From an uncultured Trueperaceae bacterium (GTDB lineage Bacteria > Deinococcota > Deinococci > Deinococcales > Trueperaceae): DNA of 64,000 nucleotides. Under the pieces are notes generated by a model. That model had not been told where the DNA came from, did not search any database, and saw only the letters and a list, made by a program, of their open reading frames with translations. Below, piece after piece: positions 1 through 64,000 of the stretch (the first letter of the stretch is position 1; each line of letters begins with the position of its first letter). The stretch spans positions 480,001-544,000 of the forward strand of contig CAVSGP010000004.1 in the NCBI GenBank assembly GCA_963727505.1, written 5' to 3'. The position numbers and the translations under genes are program-made.

Positions 1-263
1 CCAGCGCGCGGCCCCAGTCTTGCCACCTCAGCGTTTGCATGGGCGAACGGCGAGCGAACGAGGCCCAATTGCCACCAACTCGATGGAGACCTGGTGCGGC
101 GAAGAGCGATTGGCGCACCAGACGCCGAGCGCATCGGCGTGGCACGGGAGCCACCGTTCGTCGCTTCCGGACCGGCACCACCCTGCCGCCAGCGTCCGTC
201 TCTGGAACGCGAGTCTTCCGTCTGCCATGCGCCACCCGACAGCGGGAGCCGCAGCGGGCGCCT

Positions 264-926
264 TCAATGCGGCCCATACCCAATCGCGCGGCGCACCGTC
301 TCCGGGTCCGCGATCGGGTGCCGCTCCGGCCAATACAACGCGAGCGCCGTAGCCAGCACCAGGTCGTCGTGCGGGTTCTCCCGCCAGTCATTCCCGTACG
401 TGTCATGACCGCGAGCGTTGAGCTTCACCCGGAACGCCAGCATCTCGTCCCTGAGCACCTGAGCCAGCGACAAGTCGCTCTGTACGCGCAACACGCCCTT
501 CTGAAGCGCCACCTGCAGGCGTGACACCAGATCGCGCTTCGGGACGCGATGGTAGCCGTCCGTGGAGGTGGCCGCGTCCCCGCCCGTGATGGTCACAGCC
601 TTCGGCTTGAGGCCCGCCTGCCGCAACAGGTCGACCACGGGCCGGCCGACACCCGTCGCATCCACAATGAGCGTCACATCGCCGTCCCAATAGGTGCGCC
701 CGTCAAGGTGCATCGGCGCTCCCATCAGCCGCTTGATGATCTCCCCCACCCGCTCCACCTGATTGGGGTAGGACGTTCCGAGCGGCAGGCGCTCGAGATG
801 CCCGAGGCGGTACAGTCGCGGCTTGCTCACGTCAGGATGCTCGACCTTCTCCACGACGCTGATGGCCGTGTAGTCGTTGGCCTGGCCGAGGTCAACGCCC
901 ATGAAGAACTTGCGGGAACGCTTCAT
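264..926 (-). CDS. Terminase large subunit, stand-alone C-terminal RNase H-like nuclease domain
   Basis: Motifs GVDLGQANDYTA, DATGVG and HDDLVLATALA; ATG overlaps the stop of the upstream ATPase gene (ATGA) with GGAGG upstream. Confidence 0.8.
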   Translation of the reverse strand: MKRSRKFFMGVDLGQANDYTAISVVEKVEHPDVSKPRLYRLGHLERLPLGTSYPNQVERVGEIIKRLMGAPMHLDGRTYWDGDVTLIVDATGVGRPVVDLLRQAGLKPKAVTITGGDAATSTDGYHRVPKRDLVSRLQVALQKGVLRVQSDLSLAQVLRDEMLAFRVKLNARGHDTYGNDWRENPHDDLVLATALALYWPERHPIADPETVRRAIGYGPH

Positions 927-1681
927 GCCGAGGCCTCCAGGAACGGCTCGAAACCGTCGTCCATCGCGGCTTGCACGAGCTCGTAGTTGAAGACTTGATC
1001 ATCGGCGTCGCTGAAGACGCACATGTACTCCTGCTGATACCGCCAGAGCGGCATGCTGGCCTTCTCCTGCTCGAGGAACGACGCGCTGATGCGGGGAATG
1101 TCGGTTGCCGGCACCTCGGTGCGCGTCCAGCCGGTCGCCTCGCTCCACAGCTCCCAGAAGTGCCGAAGCTTGCCCCACGGCGTGCTCATCAGGACCATGC
1201 GGCCGTTGGAGACGGCGAGCATGGGCCGCATCGCGGCGTGAATATCGTCTTCCACCCAGGCGGCCTCATCCTCCACGATGAGCGTCGGAGCGGAGAAGCC
1301 GCGAATGGTGGCGTCCGAGCCCGGGAGGGCGGCCACGCGTCCGCCGTTCCTCACCGTCCAGGAGAGCTTGTTGTCCTCCGAGAGGTCGGGCTTGCGGGGG
1401 AGCAGCTCGGCGAACTCCTTGACCTTCCGGAACAGCTCGCTGCTCTGCCGCTGCGACGGGCTCACGATGAGCGTCAGACTCTTCGGGACGTAAAGACTGG
1501 TATGTAGACCTAGCACCGCGGCGAGGGTACTCTTGCCGCCCTGCCGCGTGACATTGATGAGGTCGCGCTTGCTGTCGCTCGTGAGCACCTTCCGCTGCCA
1601 CGGGTCGAGCTTGAGCCCGAGCACTTCCTCAGCGAACGCCGCGCGATCCAGCGCGTACCTGAAGTCACTCGCTAGGCTCAT
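923..1681 (-). CDS. Terminase large subunit, stand-alone N-terminal ATPase domain (Terminase_6N-like)
   Basis: LDPWQ adenine-binding motif, Walker A TRQGGKS, Walker B LIVEDEAA, coupling motif MSTP; ends after QEYMCVF. Confidence 0.88.
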   Translation of the reverse strand: MSLASDFRYALDRAAFAEEVLGLKLDPWQRKVLTSDSKRDLINVTRQGGKSTLAAVLGLHTSLYVPKSLTLIVSPSQRQSSELFRKVKEFAELLPRKPDLSEDNKLSWTVRNGGRVAALPGSDATIRGFSAPTLIVEDEAAWVEDDIHAAMRPMLAVSNGRMVLMSTPWGKLRHFWELWSEATGWTRTEVPATDIPRISASFLEQEKASMPLWRYQQEYMCVFSDADDQVFNYELVQAAMDDGFEPFLEASA

Positions 1682-2147
1682 GGTTCTCCAGCGCGTGCAT
1701 GACCGCCACGCGCGCCTCCGGGAACGGCTGAAGGGCGCCCATCAGGTCCGCCCGGAGCGCGATCCACTGGTTGCTCACCGTGATGTTGACGGTCGTGCCG
1801 GTCTGCAGCTCACCAAGCATCTTCGCGAGCAACTCGAGATTGCTCCTAGCCTCCTTGATGGCCAGCAGCGCGGTCTTATGGTCGCCGGCGCTCTTGCTCT
1901 TCGCGAGGATGCCCTCCGCCTCGCTCTGCAGGCCCCGCACCTTCGCCAACAGGTCATCGGCGTTCGTGTTCGCCGCGGTCGGCGCGCCCGCCATCTCCGC
2001 CACCATGCGGTCCTTGTGCCTGTGCACGGCGCTCTTGCTGAGCCTGAATGCCTCCGCCACCTGCCGGACGGGCATGCCCCTGGCGAGCGCCTCCTCGACC
2101 TCCCTGCGCTTCGGATGCGTCGTGATGGTCGTTTGGCTCGCGCTCAC
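1665..2147 (-). CDS. Putative terminase small subunit (N-terminal HTH plus helical oligomerisation region)
   Basis: HTH MPVRQVAEAFRLSKSAVHRH; lies directly upstream of and overlaps terL; GTG start at 2147 overlaps the previous stop. Confidence 0.65.
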   Translation of the reverse strand: MSASQTTITTHPKRREVEEALARGMPVRQVAEAFRLSKSAVHRHKDRMVAEMAGAPTAANTNADDLLAKVRGLQSEAEGILAKSKSAGDHKTALLAIKEARSNLELLAKMLGELQTGTTVNITVSNQWIALRADLMGALQPFPEARVAVMHALENHEPSE

Positions 2148-2280
2148 GCCTGCCACTCCACACGCAGCTCCTCGAGCGCGACGGGGCTCACGTCACGCCC
2201 GCCATTAACGCCCGAAACGCGGCGTACAAATGACCATCCAACAGCCACCCCGCCGCACGAAGCTTCCGACGCAGCCTCAC
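2144..2280 (-). other. Two chained micro-ORFs (2188-2280, 30 aa; 2144-2191, 15 aa) or one frameshifted small gene
   Basis: Translated by hand as VRLRRKLRAAGWLLDGHLYAAFRALMAGVT* and VSPVALEELRVEWQA*; each is joined to its neighbours by a GTGA overlap. Confidence 0.35.
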
Positions 2281-2915
2281 GCCAACTCCTCCTCCGGATC
2301 CACGTCCGGGGAAAACAGTCCGGCCGTGTTCCGAATCGCCGCCAAAGCCCTGAAGCGCCCACCGAAATCATGCGAGAGCCACACCGGCACATTGGAGTTC
2401 CCCCGCTGCAACGGCTCAACGTCCGCCCCGACAACCCCGCGCGCCAGCTGCTCATTCGCGTCGCCGCCATGCTTACCCGCCAACCGCACAGCCGCCGACG
2501 TGGCACGGTGAAACTCCCGATTAGCCCGCTCACTCAAGTGCTTCGACAACGTCACCGCGCGCCGCACCGACGCGTCAGCCGCCTCCATCACCGCGTACCA
2601 CTGCGCCTCAGCCTCCCGATAAGCAACCGACCCCGCAGCGACCTCCGCCAGCTCCCGCTCGTCCTCCGCGACTGACTCCAGCCCGGCGAGCTCCGCCTCG
2701 ACCTCCGCGATCTCCTCGCGATGCTGCGCCAGCATGGACTCGACCGCATCCCGACGGGCCCGCAGGTCCGCGACCTCGTCGATGTCCACGCCACCGGACT
2801 TCGCCTCCCGATACTCGCGGTCGCGCTTCGCAAGCAACGCTTCCAACCGCGGCTCATCCGAACGCAGCGCGTCCAGCGTCTCGCTCGTGCTCTTGAGTTC
2901 CGTCTTCGTGCTCAC
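2277..2915 (-). CDS. Hypothetical coiled-coil protein (212 aa)
   Basis: GTG start (VSTKTELK) overlapping the upstream stop, GGAGG upstream; E/A/L/R-rich heptad pattern. Confidence 0.65.
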   Translation of the reverse strand: MSTKTELKSTSETLDALRSDEPRLEALLAKRDREYREAKSGGVDIDEVADLRARRDAVESMLAQHREEIAEVEAELAGLESVAEDERELAEVAAGSVAYREAEAQWYAVMEAADASVRRAVTLSKHLSERANREFHRATSAAVRLAGKHGGDANEQLARGVVGADVEPLQRGNSNVPVWLSHDFGGRFRALAAIRNTAGLFSPDVDPEEELA

Positions 2916-3076
2916 GGCTCCACCTCCAGAAAGTTGTTGCTCTCCAGGTACGCGTTGACTTTCTCCGAGGTCTTCCCTCGAAGCGCCTGCAGCTCTTCCG
3001 CCGTCGCCCTCCTCGACTTCCACTGGTAGCCCTTGGCCTTCGGCTCGCTCCGCTCGTCCTTCTGCTGGTCGCTCAT
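2912..3076 (-). CDS. Small hypothetical protein (54 aa, MSDQQKDERSEPKAKGYQWK...)
   Basis: Not in the ORF track; GGGAGGAAG RBS before the ATG; stop overlaps the next GTG. Confidence 0.6.
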   Translation of the reverse strand: MSDQQKDERSEPKAKGYQWKSRRATAEELQALRGKTSEKVNAYLESNNFLEVEP

Positions 3077-3154
3077 GCTTCCTCCCAAAGAAAATGGCCC
3101 GATCTCTGCGACCGGGCCACCAGCGGCTTCTACAGTCCCAAGCGTACATTCGCG

Positions 3155-3577
3155 CTAACTCGCGCTAACGCCGTACTTCCGGCGCAACCGCTCGACCTCC
3201 GCCTCGGGCACCAGCCAGCCCGAACGGTTATCGCCCCGCCGGCCCTTCCGAGCGTCGATCAAGCCCTCTCGGCACTGCCACGTAAGCGTCGAGTACGGCA
3301 GGCCCGTCAACTCCTGGACCCCCTCGAGCGTGTACTCCCTCGGCGCGGCCGGCGCCCGCTGCCAGGACGGCGTGTAAGCCCGCTCACGAGGCGACACGAA
3401 GCTCGGATGGGCACTGCGTCGCGCGGGCCCCGAGGGGCGGCCGTAGAGCACCCTGACCGCCTCTGAGGGGCCATCATCCGCCGATACCATCCAGACTTCG
3501 CAGGCGTCACAGTATAGCGGCGCTCGCGTCGGGGTGGATGCCCCCTGCCCGCACTCAGGGCACACGTACCGGTTCAC
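3155..3577 (-). CDS. Zinc-ribbon plus excisionase/MerR-like HTH protein
   Basis: CPEC...CDAC at the N-terminus; C-terminal YTLEGVQELTGLPYSTLTWQCREGLI...WLVPEAEVERL; GTG overlaps the resolvase stop. Confidence 0.65.
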   Translation of the reverse strand: MNRYVCPECGQGASTPTRAPLYCDACEVWMVSADDGPSEAVRVLYGRPSGPARRSAHPSFVSPRERAYTPSWQRAPAAPREYTLEGVQELTGLPYSTLTWQCREGLIDARKGRRGDNRSGWLVPEAEVERLRRKYGVSAS

Positions 3578-3897
3578 TTCCAACCCCCAGAGCGCGCCAG
3601 GAGCTCTAAGAGGTCCGCGAGTCTCAGCACGGCGAACATCTGCGACTTCGAGCCGCGCCGTGACTCCACCAGCACGACCCCGTCCGTGCCCTCGGGTGGC
3701 GTCAGGAACTCCGCTAGCTTGGCTCTCGTCTTCACCTGCGCGCGCATGTTGCCCACGAGTACGTCGACCGTCTCGGAGTGCCCCAGCGACCGGCCATCGC
3801 TTCCGCGAGCTCTGACCGCCGGCAGGCCAGCCTCGGACGCGGCCCGAACCACCATCCGCTCGCCTCGATCGCCCTTCCTTTTCGACGGGTGAGCCAT
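3574..3897 (-). CDS. Hjc-like Holliday junction resolvase (PD-(D/E)xK)
   Basis: SKRKGDRGER N-terminal motif, VDVLV and QVKTR. Confidence 0.75.
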   Translation of the reverse strand: MAHPSKRKGDRGERMVVRAASEAGLPAVRARGSDGRSLGHSETVDVLVGNMRAQVKTRAKLAEFLTPPEGTDGVVLVESRRGSKSQMFAVLRLADLLELLARSGGWK

Positions 3898-4196
3898 CAA
3901 GCCCACCGGCCTTCGCGCACTATTCGCACACTGGCAGCACCAGGCGAGCATGACCGCAAGCGCCAACATGCGCGCCTGACGCCACTATTCGCCAGCTCTG
4001 CCTGAGGGGTTCGACAGACTAGTAGTCTGTCCGAGCCTTCGTCCCGCTGGACTGTCGACGTCCCACCTCTTGGCCCGAAGCGCGCCAGCCGACGGAAGCT
4101 AGTCCCACTCGGCGCCGCTGAGGACGCGATATTCGCGCCCTTTGGCTCTCCACCGTCCCACAAACAAGAGCCCACGCACTCTCGTCCAACGGTCAT
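3897..4196 (-). CDS. Hypothetical protein
   Basis: No recognisable motif; supported only by coupling at both ends (ATGA with the helicase stop, TGATG with the resolvase start). Confidence 0.35.
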   Translation of the reverse strand: MTVGRECVGSCLWDGGEPKGANIASSAAPSGTSFRRLARFGPRGGTSTVQRDEGSDRLLVCRTPQAELANSGVRRACWRLRSCSPGAASVRIVREGRWA

Positions 4197-5419
4197 GCGC
4201 TGTGCTCCTGAATGAGACTACGCAGGCGCGCCCTATCTTCAGTGGTGGCGCGATCCTTCGAGAAGATGGCGGTGAGTTCGTCCTGGGCGTCGGTTCCTTG
4301 GAACTCGCCAGCTATCCATTTCTTGTGGAGGTTCTTGACTTCCTCTGGAGTATCCCCATTCACAGCGTTCACAGGGGGGTTTGGTGTGAATGCCTGTGAA
4401 TGAGAGGGGTCTGTGCCGTTCACAGGGGTTTGCGCTGTCTCTGTCGCATCTTCTAGCACGCTGTGAACAAGGTGAACGATAGAGTAGTTGCCTTTGTCGT
4501 CACTGGCGAGCATGCCTTCGTTGCGCATGCGGATGAGAAGGTGGCGTGTGCTGTCGCGTTTGAGTGTTGCGGCTTCGGCGATTTCCTTTGGAGTGAGGCC
4601 TTCCGGGGCTTCCTCTAGAGCCCGGAGGATGGCTCTGCGTTCTTGCGAGAGGCTCCATTCGCGCGCAGAGCCGAGGACTTGCCAGAGCCCGGTGTGATTG
4701 TCGAATTGGAGGGCGAGCTCTCGGTCCTCGACATCTCTGCCGGTGATGTGCATGGTGGCGTCGGCGTCGCCGCGGGTTCGTTTGATGACGATCATTCCGT
4801 CTAGAGGTCCGGTGATGCCGTAGCTGCCGGATATCTCCTCGAAGGGATCGGCTCCTTGTGACTTCCGTGTGTGGTGGACGAGGAGGATGCATATGTCGAA
4901 CTCTTTTGTGAGCGCTTGGAGTTCTGAGACCATCCTGCTGTCGCCGCTATATAGGTCTTCGCTCTTGATGCGTTGGCCGCGGATTCGGACGAGCGTGTCG
5001 ATCGCGATGACTTTGGTGCTGGGGTGGTCTTGGATCCATTTGCGTAGTGCCTGTATGAGCCCGCGGTCCAGGCCAGGTGCTTCGGTGAGCATGTGGAAGG
5101 TGGTTGGCCAGCCGGTTTCGTCGGCTCCGAGGAATTGCAGCCGGGTTCGGAGTCGCTGGCGTGTGTCCTCGAGCGCTAGGTACAGGACGCCTGCAGGCTC
5201 TACTGGGATCTTCCCGAAGGCGAGTCCGCCTGCGGCGACGCTGAGGAGGAGGGCGAGGACCCACCAGCTCTTGCCTGTCTTTGGTGGGGCGGCGAGAAGC
5301 CAGAGGCCGTAGGCGATGACGTCGGGCACGACCCATTGCTGGGGTGGTATCTCCATGTCGCGGAGGTCGTTGGCGGTGAACGTATGGAGGGTCGGCGGGA
5401 GGGAGCGGGGGCTTGGCAT
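4193..5419 (-). CDS. AAA_25 / RSF1010 RepA-type replicative helicase with C-terminal winged HTH
   Basis: Walker A AAPPKTGKSW, VLYLALED, Walker B VIAIDTL, LLVHHTRK; HTH LTPKEIAEAATLKRDSTRHLLIRM. Confidence 0.85.
   Translation of the reverse strand: MPSPRSLPPTLHTFTANDLRDMEIPPQQWVVPDVIAYGLWLLAAPPKTGKSWWVLALLLSVAAGGLAFGKIPVEPAGVLYLALEDTRQRLRTRLQFLGADETGWPTTFHMLTEAPGLDRGLIQALRKWIQDHPSTKVIAIDTLVRIRGQRIKSEDLYSGDSRMVSELQALTKEFDICILLVHHTRKSQGADPFEEISGSYGITGPLDGMIVIKRTRGDADATMHITGRDVEDRELALQFDNHTGLWQVLGSAREWSLSQERRAILRALEEAPEGLTPKEIAEAATLKRDSTRHLLIRMRNEGMLASDDKGNYSIVHLVHSVLEDATETAQTPVNGTDPSHSQAFTPNPPVNAVNGDTPEEVKNLHKKWIAGEFQGTDAQDELTAIFSKDRATTEDRARLRSLIQEHSA
4358..4477. repeat. Cluster of seven TTCAC(AG)/(CT)GTGAA repeats in both orientations; putative iteron origin
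   Basis: TTCACAG at 4359, 4368 and 4419; GTGAA cores at 4386, 4396, 4463 and 4472. Confidence 0.6.
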
Positions 5420-5772
5420 CAGATGTCCTCGCGGTCGGCCCAGCGGAGCATTCGTATTCGTGCCTCGAGGCCTCCGGAGAGCGCGTCCTCGATCAGCTCC
5501 CGCGCCCTGGTCTTGGCGAAGTGGCTGAGCTGAAGCCTGCCGGACTCCAAGGTCTTCTGCAGCCGCTCAATCTTTGCCCGGTCGTCGTCGTTGAGGGCGT
5601 GCGCCTTGGCGTAGGCGATGCCGAACAATGCCCAGCCCAGCCCAATCTGTTCGTGCTCGTTGAAGCTGTCACGGTTGGCGGCGTCGCGGAGGTACTCCAG
5701 ATCGACTTGTCGTGCTAGAGTCTTCCCGTACCCGTCGGTGCCGCGCCCCGCCTGCCAGCGGGGCTCTTTCAT
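5419..5772 (-). CDS. Hypothetical helical protein upstream of the helicase
   Basis: 117 aa ORF coupled to xis (ATGA) and to the helicase (TGATG). Confidence 0.6.
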   Translation of the reverse strand: MKEPRWQAGRGTDGYGKTLARQVDLEYLRDAANRDSFNEHEQIGLGWALFGIAYAKAHALNDDDRAKIERLQKTLESGRLQLSHFAKTRARELIEDALSGGLEARIRMLRWADREDI

Positions 5773-6044
5773 GCCGGACCCTCTGCTGGCTCTTCCCTCC
5801 AGCCTCCAGGCAGTGCTTGGCCGCCGGATTCAATGAAGGCTCTCACGTCCTCTGGGCGGAATCTGACGTTGCGGCCGATCTTGACGCAGGGCAACAGGCG
5901 ACGGCGTGCATAGTCGTAGACGCTGCTGGGCGGGAGGTCGAGGATTTCGGCGACGTCTCTGCCGGAAAGCAAGTGCATGATGCCTGCGGTGCGGTGCCGT
6001 TCCTGTTGCGCATGCGTGTCGCGTCCCTCAGATACATTGGTCAT
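5769..6044 (-). CDS. Excisionase/AlpA-like HTH_17 DNA-binding protein
   Basis: LLSGRDVAEILDLPPSSVYDYARRRLLPCVKIGRNVRFRPEDV; AAGGAGG RBS. Confidence 0.85.
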   Translation of the reverse strand: MTNVSEGRDTHAQQERHRTAGIMHLLSGRDVAEILDLPPSSVYDYARRRLLPCVKIGRNVRFRPEDVRAFIESGGQALPGGWREEPAEGPA

Positions 6045-6151
6045 GCAAACCCTCCTTGGGTTTGTGCTTGGGTGGAGGCGCTGTCACTCTTGGCGGAGAA
6101 GGCGCCTCCATCTGCTATTGGTTTCGGGCTGTTCGTGTCTGGCCGCAGCAA
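6041..6151 (-). CDS. Putative 36-aa leader ORF of the element operon
   Basis: TAAGGAGGA then TTG at 6151; MLRPDTNSPKPIADGGAFSAKSDSASTQAQTQGGFA*; stop overlaps the xis ATG. Confidence 0.4.
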   Translation of the reverse strand: MLRPDTNSPKPIADGGAFSAKSDSASTQAQTQGGFA

Positions 6152-6162
6152 GCCGTCCTCCT

Positions 6163-6201
6163 TATGGTCTCACCATAGGGAGAAGAGCGGCCCGGTGTCA
6201 A
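6163..6201 (-). promoter_or_regulatory. Sigma70-type promoter of the element operon with an overlapping palindromic operator candidate
   Basis: TTGACA (6201-6196), 18 nt spacer, TATGGT (6177-6172); inverted repeat TATGGT-ctc-ACCATA at 6163-6177. Confidence 0.55.
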
Positions 6202-6259
6202 TCGCAATAAGGGCGTCAGGGACGTGAAAAAGGGGTGTTTCTGCACCACCCGAAGAGGT

Positions 6260-7018
6260 TCATACCTTTTTTGATGGCCGGCCAGAGTCGCGCTTTGCCC
6301 GAGGAATGTCCAGCAACGTGGATGCGGCGTTCAAGGCTTGATTCACCGTTGCCTTGGACTTGTGCATCAGCACCTGCAACTCGCGGACGTCCACGCCACA
6401 GGTCTGGTACAGGACAAACCATTCGATATTGCGGCCGGTCGTGGAGGTCGTCAACGGCAGAGCGAGCCCTTCCTCCGCCAGGAAGGCCTCAAACCGGTCC
6501 ATGTATGCAGTCACTTGGCGTTCAAGTTCCTTCAAGGCTTGAGCCCTGAAGTTGTCGCGACCCTCGTTCCAAGCGAGCCGGTTCCATCCGACGATCGGCT
6601 CCGGCTTGAAGTCATACAGATCGTCTCTCGTGCGGTGGACGGCTATCCTTGGCAGTTCGCCCCAAGATTTGCCGGCAATGGCCGGTTCCTCGATCCAGAG
6701 GCACAGACTATCTAGGGCCTGGTCGCGGACCCAGCGGGCGTCGATGTTGTGCGCTTCGAGCGCGCGCGCGAGCGCAGCGGCAAACGCTAGAAAGCCTGCT
6801 TGGCCTTCCAATATGACTGCTACGTTCTCGTAGATAAGCCCTGGCCTTGAGAACTCCGCCCGCGTTAGGCCCGAAGCGCCTTCAAGAAAGCGCCTCAACT
6901 CTTTGAGCGGATCTCCAGCAAGGTCTCTCAGTACGTGAGGCGCGTGGCGCTCGACCCTTTCAAGAAACGTCGCCCGCGCGAATACCAGCTCGGCCTCGCT
7001 AACCGGTTCAGAGCTCAT
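6260..7018 (-). CDS. Hypothetical protein with C-terminal HTH-like segment and basic GRP tail; putative element regulator
   Basis: IEWFVLYQTCGVDVRELQVLMHKSKATVNQAL...RDSGRPSKKV; lower GC; last gene before the att site. Confidence 0.6.
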   Translation of the reverse strand: MSSEPVSEAELVFARATFLERVERHAPHVLRDLAGDPLKELRRFLEGASGLTRAEFSRPGLIYENVAVILEGQAGFLAFAAALARALEAHNIDARWVRDQALDSLCLWIEEPAIAGKSWGELPRIAVHRTRDDLYDFKPEPIVGWNRLAWNEGRDNFRAQALKELERQVTAYMDRFEAFLAEEGLALPLTTSTTGRNIEWFVLYQTCGVDVRELQVLMHKSKATVNQALNAASTLLDIPRAKRDSGRPSKKV

Positions 7019-7157
7019 GATCTTGTGTGCGAGTAGTGTGCCAACTCGGCGCCCTCTGCCATACTGACGCGAGCATAGCATACGGCCAGCCCTTTTCCCT
7101 TACGTCTCGGGCGCACTTCTCGGCCTATTCGTCCTCACCGGCCATACCTTTTAGCGT

Positions 7158-7212
7158 TTCAGGGTCATGTGACCGCAAGGTCGTGGGGGTTCAAGTCCCC
7201 CCTTCGGCACCA
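7158..7212 (+). other. att site: 3' half of tRNA-Leu(CAG) from the anticodon loop to CCA
   Basis: TTCAGGGTCATG-TGACCGCAAGGTCGT (long variable arm)-GGGGGTTCAAGTCCCCC (T arm)-CTTCGGCACCA; no acceptor 5' strand or D arm upstream. Confidence 0.88.
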
Positions 7213-7216
7213 ATCG

Positions 7217-7260
7217 AATCAAGGGAAGGGCCCCGCGACGGCGGGGCCCTTCCCTTGATT
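7217..7260. terminator. Perfect 20-bp hairpin, probable bidirectional terminator between the tRNA locus and glyS
   Basis: AATCAAGGGAAGGGCCCCGC-gacg-GCGGGGCCCTTCCCTTGATT. Confidence 0.8.
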
Positions 7261-7301
7261 GCCTCCAGCGTCGCGGCGAAGACCGTCGCGACCGAGCGGA
7301 C

Positions 7302-9428
7302 TCAGACTCCTTCGAGCTGGTCGAGCGCGCCGAGCTCCCGCAGGACCTCGGTCACCTCGCGCAACAGCGCCAGACGGTTGCTGCGCACCTCGAGCTCGTC
7401 GACCATCACCAGCACGTTGTCGAGGAACGCATCGAGCGGCGCCTTGAGCGCCAGCACGGCGCGTACCTCGTCGCCCAGCTCGCCCAGGGGCGTCGCGGGT
7501 GGAGACGCCAGGTCCCAGCCCGGCAGCGCCTCGCGCACCTGCGCGAGCAGCGCCTCCACCCCGCGGCGAGCGCCAGGCAGCGCCTCGAAGAGCGGCGCTT
7601 CGAACTCGTTGCGGAACAGGCCCGGCTTGACGTTGCGGCGGCGTTCCTCCTGGCGCGCCAGGTTGGCCGCGCGCTTGTACAGCGCCATCAGATCAGGGAA
7701 CCCCTCGTGCCCCATCAGCGAGCGCAGCAGATGCGCACGCCGCGAGGCATCGATCACGCTGCGGCTGCCCTGCACGGCGGCACGTACGACGGGGACGGGC
7801 ATGCCCTGCTCGTTGAGGAGCGAGCCGACGCGGTCCCAAAGGAAACGCTCCACCTCGGCCTCCCCCTCGGCCGGGATGTCCAGGCCGTTGGCCCGATGGG
7901 GGGCGGCGCCCTCGAGCACCACATCGGCGAGCGGCAGGCGCCAACCCTGCGCATTGAGGACTCGCGCGATGCCGAGACCGTCACGCCGGAGCGCGAAGGG
8001 ATCGGCCGAACCGGAGGGACGCTTGCCCAGCGCGAAGAAGCCCACCACCTTGTCGATGCGATCCGCAACCGCCAGGACCGCGCCGATACGTGTGGCGGGT
8101 AGCCGGTCACCCGGCCCGCGCGGCAACACGCCGTCCTCCAGCGCCACCGCGACCTCCTCGGGAAGACCCTCGGCCAGAGCATAGGCCCGCGCCATCACCC
8201 CTTCCAGCTCGGGCAGCTCGAACACCATGTCGGTGGACAGGTCGGCCCGGAAGATCGGCAGCGCCTGGTCCAGCGATGCCCGTTCCTCCCTGGGGAGATC
8301 CAGCACCTCAGCGAGACGCCCGGCCACGTCGCTGACGCGCGCGATCTTGTCGGCCATGCTCCCGAGTTCCTTCTGGAAGCCGATGCCCGACAGGCCCCAG
8401 GCGTGCTGCGACATGCTCTTGCGGCGGTCGGCGTCCCAGAAGAAGCGGGCGTCGTAGAGCCGGCCTTCGAGCACCTGCTCGTAACCCGCCCGCACCACGT
8501 CTTCGTTGGTCACACGATTGTTGGAGATCCCCACGAAGAAGCTCGCCAGGGCGCCGTCGGCGGCGTGGGTCGGGAAGAAGCGCTGGTGGTGGATCATCAC
8601 CGTGCTCAGCACCTCGTCGGGGAGCTCCAGGTAGCCTTCGTCGAAGCGACCGAGCACCGCCACCGGGTACTCGACCAGGTTGCACACCTCGGCGCGCAGC
8701 GCGGGATCGTCGTGCGCGACGAGCCCTTCCCGGCCCGCCGCCTCGCTGGCGGCGCGCCAGGTCGCCTCGTCTCGTTCCTCGGGGTCGGCCAGCACCCACG
8801 CCTCCCGAAGGACGTCGACGTACGTCGTAGCGTGGCGCAGACGCACCTCGTCCGGCGCCAGGAAGCGGTGGCCGCGGGTGGTCGCCCCCGAGCGCACGCC
8901 GGCGGCCTCGAGCTCCAGGACCGTGTCGTCGAGCATGGCCAGCAACCAGTGCACGGGCCGCATGAAGGGCGTGCTCACGTCGGCCCAGCGCATCTTGCGC
9001 GGTGCCGGCAGGTCCTCCACGAGCCCGGCCAGCAGCGCGGGCAGCACGCCGGAGGCGGAGTCGCCGCCCCGCTGGAAGCGCGCGAAGACGTAGCGTCCGC
9101 GCTCGGTGTCGCGGATCTCCAGGTCGCCGGGCTCGACGCCGCTGGACTGCGCGAAGCCGCGCGCGGCGCGGGTCGGCGCGCCGCTATCGTCGAAGGCCAC
9201 CTCGGCGGCGGGCCCGCGCCGGAGCTCTTCGCGGGTCTGGCTGCGCTCCGGCAGACCCTCGGCCAGCACCGCCAGGCGCCGTGGGGTGCTGAAACCGCGC
9301 ACCTGCTGCGCGGCCAGGCCGGCGTCCGCCAGCCGCTCCTCGAGGAGCTGCGCCAGCGCGGCGCGCCCCTCGTCGACGTACCAGCTCGGCAGCTCCTCGG
9401 TACCGATCTCGAACAGCAGGTCGGGCAT
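7302..9428 (-). CDS. glyS: Glycine--tRNA ligase beta subunit
   Basis: LLFEIGTEELP, STPRRLAV, GSADPFALRR, NRLALL. Confidence 0.96.
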   Translation of the reverse strand: MPDLLFEIGTEELPSWYVDEGRAALAQLLEERLADAGLAAQQVRGFSTPRRLAVLAEGLPERSQTREELRRGPAAEVAFDDSGAPTRAARGFAQSSGVEPGDLEIRDTERGRYVFARFQRGGDSASGVLPALLAGLVEDLPAPRKMRWADVSTPFMRPVHWLLAMLDDTVLELEAAGVRSGATTRGHRFLAPDEVRLRHATTYVDVLREAWVLADPEERDEATWRAASEAAGREGLVAHDDPALRAEVCNLVEYPVAVLGRFDEGYLELPDEVLSTVMIHHQRFFPTHAADGALASFFVGISNNRVTNEDVVRAGYEQVLEGRLYDARFFWDADRRKSMSQHAWGLSGIGFQKELGSMADKIARVSDVAGRLAEVLDLPREERASLDQALPIFRADLSTDMVFELPELEGVMARAYALAEGLPEEVAVALEDGVLPRGPGDRLPATRIGAVLAVADRIDKVVGFFALGKRPSGSADPFALRRDGLGIARVLNAQGWRLPLADVVLEGAAPHRANGLDIPAEGEAEVERFLWDRVGSLLNEQGMPVPVVRAAVQGSRSVIDASRRAHLLRSLMGHEGFPDLMALYKRAANLARQEERRRNVKPGLFRNEFEAPLFEALPGARRGVEALLAQVREALPGWDLASPPATPLGELGDEVRAVLALKAPLDAFLDNVLVMVDELEVRSNRLALLREVTEVLRELGALDQLEGV

Positions 9429-10297
9429 CAGGACGCCTCCGGAGCCGTCTCCAGCTCGCCGCGCTGGGAGAGGTACTCGCGGGCGCTGGCCTCACTCAGC
9501 CGCCGGACGCGCTGGACGTAGTTCTGGCGCTCGGTCTGCGACAGCACGCCGCGGGCGTCCAACAGGTTGAAGGCGTGCGACGCCTTCATCACGAACTCGT
9601 AGCCGGGGTGCAACAGTCCGAGCTCGAGCAGACGCCTGGCCTCGATCTCGAACTTCTCGAAGAGCAGGCGCTGCAGCTCGGCATCGGACTCCTCGAAGTT
9701 GTAGCGGCAGTGTTGCGCCTCGAAATCTCCGCGCAGCGCTCCCATCGTCACGCCCGGCGCGTACTCCACGTCGAACGCGTGATCGACGCCCTGGAGGTAC
9801 ATGGCGATGCGCTCGAGCCCGTAGGTGAGCTCCACGGACACCGGCCGGCAGTCGAAGCCGCCGACCTGCTGGAAGTAGGTGAACTGCGTGATCTCCATGC
9901 CGTCCATCCACACTTCCCAGCCCAGCCCCCAGGCCCCCAGCGTGGGCGACTCCCAGTTGTCCTCCACGAAGCGGATGTCGTGAGCGTGGGGGTCGATGCC
10001 CAGCGCGTAGAGCGAGTCGAGGTAGACCTGCTGCACGTCGAGCGGCGACGGCTTCAGCAGGACCTGGTATTGGAAGAAGTACTGGAAGCGGTAGGGGTTG
10101 TCGCCGTAGCGGCCGTCGGTCGGCCGGCGGCTGGGCGCCACGCCGGCCACGCGCCAGGGCGCCGCTCCCAGCGACCGCAAGAAGGTGGTCGGGTAGAAGG
10201 TGCCGGCCCCCACCTCGGTGTCGTGCGGCAGCGCGATCACACACCCCTGGTCCGCCCAGAAGCGATCGAGGCCGAGCATGATATCTTGAAACAGCAC
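9428..10297 (-). CDS. glyQ: Glycine--tRNA ligase alpha subunit
   Basis: [47 protein letters not shown] start with GAGGAG RBS. Confidence 0.97.
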
Positions 10298-10474
10298 AGA
10301 AGCTCCTCGAGGCGTACGCAGCGTTCCAGTTCGGGTCCAGCGCGGGGCAAACGTAACGAACGCCCTTTCTGGACTCACATCAGGCGGGTACTATACCATC
10401 ATGATTCGGCGGCAAAAGGCGAGCAGCATGGGGCCGAATCGACCGACGCCTCCTTCTCCCCTTCGGAGGGCACC

Positions 10475-12682
10475 TTGAACAGGTACGACGATCGAGCGAG
10501 GTTGGTCTTCCACTTCGCCCGCGAGGAGGGCTCCAAGCTCGGGCACGCCATGATCGGACCCGAGCACTTGCTTCTGGGCCTGATGCGTGAGGGGGGGACC
10601 GCCAGCAAGGTGCTGGCCGAGTTCGGCGCGACGCTGGAGGGCTTCCGGAGGCAGGTCGAGGAGATGGTGGGGCGCGGGGACGGCCTGCCCCGCAACGAGA
10701 CCGCAGCCATCACGCCCCGCGCGCGGCGCGTCATGGAGCTGGCGGGCTCGGAGGCGCGCAGCCTCGGGAGCAACGTCATCGCCACCGAGCACATCCTGCT
10801 CGGCATCATCCGGGAAGGGGACGGCGTCGCCTACCGTATCCTCCAGAACCTCACGCGGGACGTCGACACCGTGCGCTGGCGTATCCTGGCCGCCGCCGAC
10901 CCGAAGAACCAGACGGAGACGGTCAACACCCCCTTCCTCGACGAGTACGCCCGCGACCTCACCAAGGAGGCGCGCGAGGACAAGCTCGACCCGGTCATCG
11001 GCCGCACCGAGGAGATCCGCCGCGTCATCCAGATCCTGACGCGCCGCACCAAGAACAACCCGGTGCTCATCGGTGAACCAGGGGTCGGCAAGACCGCCAT
11101 CGTCGAAGGGCTCGCCCAGGCCATCGTCGAGGGGCGCGTACCGCCCAACCTCACCAACGTGCGGGTGCTGTCGATCGACCTCAGCAACATCGTGGCCGGC
11201 ACCAAGTACCGCGGCGAGTTCGAGGAGCGGCTGCGGCAGGTCATCGAGGAGCTGCGCAACGCCAAGGTCGTGGCCTTCATCGACGAGCTGCACACGCTCG
11301 TGGGCGCCGGCGGGGCCGAGGGAACGCTCGACGCCGCGAACATCCTGAAGCCTCCCCTGTCGCGGGGCGAGGTACAGGTGATCGGCGCCACCACGACTGG
11401 CGAGTACCACAGGTACATCGAGAAGGATGCGGCCCTGGAAAGGCGCTTCCAGCCCGTCATCGTGTTGGAGCCCTCCCCCGAGGAGTCGCTGGAGATCCTG
11501 GAGGGCCTGCGCGAGAAGTACGAGTCCCACCACGGCGTGATCATCCCGCAGGAGATGCTGCGGATGTCCGTGCGCTACGGCGAGCGCAGCTTGCCGGGCC
11601 GCAACTTCCCCGACAAGGCGATCGATCTCATCGACGAGGCCGCCGCCCGCACGCGGCTCAACAAGTCGCTCGGCTTCCCGGTGCTCGAGGAGGAGGACGG
11701 CACACCCGTCGTCACCCGCGAGGACCTCGAGGCGGTCGTGAACTCCTGGGGGGGCATCTACGTCGACGAGGCCGATTCCGAGAAGCTGGCCCACATCGAG
11801 GAGAACCTGGAGCGCAGCGTGGTCGGTCAGAGCAAGGCGATCAAGGCGCTCGCCTCGGCACTGCGGCGCGCGCGGGTCGGCCTCGGCGGCCGGACCCGGG
11901 TGGCCGCCTCGTTCATGTTCGTCGGTCCGTCGGGCGTGGGCAAGACCTTCCTGGCCAAGCAGCTCGCCCTCGAGCTCTTCGGCAGCGAGCGGGCGCTGGT
12001 GCGTCTCGACATGTCCGAGTTCCAGGAGTCCCACAGCATCTCCAAGCTCATCGGGGCACCTCCCGGCTACGTCGGCCACGAGCAGGGCGGTCGGCTGACC
12101 GAGGCGGTGCGCCGCCAGCCGTTCAGCGTGGTGCTGCTCGACGAGATCGAGAAGGCGCACGCCGACATCTACAACACCTTCCTGCAGGTGCTCGACGACG
12201 GCCGCCTCACCGACGGCCTGGGCCGCACGGTCGATTTCCGTCGCGTCATCCTGATCATGACGAGCAACACCGGCTTCAACCGGGGCTCCACCATCGGCTT
12301 CCAGGAGGAGGGCAAGCAGGACTCCAACTCGCCGCTGAAGGGCATCTTCAGCCCGGAGTTCCTGGACCGCCTCGACGAGGTCATCGTGTTCGAGACCTTC
12401 GACCGCGCGGGCATCGTCGTGATCACCGAGCAGATGCTCGAGGACATCCGGAGCGAGCTCGCCGGCCGCGACATCCACGTCACCTTCTCCAAGGAGGTCG
12501 CGGAGTTCCTCGTCGACAAGCTGCCGCGCGGAGAGAGCGCCCGCCCCATGCGCGGCATCATCCGCGAGCACATCGAGGACCCGCTCTCCCTGGAGATCCT
12601 GCAGCACGGCTCCGAGGAGCCCCTGCTCGTCACCGTCGAAGAGGGCCGCGTGGTCTTCGCGCGACCCGTACCGATGGTCTGA
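10475..12682 (+). CDS. clpC: ATP-dependent Clp protease ATPase subunit, ClpC/ClpA type
   Basis: Double Clp-N repeats, GEPGVGKT and GPSGVGKT Walker A motifs, IGF loop (STIGFQ); TTG start with GGAGGG RBS. Confidence 0.92.
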
Positions 12683-12823
12683 TTCTGACGTGCCACGCTC
12701 CCGGAGCGCCGTCCGAACGTCGGCCCGGGAGGGCATCGTTGCCGAGAACGCCCAACGGCTCGGGTCGGGCCGCGGTATCGTGACCGGTATGTGGCCGACT
12801 GTGCCCTGGGGGAGGGTGATGCC

Positions 12824-14161
12824 GTGGCTCGCGTGAGCGTCCGTTATGTGTGCCGCGAGTGTGGCGGCCACTCCGCCACGCCCATGGGCCGTTGCCCGCG
12901 TTGTGGGGCCTGGAACAGCCTGGACGAGGAGGTGCTCGGCGGCGACGCCGGCCCCCGAACCTCGGCGCGTACGCCCACCCACCGCATCTCGCCCGTCGCC
13001 CTCGAGTCCGTCACCGACGCTCAACTCGTGCGTCTCGGCTCGGGCGAAGCAGAGGTCGATCGCGTCCTCGGGGGCGGTTGGGTCCCCGGTTCCGCGGTCC
13101 TGCTGGCCGGCGAGCCCGGCATCGGCAAGTCGACCCTGCTGCTGCAGCTCGCGCACCACGCGGTGGAAGCGGGGCGCAGCACGCTCTACGTGGCGGGCGA
13201 GGAGTCGCTCGCTCAGGTGCGGCTTCGGGCCGAGCGGTTAGGGCTGTCACGCGGCGTCCTGTTGACGCGTGAGACCGACGCCGGGGCGCTCGCCGAGCAC
13301 CTGCGGGCCACCGCCCCCGACCTCGTCATCGTCGACTCCATCCAGACCCTGCTGGCCGATCCCGACGGCACGCCCGGAACGCTCAGCCAGGTGCGCGACG
13401 GCACGGCGCTGCTCGTCGCGGCGGCCAAGGAGAGCGGCAGCACCCTGGTGCTCATCGGCCACGTCACCAAGCAGGGGTCGATCGCCGGCCCCAAGGTCAT
13501 CGAGCACGTGGTCGACGCCACCTTCGCCTTGGAATCCGCAGCCGGGTTGCGGGTGCTGCGCGCCATGAAGAACCGCTACGGGCCGGCCGGCGAGGTCGGC
13601 GTCTTCGACATGGCGCAGTCCGGCATGCGCGCGGTGCCGAACCCGTCGGAGGCGTTCCTGGCCGAACGGCCTCACGGCGTGCCGGGGTCGATCGTGCTGG
13701 CGGCGCTGGAGGGGCAGCGGCCTCTGCTGCTCGAAGTGCAGGCGCTTGCCTCCAAGACGCCCTACGCTTCGCCCCGGCGGGTGGTGCAGGGGCTCGAGCA
13801 GCGCCGTGTCGACGTGGTGCTGGCCGTGCTGGAACGCCGGCTCGACCTGCCGCTCGCCGATCTCGACATCTTCGTGAACGTCGCTGGCGGACTCCGACTC
13901 ACCGATCCGGGCGCCGATCTCGCGGTAGCGCTGGCCGTGTACTCGGCGGTCACGAACCGCTCGGTGCCGGAGCGCACCGCCGTGGTGGGCGAGGTGGGGC
14001 TGGCGGGCGAGGTGCGCTCGGTCGGCCATCTCGGGCGCCGCCTCGAGGAAGCGCGGCGCGCCGACCATCCGCACCTGGTGGGCCCGCGCTCGCGCGAGCT
14101 CGACGGCGGCGTTGCCGACCTGCGCCAGGCGATCGCGCGCGTCTGGAGGGAGGCGTCATGA
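12824..14161 (+). CDS. radA: DNA repair protein RadA/Sms
   Basis: C4 zinc finger, GEPGIGKST, KNRYG motif, Lon-like C-terminus. Confidence 0.95.
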   Translation: MARVSVRYVCRECGGHSATPMGRCPRCGAWNSLDEEVLGGDAGPRTSARTPTHRISPVALESVTDAQLVRLGSGEAEVDRVLGGGWVPGSAVLLAGEPGIGKSTLLLQLAHHAVEAGRSTLYVAGEESLAQVRLRAERLGLSRGVLLTRETDAGALAEHLRATAPDLVIVDSIQTLLADPDGTPGTLSQVRDGTALLVAAAKESGSTLVLIGHVTKQGSIAGPKVIEHVVDATFALESAAGLRVLRAMKNRYGPAGEVGVFDMAQSGMRAVPNPSEAFLAERPHGVPGSIVLAALEGQRPLLLEVQALASKTPYASPRRVVQGLEQRRVDVVLAVLERRLDLPLADLDIFVNVAGGLRLTDPGADLAVALAVYSAVTNRSVPERTAVVGEVGLAGEVRSVGHLGRRLEEARRADHPHLVGPRSRELDGGVADLRQAIARVWREAS

Positions 14162-15225
14162 GCGACTCGGCGAACACCGCAACCTTCCTGGCGCGCGCGG
14201 TCTTCAGCCTCATCGGAGCGCTCGTGGGCTACGGGCTGGCCGTGCTGCTGCTCGATCGCGGCCTGCTGACGGGGCCGAACAACCTGCTCTACCTCACGCT
14301 TCTCGGGCTCCTCGCCGCCTACCTGGCAGGCGGCACGATGGCGCACCGCACGGCTCGCGCCTGGGACCGGCTGGTGACGCGGGCGTCCAAGACGCCACCC
14401 GAGGCGGTCCTGGCCGCGGGCACCGGCGCCACGGTGGCGCTCCTGGTGACGGTGCTGCTGAACAACCTGCTGGCCACGGTGCCGGGTTTCACCTGGTACT
14501 GGTCGCTGCTCATCGCAGTGGTGCTTGTCGCGTCCTCAACGTCGTTCTTCGTCGTCAACCGGCAGCTGTTCACCTTCAACCGGCCGCAGGGCCCGGTGGT
14601 GCCCCGGCCCGGCAGCCTGCGCGACAAGGTGATCGACACCTCCGCCATCATCGACGGGCGCATCGCCGACGTGGCCGAGTCCAACTTCGTCGACGGCACG
14701 TTGCTCATCCCCAACTTCGTCCTCAGCGAGCTGCAACGCATCGCCGATTCCGACGAGCCGCTCCGGCGCCAGCGCGGACGTCGGGGGCTGGAGGTGCTCG
14801 ACCGGATCGCCAAGGAGCAGAGCATCCCCACCGAGGTCATCCACGACGACCCCGCCTCCGCCACGGCGGTCGACGAGAAGCTCGTCCGGGTGTGCCAGGC
14901 ACGCGGCGCCGACCTCATCACCACCGACTACAACCTGAGCCGGGTGGCCGCACTGCAGGGAGTGCGGGTGCTCAACCTGCACCAGCTCGCCAACTCCGTG
15001 AAGGCCACCTTCCTACCGGGCGAGAGGCTTTCGCTGAGCATCGTGCGTACAGGCCGCGAGCAGGGCCAGGGACTCGCCTACCTCGAAGACGGCACCATGG
15101 TGGTCGTGGAGGACGCCAGCGAGCTGGTCGGTCGCACCGTCGAGGTGATGGTGACGAGCAGCCTGCAGACCAACATGGGTCGCATGATCTTCGCGCGTCT
15201 CGGGGAGCCGGAGGACTTGGGCTGA
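14158..15225 (+). CDS. Membrane PIN/TRAM domain protein (YacL family)
   Basis: N-terminal transmembrane helices, VIDTSAIIDGRI, TTDYNL, YLEDGTMVVVE; clpC-radA-yacL synteny. Confidence 0.9.
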   Translation: MSDSANTATFLARAVFSLIGALVGYGLAVLLLDRGLLTGPNNLLYLTLLGLLAAYLAGGTMAHRTARAWDRLVTRASKTPPEAVLAAGTGATVALLVTVLLNNLLATVPGFTWYWSLLIAVVLVASSTSFFVVNRQLFTFNRPQGPVVPRPGSLRDKVIDTSAIIDGRIADVAESNFVDGTLLIPNFVLSELQRIADSDEPLRRQRGRRGLEVLDRIAKEQSIPTEVIHDDPASATAVDEKLVRVCQARGADLITTDYNLSRVAALQGVRVLNLHQLANSVKATFLPGERLSLSIVRTGREQGQGLAYLEDGTMVVVEDASELVGRTVEVMVTSSLQTNMGRMIFARLGEPEDLG

Positions 15226-15273
15226 ACCCCCCCGGCTTGCGGGAAACGATGTCCTGCACGTTCGCAAGCGCGC

Positions 15274-15302
15274 TTGACAGGCATGCGCGGCCCGCGTATC
15301 CT
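15274..15302 (+). promoter_or_regulatory. Sigma70-type promoter of tRNA-Ala
   Basis: TTGACA, 17 nt spacer, TATCCT. Confidence 0.7.
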
Positions 15303-15356
15303 CAAGGGCGCGCGGTGGCGCAGGCACCGTCATGCACGGTGTTGCGCGCCCATCGA

Positions 15357-15432
15357 GGGGCCTTAGCTCAGCTGGGAGAGCATTCGCTTTGCAAGCGAAG
15401 GGTCGCCGGTTCGAATCCGGCAGGCTCCACCA
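15357..15432 (+). tRNA. tRNA-Ala(TGC)
   Basis: Full 76-nt cloverleaf, G3:U70 pair, anticodon loop TTTGCAA, GGTTCGAATCC, encoded CCA. Confidence 0.97.
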
Positions 15433-15607
15433 AATGTTCGGGACAGCGCTCCGGCAGTCGCTCTTGACTCGCCGGAGCGCCCATTTGGACCGCCGAACTT
15501 GGCCCTTCGCGAGCGCGCTCTGGTCGCCGGTCCAACGTGGCCGCATCCCACGCGACCCGATCCGTGTACCTCGATGCGCCGCTCCGTCTCCATCGCCGGA
15601 CCCGAGG

Positions 15608-16384
15608 TCAGGGGCTGGCCGGCTGGAACACGAGCGGCACCGGCGGAGCCAGTCCCACCACCTCCGATAGCCCGCTCAACCCTTTGAAGGCAGGGTCGAG
15701 CGTGATGGCGCTCGTCGTGGCCCGCCCCACCAGCAGATCCGCCAGGCAGGTGCCTGCGATGTCGTTCACCAGCAGGGTCATGTCGGCCGTTCCGTCGGAT
15801 TCCGGCACCGTCTTCGGAAGCTCGACGAGGGGGCGTGCATCGGCCACCTCGGCAGCCGTGGCCTTGCTGCAGCTCTTGAGATCGAAGCGCATGGCCACGT
15901 CGGCGCCGCCTCCGCTATCGACCCAGCTTACGGGGAAGGCCGCACGTTCGGTGAAGGCGTCGCCGCTGCTCGGCGCTGTGATCGCGAACGGGGCCGGAAC
16001 GGTGACGCGCGTGGCGGGCGCGTCCGCACCGTCGACGCGCGTCACCGCGATCACCAGCTCGTCGCCCGGGGACACGCCGGTGATCTGGGCAAGGTAGGCG
16101 GCGTTGTAGTTCACATCCTTGCCGAAGCTCATCGGGGTGGTGACGCCGTGCGCGTCCGTGACGGTGACGGAGCCGCCGGAGGCGAACTGGACGAGACCGG
16201 CCAGACCGTTGCGGAACGACGCGCTCACGTCGACCGTTCCGCTGGGATAGGCCTCGACATAGACGCTCACGGTGAGATCCGAGGTGGCGACCCCGGTCGA
16301 ACCGATCACGTTGCAGGCCGACAACGACCCGATAACGAGCAAGATCGCGATCGATCCTGCCACGACTCGTGCCAATGCGCGCAT
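15608..16384 (-). CDS. Hypothetical lipoprotein
   Basis: Signal peptide with lipobox LSAC; beta-rich sequence; GGAGGGG upstream. Confidence 0.7.
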   Translation of the reverse strand: MRALARVVAGSIAILLVIGSLSACNVIGSTGVATSDLTVSVYVEAYPSGTVDVSASFRNGLAGLVQFASGGSVTVTDAHGVTTPMSFGKDVNYNAAYLAQITGVSPGDELVIAVTRVDGADAPATRVTVPAPFAITAPSSGDAFTERAAFPVSWVDSGGGADVAMRFDLKSCSKATAAEVADARPLVELPKTVPESDGTADMTLLVNDIAGTCLADLLVGRATTSAITLDPAFKGLSGLSEVVGLAPPVPLVFQPASP

Positions 16385-16689
16385 GACGACTCCCCCCTCC
16401 AACTTCTCTACGATGTTTTTCCCCTGACGCTAGCGCGCAGCCACTTCGGGCGCTACGGCAGCAAACACGACTTGCACCCTTGGAGGGCACGCGACCAAGC
16501 CGATGGCTCCGCATGCAAACCGACCGCCGGCATCTCTTCTGCCCCCGTCCGATCCCCGTGACCGAGCGCCTCACATCAGAGGGTTCGGCTACGAGTGCGG
16601 GGGCACACCGGCAAGCGCGACGAGAGGGGGTTGATGCCGCGCCGGCACACCTCGCGTAGCGACCCGAACGCCGCCGGCTAGACTGGCCC

Positions 16690-17679
16690 ATGCCGAAGGC
16701 CCGCGTGTTCATCACCCGCCGCCTCCCCGAGGCCGGCCTGGCCCCGCTCCGCGATGCCGACATCGAGATCGACATGCGCGCCGCGGACGATCCCATCGAT
16801 CGTGAGGGTCTGCTGGCCGGCGCCACGGGCGCCGACGCCGTCATCACCCTGCTGACCGACCGCGTCGACGCGGCGTTCCTGAGCGCCGCCGGCGACCGGC
16901 TCCGGATCGTGGCGAACTACGCCGTCGGCTACGACAACATCGACCTGGCCGCCTGTACGCGGCGCGGGGTCGCGGTCGCCAACACCCCCGACGTCCTCAC
17001 CGAAGCCACCGCCGACCAGGCCTTCGCCCTGCTCCTCAGCGTCGCCCGGCGCGTGCGCGAGGGACACGAGCTGGTCGCCTCAGGTGCATGGACGGGCTGG
17101 GAGCCGCTGCAGCTCCTGGGCCGAGATGTGGGTGGGGCGACCCTCGGCATCGTGGGCATGGGCCGGATCGGGCGCGCCGTGGCCCGGCGCGCCCGGGGCT
17201 TCGGCATGAACGTGCTCTACCACAACCGTCACCGCGACCCCGAGACCGAGCGCGAGCTGGGGCCACGCTACGTGGACCTCGGCGAATTGGTCGCGGCCAG
17301 CGACTTCATCAGTCTCCACGCCCCCCTCACCGAGGCAACGCGCCACCTCATCGACGCCGCAGCGCTCGCGCGCATGAAGCCCACGGCCATCCTCATCAAC
17401 ACCGCTCGCGGGCCCGTCGTGGACGAGGCAGCGCTGGCGAACGCGCTTCGACGCGGGGCCCTGGGGGGCGCGGGTCTGGACGTCTTCGAACACGAGCCCC
17501 AGGTGCACGCCGGCCTCATGGAGCTCGACAACGTGGTGTTGACGCCCCACACCGGCTCCGCCACCGAGAGCGCCCGCACGGCGATGGCGCGGTTGGCGTC
17601 CGAGGCGGTGGTTGCCGCGCTCGCAGGACGCACAACCGGCAACATCCTGAACCTGGAAGCGCTCGATTCGGCCTCGTAG
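16690..17679 (+). CDS. D-glycerate dehydrogenase / glyoxylate reductase (D-2-hydroxyacid dehydrogenase family)
   Basis: GIVGMGRIG, NTARG, LDVFEHEP, TPHTGS. Confidence 0.9.
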   Translation: MPKARVFITRRLPEAGLAPLRDADIEIDMRAADDPIDREGLLAGATGADAVITLLTDRVDAAFLSAAGDRLRIVANYAVGYDNIDLAACTRRGVAVANTPDVLTEATADQAFALLLSVARRVREGHELVASGAWTGWEPLQLLGRDVGGATLGIVGMGRIGRAVARRARGFGMNVLYHNRHRDPETERELGPRYVDLGELVAASDFISLHAPLTEATRHLIDAAALARMKPTAILINTARGPVVDEAALANALRRGALGGAGLDVFEHEPQVHAGLMELDNVVLTPHTGSATESARTAMARLASEAVVAALAGRTTGNILNLEALDSAS

Positions 17680-17992
17680 GTCGCCGGTTCGCAACCTACA
17701 AGAGACAAACGTCCCGAATTCGCCACCCGTTTGCGGCGCTAGTGATAGACTCGGCCAGGTGCGGCAACCTGGCTCCGTGTTCGACAAGAGCGGGCCGGGG
17801 CGCCAAACCGAGGGCCCACACCTTCCCATCAACACGCCCGTGAGCGGTTCATCGTGTCGGGCGTAAGTACCTTCAGGAGCGCCGGGGCACTGCGCGGGGG
17901 TCGAAGGGAACGGTACGTCGGTGGGAGCGTGGCCCCAAACCAAGACCAGGGTGGAGGCTCAGCGCCGGTCCGCCCCCGTGGAGTGAGCGTGC

Positions 17993-18952
17993 GTGCATAG
18001 TCTTTACTCAAATGTTGCCTCGGTGCTGAGCCCGGCCTCGCCTTATGCGGCGGAAATCGGCCGGCTGTTCTGGATCACGCTCTGGATCTCGTTGGTGATC
18101 CTGGTGGCCGTCAGCGCCTTCGTCATCTTCAACCTCATCCGCTACCGGGACCGCGGGCAGGAAGGGCTGCCTCCGCAGACCCACGGCAACATGGTCGTCG
18201 AGGTCACCTGGACGGCCATCCCGCTGGCCATCCTGGTCGTGCTCTTCGTCCTGACGATGCAGACCATGGCCGCCGTGTCTCCGCCGGCACACCCCAAGAC
18301 GCCCCCGGTGAACGTGGACGTCATCGCCCATCAGTGGTGGTGGGAGTTCCGCTACCCCGGCTCGAAGGTGGTCACCGCCAACGAGCTCCACATCCCGGTC
18401 GGCAAGAGCATCCACATCCAGCTCACCTCGGTCGACGTCATCCACGACTTCTGGGTGCCTGAGCTCGGACGCAAGATGGACGCCGTCCCCGGTCACCCCA
18501 ACACCATGCTGATCCAGGCCGACCGGCCCGGCGTCTACCTCGGCGCCTGCGCCGAGTACTGCGGAGCCGGCCACGCCTGGATGCGCATCCGCGTCGTCGC
18601 CCAGACCGAGGCGGACTACCAGAACTGGCTGGCGTCGCAGGCCCAGCCACACCCGGAACCCAAGAGCGCCCTGCAGGCCAACGGCAAGGCCCTGTTCGTG
18701 GGCCTCACGTGCTCGAGCTGCCACACGATGACGGGTTCGGGCGCCCCGCCCAGCAAGGACGTGGGGCCCGATCTGACGCACCTCGGCGACCGGCAGACGC
18801 TGGCCGCGGGCGTGGTGCCCAACACCCCGGATGAGCTGCGGAAGTGGCTGGCCGACCCCAACAGCATCAAACCTGGTTCGAACATGCCGAACCTTCACCT
18901 CTCGTCACAGCAGCTCGACGCGCTGGTCGCCTACCTGGAGGCAAAACCGTGA
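17993..18952 (+). CDS. coxB: Cytochrome c oxidase subunit II with fused cytochrome c (caa3 type)
   Basis: DVIHDFW, CuA motif CAEYCGAGHAWM, C-terminal CSSCH. Confidence 0.93.
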   Translation: MHSLYSNVASVLSPASPYAAEIGRLFWITLWISLVILVAVSAFVIFNLIRYRDRGQEGLPPQTHGNMVVEVTWTAIPLAILVVLFVLTMQTMAAVSPPAHPKTPPVNVDVIAHQWWWEFRYPGSKVVTANELHIPVGKSIHIQLTSVDVIHDFWVPELGRKMDAVPGHPNTMLIQADRPGVYLGACAEYCGAGHAWMRIRVVAQTEADYQNWLASQAQPHPEPKSALQANGKALFVGLTCSSCHTMTGSGAPPSKDVGPDLTHLGDRQTLAAGVVPNTPDELRKWLADPNSIKPGSNMPNLHLSSQQLDALVAYLEAKP

Positions 18953-20622
18953 GACAGGAGCCGATCGCCCCTCACGCCCTCCCCTTCCCCCCGTTGAACA
19001 AGGGGTGGGGCTGGCTGGCGTGGTTCTCCACGACGGACCACAAGAAGATCGGCATCCTTTACATGGTGACGTCGCTGTTCTTCTTCGGGGTCGGCGGCAT
19101 CGAGGCTCTCCTGATCCGCATCCAGCTGGCTGCGCCCAACGCCAAGGTGCTGACACCGCAGGAGTACGACGCCATCTTCACCATGCACGGCACGACCATG
19201 ATCTTCCTGGTGGTGATGCCGCTGTTCATCGGCGTCGCCAACTACCTGGTGCCGTTGATGATCGGCGCGCGTGACGTCGCTTTCCCGCGCCTGAACGCCC
19301 TGGGTTATTGGGTGTTCCTGCTTGGCGGCGTCGTCATCTATCTGGCGCTGTTCACGGGTAGTCTCGCCGACGCCGGTTGGTTCAGCTATGCCCCCCTGAG
19401 CGAGGCAGCCTACTCGTCGAGACCGGGTGTCGACTACTGGATCGTCGGCCTCATCGAGACCGGGGTCGGCACCATCGGGGCGGCGGTCAACCTGCTTGCC
19501 ACGATCGTGCGCTATCGCGCCCCCGGAATGACGTGGCGGCGCATGCCGCTCTTCGTGTGGATGATGATGATCACCAGCCTGATCATCCTCTACGCGCTGA
19601 CGCCACTCAACGCCGGCCTCATCATGCTGCTCGGCGATCGCATCCTCCACCTGCACTTCTTCCGTGCCAACGTGAGCGGCGGCTCGGCCATCTTGTGGCA
19701 GCACATCTTCTGGTTCTTCGGGCACCCCGAGGTCTACATCATGGCGCTCCCCGCCTTCGGCATGATGTCGGAGGTCGTGCCGGTGTTCTCGCGCAAACCG
19801 ATCTTCGGCTACACCTTCGTCGTCGGATCGGGCATCGCCATCGGCCTGCTGAGCTTCGCGGTGTGGGTACACCACATGTTCGCCGTCGGCCTGAGCACGC
19901 CCATGAACGCGGCCTTCAGCGCCGCCAGCATGCTCATCGCGGTGCCGACGGGCGTGAAGATCTTCAACTGGAGCACCACCATGTTCCAGGGCAAGTTGCG
20001 CCTCGACACTCCCCTGCTGTTCGCCGCAGCCTTCATCATCCAGTTCGTCATCGGCGGCATCACCGGCGTCATGTTCGCCGCCGTCCCCATCGATTGGCAG
20101 CTCACCGACAGCTACTTCGTGGTCGCGCACTTCCACTACGTGCTCTTCGGCGGCTCGATGTTCGCGCTGTGGGCGGGCATGTACTACTGGTACCCGAAGA
20201 TCACCGGCCGCCTGATGGACGAACGGCTCGGGAAGTGGCACTTCTGGCTGGCCGTCATCGGCTTCAACATGACCTTCTTCGTGCAGCACATCCTGGGCCT
20301 CGTCGGTATGCCGCGGCGCGTGTACACCTACCCGAACCTGCCCGGCTACGGCACCATGAACATGATCTCCACCATCGGCGCCTTCATCCTCGCAGTGGCC
20401 GTCCTGTTGTTCTTGTGGAACCTCGTGGTGAGCTTCCGGCGCGGCAAGATCGCGGGGGACAACCCTTGGGATGCCTGGACGCTGGAGTGGGCGACGACAT
20501 CGCCGCCCCCCGAGCACAACTTCGAGAAGCTCCCCCCTGTTCATAGCGCGCGGCCCCTGTTCGACCTGGCGCACCCCGAAATGGCCGACAACCCCAAGTA
20601 CCGCACGGAGGCCAAGGCATGA
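18949..20622 (+). CDS. coxA: Cytochrome c oxidase subunit I (type A1)
   Basis: TDHKKIG, WFFGHPEVYI, VWVHH, VVAHFHY, GMPRR. Confidence 0.96.
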   Translation: MRQEPIAPHALPFPPLNKGWGWLAWFSTTDHKKIGILYMVTSLFFFGVGGIEALLIRIQLAAPNAKVLTPQEYDAIFTMHGTTMIFLVVMPLFIGVANYLVPLMIGARDVAFPRLNALGYWVFLLGGVVIYLALFTGSLADAGWFSYAPLSEAAYSSRPGVDYWIVGLIETGVGTIGAAVNLLATIVRYRAPGMTWRRMPLFVWMMMITSLIILYALTPLNAGLIMLLGDRILHLHFFRANVSGGSAILWQHIFWFFGHPEVYIMALPAFGMMSEVVPVFSRKPIFGYTFVVGSGIAIGLLSFAVWVHHMFAVGLSTPMNAAFSAASMLIAVPTGVKIFNWSTTMFQGKLRLDTPLLFAAAFIIQFVIGGITGVMFAAVPIDWQLTDSYFVVAHFHYVLFGGSMFALWAGMYYWYPKITGRLMDERLGKWHFWLAVIGFNMTFFVQHILGLVGMPRRVYTYPNLPGYGTMNMISTIGAFILAVAVLLFLWNLVVSFRRGKIAGDNPWDAWTLEWATTSPPPEHNFEKLPPVHSARPLFDLAHPEMADNPKYRTEAKA

Positions 20623-21200
20623 CGACGGCCAACTCGACTGCCAAGACGGGACCGACCATGAACCGCCACAAGGTGGGCATGCTGTTCTTCATCAGCTCGG
20701 AGATCTTCTTCTTCTTGACGCTGCTCTCCAGCTATGCCTACCTCAGCGGTGCGTTCGGCAACCTGCCCCGTGAGAGCCTGGCGGTGCCCCGGACGTTGCT
20801 GTTCAGCCTCTTCCTGTTCTCCAGCAGCCTCACCATCTGGTTCGCCGAGCGCGCCTTCCACCGCGGCAAGCATGCGGCCTTCCGCGGTTGGATGCTCGCG
20901 ACGATAGCGCTGGGCCTGGTGTTCCTGGCCGGCCAGGCGATCGAGTACACGGAGCTGATCCGGACCGGCATCACCCTCAACTACGACGTCTTCAGCTCCG
21001 CGTTCTTCACCCTGACAGGCTTCCACGGCCTCCACGTGGTCACAGGGCTCATCATGCTCGGGTCGCTCACGGGCCTGAGCTTCGCGGGCAAGCTCGGCCC
21101 CGAGAACGAGTCTGCCGTAGCCACCATCTCCTACTACTGGCACTTCGTCGACGCCGTCTGGGTCGCGGTGTTCACCGTGGCCTACCTCATCTTCATCTGA
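20619..21200 (+). CDS. coxC: Cytochrome c oxidase subunit III
   Basis: FISSEIFFF, TGFHGLHV, YWHFVDAVW. Confidence 0.93.
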   Translation: MTTANSTAKTGPTMNRHKVGMLFFISSEIFFFLTLLSSYAYLSGAFGNLPRESLAVPRTLLFSLFLFSSSLTIWFAERAFHRGKHAAFRGWMLATIALGLVFLAGQAIEYTELIRTGITLNYDVFSSAFFTLTGFHGLHVVTGLIMLGSLTGLSFAGKLGPENESAVATISYYWHFVDAVWVAVFTVAYLIFI

Positions 21201-21202
21201 TC

Positions 21203-22180
21203 ATGACGACTGCTCACCTCTTCACCATCGCCTGGAGCCCGGATCCGTCCGTGATCGGCGGCAGCCTGGCCCTCGCGGTGGCCTACCTGATGTGGCTCAG
21301 GCGCCGCCTGGGCGCGCGGGCGATCGTGTTCCTGGCCGGGGTCGCGGTCATGCTGTTCGCGCTGGTGGGGCCCTTGGACCGCATCGGTGAGCTGTACCTC
21401 TTCAGCGTGCACATGGTCCAGCACCTTCTGCTGATCCTGGTGGTCCCGCCGCTGCTGCTCTGGGGGCTGCCACCCGAGGCCACCCGGCGCCTTCTGCGAG
21501 GGGGCGTCGTGCACCGCGTCGAGCGGGTCCTGGGGAGACCGCTGGTCGCTCTGCCCGTGGCCATCGTGACGCTCTGGGGCTGGCACCTGCCCGCCCTCTA
21601 CGACCTGGCCCTGCGCAACGAGAGCGTGCACGCCCTGGAACATCTGCTCTTCCTGGCGACCGCCACGATGTTCTGGTGGCCTGTGCTGAGGCCGGAGAAG
21701 GAGCGCCGCTTGAGCCCGCCGGCGGCCATGGCCTACCTCTTCGCCGGCATGGCGTCCGACGCCGGCCTGGGCGTGGCCCTGACCTTCTCGCCGACCCCGC
21801 TGTACGCCTTCTACGCCCATCCGCCGGACCCCTACGGCGCACTCCCGCTGATCCGGGAGACCTGGCGCGTGAGCGTCCTGAGCGATCAGCAGATGGGCGG
21901 CCTGGCGATGTGGATCCCGGGCGGGATCTTCTACATCGTGGCGATCCTGGCGGAGTTCGGGCTGTGGTTCGGTGAGCCGGAGGCGGACGAGAACGCGGTC
22001 CTCGGATCCGGCCCGCAGCCGGACGCCCGACAAGGGCAAGAGCCGTTGGGGACCGGTATCGGTCAGGACTCCGTAGCGCCGGAACGTGCGGCCTCGACAA
22101 CGGTTCCGGCGGTCTCCGCCCAGCGAAATGCCTGGTATGACCCTGCTGCCATCGGCGGCATCCTGGAAGGAGCACGATGA
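21203..22180 (+). CDS. ctaG: caa3-type cytochrome c oxidase assembly factor (Caa3_CtaG family)
   Basis: LFSVHMVQHLLL, WHLPALY, HALEH, DQQMGGLAMWIPG. Confidence 0.85.
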   Translation: MTTAHLFTIAWSPDPSVIGGSLALAVAYLMWLRRRLGARAIVFLAGVAVMLFALVGPLDRIGELYLFSVHMVQHLLLILVVPPLLLWGLPPEATRRLLRGGVVHRVERVLGRPLVALPVAIVTLWGWHLPALYDLALRNESVHALEHLLFLATATMFWWPVLRPEKERRLSPPAAMAYLFAGMASDAGLGVALTFSPTPLYAFYAHPPDPYGALPLIRETWRVSVLSDQQMGGLAMWIPGGIFYIVAILAEFGLWFGEPEADENAVLGSGPQPDARQGQEPLGTGIGQDSVAPERAASTTVPAVSAQRNAWYDPAAIGGILEGAR

Positions 22181-22401
22181 ACGACAAGGACAGCATCGAG
22201 TGGCAGGAGCCCCGGGATATGCTCATCCCGCGCCCTACGGCGTGGCCCCTGGGCGTCGCCTTCGGCATCACCTTCCTGCTTCTGGGGCTGATCACGCACT
22301 GGATCGTGGCCCTGGCGGGCTTCCTCGTCTTCGTTACCTCGATCGTGGGTTGGATGGGAGAGATGATTCGTGACGGACAAGCCGACGAGTCCCACGGCTG
22401 A
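22177..22401 (+). CDS. Small two-helix oxidase subunit (subunit IV-like)
   Basis: PRPTAWPLGVAFG followed by two transmembrane helices; position in the operon. Confidence 0.65.
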   Translation: MNDKDSIEWQEPRDMLIPRPTAWPLGVAFGITFLLLGLITHWIVALAGFLVFVTSIVGWMGEMIRDGQADESHG

Positions 22402-22930
22402 GGGCGGATCCCCGCAGCACGGCCCCGAGGGCGACCCGGACCGCCGGAAGTTCCTGGCGCGTCTGAGCGTGGCGCTGGGGGCGTTCGCGGGCCTCCTGGT
22501 GGGGATCCCGGTACTGGGTGCGGTACTCAAACCCATGGTCGCGCGGGAACCGCGCGTGTGGCGCAGCGTCGGCGCGATCGACGACTTCAAGGTGGGTTCG
22601 ACCGTCGCGGTCAGCTACGAGAACGGCGCGACGAAGTCCTGGGCGGGCGTGACCGGTAGGACGGCCGCTTACCTGCGGCGCGACGGCGAGTCCGCCTTCA
22701 CCTGCTTCACGGTGAACTGTTCGCACCTCGGCTGCCCCGTGCGCTGGGAGCAGTCCTCAGACATGTTCATGTGCCCGTGCCACGGCGGTGTGTACTACGC
22801 CAACGGCGACGTGGCCGCCGGCCCGCCGCCGCGGCCGCTGGCCCGCTACCCCGTGCGCGTGCGCGGCGGTAACGTCGAGATCCAGACCACTCCCCTGCCG
22901 ATCGACGGCCGGGTGCCGCGGTCGAGCTGA
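22370..22930 (+). CDS. qcrA: Rieske 2Fe-2S subunit of a quinol:cytochrome c reductase
   Basis: Tat motif DRRKFL, CSHLGC and CPCHGG boxes. Confidence 0.92.
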   Translation: MTDKPTSPTAEGGSPQHGPEGDPDRRKFLARLSVALGAFAGLLVGIPVLGAVLKPMVAREPRVWRSVGAIDDFKVGSTVAVSYENGATKSWAGVTGRTAAYLRRDGESAFTCFTVNCSHLGCPVRWEQSSDMFMCPCHGGVYYANGDVAAGPPPRPLARYPVRVRGGNVEIQTTPLPIDGRVPRSS

Positions 22931-22940
22931 GGTGCTGGGC

Positions 22941-24350
22941 ATGTTCCGTCGAATAGGCAACTGGATCGAAGAACGCACCGGCATCGGTGAGCTCATCAGC
23001 CCCGTCATGTCCCACCTCGTGCCGCGCGGCTCGAGCTGGATGTACGTCTTCGGCAGCGCCACGCTGTTCGCGTTCCTCCTGCAGATCGTCACCGGCATCG
23101 CACTGAGCTTCGTCTACGTCCCGTCGTCGAGCCAGGCGTACGACAGTCTGAAGTTCATCACCGAGAACTCGGCACTCGACCACTTCCTGCGCTCGGTGCA
23201 CTACTTCGGTGCTTCCGCCATGATCCTGATGGTGGGGCTGCACATGTTGCGCACGTTCCTGTTCGCCTCTTACAAGTACCCGCGCGAGGCGAGCTGGATG
23301 AGCGGTACGGTGCTGCTGTTCCTCACGCTCGCCATGGGCTTCACGGGGCAGATCCTGCGTTGGGACCAGACCGCCATCTGGTCGGTGGTGGTGGGTGCGC
23401 AACAGGCCGGCTACGTACCGCTCATCGGACCGGCACTGGCACGCTTCATGCTGGCGGGCGAAAGCCTGGGCGGCCAGACGCTCAGCCAGTTCTTCGCGCT
23501 GCACGTGTTCGTCTTCCCCGTACTGATCGGCGCGCTGCTCGGGCCGCACCTGTGGATGGTCATCCGCAACGGCATCTCGGAGCCCCCCAAGCGGGGCAAG
23601 CCGGTCGACCCCAGGACCTACAACGAGGAGTATCACGAGCTCCTCGAGAAGGACGGCATCCCGTTCTGGCCCGATGCCGCCTGGCGCGATGTGGCCTTCG
23701 CGGTCGCCATGATCGTGGCGATCGTGGGCCTGGCGATCGTTCTGGGGCCGCCCCACCTCGTCGATGCCCCGAACCCCACCAACCTCGTCACGGAGCCCAA
23801 GCCGGACTGGTACCTGTTGTGGTACTTCGGCGTGCTGGCGCTCATCCCGCACGCCTGGACCCCGTACGTCATCATCGGCGGCCCCGGCGTCGTGTTCTTG
23901 ACCCTGTTCCTGATGCCGCTGTTCGCGCGCGCCGGGGAACGGCACCCGCTGCGGCGCCCGTGGGCGCTGGGCACGGTCGCGGTGGTGGTGGTCGCGATCG
24001 CCGCCTTCTGGTCGCTGGCGACCTGGGAGCCGTGGTCCCCACGCTTCGACGCGCCACCGTTGTCGGCCCAGGCGATCGGGAACGTCAGCGCGGAGGCGCA
24101 GCACGGTGCACAGCTCTTCCACGACAAGGGTTGCATCGAGTGCCACCGTATCGGCAACGACGGTGGCTACCGCGGCCCCGACCTGACCAACGTCGGCAAC
24201 CGCCTCGACGCCAAGGAACTCACCTGGCGCATCGCCAACGGCGGCTACAACATGCCGTCGTTCGCTCGCATCCTTTCGTCCAAGGAACTCGACGACCTGG
24301 TGGCGTTCCTGGAAACGCGCAAGCCCAGTCTGAGCGCCGAGTCGAAGTAG
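22941..24350 (+). CDS. qcrB: Cytochrome b (b6 plus subunit IV regions) fused to a C-terminal cytochrome c
   Basis: Four heme-b histidines, PDWY motif, C-terminal CIECH...GPDL...MP. Confidence 0.9.
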   Translation: MFRRIGNWIEERTGIGELISPVMSHLVPRGSSWMYVFGSATLFAFLLQIVTGIALSFVYVPSSSQAYDSLKFITENSALDHFLRSVHYFGASAMILMVGLHMLRTFLFASYKYPREASWMSGTVLLFLTLAMGFTGQILRWDQTAIWSVVVGAQQAGYVPLIGPALARFMLAGESLGGQTLSQFFALHVFVFPVLIGALLGPHLWMVIRNGISEPPKRGKPVDPRTYNEEYHELLEKDGIPFWPDAAWRDVAFAVAMIVAIVGLAIVLGPPHLVDAPNPTNLVTEPKPDWYLLWYFGVLALIPHAWTPYVIIGGPGVVFLTLFLMPLFARAGERHPLRRPWALGTVAVVVVAIAAFWSLATWEPWSPRFDAPPLSAQAIGNVSAEAQHGAQLFHDKGCIECHRIGNDGGYRGPDLTNVGNRLDAKELTWRIANGGYNMPSFARILSSKELDDLVAFLETRKPSLSAESK

Positions 24351-24353
24351 ACG

Positions 24354-24403
24354 GTAACGACGAACGCCGCGGCGCCTCAGGGCGCCGCGGCGTTCGTCGT
24401 TAC
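24354..24403. terminator. Perfect 23-bp hairpin between the convergent respiratory operon and gyrB
   Basis: GTAACGACGAACGCCGCGGCGCC-tcag-GGCGCCGCGGCGTTCGTCGTTAC. Confidence 0.8.
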
Positions 24404-24431
24404 GCAGCCCGCCCGAAGGGCGACGAAAGCG

Positions 24432-26475
<2,044 letters not shown>

Positions 26476-26633
26476 AACACTTTTGCCGTCAGGGACGCAA
26501 CTCCATACCATGCGTGCGGGTCCGTCCGGCGCCGCGGGGCACTGCGCGCCGTTCACGTTCGCCTAACGCGCCACCGGTAGCCTCGGCAGCGGACGCGCAA
26601 CGGTAGCAGCGCGTTCGTGACGAGAGGAGACGC

Positions 26634-27077
26634 ATGAACCGACGAACGTTGCTGTGGGGGCTGGTGGCCGTCGTGGCCTTCACCATCTTGATCCAGTTCG
26701 TGCCCTTCCCGGGCCTCGGAAGCAACCCTCCCGTGGTGGCCGAACCGAAATGGGACAGCACCACCACCCGCACCCTGGCCGTGCGCGCCTGTTACGACTG
26801 CCACAGCAATCGGACCCGCTGGCCCTGGTACAGCCGGGTCGCCCCCGTCTCCTGGGTCGTCGCCCACCACGTGTCCGAAGGCCGAACCGCTCTCAACTTC
26901 TCCGACCCCTCGGCCTCTCGCGTGAGCGCCGAGCGCGCCGCGCGCGCCGTCACCGACCACGCCATGCCCCCCTTCTACTACACCTGGCTTCACCCCGGCG
27001 CCGCGCTCAGCCCAGCCGAACGCACGACGCTGGCGGCAGGACTCCGCGCCAGCCTGGGGAAGACCGCCCAGCGCTAG
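26634..27077 (+). CDS. Heme-binding domain protein (Haem_bd-like monoheme cytochrome c)
   Basis: N-terminal transmembrane helix, RACYDCHS, WPWYSRVAPVSW, MPP. Confidence 0.85.
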   Translation: MNRRTLLWGLVAVVAFTILIQFVPFPGLGSNPPVVAEPKWDSTTTRTLAVRACYDCHSNRTRWPWYSRVAPVSWVVAHHVSEGRTALNFSDPSASRVSAERAARAVTDHAMPPFYYTWLHPGAALSPAERTTLAAGLRASLGKTAQR

Positions 27078-27152
27078 ATCCGGTCGGCTGCAACCCGGCG
27101 GGGCCGTTTGCCCACTGCGCACGCGCGCCCCGTCCGTTACCCTGGTGGCGAC

Positions 27153-27818
<666 letters not shown>

Positions 27819-27821
27819 CGG

Positions 27822-28979
27822 GTGCGGCTCCGCGGCCAGCTCATGATCGCCGTGACGCTGGTAGCGCTGGCAGCGGTCACCGTCACAGCGCTGTTGAGCG
27901 TCCAGGTGGCGACGCAGCGCGTCGGCCGACTGTTCGACACCCCCGCCACCCAGGACGCCGGGCGCGTGCCGGCCGCGCGGGGCGCGGGTCCGGGGATGGC
28001 CGCCGGCGCGGGCCCCGCCTTCGCCGACGTACGCCGGGCAACGCTGCGACGCGACCTGTGGCGCGCCAACCTGCAGTCCGCGGGGATCGCGTTGCTGGTG
28101 GCGGCGGCGGTCGGCATGGCACTGGCGGCACGGCTCGCCCGGCCGCTGCGCGCCCTCACGGCCACAGCCAATCGCTACGCCGCCGGCGAGCGCGCCACCC
28201 GCGCCGACGAGACCGGTCGCGACGAGGTGGCGGAGGTCGCGCACGCGTTCAACCGCATGGCGGACAGCCTGCGCCTCGAGGAGCAGCAGCAGCAGAGGCT
28301 CATCGCCGACATCGCCCACGAGCTCCGGACGCCCCTGACGATCCTGAAGGGGGAGCTCGAGGCCCTCGAGGACGGCCTGCTCGAGCCCGAGACCGCGACC
28401 TTCCGCCGCCTGGGCGAGGAGGTCACCCTGCTCGAACGCCTGGTGCACGACCTGCGCCTGCTCACCCAGGCGGAGAGCGGCGAGCTGTCGCTGCGCCGTC
28501 AGCGCGTGGACCTCGCCGCCCTGGCGCGCGAGGCGACCGCCTCGTTCGCCGCGCACGCGCGGCACCGCGACGTGACCGTCGTTCCCGACGTCGCGTCCGT
28601 CATCCTGGAAGGCGACCCGGATCGCCTGCGCCAGGTCCTCGCGAACCTGCTGGAGAATGCGGTGCGCCACGCGCCGCCGGGCAGCCGCGTGGATGTGGGC
28701 CTTGGGCGGGACGACGAGCACGCAATCCTCACCGTGAGGGACCGGGGCGAAGGCATCCCGGAGGAGCAACGCGAACGGGTGTTCCAGCGTTTCTACCGGG
28801 TCGATCGCGCGCGCAGCCGCGCCACCGGCGGGTCGGGTCTGGGCCTGGCCATCGTGCGCACGCTGGTGGAGCTGCACGGCGGCTCGGTGGCGGCCGCCTC
28901 CCACCCGGACGGGGGCGCCGTGCTCACGGTGCGCCTGCCGCTCGCGACGGAAGACGGCGGCCCTCAGTCGCGGACCTGA
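27822..28979 (+). CDS. Sensor histidine kinase (BaeS-like, HAMP domain)
   Basis: Two transmembrane helices, HAMP, IAHELRTPL, N box, GSGLGLAI. Confidence 0.92.
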   Translation: MRLRGQLMIAVTLVALAAVTVTALLSVQVATQRVGRLFDTPATQDAGRVPAARGAGPGMAAGAGPAFADVRRATLRRDLWRANLQSAGIALLVAAAVGMALAARLARPLRALTATANRYAAGERATRADETGRDEVAEVAHAFNRMADSLRLEEQQQQRLIADIAHELRTPLTILKGELEALEDGLLEPETATFRRLGEEVTLLERLVHDLRLLTQAESGELSLRRQRVDLAALAREATASFAAHARHRDVTVVPDVASVILEGDPDRLRQVLANLLENAVRHAPPGSRVDVGLGRDDEHAILTVRDRGEGIPEEQRERVFQRFYRVDRARSRATGGSGLGLAIVRTLVELHGGSVAAASHPDGGAVLTVRLPLATEDGGPQSRT

Positions 28980-30217
28980 CCCTCGCCATCGACCAGGTAC
29001 TTGTAGGTCACGATCTCGGCCAGCCCCATGGGGCCGCGGGCATGCAGCTTCTGGGTGCTGATCCCGATCTCGGCGCCGAAGCCCAGCGCGAAGCCGTCGG
29101 TGAACCGCGTGGAGGCGTTGACGTACACCGCCGCCGCGTCCACCTCGTTGCGGAAGCGCTCGGCGACCCCCAGGTCGTTCGCCACGATGGCCTCGCTGTG
29201 CTGCGTGCCGTAGCGCGCGATGTGCTCCAGCGCTTCATCGAGACCGTCGACGACGCGGACCGCCAGCTCGAGGTCGAGGAACTCCGTGGCCCAGTCCTCC
29301 TCGGTGGCCTCCCCTACCCCGTCCACCAGCGCGCGGGTGCGGGCGCAGCCGACGAGCGCCACACCGGCCGAGGCCAGGCGCGCCAACGCCGCGGGGAGGA
29401 AGCGCTCGGCCACCGCTGCGTCGACGAGCAACGTCTCGGCGGCGTTGCACACGCCGGGCCGCTGCACCTTGGCATTGAAGACGATGGCGTCGGCGGCGTC
29501 CAGATCGGCGGTGGCGTGCACGTAGACGTGGCAGTTCCCGACACCCGTCTCGATGACGGGCACGCGGGCGCTGTCGACGACGTGCCGGATCAGGCCGGCA
29601 CCGCCGCGCGGGATCACCAGGTCGACCCGACCGCGCGCCTCCAGCAGCTCCGTCACCAGCGCCCGGTCGGGCGAGTCGATGAGCTGCAGCGCGTCGGCGG
29701 GCAAGCCGGCATCGGCGATGGCGCTGCGCATCACGGCGCTCAACGCCCGGTTGCTGTGCAGAGCGTTGGACGACCCCCGCAGCACGGCGGCGCTGCCGGC
29801 CTTGATAGCCAGCACGGCGGCGTCGACGGTGACGTTGGGGCGGGACTCGTAGATCATGCCGATCACGCCGAACGGCACGCTCACCTTGCGCACCCGCAGA
29901 CCGTTGGGGAGCCGCCAGCCGTCGAGCACGCGACCGAGCGGGTCGGGTAGCTCGGCGACCTGGCGGCAGCCGCGCGCCATGCCGGCCACGCGCCCCTCGT
30001 CGAGAGCCAGGCGGTCGACCCGCGAGGCGGGGGTGCCGCGCTCGCGCTCGGCCGCCACGTCGCGGGCGTTCGCCTCCAGGATGCGCTCCACATGCTGCTC
30101 GAGCGCCCGCGCGACGGACTCGAGCGCTGCGTTCCGGTCGGCCGCCGCCAGCGACCTGCTGGCGCGGCGCGCACGCGTCAGGAGCGTGTCGAGCGAGACG
30201 TCCATGGTGCCGGGCAT
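28964..30217 (-). CDS. proA: Gamma-glutamyl phosphate reductase
   Basis: IYESRPNVT, VCNAAE, VNASTRFTDG, GISTQKLHARGP; start at 30217 (TATACT 5 nt upstream) or 30205. Confidence 0.95.
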   Translation of the reverse strand: MPGTMDVSLDTLLTRARRASRSLAAADRNAALESVARALEQHVERILEANARDVAAERERGTPASRVDRLALDEGRVAGMARGCRQVAELPDPLGRVLDGWRLPNGLRVRKVSVPFGVIGMIYESRPNVTVDAAVLAIKAGSAAVLRGSSNALHSNRALSAVMRSAIADAGLPADALQLIDSPDRALVTELLEARGRVDLVIPRGGAGLIRHVVDSARVPVIETGVGNCHVYVHATADLDAADAIVFNAKVQRPGVCNAAETLLVDAAVAERFLPAALARLASAGVALVGCARTRALVDGVGEATEEDWATEFLDLELAVRVVDGLDEALEHIARYGTQHSEAIVANDLGVAERFRNEVDAAAVYVNASTRFTDGFALGFGAEIGISTQKLHARGPMGLAEIVTYKYLVDGEGQVRD

Positions 30218-30688
30218 ACGGGAGTATAGCCGTGGTCGGGTTCTTGATTCGTGAAGGCGAGTGATTGTTGGAGTTTCTACTGTCAGGGACGGACGTGCTG
30301 GGCACCAAGCGCACCTCGTCTTGAAGGGCGATGTGCGGGGCTCGTCATCGTGATCCTGGCGACTCCTGTCCCCCTCCGCCCCCCCAGTCTCTTGCGACGC
30401 TAGAGCTAGCCAAGCGCCGTTTCGCGCCAGGGTTGCCGGACGCAGGATCCCCCCTGGTCCAGGCCGGATTCCTGCTCGATTTGCTCCCACTCCGTGGAAC
30501 TGGGGCCTTCATCAAACGCAGAATGGTTCATCGTGGTGGACGGCCTAGGTCGCCAGAAGGCCTTCGGGTCCAGCATACGGAACGTGACCGCGCCGCGGCA
30601 GCTTACGAAGGCCGCGCAAGCTGGCACTGAAGTCCCGTGTACACGCCGCGCCCGTGCCGCGCTATAGCGCTCGGCCCGAGCCAAGGGG

Positions 30689-31489
30689 CTAGAGTGTTGC
30701 GCCGGCCGTGCGTCGCGAGCCGGCCGAGCGCCGCAAGGTCTTCACGCTGTAGATCCCGAAGACGACGATGTACGCCACGGTGATGATCGCCACCAAGGTG
30801 GTGTGGTCGGGACCGTTGGCCACGCCGCCGTCGGAGATGAAAGCGAACAGGTCGGTGGCGGCATGCGCGGCGATGATCGGCAGCAAGCGCCCGCCCGCCT
30901 CGAGGCCGGCGGCGAACGCGCAACCCAGCGCGAAGGCATAGAGGACCTGCAGCAGCGTGACCAGGAGGCCAGCGCCTTGCGTGATGTTCAGCAGGTGCAC
31001 CAAGCCGAACACGAGCGCCGAGCCGATCACCGCGCGGCCGACGCCGAACCGGCGGAGCGCGGCGTACAGCACGCCCCGGAACAGCACCTCTTCGGTGACG
31101 CCGACGAGGAGCGCCAGCAGCGCGAAGACGAGCACGCGCCCGGGCGCCCAACTGCCGCCGAAGCGCAACGCCAGCGCGAGCGTCACAGCCGCAGGCAGGA
31201 ACAGCGGGGCGGTGAGCGCGAAGGCGCGGCGCCAGGGTTGCGGCTCGACCCCGGCGGCCCGCAGGCCGCCCCGCCGCGCCAGCACCAGCAGCCCGGCCAG
31301 CGCCAGAGGCACATCGGCGAGCACGACCAGCAACGTCGACGACAGGTCGAGCATCCGAACGATGACGCCGACGGCGGGGATGTAGACGACGATGATGGCG
31401 ACCAGGAGCACGATGGCGAACCGTGCCGGCCGCCGCGCGGAGGGACGGTCGCATTGCGCTTCAGAGCGCGCGGAGTTCGATGTGTTCAT
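30689..31489 (-). CDS. CPBP (CAAX/Abi) family intramembrane metalloprotease
   Basis: EEVLFRG, FGLVH, AHAATD; multiple transmembrane helices. Confidence 0.85.
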   Translation of the reverse strand: MNTSNSARSEAQCDRPSARRPARFAIVLLVAIIVVYIPAVGVIVRMLDLSSTLLVVLADVPLALAGLLVLARRGGLRAAGVEPQPWRRAFALTAPLFLPAAVTLALALRFGGSWAPGRVLVFALLALLVGVTEEVLFRGVLYAALRRFGVGRAVIGSALVFGLVHLLNITQGAGLLVTLLQVLYAFALGCAFAAGLEAGGRLLPIIAAHAATDLFAFISDGGVANGPDHTTLVAIITVAYIVVFGIYSVKTLRRSAGSRRTAGATL

Positions 31490-32077
31490 GAAGCCCCCCA
31501 AGGCCTCGGTTGGCGCGCGATGAGGCCCGCGGCAAGAGGCCCGACGACGGTGTCCCCCGCGGCCTCGTTGGAGCGCCCACCAAACGGGCAGAAGGCTGCG
31601 AGGGCATGGCTCACGGGTCGTCTTGACGCAGTTAGCCCCGCCAAAGACGCGCGAACCTCGCAAACCCTAGCACCGGACCGCTGGTATAAATGACCCGCTA
31701 CCCCTGCAACAAGCGCATGGCACCGCAGACGCCGGCGAAGTCGGGTCGGGCGCGTCGCACCGAGCCTGAAGCGTTTCGGACCGAGGTACCGACGCCAGAC
31801 CCCGCCACACTGCTGCCGACAAGAACTCTCCATGTGTGCAGTGGACCTGCAAGGACTCGAAGTTCCGCCAATTGGACCTGAGGCAGCGTCCAGGGACATC
31901 GCAACTCTCGGGGGAACGCCACTGTCAACGTCACCGGCGAAGCACACAGGCTTGGTCAACGACGCCAAACCGCGCCGCGTAGAGCGCCGCCGAGACCGTT
32001 CCCGGCTGCTGCCGTGAGGTCCACGAATCGGTGCTGGGCCGCCCTCACAAGAACGAATACCGGCGGCGCTCAAGACG

Positions 32078-32101
32078 TGGAGGCCACCGAAGTGGCCTCC
32101 A
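32078..32101 (-). terminator. Hairpin downstream of the secreted repeat protein gene
   Basis: TGGAGGCCAC-cgaa-GTGGCCTCCA. Confidence 0.5.
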
Positions 32102-32137
32102 ACGGATCCTCTGGGTCAACGCACCAGGTCGGCGCTC

Positions 32138-33613
32138 CTAGGGCGTCACCTTGAACGCATACCTGAAGTGGAAGCCCTTCGGGTGGTCCTGCCACGTCAC
32201 GATGGCGGCGGTGTAGAGGAACGGTGCCTCTTGAGCCTCGCCGTAGTTCTTGTTCCGATAGAACGAGGGGTAGAGATCGATGACGTGCCACCCCGGTGCC
32301 CAGGATGCGATGAGCGGCACGCTCAGGTGGCCGTCGGCGTAGGAACCGCACGCGTAGCCGACGTAGGCGTTGTCCACCACGACAGCGAAGATGTTGTCGA
32401 TTTCCGTCCAACCGATCCCCTTGACCGCCAACTCGATCTCCGTGCCCTGGGGGCCCGACACGGGCGTGATCGGCTCGCCGCTCCGGGCGATGGCGAACAC
32501 ACCGGTCGCAACGTCTTCTCCGTCTACGGACGCGACCAACCGATGGTCACCGCCGAGCACGTCCGGCATGGGGGCGGTCGCCGTGAAGGCTCCTCGAGCA
32601 TCGGTCGTGACGGTCAGGAGGGGCTTGCTCACGTAGTCGAAGCCCTTGGCCGTGACTCCCGATCCCGTCGTATCCCGGAACGTAAGCTTCACGGTCGCGT
32701 TCGCCGGCAAGCCGGAGCCGTGAACCGTCTCCCGGGTCCCGACCGTCGCTCGACTCGGATCCATCCAGACCTTCGGTCCGGGACCGGAGGGCGGCCCGGC
32801 ATGCTCGGGAGGATTGGATTGCTCCGCCACGGGTGGCGGCAGCACCGCCGGCGCGTCCGTCACCGCGAACCAGAACTTCGGTTCCGGCATGAAGGCGTAC
32901 GGCGACGATTTGAGATTCAGGAAGGGCTCCTCCGGGAAGATCGAGCTGCGCAGGATGATCAAGTGGCGACCGGGCGCCCCTGCGGCCGGAATCGTAATGT
33001 GAGCCGTTCCGTGGGTGGTGATGGTGGTGATCATGCCCGTGGGATGGTTGTCGTAGGTGACCTCGTACCACCCAGCGATGTCGTGGATCTGGTTCAGGCC
33101 CGTGAAGGTGAGGTGGATGTCCGACCCTACGGGGCCGCTCGCAGGTTCCATGGTGGCGCTCGCTGTGACCTGCACGCCAACCTTGTTGATGGCCGTATCA
33201 CCGTCCTTCACGTACACGTCGTGACCGCCGCCGAACCCCTCCGGCACCTCGAACCCGAAGTGGAAGGCGCCGTTCGAATCCGTGGTCACCGAACCCAGTT
33301 GCGTGGTCGTCGGCTTGAAGGTGCGACCGAAGAAGTCGTTCCGGGTATAGATGCCGTCGTCCTTCTTCAGCAGCCAGGAACCTTTGTAGCCGTCCCAAAC
33401 GATCCTGAGGACGGCTCCAGGCGCGAAGCCACTGCCGGAGAGGTTGACCCGTTGTCCCACGACGGCGTGCTCCGGATTCGCGCTCACCGTCCCCACAAAG
33501 GGCGTGGATGTCGTGCTCTGCGCGTTGACCCCACTCAGTAGCAGTAGGAGCGCGACGACCGCCGGCACCACAAGCACCAGGCGACCTCTGGAGTCGATTC
33601 TGTTTCTTGGCAT
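32138..33613 (-). CDS. Secreted protein with an internally duplicated two-domain Ig-like unit
   Basis: Signal peptide; repeated motifs SGSGFAPG/HGSGLPAN, TTDSNGAF/TTDARGAF, PASGPVG/PVSGPQG, APGRH/APGWH. Confidence 0.75.
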   Translation of the reverse strand: MPRNRIDSRGRLVLVVPAVVALLLLLSGVNAQSTTSTPFVGTVSANPEHAVVGQRVNLSGSGFAPGAVLRIVWDGYKGSWLLKKDDGIYTRNDFFGRTFKPTTTQLGSVTTDSNGAFHFGFEVPEGFGGGHDVYVKDGDTAINKVGVQVTASATMEPASGPVGSDIHLTFTGLNQIHDIAGWYEVTYDNHPTGMITTITTHGTAHITIPAAGAPGRHLIILRSSIFPEEPFLNLKSSPYAFMPEPKFWFAVTDAPAVLPPPVAEQSNPPEHAGPPSGPGPKVWMDPSRATVGTRETVHGSGLPANATVKLTFRDTTGSGVTAKGFDYVSKPLLTVTTDARGAFTATAPMPDVLGGDHRLVASVDGEDVATGVFAIARSGEPITPVSGPQGTEIELAVKGIGWTEIDNIFAVVVDNAYVGYACGSYADGHLSVPLIASWAPGWHVIDLYPSFYRNKNYGEAQEAPFLYTAAIVTWQDHPKGFHFRYAFKVTP

Positions 33614-33993
33614 GTTCGGATGCCCCCATTCGTTGGTCTCTGCGCGACCGTACGTCGGTCGATCATCGCTTCATGGGTCCTAATGTCCCAAGGGACAAAC
33701 AACCCCCCTCCCGAACCCCTGCACGTACACCCGCGCCCACCACCACGCGCACACGCGCCACCCGCGCCGAAGGAGCATCCAACACTCGAGCAACTGTCGC
33801 CCAATTCACGCCAATCCCGATTGCCACAACCTCGGCCCGCTCGCCCGCTTCCCACACCAAAGGGCCGCACTACCCGACCTCTGAACCGATGCAGGATGAA
33901 CCGCACTGGGTTTGATGGAGGCCCCGTCCCCCACCGACCGACACGCCTCGCCCGCGTGCGTCGCTAGACTGGGCCGCGAAGGGGGGCCCCTAC

Positions 33994-34704
33994 ATGAACG
34001 AGCGGCCTTCGAACGACACCTCTCGCGTCGCGCTGATCACGGGAGCCGCCGGTGGCATCGGCTCCCGCATGGCACGACGCTTCGACGCCGACGGCTGGCA
34101 GCTAGCGCTGCTCGAGCGCCCTCACAACCTCGACGCGGTGCGCGAAGCGTTCCCCGACGCCCTCGTGATCGGCGTCGACCTCACGGCCGCGGACGACACC
34201 GCCAGTGCGGTAGGAACCGTCCTGGAGAGCCGGGGGCGTATCGACGCACTCCTGAACATCGTCGGAGCCTTCGGCATGCAGTCGGCGCTCGAGGCCGATG
34301 ACGGCGTCCTGGACCGGCAGCTCGACCTCAACCTGCGGACCGCCGTCCACGCCACGCGGGCCGTGTTGCCGGCGATGCTCGAGCGCGGCAGGGGCTTCGT
34401 GATGGGAGTCGGGGCGGCGACGGTCGTGCGGGGCAGCGCCCGCATGCCGGCCTACGGCGCCGCCAAATCGGCGCTGGCGGGATATCTCCGAGGCGTGCGC
34501 GCCGAGGTGGAGCCTCAGGGGATCGGCGTAGGCCTGCTCGTGCCCATGGGCACGGTGGACACCCCCGCGAACCGCGATGCGATGCCCTCAGCCGACCCGG
34601 CCTCGTGGATCGATCCCGACGAGCTCGCGGCCGCGGCGGCGTTCCTCGTCGGGCGCAGCGCACGCGGCCGCGTGCGCGAGCTGCGGGTGTACGCCTCCGG
34701 CTGA
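33994..34704 (+). CDS. SDR-family oxidoreductase
   Basis: TGAAGGIG and YGAAK. Confidence 0.9.
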   Translation: MNERPSNDTSRVALITGAAGGIGSRMARRFDADGWQLALLERPHNLDAVREAFPDALVIGVDLTAADDTASAVGTVLESRGRIDALLNIVGAFGMQSALEADDGVLDRQLDLNLRTAVHATRAVLPAMLERGRGFVMGVGAATVVRGSARMPAYGAAKSALAGYLRGVRAEVEPQGIGVGLLVPMGTVDTPANRDAMPSADPASWIDPDELAAAAAFLVGRSARGRVRELRVYASG

Positions 34705-34735
34705 ACGCGCCACGCCCGAGGGCCACGCCTCCCGT

Positions 34736-36316
34736 TCAGGCCAGGGCGTCCTCCCCGTGGGTGACGGCGCCCCCCTTGAGCGTCGCCACCACGGCGAGAT
34801 CGTCGAGCGTGCGGATGGGATCGTGCGACAGCACGACCAGGTCGGCGTCGAAGCCGGGCGCCAGGCGGCCCGAGCGGTCCTCGCGGCCGATGGCGTGGGC
34901 CGCGCCGCGCGTGTAGGCCTCGAGGGCCTGCTGCACCGTGAGCCGTTCGCCGGCGTTGAGCACGCTGCCGTCCACCCCGCGGCGCCCGGTCGCCGCGCGC
35001 AGGCCCCCGATCACGTCGGGATCGGCCACTGGCGTGTCCGAGCCGAACGCCAGGGTGGCGCCGCTGGCCAGCAACGAGGCGAAGGCGTAGGCGCGGTCGC
35101 TGCGGTCTGCCAGGGTGCGCAGGATGGTGGGCACGTCGAAGGTGAGGTGGAGCGGCTGCGCCGACGCCGTCACGCCGAGCGCGCCGAAGCGCGGCAGGTC
35201 GTCGGGGTGGAGGTGCTGGGCGTGCTCGATGCGTGGTCGCAGCCCGGCCGCCCGCCACGACGGAGCGGCCGCTTCGAGCGCGTCGAGCACCGCGCGGTTC
35301 GCGGCGTCGCCGATCGCGTGGATGACCGGCGTGAGACCGGCGCCGATGGCCAGCGGCAGGCGCCGCGCCAGGACCTCGGGGCCGTCGACGGCCACGCCGA
35401 CGTCCTCGCCGCGACCGGCGTAGGGATCGAGCATCCAGGCCGTGAGGCTGCCCAGCGCACCGTCGGCGAAGAACTTCGCTCCCCCCACCGTGAACGATCC
35501 GCCGCCCTGACCCGTGGCAAGCCCCAGCGCCGCGGCCTGCTCGATGTGTTCCTGGCCGATGCACGCCCACACCCGCAGCAGGTAGGCGCCCTTCGACGCT
35601 GCGTCGGCCGTCGCCCGCCAGTAGGACGCCGGCTCGTAGGCCATGTCGTGCACCGTCGTCACGCCGCGGGCGGCCAGGTGCTCGCCCGCGCGCTGCAGGG
35701 CGCGTGCGAGTTCGCCCACGTCGGGCTCGGGCAGTCGGGCGGCCAGCAACGCCATGGCATGTTCCAGCAGGAGCCCCGTCGGCTCGCCGTGGTGGTCGCG
35801 TTGGATCACGCCCTCCGGAGGATCGGGCGTCGTGCGGTCGATGCCCGCCAGGCGCAGCGCGTGCCGGCTTCCCCACAGGCTGTGGTGGTCCTGGCTCCGT
35901 AGCGCCACCGGCCTGCCCGCCGACGCCCGCTCGAGGGCGTCGGCCTCGGCCGGGCCGATGCCCTCGAGCCCCAGCCGCTCCAGCGCGAAACCGTTGCCAA
36001 GGAGCCAGGCATCCGCCGGCAGGGCGTTGGCGCGCGTCTCGACCCGCTCCAGTAGGACGTCGAGCGAGCGCACGTCCTTCAGGTCGAGCTGGGCGAGCTC
36101 GAGGCCGTGCGCGGCCAGGTGCACGTGCGCGTCGTGGAAGCCCGGCAGCAACGTTCGCTCGCCGAGCTCGACGACCCGGGTGCCCGGTCCGGCCAGCGCC
36201 TCGGCCTCGTTGTCGAGCGCCACGATCTGCCCGCCGGTGACGGCCAGCGCGTGCGATCGCGGGCGCGCACCGTCCATGGTGAGGACGGTTCCCTCGAACA
36301 GCCAGTCGGCGCTCAC
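34736..36316 (-). CDS. Amidohydrolase (YtcJ-like, Amidohydro_3)
   Basis: PGFHDAHVH, KFFADGALG, HAIGD, RIEHAQ, GSD. Confidence 0.9.
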   Translation of the reverse strand: MSADWLFEGTVLTMDGARPRSHALAVTGGQIVALDNEAEALAGPGTRVVELGERTLLPGFHDAHVHLAAHGLELAQLDLKDVRSLDVLLERVETRANALPADAWLLGNGFALERLGLEGIGPAEADALERASAGRPVALRSQDHHSLWGSRHALRLAGIDRTTPDPPEGVIQRDHHGEPTGLLLEHAMALLAARLPEPDVGELARALQRAGEHLAARGVTTVHDMAYEPASYWRATADAASKGAYLLRVWACIGQEHIEQAAALGLATGQGGGSFTVGGAKFFADGALGSLTAWMLDPYAGRGEDVGVAVDGPEVLARRLPLAIGAGLTPVIHAIGDAANRAVLDALEAAAPSWRAAGLRPRIEHAQHLHPDDLPRFGALGVTASAQPLHLTFDVPTILRTLADRSDRAYAFASLLASGATLAFGSDTPVADPDVIGGLRAATGRRGVDGSVLNAGERLTVQQALEAYTRGAAHAIGREDRSGRLAPGFDADLVVLSHDPIRTLDDLAVVATLKGGAVTHGEDALA

Positions 36317-36323
36317 CGCGGCC

Positions 36324-37100
36324 TCAACGCCCGCGGAAGCGCGGGAGGCGCTTCTCCTGGAAGGCGGCGACGCCCTCGCGCACGTCTTCGCTGGCGGCCG
36401 CGCGCCCCTGCAGCTCGGCCTCCAGCGCGAGTTGCTGCTCGAGATCGTGCTGCAGCGAGGCGCGAAGCTCACGCTTGGCGAGCGCGAAGGCGTAGGTCGG
36501 GCCCTCGGCCAGCTCGCGCACGAAGCGCCACGCCTCCTCCGCGAAGGCGTCGGCGTCCAGGATCCGCTCGCCCAGTCCCAGCGCCAACGCCTCCTCCGCC
36601 TTGACGTGACGCCCCGCGTAGACCAGCTCGAAGGCGCGGCCCAGGCCCACCAATCGCGGCAACGCGTAGCTACAGGAGGCGTCCATGACCAGTCCGATGC
36701 CGGTGAATCCCACCGCGAAGCTCGCCTGGCTCGACAACAGTCGCAGGTCGCATGCCAGCGCCAGGCTCATGCCCGCGCCCGCAGCCACGCCGTTGACGCC
36801 GGCCACGACCGGCTTGGGGAGCGTCGCCAGGGCCCGCACGATGGGGTGGTAGCGGCGCTCGAGCAGGTCGCTGATGTCGGCGTCGACCGAGGTCTCTTCG
36901 AGATCGGCCCCGGCGCAGAAGCCGCGCCCCTCGCCGGTGAGCAGCACTGCCCGGACGTCGTCCTGGGCTGCGGGCCCCTCCAGCGCCTGCCGGAGCTCGT
37001 CGAGCATGGCCGGCGAGAGGGCGTTGAGCACGCGGGGCCGCGCGAGGGTGATGCGTAGCGCGTCGCCCGCGCGGTCGAGCTTCAGGTGGTCGAAGGCCAT
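36324..37100 (-). CDS. Enoyl-CoA hydratase/isomerase (PaaG-like)
   Basis: GRGFCAGADL, NGVAAGAG, LACDL. Confidence 0.88.
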   Translation of the reverse strand: MAFDHLKLDRAGDALRITLARPRVLNALSPAMLDELRQALEGPAAQDDVRAVLLTGEGRGFCAGADLEETSVDADISDLLERRYHPIVRALATLPKPVVAGVNGVAAGAGMSLALACDLRLLSSQASFAVGFTGIGLVMDASCSYALPRLVGLGRAFELVYAGRHVKAEEALALGLGERILDADAFAEEAWRFVRELAEGPTYAFALAKRELRASLQHDLEQQLALEAELQGRAAASEDVREGVAAFQEKRLPRFRGR

Positions 37101-37138
37101 GGAACCTCCCGTTCCTCGGTCGCGCCCGGCCGGGCGCC

Positions 37139-37483
37139 TCAGCGGGCGGCGGGCGGTCGACCGCTGGCGAGCGCCACCAGGCGCTCGTAATCGTCGGGCC
37201 AACTCCGGTCGTCGAGGGCCGCCCGGTTCCTGCGCACGGCGCCGCAGCTCCGACAGCGGTGGACGATGATCCAGCCCTTCTTACCGCTGTGCTCGGCCGC
37301 CACCGGCTCGAGCACGCCGCCACAGTCGCTGGCGCGGTCGCCGGGGTAGACGTCGACGTGGAGCGAATGCAGGCACACGGGGCAGTGGTTGCGGTAGCTG
37401 CCGTTGGCCAGCGGGGGCACCTCGGCCCCGCAGACCGTGCAGGTGAAGCCCTCGTTCGTCCCGCGGCCGATGAAGCGTCGCAC
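37139..37483 (-). CDS. RNHCP domain zinc-binding protein
   Basis: FTCTVCG, YRNHCPVCLHSLHVD, HRCRSCG. Confidence 0.88.
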   Translation of the reverse strand: MRRFIGRGTNEGFTCTVCGAEVPPLANGSYRNHCPVCLHSLHVDVYPGDRASDCGGVLEPVAAEHSGKKGWIIVHRCRSCGAVRRNRAALDDRSWPDDYERLVALASGRPPAAR

Positions 37484-37619
37484 GTGCCGACAGTCTACCC
37501 GCCAGCCCCGACCTCCGGGGAGTGCGATGGGCGGGCCGAGCCCGCGCGCCGGACATGCGGGCCCCACGCCACCGCCCTACAATGACCGTCGGTACCCTGG
37601 CATCCGGGGGCCGCGATCC

Positions 37620-39947
37620 ATGGAGCTTCTCGACGTCCACGACCTGACCTGCTACCGCCGGGGTGAACCTCTCTTCCGGCCGCTGGACCTGCACCTGACC
37701 GCCGGCATGCGTCTCGGCCTGGCCGGCCCCAACGGTGCGGGAAAGTCCACCTTGCTTCGCCTGCTGGCCGGCGACCTGATCCCGGACGAGGGCCGTGTGG
37801 CGCGGGCACCAGGGGTACGCGTCGCCCTGCTGCCGCAGGCGTCCGACACGGCCACGAAGGGCAGCGTGTGGGAGGTCGCCAGCTTCGGACTGGCGCCCGT
37901 GCGAGACGCCGAGGAGCGCCTCCGGAGCGAAGAGCGGCGGCTGGCCGCAGGGGAACCGCGCGCAGACGCGCTGGCCGAGGCGCTCGACACCTTCGAGCGG
38001 CTCGGCGGTTACCGCGCGGAGGCGGACTTGCGGGAGGTCCTGGCTGCCCTCGGGTTCGCCGAGGCCGACCACGACCGCCCGGCGGGCCGGCTATCGGGCG
38101 GCGAGCGTCGCCGCCTGGCCCTGGCCACGGCGCTGGCGGGAGGTCCCGAGGTCCTCCTCCTCGACGAGCCGACCAACCAACTGGACCTGACGACCCGGAG
38201 CTGGCTGGCGCAGCGCCTGGCATCCTGGCGGGGCGCGCTGCTGCTGGTATCCCACGACCGCAGCGTGCTCGAGGCGAGCACGAACGCCACCCTGTTGCTG
38301 GAGGCGGGCGCCTGGAAGCTCCGTCGCGGGCCCTACGGGCGCGCCCGGGAGGCCCGCGACCGCGAGCTGGTCGCGCTGCGCCGTCGCGACGCAGCGCGCG
38401 CCCGCGAAGCCGAACGGCTCCGCTCGATGGCGGCCGAGCTGGCCCAGCGTGGCGACCGCGCCGCGGCGCGGCGGCGGCGCGTGGCCCAACGGCGGCACGC
38501 CCTGCTCGAAGCCCAGGCGCCGCCGCCGGCCGGCGCGCAGGGAGTCGCCCTCGAACTGCGCACGCGCGGCCTGAAGGGCGTGCTGCTGGAGGGCCGGTCG
38601 CTGCGCCGTCACGGGCTGCTCGAGGTGCCCTTCGTCCACCTGCGGGCGGGGCAACGCGTCGCGCTGCTGGGCCCCAACGGCGCGGGCAAGAGCACGCTCC
38701 TGGGGTTGCTGGCCGGCGACCTACCCTCCGACGACCCCCGTTGCGAGCTCCGTTACGCCGCCGGCCTCCGGCTAGCGCGAGCGGGGCAGCTCGACCGGGG
38801 CCTGGAGCCGGGTGAGAGCGTACTGCGTCAGGTCGCGCAGGGGGTCGGGGAGGGCCGCGCACGCCAACTGCTGGCACAGGCGGGGGTGCCAGCGGATCGT
38901 TGGGACGCCCCGCCCGAGCAGCTCTCCGGAGGGGAACGGGCGCGCGCCGGACTGGCCCGCCTGGAAGCCCGCGAGGCCGACCTCCTGCTGCTCGACGAGC
39001 CCACCAACGATCTCGACCTGGCGGCCGTGGAAGCGCTGCATGACGCGCTCGAGCGTAGCTCGGCGGCCATGGTGGTGGCGACCCACGATCGGCGCCTGGC
39101 CGAGGCGCTCGCCGACGAGGTCTGGGTCCTCGAGGGGGGCACGCTTCGACGTTTCGACGACGTGCGTGCCTACCTGGCGGGCGAGGCGGGCGCCGCGCTC
39201 ACGGCGGAAGCGCCGCCGGCCGTGGACGCCGCGGCGCGCGCGGCGACCGCGGGCACGCCCGAGCTACCGTCTTCGGGCGGCGCGCGCGATCGAGGAGCGA
39301 GCGCGGTGGAGGCCTTGGAGGATGAGCGACGCGCGCTGGAGCGCCTGCTCGAGGACCCCATGAAACTGGCGCCACGCGAGCTCGAGCGGATCACGGAGCG
39401 GCGGGGCGCCCTCGAGGACCGCCTGGCCAGCGCCTATGACGCGCTGCTGGAACCGCCCGCGCCGCGCTTCCGCGTCCGCGAGCGCGGACTGGAGGTGGTG
39501 GCGGACCGCCTGGCCGACGATCTGCTGGTGATGCTCGTCCCGCCGGCAGATGCGCCCCGCGCCATGGACCTCTTGCTGCGCGGCGAAGCCGGCGACGCCG
39601 CCGCAGCGGCCGAGGCGGCGGAAGCCCCGTGGCCGTGGGCTCGCGTCCGTCGCGACGGTTCGGTGGCGCACGTCGCGCTGCACGAGCCGCGCAGCGCATG
39701 CCCGCTGCCGTGGGCGCGCGCCGCGCTGGCGGACGCCGCCGCCCGCTTCACCTTCACGTTGCTGGACGTCTCCGCGCTCCAGCTCTTCAGCCGCGAGACG
39801 CTCCCGGGCACGCGCCTCCAGGCCGCGGGTGAAGGCTGGTGGACCTGGACGCGCGCGGCGTTCGCGCGTCGCGAGGGGTTGCCGGCGGACCCTTCGGCAT
39901 CGACGACTCGGAAGCGCCGACGCGCAGGCGCGCAGCGACGGCCGTGA
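37620..39947 (+). CDS. ABC-F family ATPase with long C-terminal extension
   Basis: Two GPNGAGKST/LSGGE/LLLDEPTN cassettes, no transmembrane segments. Confidence 0.85.
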   Translation: MELLDVHDLTCYRRGEPLFRPLDLHLTAGMRLGLAGPNGAGKSTLLRLLAGDLIPDEGRVARAPGVRVALLPQASDTATKGSVWEVASFGLAPVRDAEERLRSEERRLAAGEPRADALAEALDTFERLGGYRAEADLREVLAALGFAEADHDRPAGRLSGGERRRLALATALAGGPEVLLLDEPTNQLDLTTRSWLAQRLASWRGALLLVSHDRSVLEASTNATLLLEAGAWKLRRGPYGRAREARDRELVALRRRDAARAREAERLRSMAAELAQRGDRAAARRRRVAQRRHALLEAQAPPPAGAQGVALELRTRGLKGVLLEGRSLRRHGLLEVPFVHLRAGQRVALLGPNGAGKSTLLGLLAGDLPSDDPRCELRYAAGLRLARAGQLDRGLEPGESVLRQVAQGVGEGRARQLLAQAGVPADRWDAPPEQLSGGERARAGLARLEAREADLLLLDEPTNDLDLAAVEALHDALERSSAAMVVATHDRRLAEALADEVWVLEGGTLRRFDDVRAYLAGEAGAALTAEAPPAVDAAARAATAGTPELPSSGGARDRGASAVEALEDERRALERLLEDPMKLAPRELERITERRGALEDRLASAYDALLEPPAPRFRVRERGLEVVADRLADDLLVMLVPPADAPRAMDLLLRGEAGDAAAAAEAAEAPWPWARVRRDGSVAHVALHEPRSACPLPWARAALADAAARFTFTLLDVSALQLFSRETLPGTRLQAAGEGWWTWTRAAFARREGLPADPSASTTRKRRRAGAQRRP

Positions 39948-40990
39948 GGGACACCAGGAGCGGGCGTCGCCGTACGGGCCGCCGGAGCACCGCCGCGGCC
40001 CTGACCGCGCTGGCGCTCGGCCTGGCGCTGGCCCTGATCCCCTGGCCGGAGTCCTGGGTGGAGCGGCTGTTCGCGCGTGGCCTCTTCCCCGTCGTCAGCC
40101 ACCTCCTCACCCCCTGGGTGGGCGCTGTTCCCTGGAGCGTGACGGCGACGTTGGCGCTCGGCCTGCTGCTGACGGTCCTGGCAAGCCTTCCGTCGCGCCC
40201 GGGCCGGCGCTTCCTGCGCCGCCGTCTGTTGCCCTGGACGGCGGCTGTGCTGGTCCTCGGCTTCATGCTGGTCTGGGGGCTGGCCTACCGTCGCGCCCCG
40301 CTGGCGACGCTGCTCGGCGTGCCGGATACGGCGCCCACCGGGGCCGAGCTCGCCACCGCGCAGGCGCGCTTGCTCTCGGCGCTCGCTCGATCGATCGACT
40401 CCGCGCCGCCGGAGCCGGCGGACGTCACCGCCGCCGCACGCTGCGTCGCGCGCGAGGTGCGGCGTGTGACCGGCAGCCGCGTCGCCGTGCCGCGCCGCGT
40501 CAAGCTGCTTCCCGCAGGGACCCTGCTGCGGCTGGGGTTCGCCGGCGTCACGTCGCCCTGGTTGCTCGAGCCGCACGTCGACGCCGGCTTGCCTCCGGTC
40601 GCCCGTCTCGCTACGGCCACCCACGAACTCACCCACAGCGCCGGCTTCGCTCGTGAAGCCGACACCGACGCGCTGGCCGTCCTCGCCGGCGTGCGCTGCG
40701 ACGACCCGGCGGTGCGCTACGCCCTGAGCCTCCACGCCCTCGACCTGCTGCTGGTATCGCTGCCGGACCCGGCACGCCAACGGCTGCTGGGCAGCCTTCC
40801 CCGGCGCGCGCTCGACGACCTGCGCGCCGCCTCCGCCGCCGCAGCACGCTACCGCGTTCCCTGGTTGCAGCACGCTGCGACCGCCACCTATGGCACCTAC
40901 CTGCGCAGTCGGGGCGTGCAGGCGGGCATGGCCGACTATGGACGGGCGACGACACTGGTGGTGCAAGCGCTCGCGCGCGGCACCCTGTGA
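39944..40990 (+). CDS. DUF3810-like membrane protein with a zincin motif
   Basis: Transmembrane helices, WGLAYRR, HELTHSAGFAREAD. Confidence 0.7.
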   Translation: MRDTRSGRRRTGRRSTAAALTALALGLALALIPWPESWVERLFARGLFPVVSHLLTPWVGAVPWSVTATLALGLLLTVLASLPSRPGRRFLRRRLLPWTAAVLVLGFMLVWGLAYRRAPLATLLGVPDTAPTGAELATAQARLLSALARSIDSAPPEPADVTAAARCVAREVRRVTGSRVAVPRRVKLLPAGTLLRLGFAGVTSPWLLEPHVDAGLPPVARLATATHELTHSAGFAREADTDALAVLAGVRCDDPAVRYALSLHALDLLLVSLPDPARQRLLGSLPRRALDDLRAASAAAARYRVPWLQHAATATYGTYLRSRGVQAGMADYGRATTLVVQALARGTL

Positions 40991-41000
40991 GGACGGTCGC

Positions 41001-43058
41001 TCAGCTCGCCAGCGGAGTCGGCTCGCCTTCGGGCTCGACGCCCAGGTTGCGGCGGATGAGCGCGTCGACATCGGGGCCGCGCCCCATGAAACGCTCGAAC
41101 AGGACCATCGGGTCGTCGCTGTCGGCCTTCGATAGCACCGCGTCGACGAAGGCGCGTCCGGTGTCGGCGTTGAAGATGCCCTCGCGCTGGAAACGGCTGA
41201 AGGCGTCGGCGTCGAGCACCTCGCTCCACTTGTAGCTGTAGTACCCGGCCGCGTAGCCCGACGAGAAGATATGGCTGAACGACGTCAGGAACTGGTTGTG
41301 TGCGAACTCCGGGCGCATGACGAACGGCTCCATCACGTGCTGGCCGAAGGCGACCGGATCACCGCCGAGCAGCGGATCGTAGTCGACGTGGAGCGCCAGG
41401 TCCACGCTGCCGAGGCTGAGCTGACGCATCTGCGCGGCGGCCGCCAGGAAGGTGCGGCTGCCCGAAAGGCGTGCGAACAGGTCGTCGGGGATGGGATCGC
41501 CCGTCTCCACGTGGTGGGCGAACAGATCCAGCCCTTCGCGCTCCCACGCCCAGTTCTCCAGGAGCTGCGAAGGGAGCTCGACGAAGTCCCAGGCAACGCT
41601 CCCCAGGCTGCCGCGGCCAGGGACCTCCACGCGACCGAGCACGTGGTGCAGCAGGTGGCCGAACTCGTGGAAGAGGGTGGTCACCTCGTCGTGCGTCAGC
41701 ATCGCCGGCTGCCCGTCGGTGGGTGGCGTGATGTTGGCGGCGATGGCGCCGACGTGCGGCGCGAAGGAGGACCCTTCCGGGCCCCCGGTGATCATCGGGT
41801 TCATCCAGGCGCCGTCGCGCTTCGACGCGCGCGGGTGCCAGTCGGCGTAGAAGGTGCCGACGTGCGTGCCTTCGCGGTCGTGCAGGTCGTACACGGCAAC
41901 GTCCGGGTTCCAGGTCGGCACACCGTCGACCGCCCGCACACGGACGCCGAACAGGCGCTCGGCCACCGAGAACATGCCGTCGAGCACACCGTCGAGGGCG
42001 AAGTAGGGGCGCAGCTCCTCCTCGTCGAAGTCGAAGCGCGCGCGCCGGAGCGACTCGGCCACGAAGTCGATGTCCCAGGGCTCGAGCCGCTCGATCCCGA
42101 GTTGGTCCCGCGCGAAATCGTTGAGCGCGCGGACCTCATCGCGGAAATGCGGCAGGGTCTTGCGCGCCAGCTCCCGCTCGAATGCCTGCGCCTCGGCCCC
42201 GCTCTTGAGCATGCGGTCCTCGAGCTGGAGGTCGGCGAAATCGCGGTAGCCAAGGAGCCGCGCCAGCCGGCGACGCCGATCGAGGATGGCGGCGAGGACA
42301 GGGCGGTTGTCGTGCGCCCCGCCAGCAGCACGCCCCGTGAAGGCCTGGTAGAGCTGCCGCCTGCGATCCCGCGCGGTGGCGAACTTCATGAACGACCGGT
42401 ACGAGGGCGCCTGCAGCGTGAAGCGGTAGCCTTCCTTGCCGTGCGCCTCGGCGTCGAGGCGCGCGCGGCGGCGCACGCCGGGCGGCAATCCGCACAGCTC
42501 CGCCTCGTCGGTCAGCACCATCGAGAAGGCGTTGGTCGCGTCCAGAACGTTCTCGCTGAAGCGCGTCGAGAGCCGCGACAGCTCCACGCGTAGGGCACCT
42601 GCTCGCTCGCGCTCCTGCTCGGGAAGGTCGGCTCCGGCCTGCCGGAACTCCTGCAGCGTCTTCTCCAGGTGCCGGCGGCGGACACCCGTCAGGGCGCGTG
42701 CATCGTCGGTCTCCGCGTACGCCTTCAGCGCCGCCCAAAGGCCGGCATGGGTCGCGATGCTCGCCATGAACCCCGAGTAGACGGGGAGCGCCTCGTTGTA
42801 GGCGCGCCGGAGTTCGGGTGAGCTTCGCACCTGCGTGAGATGACGCGCGAAGCCGAACACGCGTGAAGCGCGCTCCACCAGCGCATCGAGCTCCAACAGG
42901 GTGTTCTCGAAGCTGCGCGGGCCGCCGGCGTGTGCAAGCTCCTCGAGCTCGCGTGAGGCGGTCGCGACCGCCTCACGGACCGCGGGCACGACGTCCTCCG
43001 CGGTCATGGTCTCGAAGGGTGGCGGTACGGCCCGGGACAGGAAGGGGTTCTCGTTCAT
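41001..43058 (-). CDS. prlC: M3 family oligopeptidase A
   Basis: TLFHEFGH, WDFVELPSQ, GYYSYKWSEVL. Confidence 0.9.
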   Translation of the reverse strand: MNENPFLSRAVPPPFETMTAEDVVPAVREAVATASRELEELAHAGGPRSFENTLLELDALVERASRVFGFARHLTQVRSSPELRRAYNEALPVYSGFMASIATHAGLWAALKAYAETDDARALTGVRRRHLEKTLQEFRQAGADLPEQERERAGALRVELSRLSTRFSENVLDATNAFSMVLTDEAELCGLPPGVRRRARLDAEAHGKEGYRFTLQAPSYRSFMKFATARDRRRQLYQAFTGRAAGGAHDNRPVLAAILDRRRRLARLLGYRDFADLQLEDRMLKSGAEAQAFERELARKTLPHFRDEVRALNDFARDQLGIERLEPWDIDFVAESLRRARFDFDEEELRPYFALDGVLDGMFSVAERLFGVRVRAVDGVPTWNPDVAVYDLHDREGTHVGTFYADWHPRASKRDGAWMNPMITGGPEGSSFAPHVGAIAANITPPTDGQPAMLTHDEVTTLFHEFGHLLHHVLGRVEVPGRGSLGSVAWDFVELPSQLLENWAWEREGLDLFAHHVETGDPIPDDLFARLSGSRTFLAAAAQMRQLSLGSVDLALHVDYDPLLGGDPVAFGQHVMEPFVMRPEFAHNQFLTSFSHIFSSGYAAGYYSYKWSEVLDADAFSRFQREGIFNADTGRAFVDAVLSKADSDDPMVLFERFMGRGPDVDALIRRNLGVEPEGEPTPLAS

Positions 43059-43130
43059 CGACACTCCTCAGCCTCCAACAACCCGGACAGTCTACCTGCG
43101 CACCCCGCGCGGGGGAACGACCCTTCAATG

Positions 43131-45275
43131 TCAGGCGAAGGCCGGCACGTACTCCGCGGGCACCGCTTGGCTGAAAAGGAAACCCTGCCCCTCGTCGCAC
43201 GCGAGGGTGCGAAGCAGCGCGTTCTGCTCGCGCGTCTCGATCCCCTCCGCGGTGACGGTCAGGCGCAGGCTCTTGCCGAGGGCGATGATCGCTCGGATCA
43301 GCTCCACGTCCTCCCCGACCTCGCGACCGCTGAGCCTCCCGACGAAGCTGCGGTCGATCTTCAGACCGTCGAGCGGCATCCCCCGCAACAGCGATAGCGA
43401 CGCGTTCGCCACGCCGAAGTCGTCGAGCGCAACGTGCATGCCCATGCTGCGAAGCTCGTGGAGGTGGGGGTCGGCGGCCTCCAGGGTGCTGGCGCCTGTC
43501 CGTTCGTTGATCTCGATCTCCAGCAGACCGGGGTGCAGGTCGTAGCGGGTGAGCACACCCTGCACCCGGCGCGTGAAGTCCTCGTCCTCCAGCGCCTGCG
43601 GACTGACGTTCACGGCTACGCGACGTGAGGTCCGTTGCTGCTGCCAGCGTTTGGCCTGGGCACAGGCGCGCTCCAGGACCCACTCGAACAGGTCCCCGCC
43701 GAGGCGGGCCTCCTCGGCGAGCGGCACGAAGGCGGCAGGCTTGAGCAATCCGCGCTCCGGGTGCTCCCAGCGCACGAGCGCCTCCACGCTGGTGATCGAT
43801 CCGGTCTGCAGCTCCACGCGCGGCTGGTAGTGGAGGACGAGCTGATCCTCCAGCAACGCCCGCCGCAACTCCTTCTCGAGCCCCGAACGCTCGCGCATGG
43901 CCGCGTCGAACCCCTGCCGGTAGAAGCGGTAGTCGCCGCGTTGGTGTTCCTTGGCATCCTCCAGGGCCATCCGGGCATGGTCGATCAGCTCGGCTGCGCT
44001 GGCCGCGCCCTCCGGGTAGAGCTCGACGCCGATGGTAGCGCTGAGCCGCAACGTGGCACCGCGGTCGTGGAACGGATCGGTCACGGTGGCCCGGATCTTG
44101 TCGAGCACCGGCAGAGCCGCGCCCGGCGCAGGCAGGCGCGACAGCAGCACCGCGAAGGTATCGGCGTCCAACCGGGCCAGGGTGTCGCTGCGACGCAAGT
44201 GCCTGCTCAGGCGCCCCCCGACCTCTTGCAGGACCCGATCGCCGCGGTCCGCCCCGAGCGTCTCGTTGAGGAATCGGAAGTCGTCGAGATCGACGAGCGC
44301 CAGCAGCGCGGCGCCGCCTTCGCGCCGGGTCTGGTAGAGCGCCTGCTGGATCCGGTCCTCGAGGAGGTAGCGGTTGGGCAGCCCGGTGAGGGCGTCGAAG
44401 TGCGCGCCGCGCCACAGTTCGGCGGTCACCTTCCTGTTGGCCGTGACGTCGCGCACGACACCGTATACGCCGCGCACGCCGGCCTCCTGCCCCTCCCAGT
44501 GCACCATGGCGAAGTCCTCCACCCAGAGCACGCGCCCCCCCTTGGTGCGAAGACGGTAGGCATGATGCCGCTCGCGCTGCGCGGCCAGGCTGTGGAGCGA
44601 CGCCTCGAAGGTCTCGCGATCATCGTCCACAACGAGCTCACCAGGCCCCATCGCCAGGACTTCCGCGACCTCGTATCCGGTCACCGCGGAGCACGCCGGA
44701 CTCACCCACGACCAGCGCGCCACACCGTCGTGGTCGAGGAGGAGGGCGTACGCGAACGACGCCCCCTGGCCCTGCATGCGAGCGGCGAGCGCGCTACGGG
44801 CTGCCTCGGCCCCGGCCGCGTGCGTGGAGACGGTCACGTCCCGCTGGAGCACCAGCAAGTGCCGGGGGCGGCCGTCCGGGCCCGGGATCGGCAGGTGCCG
44901 CTGCTCGTTGTAGAACAGCTCGCCGTCCTTGCGGTAGTTGCGGAAGGTGACGGTCGCCGGCAGCCCGCCGTCGAGCGCTTCCTTGATGCGCTCGTTGGCG
45001 TCCTGATCGCTGTCGTCACGCTGCAGGAAGCCCAGGTTGCGGCCCGTCGCCTCTTCGGGTCGGTACCCCGTCAGCTCCCCGAACGCCTCGCTGGCGTGCA
45101 CCACCGGGTGGCCGACCTGGGTCAGGTCGGAGACCGTGAAGCAGGCCTCGCCGAACAGGCGCTGCACCATCTCCACCACTTCCGAGGTCTCCGCCGCAGC
45201 GGATCCCGTGGCCAGCTTCACCAGCGTGGCGCGATCGTTCGTCGCGCTTTCGGCCTTCATGGAACCTGCACCCAT
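43131..45275 (-). CDS. LOV-like PAS / PAS / degenerate GGDEF / EAL protein, probable c-di-GMP phosphodiesterase
   Basis: GRNLGFLQ and NYRKDG; DADTF in place of GGDEF; EALVRW, DDFG, KIDRSFV, AEGIE; start at 45275 or 45260. Confidence 0.85.
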   Translation of the reverse strand: MGAGSMKAESATNDRATLVKLATGSAAAETSEVVEMVQRLFGEACFTVSDLTQVGHPVVHASEAFGELTGYRPEEATGRNLGFLQRDDSDQDANERIKEALDGGLPATVTFRNYRKDGELFYNEQRHLPIPGPDGRPRHLLVLQRDVTVSTHAAGAEAARSALAARMQGQGASFAYALLLDHDGVARWSWVSPACSAVTGYEVAEVLAMGPGELVVDDDRETFEASLHSLAAQRERHHAYRLRTKGGRVLWVEDFAMVHWEGQEAGVRGVYGVVRDVTANRKVTAELWRGAHFDALTGLPNRYLLEDRIQQALYQTRREGGAALLALVDLDDFRFLNETLGADRGDRVLQEVGGRLSRHLRRSDTLARLDADTFAVLLSRLPAPGAALPVLDKIRATVTDPFHDRGATLRLSATIGVELYPEGAASAAELIDHARMALEDAKEHQRGDYRFYRQGFDAAMRERSGLEKELRRALLEDQLVLHYQPRVELQTGSITSVEALVRWEHPERGLLKPAAFVPLAEEARLGGDLFEWVLERACAQAKRWQQQRTSRRVAVNVSPQALEDEDFTRRVQGVLTRYDLHPGLLEIEINERTGASTLEAADPHLHELRSMGMHVALDDFGVANASLSLLRGMPLDGLKIDRSFVGRLSGREVGEDVELIRAIIALGKSLRLTVTAEGIETREQNALLRTLACDEGQGFLFSQAVPAEYVPAFA

Positions 45276-45528
45276 CCTCCGTACGGCCCGGTTACCGCCG
45301 CTGGCGGCAACCGGGCGCCGAGGCCACGGACGAACGTCTGCGTCGGGGCTCCCATCCGCCGACCGCTCAACTCCCGTGCCCTCTCATCTCTTCCGAGCCC
45401 GACCGTACCATCTCATGCCCGCCCGATCCGTGACAAATCTCTGACACAGAGGGCGTTCCTGGCGTATAGAACGCGGGCAGGCGGGGGACGCCGGGGCCGT
45501 CCGGCGCACCCGCGCTCCCGGTGCGGCA

Positions 45529-46212
45529 TCAGTCGTGGTCGACCTCGCCAAGCATCAGTCGCGCCAGGTCGCGCGAGATCGACAACCGTTCGTCGCCCAG
45601 CACAACGGTCAACAGCTCTCCTACCGGCTCCTTGGCCTGCACGCGCAACCGAGAGCCGGGGTGGACACCCAGCTCGGTGACGTAGGCGAGGACCTCGGGG
45701 TCCTGGCTCAGGATGCGCGAGACGGTGAACCACTGCCCCACCGCCACATCACACAGCCCCGTGCTCGGCGTCGAAGGTACGCTTCCGTCGTCGCGGGGGA
45801 TGGGATCGCCGTGCGGATCGTGCGTCGGCTGGCCCAGGTGATCGGCCAGACGCTCGGTGAACCGCCCCGACATCACATGCTCCATCGCCTCCGCTTCCTC
45901 GTGGACTTCGTCCCAGCTGTAGCCGAGGTCGCGGATGAGGAAGGTCTCCAGGAGCCGGTGGCGCCGGATGAGGCGCAGCGCCTCGGCGCGACCGGCGACG
46001 CTGAGTTGCGCCCCGTAGTAAGGACGGTACCGGATGAGCCCCATGCGCTTCAGCTTGCCGAGCATGCCCGTGACCGACGACGCCTTGACGCCCAGCGCAC
46101 GTGCGATGTCCCCCGTTGCGGCCGGCTCGTCGCGTGCGATCACCCAGATCGCCTTGAGATAATCGCCGACCGATGTCGACAGCGACGCCTTTCCGGGCTT
46201 CTCCTTGGTCAC
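45529..46212 (-). CDS. DtxR/MntR family metal-dependent regulator with FeoA domain
   Basis: DYLKAIW, RRHRLLETFL, EAEAMEH, DPHGDPIP. Confidence 0.9.
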   Translation of the reverse strand: MTKEKPGKASLSTSVGDYLKAIWVIARDEPAATGDIARALGVKASSVTGMLGKLKRMGLIRYRPYYGAQLSVAGRAEALRLIRRHRLLETFLIRDLGYSWDEVHEEAEAMEHVMSGRFTERLADHLGQPTHDPHGDPIPRDDGSVPSTPSTGLCDVAVGQWFTVSRILSQDPEVLAYVTELGVHPGSRLRVQAKEPVGELLTVVLGDERLSISRDLARLMLGEVDHD

Positions 46213-46220
46213 ACCGAAGT

Positions 46221-47168
46221 CTACGGGCTGCGCCCAGGGCCTGCAACCGACCCGAGGGCAGCCGGCTCGCGGAGTTCGGCCTCCTGCAAGAGGCGCTCCA
46301 CCAGCTCGCGGGCCGCCCGCGAAGCCAGCTCGGGTGGACGGTGGAGGAGCGTGAGCGGACGCACCAACGCCTCGGACGCCAACGGCACGACGCGCAGCGC
46401 GCCCGCCTCCACTTCCCGACGGACCGCGGACTCCGACAGGAACCCGGCCCCGAGCCCCGCCAGCACCGCTTGCTTGACGGTATCGAGGCCCGTTGCCTCC
46501 AGCGCCGTCGCCACCGTCACACCGGCACTCGCCAGGGCCCGGTCCACCACCTCCCGGGTGCCGGATCCGAGTTCGCGGCGCACCACCTCCAGGCCCTGCA
46601 ACCGCGGCAAGGGCAGCGCTGCGTCCGCCTGCAGCGGGTGGTCGGGGCGCACCACCAGCACCAGCCGGTCGACCCCGTAGAGCGCGGCCTTCACGTTGGC
46701 CGGAGGTTCGCCCACCGGGCCCTCGACGATCGCCAGATCGGCCTCGCCCGCGGCGAGCAGCGTCACGGCGTCGGCCGAATTGCGGGTCAGGAGTGCGATG
46801 CGCAGGGCCGGGAAGGCCTCCCGAAAACGCGCCAGCGCCGCAGGCAAGCGGTAGACGGCCACGGTCATGCTGGCGGCGATCCGCAATGTGCCACGGAGAA
46901 GCCCCCCCTGCTCGTCGGACCAGCGCTGCGCGCCCTCGATCGCGTTCGTCACCGCCCGGGCGTAGGGCAGGAGTGCCTTCCCCGCTTCGGTGAGGCGCAC
47001 GCCGTGCCGGTGGCGACGGTAGAGCGGCTCGCCGACGGCATCGGTGAGCTTTCGAAGCTGGGCCGAGAGGGCGGGCTGTGTGCGGTGCAGCCGCTCTGCG
47101 GCCGCCGACACGCTTCCCGCCTCGGCCACCCGCGCGAACACGATGAGCGGCTCGGGCTCGATGCGCAT
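46221..47168 (-). CDS. LysR family transcriptional regulator (CysL-like)
   Basis: GSVSAAAERLHRTQPALS, RELGSGTR. Confidence 0.9.
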   Translation of the reverse strand: MRIEPEPLIVFARVAEAGSVSAAAERLHRTQPALSAQLRKLTDAVGEPLYRRHRHGVRLTEAGKALLPYARAVTNAIEGAQRWSDEQGGLLRGTLRIAASMTVAVYRLPAALARFREAFPALRIALLTRNSADAVTLLAAGEADLAIVEGPVGEPPANVKAALYGVDRLVLVVRPDHPLQADAALPLPRLQGLEVVRRELGSGTREVVDRALASAGVTVATALEATGLDTVKQAVLAGLGAGFLSESAVRREVEAGALRVVPLASEALVRPLTLLHRPPELASRAARELVERLLQEAELREPAALGSVAGPGRSP

Positions 47169-47175
47169 GACCTAT

Positions 47176-47218
47176 TATAAGCACCCTCTATATGACCTAC
47201 TCCTATATCAACTTTGAT
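47176..47218. promoter_or_regulatory. LTTR boxes in the divergent LysR/YeiH promoter region
   Basis: TATA-N9-TATA (T-N11-A) at 47176-47192; ATCAA-ct-TTGAT at 47207-47218. Confidence 0.5.
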
Positions 47219-47248
47219 TTATGGGGCAGATGAGCCTACACTCCCCGG

Positions 47249-48289
47249 ATGCGCCTGCTCGCACCCCCTTCGCTGCCCGCCCCGGCCACGCTTCGCGCCC
47301 TTCCCCGCGGCCTCCTCCTGACCGGCGCCCTGGCCCTCGCCGCCAGCCTGGCTGCGCGCCTTCCGGGGCTCGCCACCCTGGGGCCGCTCGGCATCGCCAT
47401 GCTCCTCGGCGTCCTGTGGCGCACCACGGCCGGCCTCGGCGTCTCCCTGGTCCCGGGCACCACGTTCGCCGCGCGCACGTTGCTGCGCCTGGGGGTCGTG
47501 TTGCTCGGCGTCCGGCTGGACTTCGCGCTGCTGCTGAGCGCCGGACCACGTGTTCTCTCCCTCGACCTGCTCGTCGTGGTGATCGGCACGCTCGCCATGG
47601 AGCGTTTCGGCAAGATGCTCGGGCTCGGGCGCGGGCTCCGGCTCGGCCTGGCGCTCGGTTCGTGCATCTGCGGCGCCGCTGCGATCGCCGCGGCCGCACC
47701 GATCATCCGCGCTAGCGACGACGACGTGTCGGTGTCGGTCGGCATCGTGAGCCTGCTAGGGACCGTAGGAGTCGTAGGGTTCGCCGTGCTCGCCCCTCTC
47801 CTGGGCATGAGCGTCCAGCGCTACGGCCTCATGACCGGGGCCACCCTGCACGAAGTAGCGCAGGTCCTGGCCGCGGGCGCCGCGCACGGCGCCCGCGCCC
47901 TCGACCTGGCCACCATCACGAAGTTGACGAGGGTGGCCCTGCTAGCGCCCACACTGCTCGTGGTCGGAACCGTCCTGCGCCGCCGCGATGCTGCCGGCAC
48001 CGGCGGCGCGTCCGGCGCGATGCGGCGGCCACCCTTGTTGCCCGGCTTCCTGATCGGCTTCCTGGCGCTTGGAGCGCTCCGCAGCGCCGGCCTGGTGCCG
48101 GCCCCGATGGTGCCGTTGTTGCAGACCGGAAGTACCGTCCTGATGACGGCCGCCATGGCCGGCATCGGACTGGCCGTCGACCTTCGGGTCGTTCGCAGGA
48201 TCGGCGCTCCCGCCGTCGTGCTCGCCATCGCGGGCTTCGCCCTGACGCTGAGCATCGCGACCATGGCCACGCTCGGACTCCCGGGCTGA
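47249..48289 (+). CDS. YeiH / putative sulfate exporter family transporter
   Basis: LLRLGVVLLG, GSCICGAAAI, GATLHEVAQV, KLTRV; divergent from LysR. Confidence 0.88.
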   Translation: MRLLAPPSLPAPATLRALPRGLLLTGALALAASLAARLPGLATLGPLGIAMLLGVLWRTTAGLGVSLVPGTTFAARTLLRLGVVLLGVRLDFALLLSAGPRVLSLDLLVVVIGTLAMERFGKMLGLGRGLRLGLALGSCICGAAAIAAAAPIIRASDDDVSVSVGIVSLLGTVGVVGFAVLAPLLGMSVQRYGLMTGATLHEVAQVLAAGAAHGARALDLATITKLTRVALLAPTLLVVGTVLRRRDAAGTGGASGAMRRPPLLPGFLIGFLALGALRSAGLVPAPMVPLLQTGSTVLMTAAMAGIGLAVDLRVVRRIGAPAVVLAIAGFALTLSIATMATLGLPG

Positions 48290-48368
48290 GCGCCTCGCGC
48301 CTGCCGGGAAGGGCGCGAGCGGTCCGCTCGCGGGGCGTGAGGGAAGCACCGTCGCCCTAGCGCGAGAC

Positions 48369-48385
48369 ATACCCCCCGTAGGTAT
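48369..48385. promoter_or_regulatory. CsoR/RcnR-family operator-like palindrome upstream of trxB
   Basis: ATACC-CCCCGTA-GGTAT with a C-tract. Confidence 0.5.
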
Positions 48386-48445
48386 TCAATGTGACAGATC
48401 GGCCGTGCCGTCGGGTGCTAGCCTTGAGGCTGGATGGAGGGTGCC

Positions 48446-49471
48446 ATGCCCAAGAGAGAGCAGCAGCACGACGTCGTGATCATCGGCGGCGGACCGGCGG
48501 GTCTCACCGCCGGCATCTACGCCGGGCGCGGCCAGCTCGACACCATCATCATCGAGAAAGGCCTTCCCGGCGGGCAGATCGCTCAGACCGACGAGGTCGA
48601 GAACTACGCCGGGTTCCCCGAAGGCATCACCGGCCCCGAGCTGTCGCAACGCATGGTCCAGCAGGCCGAGAAGTTCGGAGCGTCCATCGTCATGGACGAG
48701 GTCACCGTCGTCGAACGCAAGCCGTCCGGCGGTTTCGTCGTTCGCGGATACGACGCCGACTATCACGCTCGCTCGGTCATCGTCGCCACCGGCGCGAACC
48801 CGCGCCGCCTCGGTGTGCCCGGGGAGGACGAGTTCTACGGGCGCGGTGTCTCGACCTGCGCCACGTGTGACGGCTTCTTCTATCGAGGCAAGCGAGTGGT
48901 CGTGGTCGGTGGGGGGGACGCTGCCATCGAAGAAGGCACGTTCTTGACGAAGTTCGCCGACTCGGTCACGATCGTTCACCGACGCGACGAGCTCCGCGCC
49001 CACAAGGCCGCCCAGGAGCGCGCCATGGCGAACCCGAAGATGCACTTCGTGTGGAACACCGTGGTCACGGAAGTCCTCGGCCAGGACGGTCAAGTCAGTG
49101 GCGTGCGCACACGCGACGTGGCGACGGGCGAGGAAGGCGTGCTCGGGACCGACGGCGTGTTCATCTATGTCGGCCACGAGCCCAACACCGGCTTCGTCGA
49201 GGGCACGGTGCGCCTGCGCGAGAGCGGATACATCGATGTGCGCGACGAGATCTACACCGATGTGGAGGGCCTGTTCGCGGCCGGCGACGTTTCCGACGAA
49301 GTCTACCGGCAGCTAGGGACGTCGGTCGGGGCGGGCACCCGAGCTGCGATGGCCGCCGAACGGTGGCTCGCCGAGCAGGACCAGCCTACGTCGCCACGGC
49401 CCGTCGAGGAGACGGCGAAGACCGATGCACGTCCGAGCCTCGCCTTCAACGTGCCGATCCGCGAAGCCTGA
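48446..49471 (+). CDS. trxB: Thioredoxin-disulfide reductase
   Basis: GGGPAG, CATCDG, GGGDAA, AAGDV; GGAGG RBS. Confidence 0.95.
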
Positions 49472-49490
49472 GCGCTCGAGCTCTCCGGCG

Positions 49491-50540
49491 TCAACGCGGC
49501 AGGAAGTCGTAGAACAGGAACGAGCCGCGATAGGCGGTCGCCAGCACATGGCCGTCGGTCCACAGCGGTGTGCCGACGGCCTCGCGCCAGGCCCTGGTAT
49601 CGCTTCCGGTCAGGGTGATGAAGCGTCCGTCCACCTTCGCCGTCCAGCCGTCCCCCTCGAGCGGCCCGACAGCGGGCGCCTCGAGATCGAGCGCCGTGCC
49701 CTTCGGGGCGTCCGGCAGCTCTCCCTTGCCAAGGCCGAGGTACTGCGCCGGACCGTTCTTCGTCATCCCGAGCTCGGGCACGCCCAGGGCGAGCAGCTTG
49801 CTCGCCTCGTTGCCGTTCTGGCCAACCGTGACACGCTCCAGGACCACCAGCCTCGGCACCGCGTCGGTCTGGGGGCGATAGACGGTGGCCTTCACGTCCG
49901 ATAGCGGCAGCCCGAGACCGTCCGCGACCAGCGACAGCACCGACGCCTCGAAGGCGTCGCGGGCCTCGCGACTGTCCTGCTGGTAGTGGTCCGGCCACAA
50001 GGAGAGGTTGCGCAGGCGCGTGACGCTTCCGTCCGCTGCCGGGATGGCCAACCAGGCGTCGAAGGAATCGACCTGGTCGCCCTCGAGCGTGACGTAGCGG
50101 GCTTCCTGCAACGGAGTCGACTGCTGGAGCCGCACCGCCACCCCGCTCCGCCACGGCAGAACACTCACGTCCCGCCCGTCCGGGATGATGCGCGTCAGCA
50201 CCCGGGGCGCCAGCGACACGATGCCCGGCGGGATCGCTTCGGCGAGCGCGGGCACCGGACGGCCGCCCGCCACCGAAGGCATGGAATCGGCGAACACAAG
50301 GGCCGCCTGCCGGTTCGCGAAGGCGCCCACCCTCACGCGGAACACGTCCCCCAACCCGGTGGTCGAGCGCACCACGTAGGCCGGGTAGCCTTCCCCGTTG
50401 AGCTGCGTCTGGAGCGCCAGCGCCGAGTCCTTGTCCGACAAGGCCACCACCTGCACGGTGTAAGAGATAGCCTGGGCCGAGGCCGCCGTCACCAACGCCA
50501 GGAGCGCTGTGAGGGCGGCCGCACGGACACGGAACGCCAC
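49491..50540 (-). CDS. Secreted SPOR domain protein
   Basis: Signal peptide ASAQA; YTVQVVAL...FRVRVGAF. Confidence 0.75.
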   Translation of the reverse strand: MAFRVRAAALTALLALVTAASAQAISYTVQVVALSDKDSALALQTQLNGEGYPAYVVRSTTGLGDVFRVRVGAFANRQAALVFADSMPSVAGGRPVPALAEAIPPGIVSLAPRVLTRIIPDGRDVSVLPWRSGVAVRLQQSTPLQEARYVTLEGDQVDSFDAWLAIPAADGSVTRLRNLSLWPDHYQQDSREARDAFEASVLSLVADGLGLPLSDVKATVYRPQTDAVPRLVVLERVTVGQNGNEASKLLALGVPELGMTKNGPAQYLGLGKGELPDAPKGTALDLEAPAVGPLEGDGWTAKVDGRFITLTGSDTRAWREAVGTPLWTDGHVLATAYRGSFLFYDFLPR

Positions 50541-51313
50541 TAGAAGTCCTTTCGCTCGAACAGTACGACCGAAACGGCCGCGAAGGCGGCGCAGTAGAAC
50601 GCGATCAGCGCGGCCACCCAACCCATGTTGGCGACCGGCTTGGCATAGGCGTTGAGCTGGGTGGTGAGCAGATACGGCGTGAGTCCCGGGAAGACGACGA
50701 GGAGTTGCATGAAGATCAGCACCGAGAGCGTCGCCAGCGCGCCGCCCGCGGCGTTCATGAACACCACCGTGAACAGCACGCCCAGAAGGCTCACCGGCAC
50801 CAGACTGTAGGCGGCCACGATGTACGCTCCGGCCACCTCGCGCAGAGCGTGCGCAGCCGCCATGGTGCCCTGCCCCAGCAGTCCCGCCTGACCGAGCCCG
50901 GTGCCGCCCACGAAGGAGCCGTAGCCGTAGGGACCACCGGCGAGCAGGGACACGACGAAGAACAGGGCGAGCACCGCGAAGGGGTAGACCGATGCCACCA
51001 ACAACTTGGCGAGTAGCCACTGCGACCGCGACACCGGCCGGAGCAGCACCGTCGGCAGGGTGCCGTTGCTCAGCTCCATGCCGAGGAGCTCCGCGGAGGT
51101 GATCGCCACCAGCAAGGGCAGCAGGAACTGCATGCTCGACAGCAGGCTCAAGGCCGGAACCTGGTATGCCGACACCAGGTAGAAGCCGTAGACGTTGAAG
51201 ATCCCTGGGGCGTACGCCCAGAGGATCGGGAACAGGATCAGCAGGACGACCGAGAAGCGCACGCTCGCGAGGCGGGCGACCTTGCCGAACTCCATGGCCA
51301 GCAGGCTTCTCAC
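50540..51313 (-). CDS. ABC-2 type exporter permease
   Basis: Six transmembrane helices; ELSNGTL...LLRPVSR...LLAK. Confidence 0.85.
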   Translation of the reverse strand: MRSLLAMEFGKVARLASVRFSVVLLILFPILWAYAPGIFNVYGFYLVSAYQVPALSLLSSMQFLLPLLVAITSAELLGMELSNGTLPTVLLRPVSRSQWLLAKLLVASVYPFAVLALFFVVSLLAGGPYGYGSFVGGTGLGQAGLLGQGTMAAAHALREVAGAYIVAAYSLVPVSLLGVLFTVVFMNAAGGALATLSVLIFMQLLVVFPGLTPYLLTTQLNAYAKPVANMGWVAALIAFYCAAFAAVSVVLFERKDF

Positions 51314-52278
51314 GCCTCGTCCTCCCTCTCCCCGCTCATGCGGGGATCGGCCGGCGACCAGGCTCCGCTGCGCCGCGAGCGCTCGTTGGAGACGCGCTCG
51401 CGGTAGTAGCCGCGAAGGTCGAAGATGTCCCGCGTCAGTTCGTACACCGCGATCCCCGCCTCGGCGAGGGCAGCAGACACGCGCCCGATGACCCCCGATT
51501 CCACGGGGATGAAGACCACTTCCTCACCGCGCACCGCGGCGTGGCGGATCCAGGGCTGGGTCTCGAGCAACGCGCGCGCATCGTGCGGCCGATCGACCCA
51601 GACGCGGTAGCGCTCCCGGCGATCGAGCAGGTTCACCTCGTCGATGAGCGCGCCCTCCTCCATGATCGCCACGCGCGTGCAGTAGGCCACCACCTCGTCC
51701 AGGTGGTGGGTGGAGAGTAGCACCGCCGTGCCGTTCGACGCGGCCTCGCGAAGCACCGAGTGCACCAGATGGAGGCTGAGCGGATCCATGCCGCTGGCGG
51801 GCTCGTCCAGGATCAGCACCTCCGGGCGCGTCAGCATGGCCGCTGCCACGCCGAGGCGCTGGCGCATGCCCAGGCTGTACACGCCCACCCGCCGCTCGGC
51901 CGCATTGCCCAGCTCCATCATGTCGAGCACCTCATCGACCCGTCCGTCCGGCACCCCGCCAGCCAGCCTCCCGTGGAGGCGCAGGTTGCCCCGTCCCGTG
52001 AGGTAGGGATAGAAGGCGGCGGGAGCCTCGACCACTGCGCCGAGCTTCCGGCGCACGGACGGTTCCTGGTGGGGGTTGCCACCGAGCATGCGTACCGAAC
52101 CCTCCGACGGGAAGGCCAGGCCCGCCACCAGGCGGATGACCGTCGTCTTCCCCGCGCCGTTCGGGCCCACCAGTGCGTACACTTCGCCCGGATTCACCGT
52201 GAAGCTCATGTCCCGGACGACCGGACGGTGGCCGTACCGCTTGGTCAGGTGGTCGACTTCGATCGATGGCGTGGGCAT
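51310..52278 (-). CDS. ABC exporter ATP-binding protein
   Basis: GPNGAGKTT, YSLGMRQR, ILDEP. Confidence 0.92.
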   Translation of the reverse strand: MPTPSIEVDHLTKRYGHRPVVRDMSFTVNPGEVYALVGPNGAGKTTVIRLVAGLAFPSEGSVRMLGGNPHQEPSVRRKLGAVVEAPAAFYPYLTGRGNLRLHGRLAGGVPDGRVDEVLDMMELGNAAERRVGVYSLGMRQRLGVAAAMLTRPEVLILDEPASGMDPLSLHLVHSVLREAASNGTAVLLSTHHLDEVVAYCTRVAIMEEGALIDEVNLLDRRERYRVWVDRPHDARALLETQPWIRHAAVRGEEVVFIPVESGVIGRVSAALAEAGIAVYELTRDIFDLRGYYRERVSNERSRRSGAWSPADPRMSGEREDEA

Positions 52279-52377
52279 GGGGTTCCTCGGCGAAAGTGTA
52301 CGTCCTGGCGGAGCGATCGCACGGTTAATTCTTCATCACGCCGACGCCCGAGCCGTGCGCGTAGCGGGCGCGCCGCG

Positions 52378-53835
52378 TCAGCCCGATCCCTCCCGACCGG
52401 CACCCACCATCCCGTCGTGCTCGACGAGCATGATGTCGAGCACATGCTCGATGGTCTTCTCCACGGCACGGTCGAAGTCGGACGCTTCCACCACGGGGAC
52501 CCCCTCCAGCTCGGCCTGTTCGACGACGAAGTCGTGCAGGATGCGGATCTCCGTGAAATGCTCCAGGTAGGGCTGGCGACGACGACGGTGGTAGGTCTGG
52601 CCCTCGCGTACGCCGAAGTGGCGTTGGTGGTCCTCCACGTCAGAGACTGCCAGCACCAACTTGATGAGCAAGGCGTCCGGCGTCTCGCGGCTGGGTGCGA
52701 TGCCCGGCACCAGGTGCGCCCCCTCCATCACCAGCGAGGTCGCCTCGGTAACGTTGCGGTCGATGATGGCGCACACCGCCGGATCGAGCTGTTGGACCTG
52801 TGCCAGGAAGCCCCGCAGCACGCGCTTGCGCTTGGGCTTCACGGAGTCGCGTTCGCCGGGAAGCAGCTCCGCCCGCCAGGCAGAGTAGCTGGAGCTGTGC
52901 AACACCGGGCTCAGGTCGGGGCCGATGAGGGAACGCAGCGCCTGCCGCACCGAGTCGGTCGACACATTGCGCGGGATCCCGAGGCGGTAGCCGACCTCCG
53001 AAGCGATCGCCGACTTCCCGACCCCCGGGGCGCCACCGACCAGCAGGATGATCGGTCGGTCGGGACGCCGCACGGCACGCATCAGCTCGTAGCGTCGGGC
53101 GAACTCTTCGCCGGCCTCGTCGCGCAGGAGCCGAATCACCTCGCGGCGCACCTCGAGCCGCTGCACGATCGGCTGTTCGGAGCGGTACAGCGCCTCCTCG
53201 ACCCGCTTGGCCAGGTTGTGGGAGAACTCCGGGCCGAGCCCGACCGCCATCACCGACTGCGCCAGGATGCCACGCGAGAAGGGCATCTCGACCCCGTCCT
53301 CCTCGAGCACCTTGAGCTCGAGGCTCTGGCGGGTGAGCGCTTCGTAGCGCAACCGCAGATCGCGGCCGTACCGGCCCTCCAACGCCACCGCCACGCGGCG
53401 CGCCAACTCCGACTGAGGCAGCCGCTCGGCCCCCTCGGCACGGAGTCCCTGTTCGACCAGGTTGGCCACGGCGTGCGCTTCCTTGAAGCCGAGATCGAGC
53501 TTCTCCAAGGACGCCATCAGGGTGCGCCTCGAGAACGGCTCCTGGTTCCCGTCGACGTCGATCAGCAGTGGGACGAAGGGCGGTGTCTGGTGGCGGAGTC
53601 GCTGCGCCACTTCGGGCGCGACGCGCTCCTCGACCATGCCTGCCAGCACGTCCAGGAGGTCGGCGAGGTCCACCTGGCGCGTCCCCGCCTCGCGCAGCCG
53701 GCGCTCGGCCTCGCGCGCGATGCGGATGGCCTCGTCGGTCACGACCCCGGCTGATTGCAGCGCCTCCACCACCTCGCCGGTGGTATAGGCGTAGCGCTCT
53801 TCACCACGGATCACGCGAAGATCCCGCCGCTTCAC
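52378..53835 (-). CDS. ATP-cone domain-containing 2-phosphoglycerate kinase-like P-loop kinase
   Basis: Repeated N-terminal PFSR ATP-cone-like units; GGAPGVGKS, STDSVR, EGAHLVP. Confidence 0.78.
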   Translation of the reverse strand: MKRRDLRVIRGEERYAYTTGEVVEALQSAGVVTDEAIRIAREAERRLREAGTRQVDLADLLDVLAGMVEERVAPEVAQRLRHQTPPFVPLLIDVDGNQEPFSRRTLMASLEKLDLGFKEAHAVANLVEQGLRAEGAERLPQSELARRVAVALEGRYGRDLRLRYEALTRQSLELKVLEEDGVEMPFSRGILAQSVMAVGLGPEFSHNLAKRVEEALYRSEQPIVQRLEVRREVIRLLRDEAGEEFARRYELMRAVRRPDRPIILLVGGAPGVGKSAIASEVGYRLGIPRNVSTDSVRQALRSLIGPDLSPVLHSSSYSAWRAELLPGERDSVKPKRKRVLRGFLAQVQQLDPAVCAIIDRNVTEATSLVMEGAHLVPGIAPSRETPDALLIKLVLAVSDVEDHQRHFGVREGQTYHRRRRQPYLEHFTEIRILHDFVVEQAELEGVPVVEASDFDRAVEKTIEHVLDIMLVEHDGMVGAGREGSG

Positions 53836-53893
53836 CGCCAGCCTCCTCTCCGTTCGAACCCACGTTCTGGCGACCCCGAAATCGTGTGCGAGG

Positions 53894-54478
53894 CTACCAC
53901 GGATCGAAGGGGTCCCCCGACCGCCCTTCCAGCACGTCCAGCAGGTTCTTCACGACGTTCCCTGTGAAGCCCCAGATGTTGCGCCCCTGCCAGGGATAGC
54001 TGTAGATGCGCCGACGATAGTCGCGAAGCTGGCGGACTTCGCTGCGTGGCTCGATGGCCGCGAGATCTCTCAGTGGCGTCGTGAAGGTGTCGGCGACCTC
54101 GATCGGATTCAGGGCGAGCGGCTGCGGCCAGGCGATGCGCGCCACCACCGGGGTCGCGACATAGCCGGCGGGGGAAGGGTGGTCGCTGAGGATGCCGAGC
54201 ACGGCCTCGGCCGGCACGCGCAACCCCACCTCCTCTTCCGTCTCGCGCAGCGCGGCCTCGACCAACGCCTCGCCCTCCTCCATGCCGCCGCCAGGGAACG
54301 CGATCTGGCCGGCGTGGTTGGCGAGCGACGAGGCACGCACCGTGAACAGCAGCTCGAGCCCACCGGGCGCTTCCAGCAGCGGCACGAGCACGGCCGCTCG
54401 GCGGAAGCCGGGGATCTCCATGGTGACCCGGTCGGCGTGCTCGAGACGCTCCCTGATCCCCTGGAGCGCCGGCGTCAC
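53894..54478 (-). CDS. Nudix hydrolase, CoA pyrophosphatase type
   Basis: HAGQIAFPGG...AALRETEEEVGL, IWGFT. Confidence 0.88.
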   Translation of the reverse strand: MTPALQGIRERLEHADRVTMEIPGFRRAAVLVPLLEAPGGLELLFTVRASSLANHAGQIAFPGGGMEEGEALVEAALRETEEEVGLRVPAEAVLGILSDHPSPAGYVATPVVARIAWPQPLALNPIEVADTFTTPLRDLAAIEPRSEVRQLRDYRRRIYSYPWQGRNIWGFTGNVVKNLLDVLEGRSGDPFDPW

Positions 54479-54584
54479 AAGCGCCCCGCCGCGCGTCGAC
54501 CGGTTGAAGTCACGGGCATGACGCCACGATAGCGTGTGCGCGGGCCTTCCCGCGTCGCGACCTGTCGGCGCTTCGCGTACACCG

Positions 54585-55379
54585 CTACCGACGCGGCACG
54601 CCGATGAAGGCCCAGTGCCTCCCCGTCACACCGGCGTCGCGGCGATGGCTGAAGTAGCGCTCCGGCTCGCAATGGGTGCAGGCTCCAGCACTCCAGATGC
54701 GCTCCGGCCGAACCCCAGCCCGGACCAGCGCCCAGCGGTTGGCCGCGACCAGGTCGAGGCGGTGCCGACCGTCGTCGTCGGGCGTCGCCACCTCGGTCGG
54801 GAAGCCCGCGCGCCGGTAGGCGTCGACCACCTCGGGCCCGACCTGGTAGCACGCTCCCCCGATCCCCGGTCCGATCGCCACGCGCAGGTCGGCGGGGCGG
54901 CTGTCGTAGCGCTCGGCCATGCGCCGCACAACGGTCCCTGCCAGCCCGGCCACGGTGCCGCGCCATCCGCAATGCGCAGCAGCCACGGCGCCGCGCTCCG
55001 GGTCGTGGAAGAGCAGCGGGAAGCAATCGGCGATGCTCACCACCAGGAGCCTTCCAGGAACGTCGGTGGTGGCGGCGTCGGCGCGTTCGGTGAACCAGCT
55101 CGCATCGCCTGCCAGCACATGGTCGCCATGCACCTGGTCGAAGGCGCACACGTCGCCGCGGGCGTACCCGAGCACGGCCAGCAGCCGGTCACGGTTGGCC
55201 TCGACCGCGTCCGGCGCATCCCCCGAACTGAGACCCAGGTTCAGCGAGGCGTAGGCGCCGCGGCTCGTACCACCACCGCGCAGCGTGAAGCCGTGCGGCC
55301 AGGGGAGATCGGGCGCGATCAAAACGGACAAGGCCTCGCGGTCCGGATCCCTCGGGTTCGACAGCTCGCGCAGGGGCAT
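54585..55379 (-). CDS. pgeF: Peptidoglycan editing factor PgeF (YfiH/laccase-like)
   Basis: SLNLG, QVHG, ADCFP, HCGWRG, FSHRR. Confidence 0.88.
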   Translation of the reverse strand: MPLRELSNPRDPDREALSVLIAPDLPWPHGFTLRGGGTSRGAYASLNLGLSSGDAPDAVEANRDRLLAVLGYARGDVCAFDQVHGDHVLAGDASWFTERADAATTDVPGRLLVVSIADCFPLLFHDPERGAVAAAHCGWRGTVAGLAGTVVRRMAERYDSRPADLRVAIGPGIGGACYQVGPEVVDAYRRAGFPTEVATPDDDGRHRLDLVAANRWALVRAGVRPERIWSAGACTHCEPERYFSHRRDAGVTGRHWAFIGVPRR

Positions 55380-55423
55380 GCGCCGATGCTAGCCCGAACC
55401 GCGCGCCACGGACCGCGAGCCGC

Positions 55424-56479
55424 TCAGTAGTTGCGCGCCCGCAGGCGCAGGTCGGTGGCCGCTGCCAGCCACTCGGCAACGGCGTGCACGGCGCCGCGCA
55501 CGGTAGGGGTGATGACGGGATCGCCGAACGGCTCGAGCCGCACGATCACCTCGCTCTGGGCGCGCTGCTGAACCAGCACCAGCAGGTGCTGACGGATGTC
55601 GGGCTCGTCCACGCTGGCCCGCACCCACCAGCGCGGCCGCATCCCCTCCTCGCCGGCGGCCGAGGTCACCCGGGCGGCCTCGGCCGGGGTGTGCGCCCGC
55701 TCCGAGGCTTCGCTGTCGAGCGGGCCGAAGCTGCGGGCGATCTCGTGCAGGATGACGTGCCCCTCTCCGTAGGGGAGCACGACCTTGGCGAAGGGCGCCG
55801 CGTGCGGCAGCGTCCCCGTGAACAGGGCGTGGGGCATGGTGGTGGGCCTTTCGAGGTGCGGGAACGGATCGGAGGGCGAGCCATCGTAGCGGAACTCGAC
55901 GTAGTGCAGGGGCTTGCCCTGCGCCTTCCACTTGAGCGCGTACTTGGTCTCGAACACCGCCTCGGGCGGCGTGCTCTCGTGGGCTTCGAATCCCCCGGCT
56001 GCGTCGGCCTCCGCGAGAGCGAAGGCGAGATACTCGGGGTGGTCGGTGGCCAGTTGGACCGCGCCGCCGGGTCGCAGGCGGCTGGCGGCGAGACGGAAGA
56101 AGGCGCGCTGCAACAGGCGCCGCTCGGCATGACGCTCTTTCGGCCAGGGGTCGGGGAAGTTGACCACGATGCCGGCCAGGGCGTGCTCGGCGAAGAGGTG
56201 GCGGAGCGCGAACTGCGCCCCCGCCTTGGCCAGACGCACGTTGGCGACACCCTCGCGGCGCACACGCCGGAGCGCGCGCTGCACGCTGGCACTGGAGATC
56301 TCGAGCCCAACGAAGCCGGTGCCGGGCTCGTCCAACGCGCGGCGCACCGTGAAGCGCCCGTCACCGAAGCCGATCTCCAGGTGGACAACGCAAGGCTCTC
56401 CGAACTCGGCCGCCCAGTCGACCGGGAAGGGGCGCGTGCGCCAGGGCAGCAACGGGCTGAGCGGGGCACGCTCGTCCAT
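55424..56479 (-). CDS. trmB: tRNA (guanine-N7)-methyltransferase with C-terminal extension
   Basis: LEIGFGDG, NFPDPWPK, LATD, TKY. Confidence 0.88.
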   Translation of the reverse strand: MDERAPLSPLLPWRTRPFPVDWAAEFGEPCVVHLEIGFGDGRFTVRRALDEPGTGFVGLEISSASVQRALRRVRREGVANVRLAKAGAQFALRHLFAEHALAGIVVNFPDPWPKERHAERRLLQRAFFRLAASRLRPGGAVQLATDHPEYLAFALAEADAAGGFEAHESTPPEAVFETKYALKWKAQGKPLHYVEFRYDGSPSDPFPHLERPTTMPHALFTGTLPHAAPFAKVVLPYGEGHVILHEIARSFGPLDSEASERAHTPAEAARVTSAAGEEGMRPRWWVRASVDEPDIRQHLLVLVQQRAQSEVIVRLEPFGDPVITPTVRGAVHAVAEWLAAATDLRLRARNY

Positions 56480-56501
56480 GGGTAGGCTCCTCGGCAGGGT
56501 C

Positions 56502-57314
56502 TCAGTCGCGCTTGACCACGGGCCGCACCAGCAGGGCCTCGTTGGCGGCCAGGTCGGACCGGAAGAGGGTGTCGCGCGAGAACAGGATGTAGGGGCCGGC
56601 CCCGTCGACGGCGCTGGCTCGGAACACCAGCACCTTGCCGTCCTTGCGCCGGCATGCCACGCGCTGCGCGGGGCCACCGGTGGCGCGCTCCCAGGTGCTG
56701 AGGATGCCGGGATCGAGGCCGGCCACGCCGGCGGCCAGCTCGCTATCGCTGAGACGGGCCACCAGGCGCGCCGTGCGGGGCCGCCGCCCGCGCATCTTCA
56801 ACACGCCCAGGCGCGACAGGCGCTCGACGATGGCGAGCGCGTCGTCTGGATCGAGGCCGGCGTCCAGAGCGATGCGGGTGACGTTACGCTGGGCGTTGAC
56901 GTGAGCGAGCACCTTGCGTTCATCCTCGTTGAGGATGAGTTCCTCGGCGCGTTCGAAGGTGGCGTCGAGCACGGGGACCGCGTCACGCGCGACGGTAGGT
57001 CCGCCCTCGCGGCGCGCCTCGTCGAGGCGCCGGATCGACTCCAACATCAGGTTCTCGGTGCCGCTCCGGATGGTGGACTCGGGCGCGGGGATGCCCATGC
57101 GGAACTCGAAGCTCCCCCGCTCGTCGGCGAACAGCGCGTAGACCGCTTCCTGGCCCTTGAGCTCGCCGAACTCCGCGTGCACGACCTGACCCTTGTCGAA
57201 GTACACGCGCGCGAGACCCGCAGGATGATCGATCCCGAGGCGCCCCGAGCGTTGCGAACTGGAGAGCAGCTGGAAGAGATCGACCAGCGAGAAGAGGCCC
57301 AACGTTCCGGTCAC
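56502..57314 (-). CDS. DUF4388 (PatA_N-like) domain protein with HTH-like region
   Basis: MTGTLGLFSLVDLFQLL...SGRL...GQVVHA...GSFEF. Confidence 0.75.
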   Translation of the reverse strand: MTGTLGLFSLVDLFQLLSSSQRSGRLGIDHPAGLARVYFDKGQVVHAEFGELKGQEAVYALFADERGSFEFRMGIPAPESTIRSGTENLMLESIRRLDEARREGGPTVARDAVPVLDATFERAEELILNEDERKVLAHVNAQRNVTRIALDAGLDPDDALAIVERLSRLGVLKMRGRRPRTARLVARLSDSELAAGVAGLDPGILSTWERATGGPAQRVACRRKDGKVLVFRASAVDGAGPYILFSRDTLFRSDLAANEALLVRPVVKRD

Positions 57315-58363
57315 GGCCGCATTCTACCTTCGAGGTCGCGGACCGGAACCGGGGTGCGGGTCCGGTCGGGCAACGCCACGGCCGCGTGCACGAACGCCTC
57401 GCGCTCGGCGTCCGGCGCCAGCGCTACCACGCCCTCACGCCCCTCGATCCAGTCGTGGTGCACCAGCGCCGCATTGGCAAGCACGCTCGAGCGTCCACGA
57501 GGCGCGAAGCCGAACACCTCTCCCACCAGCATCGGGTTGAGGCCGTAGCGGAGGTGGACCCGTCCCTGCAGCAGCGCCCGCAGTCCGCGTTCCAGCCACG
57601 CCTCCCCCTCGCTCAGACTGGCGTCCGGCGGCCACGGGCGACCCCAGTCGGCGTCGTTGGCGCTGGGCTGCACCAGCACCTCCGCTCCCTGCGCGTCGAG
57701 CGCGGCGACGATTCCTTCGTACCAGCCGTCCAGGCAAACCGCCACGCCGACGTTGCCGCAGGGCGCTTGCATCACGGGAAGCTCGGCCAGCCGGCCGCGT
57801 GCGAGTCCCGCGCGCGACTCGAGCCCGGGGGTGAGGAACACCTTGCGACTGCGCCCGAGCAGGCCGCCGCCCGGCGCGAAGGTGTAGGCGACGTTGTGGA
57901 CGTGCCGGGCGATCACGTGGGGACCGCGCCCCGCTTCGATGTCGATCTCGGGGAGAAACGCCGAGCCCCCGACGACGGTGGCGCCCGTCTCCCTTGCCAC
58001 CGCGCGGAAGGCGTTCACGTAGGCGTCGTGCACCTCCAGCGCACGCGCCAGATGAACGGCAGCGGGTCCGGCGGCCCGGTACCGCCAGGCTGCCGCCAGC
58101 ACCTCCGCCCAGCGGCCTCGCAACGACCGCCACGCCGCCTCCATCACGGTGGCGCTGCCGGTCACCCGACCGGCGTCGCCAAGCGTGAACATCAGGGGCA
58201 TCGCGATCGCCTCGGGAAAGGCCAGCAGCACCTCGCCTCGATCGTCCGGCAGCGTCGCCACCGCCTCGCGTGCCAGCCGCATCGTCCAGGCCGCGAAATG
58301 CGCGGCGCTACGGTACGGGGCCTCGGAGAGGGCGGCCTGGACGGCCACGAGGTGAACGCGCAC
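57311..58363 (-). CDS. Carbon-nitrogen hydrolase (nitrilase superfamily)
   Basis: Catalytic triad segments FPEA, RKVFL and VCLDG. Confidence 0.8.
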   Translation of the reverse strand: MRVHLVAVQAALSEAPYRSAAHFAAWTMRLAREAVATLPDDRGEVLLAFPEAIAMPLMFTLGDAGRVTGSATVMEAAWRSLRGRWAEVLAAAWRYRAAGPAAVHLARALEVHDAYVNAFRAVARETGATVVGGSAFLPEIDIEAGRGPHVIARHVHNVAYTFAPGGGLLGRSRKVFLTPGLESRAGLARGRLAELPVMQAPCGNVGVAVCLDGWYEGIVAALDAQGAEVLVQPSANDADWGRPWPPDASLSEGEAWLERGLRALLQGRVHLRYGLNPMLVGEVFGFAPRGRSSVLANAALVHHDWIEGREGVVALAPDAEREAFVHAAVALPDRTRTPVPVRDLEGRMRP

Positions 58364-58456
58364 GCTTCAGTCTAGCCGGACAGCACGCGCCGAAGAAGCT
58401 ACGGCTGGGACGCATCGCACCGCGATGCGCCGGAGACCCGACGGTATACTGCGCTG

Positions 58457-59521
58457 GTGCCCGCCCGTTTGGCGCGTTACCTGCTTCGCGAGACCGCGGG
58501 GCTCTACTTCGTGGGCGTCGCGGCCTTCTGTCTGCTGCTGTCCATCGACCTGCTGAGCGTCCTCGCGCGCTTCCTGATCCAGCAGAGCGCTACGCTCGGG
58601 CAGGTCGGGCAGTTGTTGCTGTACAAGCTGCCCTACTTCTTCCACCTCAGCTTCCCCATCGCCGTGGTCTTCGCCGTGCTGCTCGCCACGGGGAGGCTTG
58701 CGAAGGACTCGGAGCTCAAGGCCGCCTACGCGCTGGGGGTGCGACCGCTCGACCTGGCCGTCCCGCTGGTCGCGCTGGGCCTGCTGGTGGGTGCCGTGAG
58801 CCTGGTGAACAACGGCTTCCTCGAGGCGCGGGCCGAGAACGCCTACCAGCACATGATCGACGGCTTCATCTACGTTCGGCCTCCCGCCCAGGTGCAGACG
58901 AACGCCTCGTTCCGCATCGAGGGCGAAGGCGTCTTCTACGCGGCGCGCGTGCGCGGTAACCTCCAGCACCTGCAAGAGGCGAGCCTACAGGGCGTCCTGG
59001 TGCTGCTCGACGACGGCACCGTCCTGACGGCAGCCAGCGGGAGCTGGTCGAGCAGCGCCAAGACCTGGACGCTCGTCGGCGCGCAACGCAGCGCGCCCGG
59101 TCGCGCGCCGGTGAAGGCGGGCACCGTCACCGTGCCGTTCCCCCTGGAAGCGACTCCCAATCAGACCCTGGCGCGTAGCGAGACCCTGCCGCTCGACGCG
59201 TTGTGGGCGCAGATTGGCCGCCTGCGCCTGGCCGGCGGCGACGCCGGGCCGCTGTTGTTCCAGTTCCATCGCCGCGTTGCCGACGCCTTCACCGCCGTGG
59301 TGTTCGCCATCATCGCCGCCGCCCTTGGCCTGCGCGTCCGCGGACGAGCCTCGGGGTTCGCCTGGACGATCATCCTGCTGGTGCTGTTCTGGGCCATGTG
59401 GTTCTTCGCGCGCAGCCTGTACCAGGCCGGCGCGCTGGGACCGGTGGAAGCGGCATGGATGACGCCGGTGGTGGGAGGCGCGGGTGCGGTGCTGCTGGCG
59501 ATCTGGAGCCTGCGCACGTGA
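58457..59521 (+). CDS. lptF: LptF/LptG family permease
   Basis: RYLLRE, GRLAKDSELKAAYALG, 3+3 transmembrane layout; F versus G assignment is tentative. Confidence 0.8.
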   Translation: MPARLARYLLRETAGLYFVGVAAFCLLLSIDLLSVLARFLIQQSATLGQVGQLLLYKLPYFFHLSFPIAVVFAVLLATGRLAKDSELKAAYALGVRPLDLAVPLVALGLLVGAVSLVNNGFLEARAENAYQHMIDGFIYVRPPAQVQTNASFRIEGEGVFYAARVRGNLQHLQEASLQGVLVLLDDGTVLTAASGSWSSSAKTWTLVGAQRSAPGRAPVKAGTVTVPFPLEATPNQTLARSETLPLDALWAQIGRLRLAGGDAGPLLFQFHRRVADAFTAVVFAIIAAALGLRVRGRASGFAWTIILLVLFWAMWFFARSLYQAGALGPVEAAWMTPVVGGAGAVLLAIWSLRT

Positions 59522-60588
59522 ACCGCTTCAGTCGCTACCTGTTCCGCGAGATCCTGCCGCTGTACGCAGCCGGCCTGGCGGTGCTGCTGGTCCTGCTGCT
59601 CATGAGCTTCCTGCTCGGCGTGCTGGCGGACGCCCTGGCACGCGGCGTTCCCGCCCCCCTGGTGGCGCGCTTCCTGCTCTTCAAGTTGCCGGCGGCCGCG
59701 GGTCCGGGCCTGCCCCTGGCGTTGCTGTTCGCCGCCCTGCTGGGCCTGACCCGACTCGCTCAGGACGGCGAGATCAAGGCGGCGCTGTTGCTGGGGCTGA
59801 GCCCGCGACGCTTCCTGATGCCGATGCTCGGCCTGGGGCTGCTCGTGAGTCTGCTGGCCTTCGCCAACGACGAGCTGGTGGTGCCCTGGAGCGAGCAGCA
59901 CGCGCTCCAGGTCCAGAAGGACATCTTGCTGAGGAGCCCCGAGACCGTCATCAAGGCCGGCTCGTTCTTCACCGATGCGCTCGGCCGCAGCATCTACATC
60001 GGGTCGGTGGCGCCCGGGGGGCACCTCCGCAACGTGACCGTGATCAGTCCCGGGGGCACCCAGGGCCCGCGCGACGTCATCCAGGCCGCAAGCGGCGACC
60101 TCGACCAAGCCGCCGGGGTGTGGCATCTGCAGGACCTTCGCTTCCGGGTATTCCGCGACAGCCGCATGGTGCTCGATTTCCACGCCGCGAGCGGCGAACT
60201 GCCGGTGCGGGGCCTGTCGGCCGGCGTCACCGGGACCCCCGATCTGGTCTATCTGCCCTTGGGCGAGCTGATCCAGCGCCTGCGAAGCGATCCGGGCCGC
60301 CCCAAGCCCGCGGAGTGGACCGCGCTGCACCGCAAGCTGGCCGAACCCCTCGCCGCCACGGCCTTCGCGTTGTTCGCGCTGTCGGTCGCACTCTTCACCT
60401 TCCGCCGCGGCGCGCCGCTGGGGCTGGTCTCCGTCCTCTTCCTCACCTTCGTCTACTACGCGACCGGCAGCGTCGCGAAGCTCCTGGGAGCGCAGGGCAC
60501 CATCCCCGCCTACGTCGCGGGGTGGGCGCCGGTCGCTCTCTACGTCGTGGCGGGCGGGGTCCTCCTGGCCCTGTCCTGGAGGCGCTGA
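59518..60588 (+). CDS. lptG: LptF/LptG family permease
   Basis: RYLFRE, RLAQDGEIKAALLLG, HRKLAEP; GTG overlaps the previous stop; F versus G assignment is tentative. Confidence 0.8.
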   Translation: MNRFSRYLFREILPLYAAGLAVLLVLLLMSFLLGVLADALARGVPAPLVARFLLFKLPAAAGPGLPLALLFAALLGLTRLAQDGEIKAALLLGLSPRRFLMPMLGLGLLVSLLAFANDELVVPWSEQHALQVQKDILLRSPETVIKAGSFFTDALGRSIYIGSVAPGGHLRNVTVISPGGTQGPRDVIQAASGDLDQAAGVWHLQDLRFRVFRDSRMVLDFHAASGELPVRGLSAGVTGTPDLVYLPLGELIQRLRSDPGRPKPAEWTALHRKLAEPLAATAFALFALSVALFTFRRGAPLGLVSVLFLTFVYYATGSVAKLLGAQGTIPAYVAGWAPVALYVVAGGVLLALSWRR

Positions 60589-63519
60589 GTGCGGCGCGCC
60601 CTGCTCCTCGGCGCCGTCACCCTGGCGTTGCTGGCGAGCGGGGCCGCCCAGGCCGTGCGCATCACGATCGATACCGGCGGCGACCCGAGCAGCCGCCTGG
60701 AGATCCGGACCCTCACGCTCCCGGATGGCACAGAGGCTCAGCTCTACGTCCTGGAGGGGCACCAGGTCCACGTCTCCATCGGCAACAACGAGCTGGTGGC
60801 CGACCACGTCGAGTTCGATCTGACCAACCGCATCGTGCGTGTGGTGGGTTACGGAAGCTACACCACCAACGGTGAGACGGTGGCGGGCAAGGACCTCGTC
60901 ATCGACCTGGCGGGCGAAAGCTTCCAGGCAAGGGATGTCATCATCAGCACCTCCGCCCTCGACGTGAAGGGGGACAGCGCCAGCCGGGTACCGGGCCAGA
61001 TCAGCCTCCTCAGTGGCCACTTCAGCCCCTGCTCCCGCTGCGACCAGACCGTCGAGGACTACGGCTTCGACGCCTCCCGCATCGAGCTCTATCCGGGTGA
61101 TCGTCTGGTGGCGTACGGCGTCACCGTGCTGCTGCGCGATCGCCCACTGTTCAAGCTCCCCCTGCTGGTGCTGCCGCTCGCGCCGCCGAACCGCCAGCCG
61201 CTGTTGTCGATCACCGCCGGCACCGCCACGACGCGGGCCGAGGTCGCCCTGCGCTGGCCCTACGTCTCCGGGCCGAACGGCTTCGGCAACGTCTACCTGC
61301 ACTATTACGCCGACGTCCTCCCGGGCGCCGGAAGCTGGCTGGAGAACAACCTGCTGGGCGGGCAGGTGGAGACGGCGTACCTCGGCGGCGGCTTCGATCA
61401 CCGTTTCTACACCGACCGTGGCAAGGGCGAGTTCAAGGTGGAGTACACCCCCTTCACGCTCGATCGCAACTCCGACGGCACCGTGCCGACGGGCGCGAAG
61501 GGCGCGAGCACACTGCAATTCGACCTGCACTACGCCACCGAGTCGTCCCTGGGACCACCGGCGGTGTCGTTCAGCCTCAAGCGCGACGACACCGTGCGGA
61601 ACCGCATCTGGGAGTTCGGCTGGTCGACCACCGAACAGAGCGCCGGACTCGAGGGAACCTTCAGCTCGCAGGGATTCCTCGACCTGCAGCCCGGCGACGA
61701 CGTGAGCACCCCCAGCTACGCCAGCCGCACCACGCCCCTGTGGACCGTGGCACGACTGCAGGTGAAGCCCACCGACCTCAAGGACTACACGTTCGGCCCC
61801 TTCCAGGTACAGAGCGCGCTCGTGGATCTGGGCGCCTTCCGCGACAACAGCAACCTCAGCAACCGCAGCGCAGCCGCCACCCCCACCGTGACCTCGGCCC
61901 GCGCGCTCGACAACTACGCGCTGGTGCTGAATCCGGCCTCGCCGTGGGCCGGCATGACGGTGTCCGGCAAGAGCGTGTTCACCGGCAAGTACTACGGCAC
62001 CGGTGAGCGGCTCATCGATTGGAACTCCGACATCACGGCGAAGCAGACCGTGGCCGACGCGGGCTCGCTGTCGCTGACGTTGCTGCGTGATACGGCCCAG
62101 GGCGAGACCCCGTTCGCGTTCGATCAGATCCCGCTGAGGACCCGCACGGAGTCGAACGCGACGCTCCTCCTCGACCCGCTGGCGTGGGCCAGCCTCGAGG
62201 TGAAGGGCGGCTACGTCTTCGTCGACAGTCGCGACCAGCAGAACCTGGGAGTGCAGCCGATCGATTCCACCCTGAGCCTGTTCAGGAACACCGACTGGAT
62301 CAACCTCAGCGTCAGCAACAGCTACGACGTGAAGAACCAGGATCCCGGAACGATCGACACCAAGCTCGACCTGACCTCGCAGGGCGACCTGAAGGCGTCG
62401 CTGAACCTCGAACACGTCGAGGATCTCAAGGCCACCCCCGACCGGCTCAGCGGCATCGTGACGGACCAGACCCACTCGCTGGCGAAGGCCAGCCTGGCCT
62501 ACGCCGGCGTGGTAGAGCTGTCGATCAGCGGCGGCTACAACTACGCTCCACCGCCTCCGCCGGCGGGAGGGCCGTCACAGGCGTGGGATCCGCTCGATCT
62601 CTCCCTCACCCTGGGAACGCTCCAACAGGGCGACGCGACACCCGGCGTCAAACTCACCTACGAGCGCGACCTCAATGCCGGCAAGGTCACCGCCCTGCAG
62701 GTCGACGCCGCCGCCGCAGCCGGTCCCTTGCAGTTCAGCGCCTCGGAGCGGCTGGCGTTTCCCGCAGGCACCGTGGCGTCGAGCTCGTTGCGTCTGGCCT
62801 GGCCAGGGATCGCCGCGCTCGAGGCCGATGGACTGGCGTGGCTCGAGCCCGGCTGGCTGGGCTTCCCGGGCGATCCCACCGTCAGCCGCGGGCTGTCGTT
62901 CCGGGTCGAGGACGCCCCCGGCGCCGGCTCCCCGATCTGGCAGGTGCGCTACGACACCCTCTTCGATCCCACCCTGAACGGAGGCGCAGGCGGCTACCGC
63001 AACACCGACCTGACCACACGCGCCGTACTGACCGACCGCCAGGTCGGCCCCGCCAACTTCAGCGTGGACCTCTTCTCCGACATGCCGCTGCGCGACGACC
63101 TGCAGCCCATCTCCTACCTGCGCCGCGCCAGCCTCACGTTCGGAATCGATCTCTACCAGACGGTCGGCTTGCAGGGGTCGCTGGGCTACAACGGCGCCTA
63201 TTCCAGCGCCACGCAGTCCGTGACGAGCGAAGTGCTCACCCTCGGTGACGTCGCTCTCATCGTGCGCCCCCTCAAGGAACTCTATGTTGGAGCAGTGCTG
63301 AACGACACCTGGGACTTCTCGGGCAACGATCCCAACCACCCGGCATTCAATCTGCAGCCGACCTTCGTGGCGGCCTGGAACCGCTGCTGCTGGGCGCTGT
63401 ACAGTTCCTGGGACAGCGCCACCGGTCGCTTCAAGATCGCGCTCACCACACCGGGCGCGCAGAAGGGATTGCTGCAGATGTTCGATACCGGCCTCACCCT
63501 GCCGGGAGCGAAACCGTGA
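60589..63519 (+). CDS. LptD-like outer-membrane beta-barrel protein
   Basis: Signal peptide, N-terminal jellyroll-like region with FSPCSRC, long beta-strand-rich region, CCW near the C-terminus; follows lptFG. Confidence 0.7.
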   Translation: MRRALLLGAVTLALLASGAAQAVRITIDTGGDPSSRLEIRTLTLPDGTEAQLYVLEGHQVHVSIGNNELVADHVEFDLTNRIVRVVGYGSYTTNGETVAGKDLVIDLAGESFQARDVIISTSALDVKGDSASRVPGQISLLSGHFSPCSRCDQTVEDYGFDASRIELYPGDRLVAYGVTVLLRDRPLFKLPLLVLPLAPPNRQPLLSITAGTATTRAEVALRWPYVSGPNGFGNVYLHYYADVLPGAGSWLENNLLGGQVETAYLGGGFDHRFYTDRGKGEFKVEYTPFTLDRNSDGTVPTGAKGASTLQFDLHYATESSLGPPAVSFSLKRDDTVRNRIWEFGWSTTEQSAGLEGTFSSQGFLDLQPGDDVSTPSYASRTTPLWTVARLQVKPTDLKDYTFGPFQVQSALVDLGAFRDNSNLSNRSAAATPTVTSARALDNYALVLNPASPWAGMTVSGKSVFTGKYYGTGERLIDWNSDITAKQTVADAGSLSLTLLRDTAQGETPFAFDQIPLRTRTESNATLLLDPLAWASLEVKGGYVFVDSRDQQNLGVQPIDSTLSLFRNTDWINLSVSNSYDVKNQDPGTIDTKLDLTSQGDLKASLNLEHVEDLKATPDRLSGIVTDQTHSLAKASLAYAGVVELSISGGYNYAPPPPPAGGPSQAWDPLDLSLTLGTLQQGDATPGVKLTYERDLNAGKVTALQVDAAAAAGPLQFSASERLAFPAGTVASSSLRLAWPGIAALEADGLAWLEPGWLGFPGDPTVSRGLSFRVEDAPGAGSPIWQVRYDTLFDPTLNGGAGGYRNTDLTTRAVLTDRQVGPANFSVDLFSDMPLRDDLQPISYLRRASLTFGIDLYQTVGLQGSLGYNGAYSSATQSVTSEVLTLGDVALIVRPLKELYVGAVLNDTWDFSGNDPNHPAFNLQPTFVAAWNRCCWALYSSWDSATGRFKIALTTPGAQKGLLQMFDTGLTLPGAKP

Positions 63520-64000
63520 GGCGGCTGCGCACGCTGGCGCCGCTGCTGCTCTTGCTGGTGGGGGTCGTGGCGGGATGCACCGGCACGAGTGAGAACGTGC
63601 CGCCCCTGCTGCTGGCGGTGGGCCGGCAGGATCCAACGAACCCGTCGGCCTCCCAGATGGTGCTGGTGGAGGACAACTTCACGACCAACCAGGCCACGCT
63701 CAGAACGCTGACCGTCGTCCCGGGCAGCGCCCGGCCCCTGCCCTACCCGGCAGTGGCGTCCGACGTGGTCGACCGCGCTGGGGCGCGATCGAGCATGGTG
63801 GTGCTGACGCGCGACCTGTCTGGAGGGACCTCCCCGAGCTCGGCGCTGGCGACCTTCAACCTGGTCGGCATCGATCCGGCTGCGCCCACGGCCTTCGCCC
63901 AGCAGTCGACGACGGCGCTCAGCGGCGCCGCGGGGGATGCGTTGCAGTCCTACGCCCCGGTCTGCCCGACCGGCGTGACGGTGTCGGCGACGGGACGCTA
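63516..64000 (+). CDS. Lipoprotein, truncated by the window end
   Basis: GTG overlaps the lptD-like stop; MRRLRTLAPLLLLLVGVVAGC lipobox; frame open to the end; not in the ORF track. Confidence 0.7.
   Translation, partial: MRRLRTLAPLLLLLVGVVAGCTGTSENVPPLLLAVGRQDPTNPSASQMVLVEDNFTTNQATLRTLTVVPGSARPLPYPAVASDVVDRAGARSSMVVLTRDLSGGTSPSSALATFNLVGIDPAAPTAFAQQSTTALSGAAGDALQSYAPVCPTGVTVSATGR

Follow-up and report, generated by a model that had tools for sequence, protein, structure and literature searches.

A terminase-encoding integrative element without recognisable virion genes in an uncultured Trueperaceae bacterium: a putative phage satellite

What kind of mobile element carries a terminase gene set next to integration and replication genes, with no visible genes for a virion? 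This question is raised by the left end of the analysed window, a 64,000-nt stretch of the genome of an uncultured Trueperaceae bacterium (G000:C4:480001-544000, where G000 is the source genome and C4 the contig). Inspection of the nucleotide sequence alone (the sequence-only reading) had described here a satellite-like element of about 7 kb, the left end of which lay outside the window. Leftward extension, which it had proposed, reached both the intact tRNA-Leu(CAG) gene (C4 474377-474463, 5.5 kb left of the window) and an integrase gene. The integrated element is bounded by a perfect 56-nt direct repeat, and the spacing of the repeats gives a length of 12,749 bp, so that the earlier size had to be revised to 12.75 kb. 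The features listed previously were all found, on the minus strand. The complete set is as follows (window positions, unless preceded by L001 or C4):

L001 6409-6464 (C4 474409-474464), outside the window and inside the intact tRNA gene: attL, identical to attR
L001 6984-8117, minus strand, left of the window: tyrosine integrase (Phage_integrase PF00589, 4.5e-23)
L001 8120-8404, minus strand, left of the window: HTH_3 gene (HTH_3, 2.8e-5)
L001 8787-11862, plus strand, left of the window: five cargo ORFs (secreted or membrane proteins)
1-263, unstranded: spacer after TerL-C, from which the element runs on for 5,536 bp left of the window
264-926, minus strand: nuclease half of TerL (TerL-C), 220 aa, RNase-H-like (Terminase_6C PF17289, 4.2e-5; phrog_27743, 2.4e-34)
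923-1681, minus strand: ATPase half of TerL (TerL-N), 252 aa (Terminase_6N PF03237, 3.1e-11; phrog_7579, 2.6e-54)
1665-2156, minus strand: TerS-like protein, 163 aa (HTH at the N-terminus, middle region helical); overlaps the TerL-N start
2277-2915, minus strand: coiled-coil protein cc212, 212 aa (homologues 212-222 aa)
2912-3088, minus strand: 58-aa ORF, no family match; shares 4 nt with the beginning of the coiled-coil gene
3155-3583, minus strand: Zn-ribbon and HTH_17 protein, 142 aa (CxxC...CxxC, cysteine pairs seen in the translation; PF12728, 1e-3, below cutoff)
3574-3969, minus strand: Holliday-junction-resolvase-like protein, 131 aa (phrog_244, 1.4e-6)
4193-5419, minus strand: AAA_25 (RepA/DnaB-like) helicase (PF13481, 7.2e-30; primase/helicase PHROGs)
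4359-4472, unstranded: iteron-like TTCAC/GTGAA cluster within the helicase gene, towards its 3' end
5419-5772, minus strand: 117-aa protein, translationally coupled to xis and the helicase; no family match
5769-6044, minus strand: excisionase (xis)/AlpA-like HTH_17 protein, 91 aa (PF12728, 6.9e-13; phrog_66, 1.4e-9)
6172-6201, minus strand: sigma-70-like promoter upstream of xis (TTGACA-18-TATGGT, 10 of 12 matches; a consensus match only)
6260-7081, minus strand: 273-aa ORF (p273; 252 aa in the stored protein version), putative regulator at the att-proximal end
7158-7213, unstranded: attR, an exact 56-nt copy of the tRNA-Leu(CAG) 3' end; the displaced original end

The integrase gene lies by the tRNA gene, and a second copy of the tRNA 3' end stands at the opposite end of the element, as is characteristic of integrative elements that use a tyrosine recombinase to enter a tRNA gene. 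The G+C content of the element is lower than that of its flanks, and none of the nine other genomes of the same genus carries it. No ORF of the element matched a known defence family (PADLOC). As judged from the nucleotide sequence, in which its boundaries, integrase, xis and helicase can be read, the element is intact, integrative and satellite-like.

The ORF p273 gave no match in Pfam, PHROG, NCBIfam or PADLOC, and has a single homologue (42% identity). A palindrome covers the -10 element of the xis promoter and constitutes a candidate operator. The xis product also resembles TIGR01764 (1.1e-5, below the model cutoff). The helicase ends in a winged HTH (HTH_IclR, 8.5e-7); a primase domain is absent from this protein and from this copy of the element. 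The iteron-like cluster, in which one 8-mer is repeated three times, concentrates 7 of the 28 TTCAC/GTGAA words of the whole element within 130 nt, against a mean of 0.29 for that length (Poisson 2e-8 per stretch of this size), and is a candidate replication origin. The resolvase-like protein showed a weak match to Hjc (3.5e-4, below cutoff) and none in Pfam. The 58-aa ORF is taken as a gene because of its 4-nt overlap with the start of the coiled-coil gene, whose product, previously given as 290 aa, was corrected to 212 aa.

The large terminase subunit is not a single two-domain polypeptide: as the earlier reading stated, its ATPase and nuclease are separate genes, the start of TerL-C overlapping the stop of TerL-N (ATGA). 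The motifs of both halves are kept. In TerL-N, Walker A (G49 K50 S51 T52) and Walker B (D138 E139) are invariant among 32 aligned sequences, including that of G000. TerL-C, which scored 24 bits against PF17289 (cutoff 22.6), retains 22 of 22 highly conserved positions in an alignment of 56 sequences, including D12, D18, D89, E161, D187 and D188, which we take to be the catalytic residues. The frame offset between the halves, compared in 74 loci with a split TerL, is -1 (43 loci), +1 (22) or 0 (9), and in some loci an ORF lies between them; the split TerL is a genuine two-gene form and not one uniform frameshift.

The TerS-like protein matched HTH families only, all below their cutoffs, and neither a TerS family model nor a TerS PHROG; its nearest Atlas clusters hold unnamed viral proteins. 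In many related loci, and likewise in phages Riverbug and MMP17, the gene just before TerL-N codes for a homologue (27-50% identity). The protein is small and of DNA-binding (HTH) type, and its gene both adjoins TerL on the upstream side and is conserved together with it. The designation "TerS-like" therefore stands with respect to position, size, HTH and conservation, which point to a TerS role, and falls short with respect to a family match. The Riverbug gene annotated as TerS, located downstream of TerL in that phage, has no homologue in G000.

Portal, major capsid protein and tail genes, which a complete tailed prophage would carry inside its att sites, were not found among the ORFs of the 12,749-bp element with Pfam and PHROGs, and no element ORF matched an adaptor, connector or protease family of these collections. 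The statement that no portal gene follows TerL, originally based on 263 bp, thus holds for the whole stretch up to the tRNA gene. The part of the element outside the window contains only the five cargo ORFs, the HTH_3 gene and the integrase gene; the portal-capsid-tail module that would have marked an ordinary prophage is not present in these 5.5 kb. In the entire genome (97.4% complete), the HK97-type capsid family PF05065 and the portal families PF04860 and PF05133 gave no match, and the sole match of PF03354 was the element's own TerL. Head and tail proteins of Riverbug and MMP17, used as queries, had no homologue anywhere in G000. A helper phage was found neither in this genome nor elsewhere, and no excision junction or circle of the element was seen among the short, low-depth metagenome contigs.

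Relatives of the element, in genomes of the same family, metagenome contigs and circular contigs, share a common layout: replication genes, TerS-like gene, TerL-N, TerL-C and integrase. At nine further loci of the same family (L007-L009, L172-L176) TerL-N and TerL-C are followed by an integrase gene after 0.6-3.5 kb, while TerL-N is only 44-61% identical. No virion match was found among the ORFs scanned in L007-L009, nor a virion PHROG among the 50 scanned in L172-L176. Metagenome loci 6 kb or longer (25 loci; TerL-N identity 45-64%) contain no ORF labelled as a virion gene, and none of 99 further ORFs of metagenome loci matched a head or portal PHROG; relatives of this origin with TerL-C followed by integrase span G+C contents of 0.37-0.66. 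Capsid and portal genes are missing from five circular contigs of 9.9-15.2 kb (L012, L019, L056, L088 and L093), in which replication genes accompany the terminase set; a repeat at the ends of an assembled contig indicates a circular or concatemeric template and says nothing of encapsidation. In the TerL-N tree, the clade of G000 (support 99) has 18 rows, of which all six with sufficient context lack virion genes, the other 12 being short contigs. Homologous loci do not, therefore, always lie within full phages, the second finding (besides the left-hand module) that had been named in advance as contrary to a satellite. With neither obtained, the proposal of an element that supplies its own packaging motor and uses helper procapsids gains support from the sequence comparisons.

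The same set of genes could be left by a temperate phage resembling Riverbug or MMP17 that lost everything downstream of TerL, the terminase now decaying and the element immobile. The order of resolvase, HTH protein and TerL is indeed that of Riverbug, in which portal, head and tail genes come next, and degradation is visible in relatives L172, L174 and L175 (the integrase is truncated in L172; transposases occur in L173-L175). Among 80 IMG/VR loci, 65 have a split TerL and 56 have virion genes; since distant relatives with a split TerL sit in full phages, the split is not a marker of satellites. Capsid-less and virion-encoding loci also interleave on the TerL tree, where the starred branches force at least 17 changes, so some capsid-less loci could be recent phage remnants. 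We nevertheless regard such decay as quite improbable for the G000 element: truncation at the same point recurs at the nine divergent loci of the family, in metagenome contigs of widely differing G+C content and in the five circular contigs, the catalytic residues of both TerL halves are all kept, the att repeats are perfect with int and xis intact, and the element's own clade is virion-free wherever context exists. Still less can be said for an autonomous, very small virus with shell and portal proteins too divergent to recognise, which we consider very improbable. Several ORFs (p273, cc212, the 117-aa protein and the cargo ORFs) belong to no family, relatives are classed as viral by the IMG/VR pipeline, and portal and major head protein genes are present in two circular relatives of 9.8-9.9 kb (L041 and L061). 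The unassigned ORFs of the element, however, reach at most 273 aa, against 399-625 aa for the portals of related loci; cc212 is modelled as a helical hairpin (AF2, pLDDT 85.9; helices 2-40 and 45-149) and p273 as all-helical without strands, at low confidence (pLDDT 48.6). The cargo ORFs are not conserved, about 600 bp standing in their place in L176, and in the circular 9.9-kb L093 only an 812-aa primase-like ORF exceeds about 295 aa.

A third explanation retains the mobile element, or integrative plasmid, and assigns its terminase a task other than its own transfer, either as an anti-phage decoy that cuts or mis-packages phage DNA or in the resolution of concatemers. Plasmid-like ParA-type partition genes are present in circular L012 and L088 and in L077, no helper was identified in the genome search, and packaging genes of satellites interfere with helpers, according to the portions of PMC9618062 and PMC11417361 dealing with them. 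This seems unlikely to us, as the element has no known defence family, the full set of TerS-like protein, ATPase and nuclease is syntenic across very divergent elements, as packaging requires, and interference can coexist with self-transfer in known satellites. On balance, we regard the element as most likely a phage satellite, equipped with a terminase of its own and dependent on a helper for procapsids and tails.

Among known satellites, those of the cfPICI type (Alqurainy et al. 2023) resemble the element in being small, in their integration at a tRNA gene or other site, in their gene content (integrase, regulator, replication module, TerS and a TerL of their own) and in their dependence, presumed for the element, on a helper for virion parts that they lack. 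The SatelliteFinder model for cfPICIs, as outlined in PMC10085698, requires 9 or more of 11 core components, among them capsid, head-tail adaptor/connector and prohead protease; the element falls outside it, since capsid, adaptor, connector and protease were not found with Pfam or PHROGs. In addition, its TerL is encoded by two genes, and while cfPICIs borrow tails only, it would borrow procapsids too. Classical PICIs and SaPIs share with it int, an xis/AlpA-type regulator, a replication gene with a nearby iteron origin and TerS on one strand, a size of about 10-15 kb and accessory genes adjoining the packaging genes; they take the TerL of the helper, whereas the element has its own, and its replication protein differs from theirs, being an AAA_25 helicase that lacks a primase domain. 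In the model descriptions of PMC10085698, the PICI core consists of (i) an integrase, (ii) an AlpA/MerR/Stl regulator, (iii) a primase-replicase, (iv) a capsid-morphogenesis gene and (v) TerS, with tail, holin and cfPICI markers excluded, and terL is one marker separating the two types. Against this outline, the element has the integrase and HTH_17 protein, an inferred TerS and, as a cfPICI marker, TerL; neither a primase domain nor a capsid-morphogenesis (cpm/ppi-type) gene was recognised in it. No element ORF matched the P4-like families (psu, delta, sid, alpha primase, epsilon-type).

The marine VEIMEs and PICMIs are likewise small and integrative, with DNA of virion size or circular, a primase/helicase, AlpA and TerS; as characterised in the relevant part of PMC9618062, they differ in having small-subunit terminases and "motor-like ATPases", the large terminase being expected from the helper. 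NitKor-E1, a cryptic element integrated in Ca. Nitrosopumilus koreensis AR1, also has TerS and TerL, beside a tyrosine integrase, as its sole virus-like genes, but is archaeal, with unrelated genes (VapBC, restriction endonuclease); the account of it in Krupovic et al. 2019 (PMC6563490) judges the terminase enigmatic and likely a relic, and describes no family in that context. The closest cultured relatives of the terminase proteins are those of the myoviruses Riverbug (Thermus) and MMP7 and MMP17 (Meiothermus), with genomes of about 33-34 kb (identities of 42-46% for TerL-N, 30-31% for TerL-C and 34-36% for the TerS-like protein). In Riverbug the same succession of HTH protein and TerL is preceded by a RusA-like resolvase gene. 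In these phages TerL is a single ORF of 415-417 aa, in contrast to the two ORFs of the element, and behind it come the portal, Mu-F-like, protease, major head and tail sheath genes, none of which has a homologue in G000.

We propose that the element resides in tRNA-Leu(CAG) until a signal, which is probably helper-phage infection, causes the integrase and the HTH_17 excisionase to cut it out as a circle. The AAA_25 helicase would then load at the origin formed by the iteron-like repeats of its gene, enabling replication, and the resolvase-like protein would trim branched DNA. The element's terminase may recognise its DNA and pump it into helper-built procapsids with a compatible portal, tails and lysis also coming from the helper. 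Induction, the origin and the role of TerS are inferred parts of this scheme, as are the type of helper and the filling of foreign procapsids.

A literature search found no description of such a class of capsid-less, terminase-bearing elements. They form a widespread and apparently undescribed group of small elements, which probably travel in the capsids of other phages. More tentatively, and with somewhat less than even confidence, we suggest an unnamed, cross-phylum class of satellites placed between PICIs and cfPICIs, with a full motor (TerS-like protein and two-gene TerL) and only procapsids, tails and lysis borrowed. If so, with the portal-docking ATPase and the nuclease on separate polypeptides, one half of TerL could be exchanged to suit new helpers. 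Circular genomes of 9.8-10.3 kb with portal and capsid, or with protease only, belong to the same TerL lineage and might then represent a graded series from phage to minimal satellite.

The nearest cultured phage genomes, at about 33 kb, correspond to about 2.6 element lengths, so either the packaging of concatemers or small capsids would be needed. Any role of cc212 as scaffold or size factor of a capsid is no more than a guess. An Atlas lead to Psu (score 0.90) was dropped, as the cc212 model had no fold match in PDB at E<=0.001; the same Foldseek search of BFVD also gave none. The cc212 gene is kept just upstream of TerS in the closest relatives, and its homologues adjoin TerS in L092 and L093.

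The element under study lies in a genome of 3.26 Mb (15 contigs, 97.4% complete, about 70% G+C). Extension of the sequence to the left, as proposed in the sequence-only reading, reached an intact tRNA-Leu(CAG) gene, located by ARAGORN at contig positions 474377-474463 (5.5 kb left of the window), and an adjoining integrase gene. A perfect 56-nt direct repeat is formed by the 3′ end of this tRNA gene (6409-6464 of locus L001, which covers contig positions 468001-488000, so that its coordinates equal window coordinates + 12,000) and by window positions 7158-7213. The two copies are spaced by 12,749 bp, and the element is therefore 12.75 kb long and precisely bounded. Its G+C content falls to 0.59 in places, compared with about 0.70 in the surroundings. 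Directly past attR, the right flank contains a perfect 20-bp hairpin (window 7217-7260; 20-nt inverted repeat, 4-nt loop), which probably serves tRNA-Leu and the convergent glyS as a common terminator, and then the convergent glyS/glyQ genes.

All of the features recognized earlier from the sequence alone were found in the element, on its minus strand. Its components are listed below in the order attR to tRNA (minus strand; the cargo ORFs are on the plus strand).

Components of the tRNA-Leu(CAG)-integrated element
273-aa ORF (p273), first after attR: no family
Sigma-70-like promoter with a palindrome over the -10 element, after p273: consensus-like match
Excisionase: HTH_17, 6.9e-13
117-aa ORF, between excisionase and helicase
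Helicase, AAA_25 plus winged HTH: 7e-30
Resolvase-like gene: phrog_244, 1.4e-6
Zn-ribbon/HTH_17 gene, between the resolvase-like gene and the 58-aa ORF
58-aa ORF, between the Zn-ribbon/HTH_17 gene and the coiled-coil gene
Coiled-coil gene (cc212), between the 58-aa ORF and the 163-aa HTH protein
163-aa HTH protein (TerS-like), between cc212 and the TerL ATPase
TerL ATPase (TerL-N): Terminase_6N 3e-11; phrog_7579 3e-54
TerL nuclease (TerL-C): Terminase_6C 4e-5; phrog_27743 2e-34
Five cargo ORFs, L001 8787-11862, plus strand: 159, 110, 106, 254 and 215 aa
HTH_3 gene, beyond the cargo ORFs, left of the window
Tyrosine integrase, adjoining the tRNA gene: PF00589, 4.5e-23

None of the ORFs of the element matched portal, capsid, protease, connector or tail families (Pfam, PHROGs), or defence families. 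Virion genes to the left of window position 1, which would have pointed to an ordinary prophage, were searched for with Pfam and PHROGs, and none was found up to tRNA-Leu(CAG). The cargo ORFs show signal-peptide, lipoprotein or membrane features, as read off their translations, and have a lower third-position G+C content; their sole family match is that of the 106-aa zinc-ribbon membrane protein (phrog_8436, 8e-31), and PADLOC gave no match for them. The 3′ part of the helicase gene contains, within 130 nt, seven of the 28 TTCAC/GTGAA words of the element (Poisson 2e-8 per window, about 98 windows), and this cluster is a candidate replication origin.

The TerL-N and TerL-C ORFs overlap by ATGA. 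Separate ORFs for the two halves were present in 74 of the 91 loci examined, with a frame offset of -1 in 43, +1 in 22 and 0 in nine of these. The halves also meet in different ways: in 23 loci they overlap by 4 nt, and at the other extreme an ORF, in one case for an HNH endonuclease, is inserted between them. This diversity indicates that the split TerL is a genuine two-gene form, and neither a sequencing error nor a single uniform frameshift. The Walker A and B residues are invariant across 32 TerL-N homologues, and the TerL-C of the element retains 22 of 22 highly conserved positions, six of them acidic. The inserted ORFs include a 385-aa HNH/endonuclease VII-like protein (locus L078, about 10,780-12,252) and, in L025 and L075/L079, extra ORFs of 84-183 aa.

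The coiled-coil protein, previously read as 290 aa, is 212 aa long, as its five homologues are of 212-222 aa. It is predicted to fold as a long helical hairpin (pLDDT 85.9), for which there was no match at E<=0.001 in BFVD or PDB; a high-scoring Atlas lead, to Psu of P4, was therefore left without support from a PDB fold. Homologues of cc212 are placed directly upstream of TerS in L092 and L093, so this protein belongs to the conserved core of the clade. The product of p273 has one homologue, a poor, all-helical predicted model (pLDDT 48.6) and only chance-level sequence matches in PDB. The TerS-like protein is matched by HTH models alone, each below its cutoff, and is homologous to an unnamed gene placed directly upstream of TerL in the Thermus phage Riverbug and the Meiothermus phage MMP17. 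Riverbug (L011) has this HTH gene at 8517-8999, upstream of TerL, and the gene annotated as TerS at 10355-10759, downstream of it. The annotated protein has no family match and no homologue in the genome under study, and it is the upstream HTH protein that is conserved between Riverbug and the satellites; the TerS annotation of Riverbug may thus be on the wrong gene.

A TerL-N profile (E<=1e-30) matched 13 of 364 genomes of the same phylum-level group. Eight of these belong to the family of the element and contain ORFs of 204-311 aa, one of them stop-interrupted. The other five belong to another family; four contain ORFs of 427-442 aa, which correspond to a fused, prophage-like form of TerL, and the ORF of the fifth (339 aa) is cut by a contig end. 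The TerL-N of the element is absent from all nine other genomes of its genus. In nine further loci of the same family (L007-L009 and L172-L176), an HTH gene, an integrase or both come within 0.6-3.5 kb after TerL-C, and in three of these loci a tRNA gene (Thr, Ser or Leu-TAA) is next; the cargo is wholly missing from L176. No virion PHROG matched any of the 50 ORFs scanned in L172-L176, and the scanned ORFs of L007-L009 gave no such match. Some copies show decay, with a truncated integrase in L172 and transposases in L173-L175. Att sites were not definable in these loci (L172-L176, L007-L009), the longest repeats being of 12-14 nt.

Three genomes of this family each carry two diverged copies of the terminase element: G024 (L007, L008), G362 (L172, L173) and G289 (L174, L175). 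The contigs of G024 and G014 end 1-2 kb upstream of TerL-N, and L174 and L175 have a G+C content of 38-40% over 20-kb stretches, compared with 70% in the genome under study. A split TerL also occurs in five loci of Chloroflexota and Bacillota MAGs (L002-L006), with the layout xis, (primase), AAA_25, TerS-like, TerL-N, TerL-C, and with no portal or capsid gene.

A protein search revealed 1,413 TerL-N relatives at E<=1e-20, the best 120 of which are all 232-284 aa long. A metagenome scan gave 551 relatives; among the best 80 of these (45-64% identity), 25 loci are at least 6 kb long. Usually, a primase/helicase gene and small ORFs precede the TerS-like, TerL-N and TerL-C genes, and a few ORFs and an integrase gene follow. 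In these 25 loci no ORF resembled labelled virion proteins, and head and portal PHROGs gave no match to another 99 ORFs (190 aa or longer); a weak tail match inside a repeat protein was the sole exception of any kind. Relatives in IMG/VR are more distant (80 loci, 40-53% identity): 65 have a split TerL and 13 a single ORF of 427-489 aa, and 56 carry one or more genes for portal, head or tail. A split TerL is thus found in real phages too, and its use as a satellite marker was rejected.

Direct terminal repeats of 32-127 nt were found in seven of 40 whole IMG/VR contigs and in one metagenome contig; such a repeat indicates a circular or concatemeric template and not in itself encapsidation. Five circular contigs of 9.9-15.2 kb (L012, L019, L056, L088 and L093) contain replication genes and the terminase set, without capsid or portal genes. 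Two others, L041 (9,929 bp) and L061 (9,773 bp), are complete genomes that encode a portal (phrog_533) and a major head protein (phrog_267) in addition to a primase and a split TerL, with no recognized tail genes; this gene content makes them very small capsid-forming members of the same TerL lineage. In gene content, the circular contig L069 (10,321 bp) seems intermediate: it encodes a head maturation protease (phrog_80, 8.6e-41) besides a primase and a split TerL, and has no recognized capsid or portal gene.

A quick FastTree phylogeny (local supports) was built from 171 TerL-N rows, none of which was left out. The element falls within a clade of 18 rows (support 99), in which virion genes are absent from all six context-rich members (the element itself, L007, L008, L009, L107 and the circular L093), the remaining 12 rows being short contigs. 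Homologous loci thus do not always lie within full phages; had they done so, this would have spoken against the sequence-only reading. Across all rows, capsid-less loci are interspersed with virion-encoding ones, and the starred branches force at least 17 changes. This implies many origins of the capsid-less state, or many exchanges of TerL with phages.

The nearest cultured phages by TerL are Riverbug (46% identity) and the Meiothermus phages MMP7 and MMP17 (42%). In contrast to the split TerL of the element, these phages encode TerL as one ORF (415-417 aa), downstream of which lie the genes for portal, head and tail. Their hosts, together with the fused-TerL relatives in a sister family, suggest a tentative placement of the genome under study in Deinococcota. 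The host genome encodes a single TerL; searches with the HK97 capsid family and with two portal families were negative for it and positive for control genomes. Nor does it encode homologues of these phages' virion proteins (portal, Mu-F-like, protease, head, adaptor and sheath). Jackhmmer searches of all fetched loci with the head and tail proteins of Riverbug and MMP17 gave matches in those two phages only, apart from a weak one in L014, and head modules differ among related phages.

We consider the element, with reasonable probability, a satellite, a reading that fits its recurring and bounded layout, its intact enzymes, the existence of free circular relatives and the lack of any shell gene. 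It would supply its own terminase, while procapsids, tails and lysis functions would come from a helper. It is rather unlikely that it is a mobile element of another kind, using the terminase for interference or for the resolution of concatemers. A dead prophage stump is less probable still, since this poorly fits both the recurrence of the layout and the conservation of the catalytic residues. We regard as very improbable a tiny autonomous virus with unrecognized shell genes, given that no unassigned ORF exceeds 273 aa, compared with portals of 399-625 aa in related loci.

Satellites of the PICI, P4 and PLE types borrow the large terminase of the helper, and cfPICIs build their own capsids as well. 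In excerpts of the respective papers, terL is a marker separating cfPICI from PICI, a cfPICI requiring at least nine of 11 components (PMC10085698); VEIMEs carry TerS and motor-like ATPases, with the large terminase expected to come from the helper (PMC9618062); EPIPs carry TerS, adaptors and a tape measure protein, with TerL unlisted (PMC12822802); and NitKor-E1 has TerS and TerL only, a terminase complex being stated as 'so far' unseen in non-viral mobile elements (PMC6563490). The full-text literature searched, as far as available, contained no description of capsid-less elements with TerS and TerL, or of a two-gene TerL (cf. PMC13669383, PMC11389934, 10.1101/2025.02.15.638363).

If the satellite reading is true, widespread elements of 8-15 kb with a complete terminase and no shell would represent a third satellite strategy, in which the satellite itself decides which DNA is cut and pumped, and competition with the helper is limited to empty procapsids. 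This would bear on the classification of virome contigs with TerL, on estimates of gene transfer in soil and sediment bacteria, and on the evolution of portal-terminase compatibility. The two-gene TerL also offers a natural system for ATPase-nuclease cooperation without a covalent link. The copy described here is intact and precisely bounded, and so is a good test case.

In the short, low-depth Logan contigs of four metagenome runs, no attB/attP joint was seen. Two sediment runs gave a depth of 20-55 over the flanks, compared with 0-1.8 over the element; the flank sequence there has many differences and may derive from other strains.

In two of the Chloroflexi MAG loci, a protein of 427-483 aa is encoded downstream of TerL-C (L002 12698-14149, L003 5778-7061). 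Its N-terminus is weakly tape-measure-like (TMP_3 9e-7, below cutoff; phrog_12798 1e-5), and a tape measure protein is reported as an unusual feature of mycobacterial EPIP satellites (PMC12822802). The capsid-less terminase elements L012, L088 and L077 contain a ParA-type partition gene as well, accompanied in L012 and L077 by an integrase, a combination that hints at both plasmid-like and integrated states.

Follow-up and report, generated by a model that had tools for sequence, protein, structure and literature searches.

A large terminase encoded by separate ATPase and nuclease genes in a probable phage satellite of Trueperaceae and in related phage loci

Tailed phages require a terminase, and satellites differ in how they obtain one. 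PICIs and SaPIs are att-flanked elements of about 10–15 kb with an integrase, a repressor, an excisionase, a primase/helicase, and TerS, and with no capsid genes. Classical PICIs borrow the large terminase (TerL) of their helper, and capsid-forming PICIs (cf-PICIs) encode their own TerS and TerL. According to the available part of PMC12822802, cf-PICIs also encode capsid proteins, and the EPIPs of Mycolicibacterium are 11-kb satellites with TerS, a tape-measure protein, and a serine integrase. NitKor-E1 of Ca. Nitrosopumilus koreensis has a tyrosine integrase and, as its sole tailed-virus genes, TerS and TerL; the accessible text of PMC6563490 presents it as one enigmatic, likely relic element. 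In the available sections of PMC13595956, TerL itself is presented as a single polypeptide that includes a linker, and the separate-domain terminase structures are listed as parts in Table 1. The same sections report that the isolated SPP1 and P22 nucleases are inactive and that the free Sf6 nuclease can exceed the tethered one in activity (PMC13595956). In T4, ATP does not stimulate the nuclease domain in isolation, and the authors conclude that the linkage is important to both catalysis and regulation (PMC3074133, available part). What confines activation of the nuclease to the beginning and the end of packaging is called a long-standing question, and current models in the available text of both sources signal via the covalent linker (PMC13595956, PMC3074133).

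The window analyzed here is the whole 64,000-nt stretch of contig CAVSGP010000004.1 (positions 480,001 to 544,000) from an uncultured Trueperaceae bacterium. The two TerL domains are encoded there by adjacent minus-strand genes, with one copy of each half in the host genome (Table 1). The ATGA at 923–926 is common to the ATPase stop and the nuclease start, and the nuclease ATG is preceded by GGAGG at 7-nt spacing; the two ORFs, the overlap, and the ribosome-binding site all lie where the initial annotation had placed them. Read support at the junction, which that annotation had proposed to check, comes from assembled contigs and not raw reads: one from run X1 (732–994), possibly the source sample itself, and one from run X5 of a separate study (815–1067) each span the junction with 0 differences and 0 gaps, and neither has an indel that would fuse the ORFs. 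These unchanged contigs from two studies rule out an assembly error at the ATPase/nuclease junction.

Table 1. Features of the integrated element and its terminase genes (window positions)
Feature	Position	Strand	Remarks
Right part of ~12.8-kb integrated element	1..7213	.	62.6% GC vs about 70% for host
TerL nuclease subunit, 220 aa, RNase H-like	264..926	-	closest solved fold, G20c/P74-26 TerL nuclease
TerL ATPase subunit, 252 aa	923..1681	-	ends where the interdomain linker of one-chain relatives begins
Junction: GGAGG, 7 nt, ATGA stop/start overlap	923..938	-	seen in the sequence; contigs of two studies cross it without change
ATPase C-terminal tail codons (GFEPFL)	938..955	-	local form of the family's V/I-x-P-L-F tail; candidate docking peptide
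TerS-like gene, 160 aa: HTH, helical hairpin, C-terminal helical domain	1665..2147	-	
212-aa coiled-coil protein	2277..2915	-	conserved upstream of TerS in closest elements
54-aa ORF, without family match	2912..3076	-	
HTH protein, 142 aa	3155..3583	-	weak HTH_17 match
Holliday-junction-resolvase-like protein, 131 aa	3574..3969	-	phrog_244 E 1e-6; Hjc E 4e-4
AAA_25 (RepA-like) helicase, C-terminal HTH, 408 aa	4193..5419	-	
117-aa ORF, without family match	5419..5772	-	
Excisionase-like HTH protein, 91 aa	5769..6044	-	
273-aa ORF, without family match	6260..7081	-	
att repeat, 56 bp, right end of element	7158..7213	+	identical copy 12,749 bp to the left, C4:474409-474464, outside window

The ATPase matches Pfam Terminase_6N (E 3e-11), and its best profile is PHROG 7579, a 239-column ATPase-only TerL profile (E 3e-54). 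A profile of the ATPase matches T4 gp17 and P74-26 (E 2e-15 to 5e-15). Q29, the Walker A motif RQGGKST (46–52), R127, the Walker B motif DE (138–139), and STP (166–168) are invariant or nearly so among 93 homologues. The protein has the N-terminal ASCE ATPase of a TerL, with Walker A, Walker B, and an arginine finger. The nuclease matches Pfam Terminase_6C weakly (E 4e-5) and the unannotated PHROG 27743 strongly (E 2e-34), and PHROGs already has one profile for each TerL half. D12, D18, D89, E161, and H186-D187-D188 are invariant or nearly so among the 93 nuclease homologues, and the protein has the RNase H-like fold with acidic metal-binding residues that characterizes the second domain of TerL. 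The best Foldseek matches of its AlphaFold model (pLDDT 90.5) are the TerL nucleases of G20c (E 1e-9) and P74-26 (E 2e-6), and its profile matches the G20c/P74-26 terminase structures at E 5e-16. The claim that both halves keep their catalytic motifs is thus borne out across the family. In profile and fold, the two subunits resemble the terminases of G20c/P74-26 (PDB 5m1f, 5tge, 4zni) and T4 gp17. The separate-domain structures of these terminases are laboratory constructs of one-chain proteins, whereas the division in the window is genetic. The split TerL is a variant of a known enzyme, of the P74-26/G20c type except that its two domains lie in two ORFs and not in one linker-joined chain.

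A protein search with a length window of 138–441 aa, which cannot show one-chain forms, gave 1,416 relatives; the best 119 after the query are 232–284 aa long and 57–86% identical. The search for longer proteins gave 52 relatives, the best 57% identical and the others 54% or less. When viral contigs were scanned for the nuclease, a single-protein query gave no match and an alignment query did. Counting homologues split at the same boundary had been proposed in the initial annotation, and 170 related loci with DNA were available for this, excluding the window's own two copies and one duplicate. At 140 of them TerL is split at the same linker, 17 are long, 8 have no downstream nuclease match (6 of these sit close to the end of their contig), and 5 are truncated. 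Close homologues are thus not all full-length, with the proviso that the loci came from split-form queries and include near-copies, so that 140/170 applies to the nearest relatives alone. In a set of 364 genomes from the phylum, strong split-type nuclease matches occur solely in the host's family (8/127, plus this genome), and nuclease matches in other families lie in long open frames.

The junctions vary among the split loci. The second gene uses all three frame offsets (80, 44, and 16 loci), gaps reach 1,471 nt, and the commonest arrangement is the 4-nt overlap (37/140). A Shine–Dalgarno-like word precedes 101 of the 129 scored nuclease starts, vs 269 of 1461 internal control codons. Three offsets and varied gaps exclude one conserved frameshift or readthrough, and a programmed frameshift is ruled out by these together with the window itself, where the final 78 nt of the ATPase gene contain no slippery heptamer. 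One protein could still be made from the two genes by frameshifting, readthrough, intron removal, or trans-splicing, as might be expected from the description of TerL as one linker-joined chain in the available part of PMC13595956, from an endonuclease gene between the halves at L075, and from intein-like inserts in two ATPase-only proteins. With all three frames in use, variable gaps, a ribosome-binding site belonging to the second gene, and no slippery site or spacer able to hold an intron in the window, we consider this very improbable. The L075 gene (L075:11114-12271) encodes a 385-aa HNH/endonuclease VII protein, and the inserts, read from sequence only, lie near the C-terminus of P0126 and P0128, the latter of which ends in a split-type tail. 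The 4-nt overlap, as the commonest junction, points to coupled, roughly equal synthesis of the subunits instead of the separate control of cutting and translocation that had been suggested for the window.

By their dN/dS ratios, both TerL halves are under purifying selection. The median is 0.15 for the ATPase (maximum 0.36; 49 close pairs) and 0.15 for the nuclease (maximum 0.71; 44 close pairs), the pairs in both sets not being independent. The dN/dS check that had been proposed therefore gave no sign of relaxed selection across the close pairs of the family. Comparisons involving the window's own genes are distant and near-saturated, with dN < dS in 13/13. The divergence of the two halves is correlated (Mantel r 0.49; best of 999 permutations 0.18), and the nearest neighbour is common to both halves in 30/93 cases.

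Portal-like or other head genes, called from cluster representatives and single ORFs, occur at 40 of 140 split loci, with weak portal matches at L013, L020, and L068 (representative E 2e-6; no match for the copy in L068 itself). The split ATPase is the sole TerL ATPase found in 10/10 head-gene records searched whole, most of which are fragments and one of which (L071) has a frame break near the end of its copy. The record G369 (L051), at 53,950 bp with terminal repeats and 100% completeness by CheckV, has a portal (E 3e-70), a protease, and a capsid gene (E 4e-46) behind the split pair. Because tailed phages need a terminase and the split ATPase is the only TerL ATPase in these records, the split pair very probably packages DNA. 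The reading of a selected two-gene TerL over decay therefore stands, given the proportion of split loci, the Shine–Dalgarno-like sites, the dN/dS of about 0.15, and the lone split TerL in head-gene phages; we regard a real, selected split as close to certain and its operation as a two-chain terminase as highly likely. Broken copies were seen at L212:8558-10624, L215:7976-8530, and L166:5470-6107 (a 398-aa ORF interrupts the ATPase; the nuclease is in two parts).

No cultured phage with a split TerL was found, and the closest three isolates, Riverbug (PQ109080) of Thermus and MMP7 and MMP17 (MK071653, MH939157) of Meiothermus, are all one-chain. Their ATPase is 42–46% and their nuclease about 30% identical to those of the window, and they share with it the same upstream TerS-like gene, the same nuclease lineage, and hosts in the same phylum. 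Their TerL is one 415–417 aa chain followed by portal and head genes, whereas the window has two genes and no portal. Homologues of the TerS-like protein lie directly upstream of the one-chain TerL in Riverbug (E 7e-56) and MMP17. In Riverbug, the annotated TerS is downstream of TerL, and the unannotated upstream gene is the TerS-like homologue (L184:3517-3999 and 5355-5759). The TerS-like protein of the window matches phrog_426 weakly (E 0.003), and its position, HTH, and hairpin fit TerS; it matched no solved TerS, and fold searches with its model gave only generic helical hairpins. Threonines replace the family's near-invariant N-terminal CxxC in this copy. The coiled-coil protein encoded upstream has an Atlas score of 0.90 to the P4 Psu cluster, with low recognition, and no Psu or Sid match was obtained for it with Pfam or PDB profiles.

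The end of the ATPase may explain how the subunits meet. By a strict pattern, a P-L/F-aromatic tail is present in 75 of the 140 split ATPases, doubled in 14, and in 2 of 67 long proteins; the pattern was drawn after the split sequences had been viewed, 65/140 are negative for it, and the PFL of the window is a variant. The tail may also be shaped in part by the overlapping ribosome-binding site. Nearly confined to split ATPases, it looks as a docking peptide would, and the conserved PLF-type tail is a candidate docking peptide for the nuclease. The idea that both halves end in one and the same peptide does not apply to the window. We infer that the two TerL proteins bind each other non-covalently. 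Inter-protein covariation among 93 paired sequences gives no clear signal of binding: its top z is 8.2, vs 6.7–7.2 in three permutations that ignore relatedness, and the top pairs involve the ATPase C-terminal region. A 16-nt direct repeat (94%) at window positions 933–948 and 1714–1729, which may be due to chance, encodes EPFLEA near the ATPase end and QPFPEA near the end of the TerS-like protein.

In a tree rooted on two distant proteins, Riverbug and MMP17 branch first with modest support (84–88). Long forms are scattered among the split ones, with 9 changes of which 3 are forced by well-supported branches, and a 178-row tree gives 11 changes between split and long, 5 of them forced. Three nested long forms (P0122, P0125, and P0158), Riverbug, and MMP17 have C-terminal domains that cluster with the split nuclease; most other nested long forms have different C-terminal lineages, in clusters of 33, 10, 8, and 2. 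A single clade of split and same-nuclease forms is rejected (p-AU 0.0015; 41 rows, LG+G4), this group having been defined after earlier trees had been seen. The trees would most simply be read as one ancient fission at the linker, after which the halves were repeatedly re-fused or domains were exchanged; more than one independent fission is also possible. L065 (L065:5100-6607) shows a separate split, with an ATGA overlap, a nuclease from a different lineage, and a portal-like gene behind the pair. At L118, L125, L129, L137, and L148, the nuclease dN is 0.03–0.05 vs 0.07–0.18 for the ATPase, the reverse of the usual order, and module exchange possibly accounts for this. A second, diverged free-nuclease copy lies beside the intact one in 6/140 loci (L022:7658-8305, L134:10758-11462, L159:646-1338, L167:1092-1829, L132:2189-3100, and L139:658-1335). 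In these copies one or both of two residues are missing, the HDD His and the first catalytic Asp, and the copies may reflect a division of labour.

The split pair of the window belongs to a 12.75-kb element, a context that the initial annotation had missed, bounded by a 56-bp perfect repeat of the 3' part of tRNA-Leu(CAG). Left of the window, the element carries an intact tyrosine integrase, an HTH repressor, and six cargo ORFs whose products look membrane-bound or secreted. Portal, capsid, and tail genes were found neither in the element nor elsewhere in the 97%-complete host assembly, and a search of the same assembly for a helper phage gave 0 matches with 88 structural queries and none with Pfam portal or capsid profiles. 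Within the limits of profile sensitivity, PHROGs and NCBIfam gave no convincing match to virion or lysis genes in the element. A helicase is present and no primase was matched among the element ORFs; repeat and promoter scans yielded no packaging-site candidate. L141, L024, L162, and L209 are bounded 10–15 kb elements that carry the split pair but gave no match to a portal or capsid, and the same compact layout occurs at different tRNA genes with unrelated replication genes. L085, circular and 15.0 kb long, has the split pair together with one ORF that resembles a head protease and another that matches a terminase PHROG. Where 3 kb or more of sequence follows the nuclease, head genes are present in 36 of 51 loci from viral collections, which select for them, and in 0 of 15 from metagenomes and genomes, 6 of which have an integrase there.

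The element resembles PICIs and SaPIs in being att-flanked and 10–15 kb long, with an integrase, a repressor, an excisionase-like gene, and no virion-gene match. Unlike classical PICIs, it encodes both TerL halves itself, with no capsid-morphogenesis gene identified, and it differs from cf-PICIs in that no portal or capsid match was found, where those have portal, protease, and major capsid genes. NitKor-E1 is the nearest published case found, being likewise integrated with a tyrosine integrase and with TerS and TerL as its only tailed-virus genes, as far as the available text describes it; that text mentions no split of its TerL (PMC6563490). Several split-TerL elements have tape-measure-like genes, as EPIPs do, and no TerL is among the EPIP genes listed in the available part of PMC12822802. 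Such genes lie beside the split terminase, with no portal or capsid match, at L002:3166-8511, L022:3384-5801, L042:5143-7242, L074:7695-10637, and L149:3961-4794. No description of a natural linker split, a two-gene TerL, or this element class was found in the open literature without supplements, where a mention in an annotation table may be missed.

The element is probably a satellite, and we give a probability of about 0.65 to the reading that the pair is used there for satellite packaging. The element would excise and replicate while a helper phage is active, and its TerS-like protein would bind the element's own packaging site and recruit the ATPase ring. The free nuclease would dock on the ATPase with no covalent link, most likely via the PLF-type tail that replaces the linker. 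The complex would then cut the concatemer, dock on the helper's portal, and fill helper procapsids with element DNA; translational coupling would yield about equal amounts of the subunits. Points against satellite packaging are the lack of a helper in the assembly, the atypical TerS copy, and the importance of linkage in T4, SPP1, and P22; the broken copies (L166, L212, L215) and the lack of a cultured split phage count against this model and the two-chain terminase alike.

The element might instead be a prophage that has lost its head and tail genes, with a split pair that came from a phage and no longer has a function, as has been suggested for NitKor-E1. Complete phages do have the same split pair, an element with only TerS and TerL is read as a likely relic in the available text of PMC6563490, and the dN/dS for the window's lineage comes from distant, near-saturated comparisons. 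A relic is nevertheless unlikely, because the att repeat is perfect, the integrase is intact, and no portal or capsid remnant was found; the compact layout is found again at other tRNA genes, alongside replication genes that are unrelated, and none of the 15 metagenome and genome loci has head genes. Portal-less close pairs, such as L023/L024 and L103/L110/L113, moreover have dN/dS of 0.08–0.20.

The gene order of TerS-like protein, ATPase, and nuclease is the packaging order and is identical in full phages. It bears on the idea that the subunits serve interference, poisoning or competing with the packaging motor of an incoming phage or cutting its DNA, and that the element is moved by other means. 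The lack of a portal or capsid in both element and host assembly, the degenerate extra nuclease copies at 6/140 loci, and the free Sf6 nuclease, which can be more active than the tethered one (PMC13595956, available sections), would agree with such a role. All catalytic residues are kept in both halves, however, and PADLOC gave no match for either half and no defence-system match of note; together with the packaging order, this makes interference rather improbable.

A divergent portal or capsid gene among the unannotated ORFs could have been missed by the profiles, since several ORFs of the window's element have no match and the circular relative L085 has a head-protease-like ORF. The unmatched ORFs are, however, 54–273 aa long vs 449–621 aa for the portals of related loci, and the left-side cargo appears membrane-bound or secreted, so hidden particle genes are quite improbable.

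Beyond satellite packaging in the window, we tentatively propose, at somewhat less than even odds, a widespread and undescribed lineage of phages and capsid-less satellites in which an untethered nuclease docks on a short ATPase tail of the packaging motor. The nuclease would now be an exchangeable module, duplicated into degenerate copies, and the ATPase would have been re-fused several times with unrelated nucleases; the satellites would form a class that brings its whole own terminase to the helper's portal. Such a strategy would be intermediate between PICIs and capsid-forming PICIs. A natural linker-free motor would test linker signalling directly, as its subunits can be titrated, swapped, or omitted, and would open to study whether translocation can proceed without a nuclease domain. 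TerL trees restricted to proteins with both domains would miss the split lineage, whose nuclease half falls in an unannotated PHROG.

Two repeat structures were seen in or beside these elements. A GTTAAC-rich repeat array in a related element (L102:14477-14891) is possibly a replication origin. In the window, a perfect 20-bp inverted repeat with a terminator-like appearance lies at 7217–7260, just outside the right att site.
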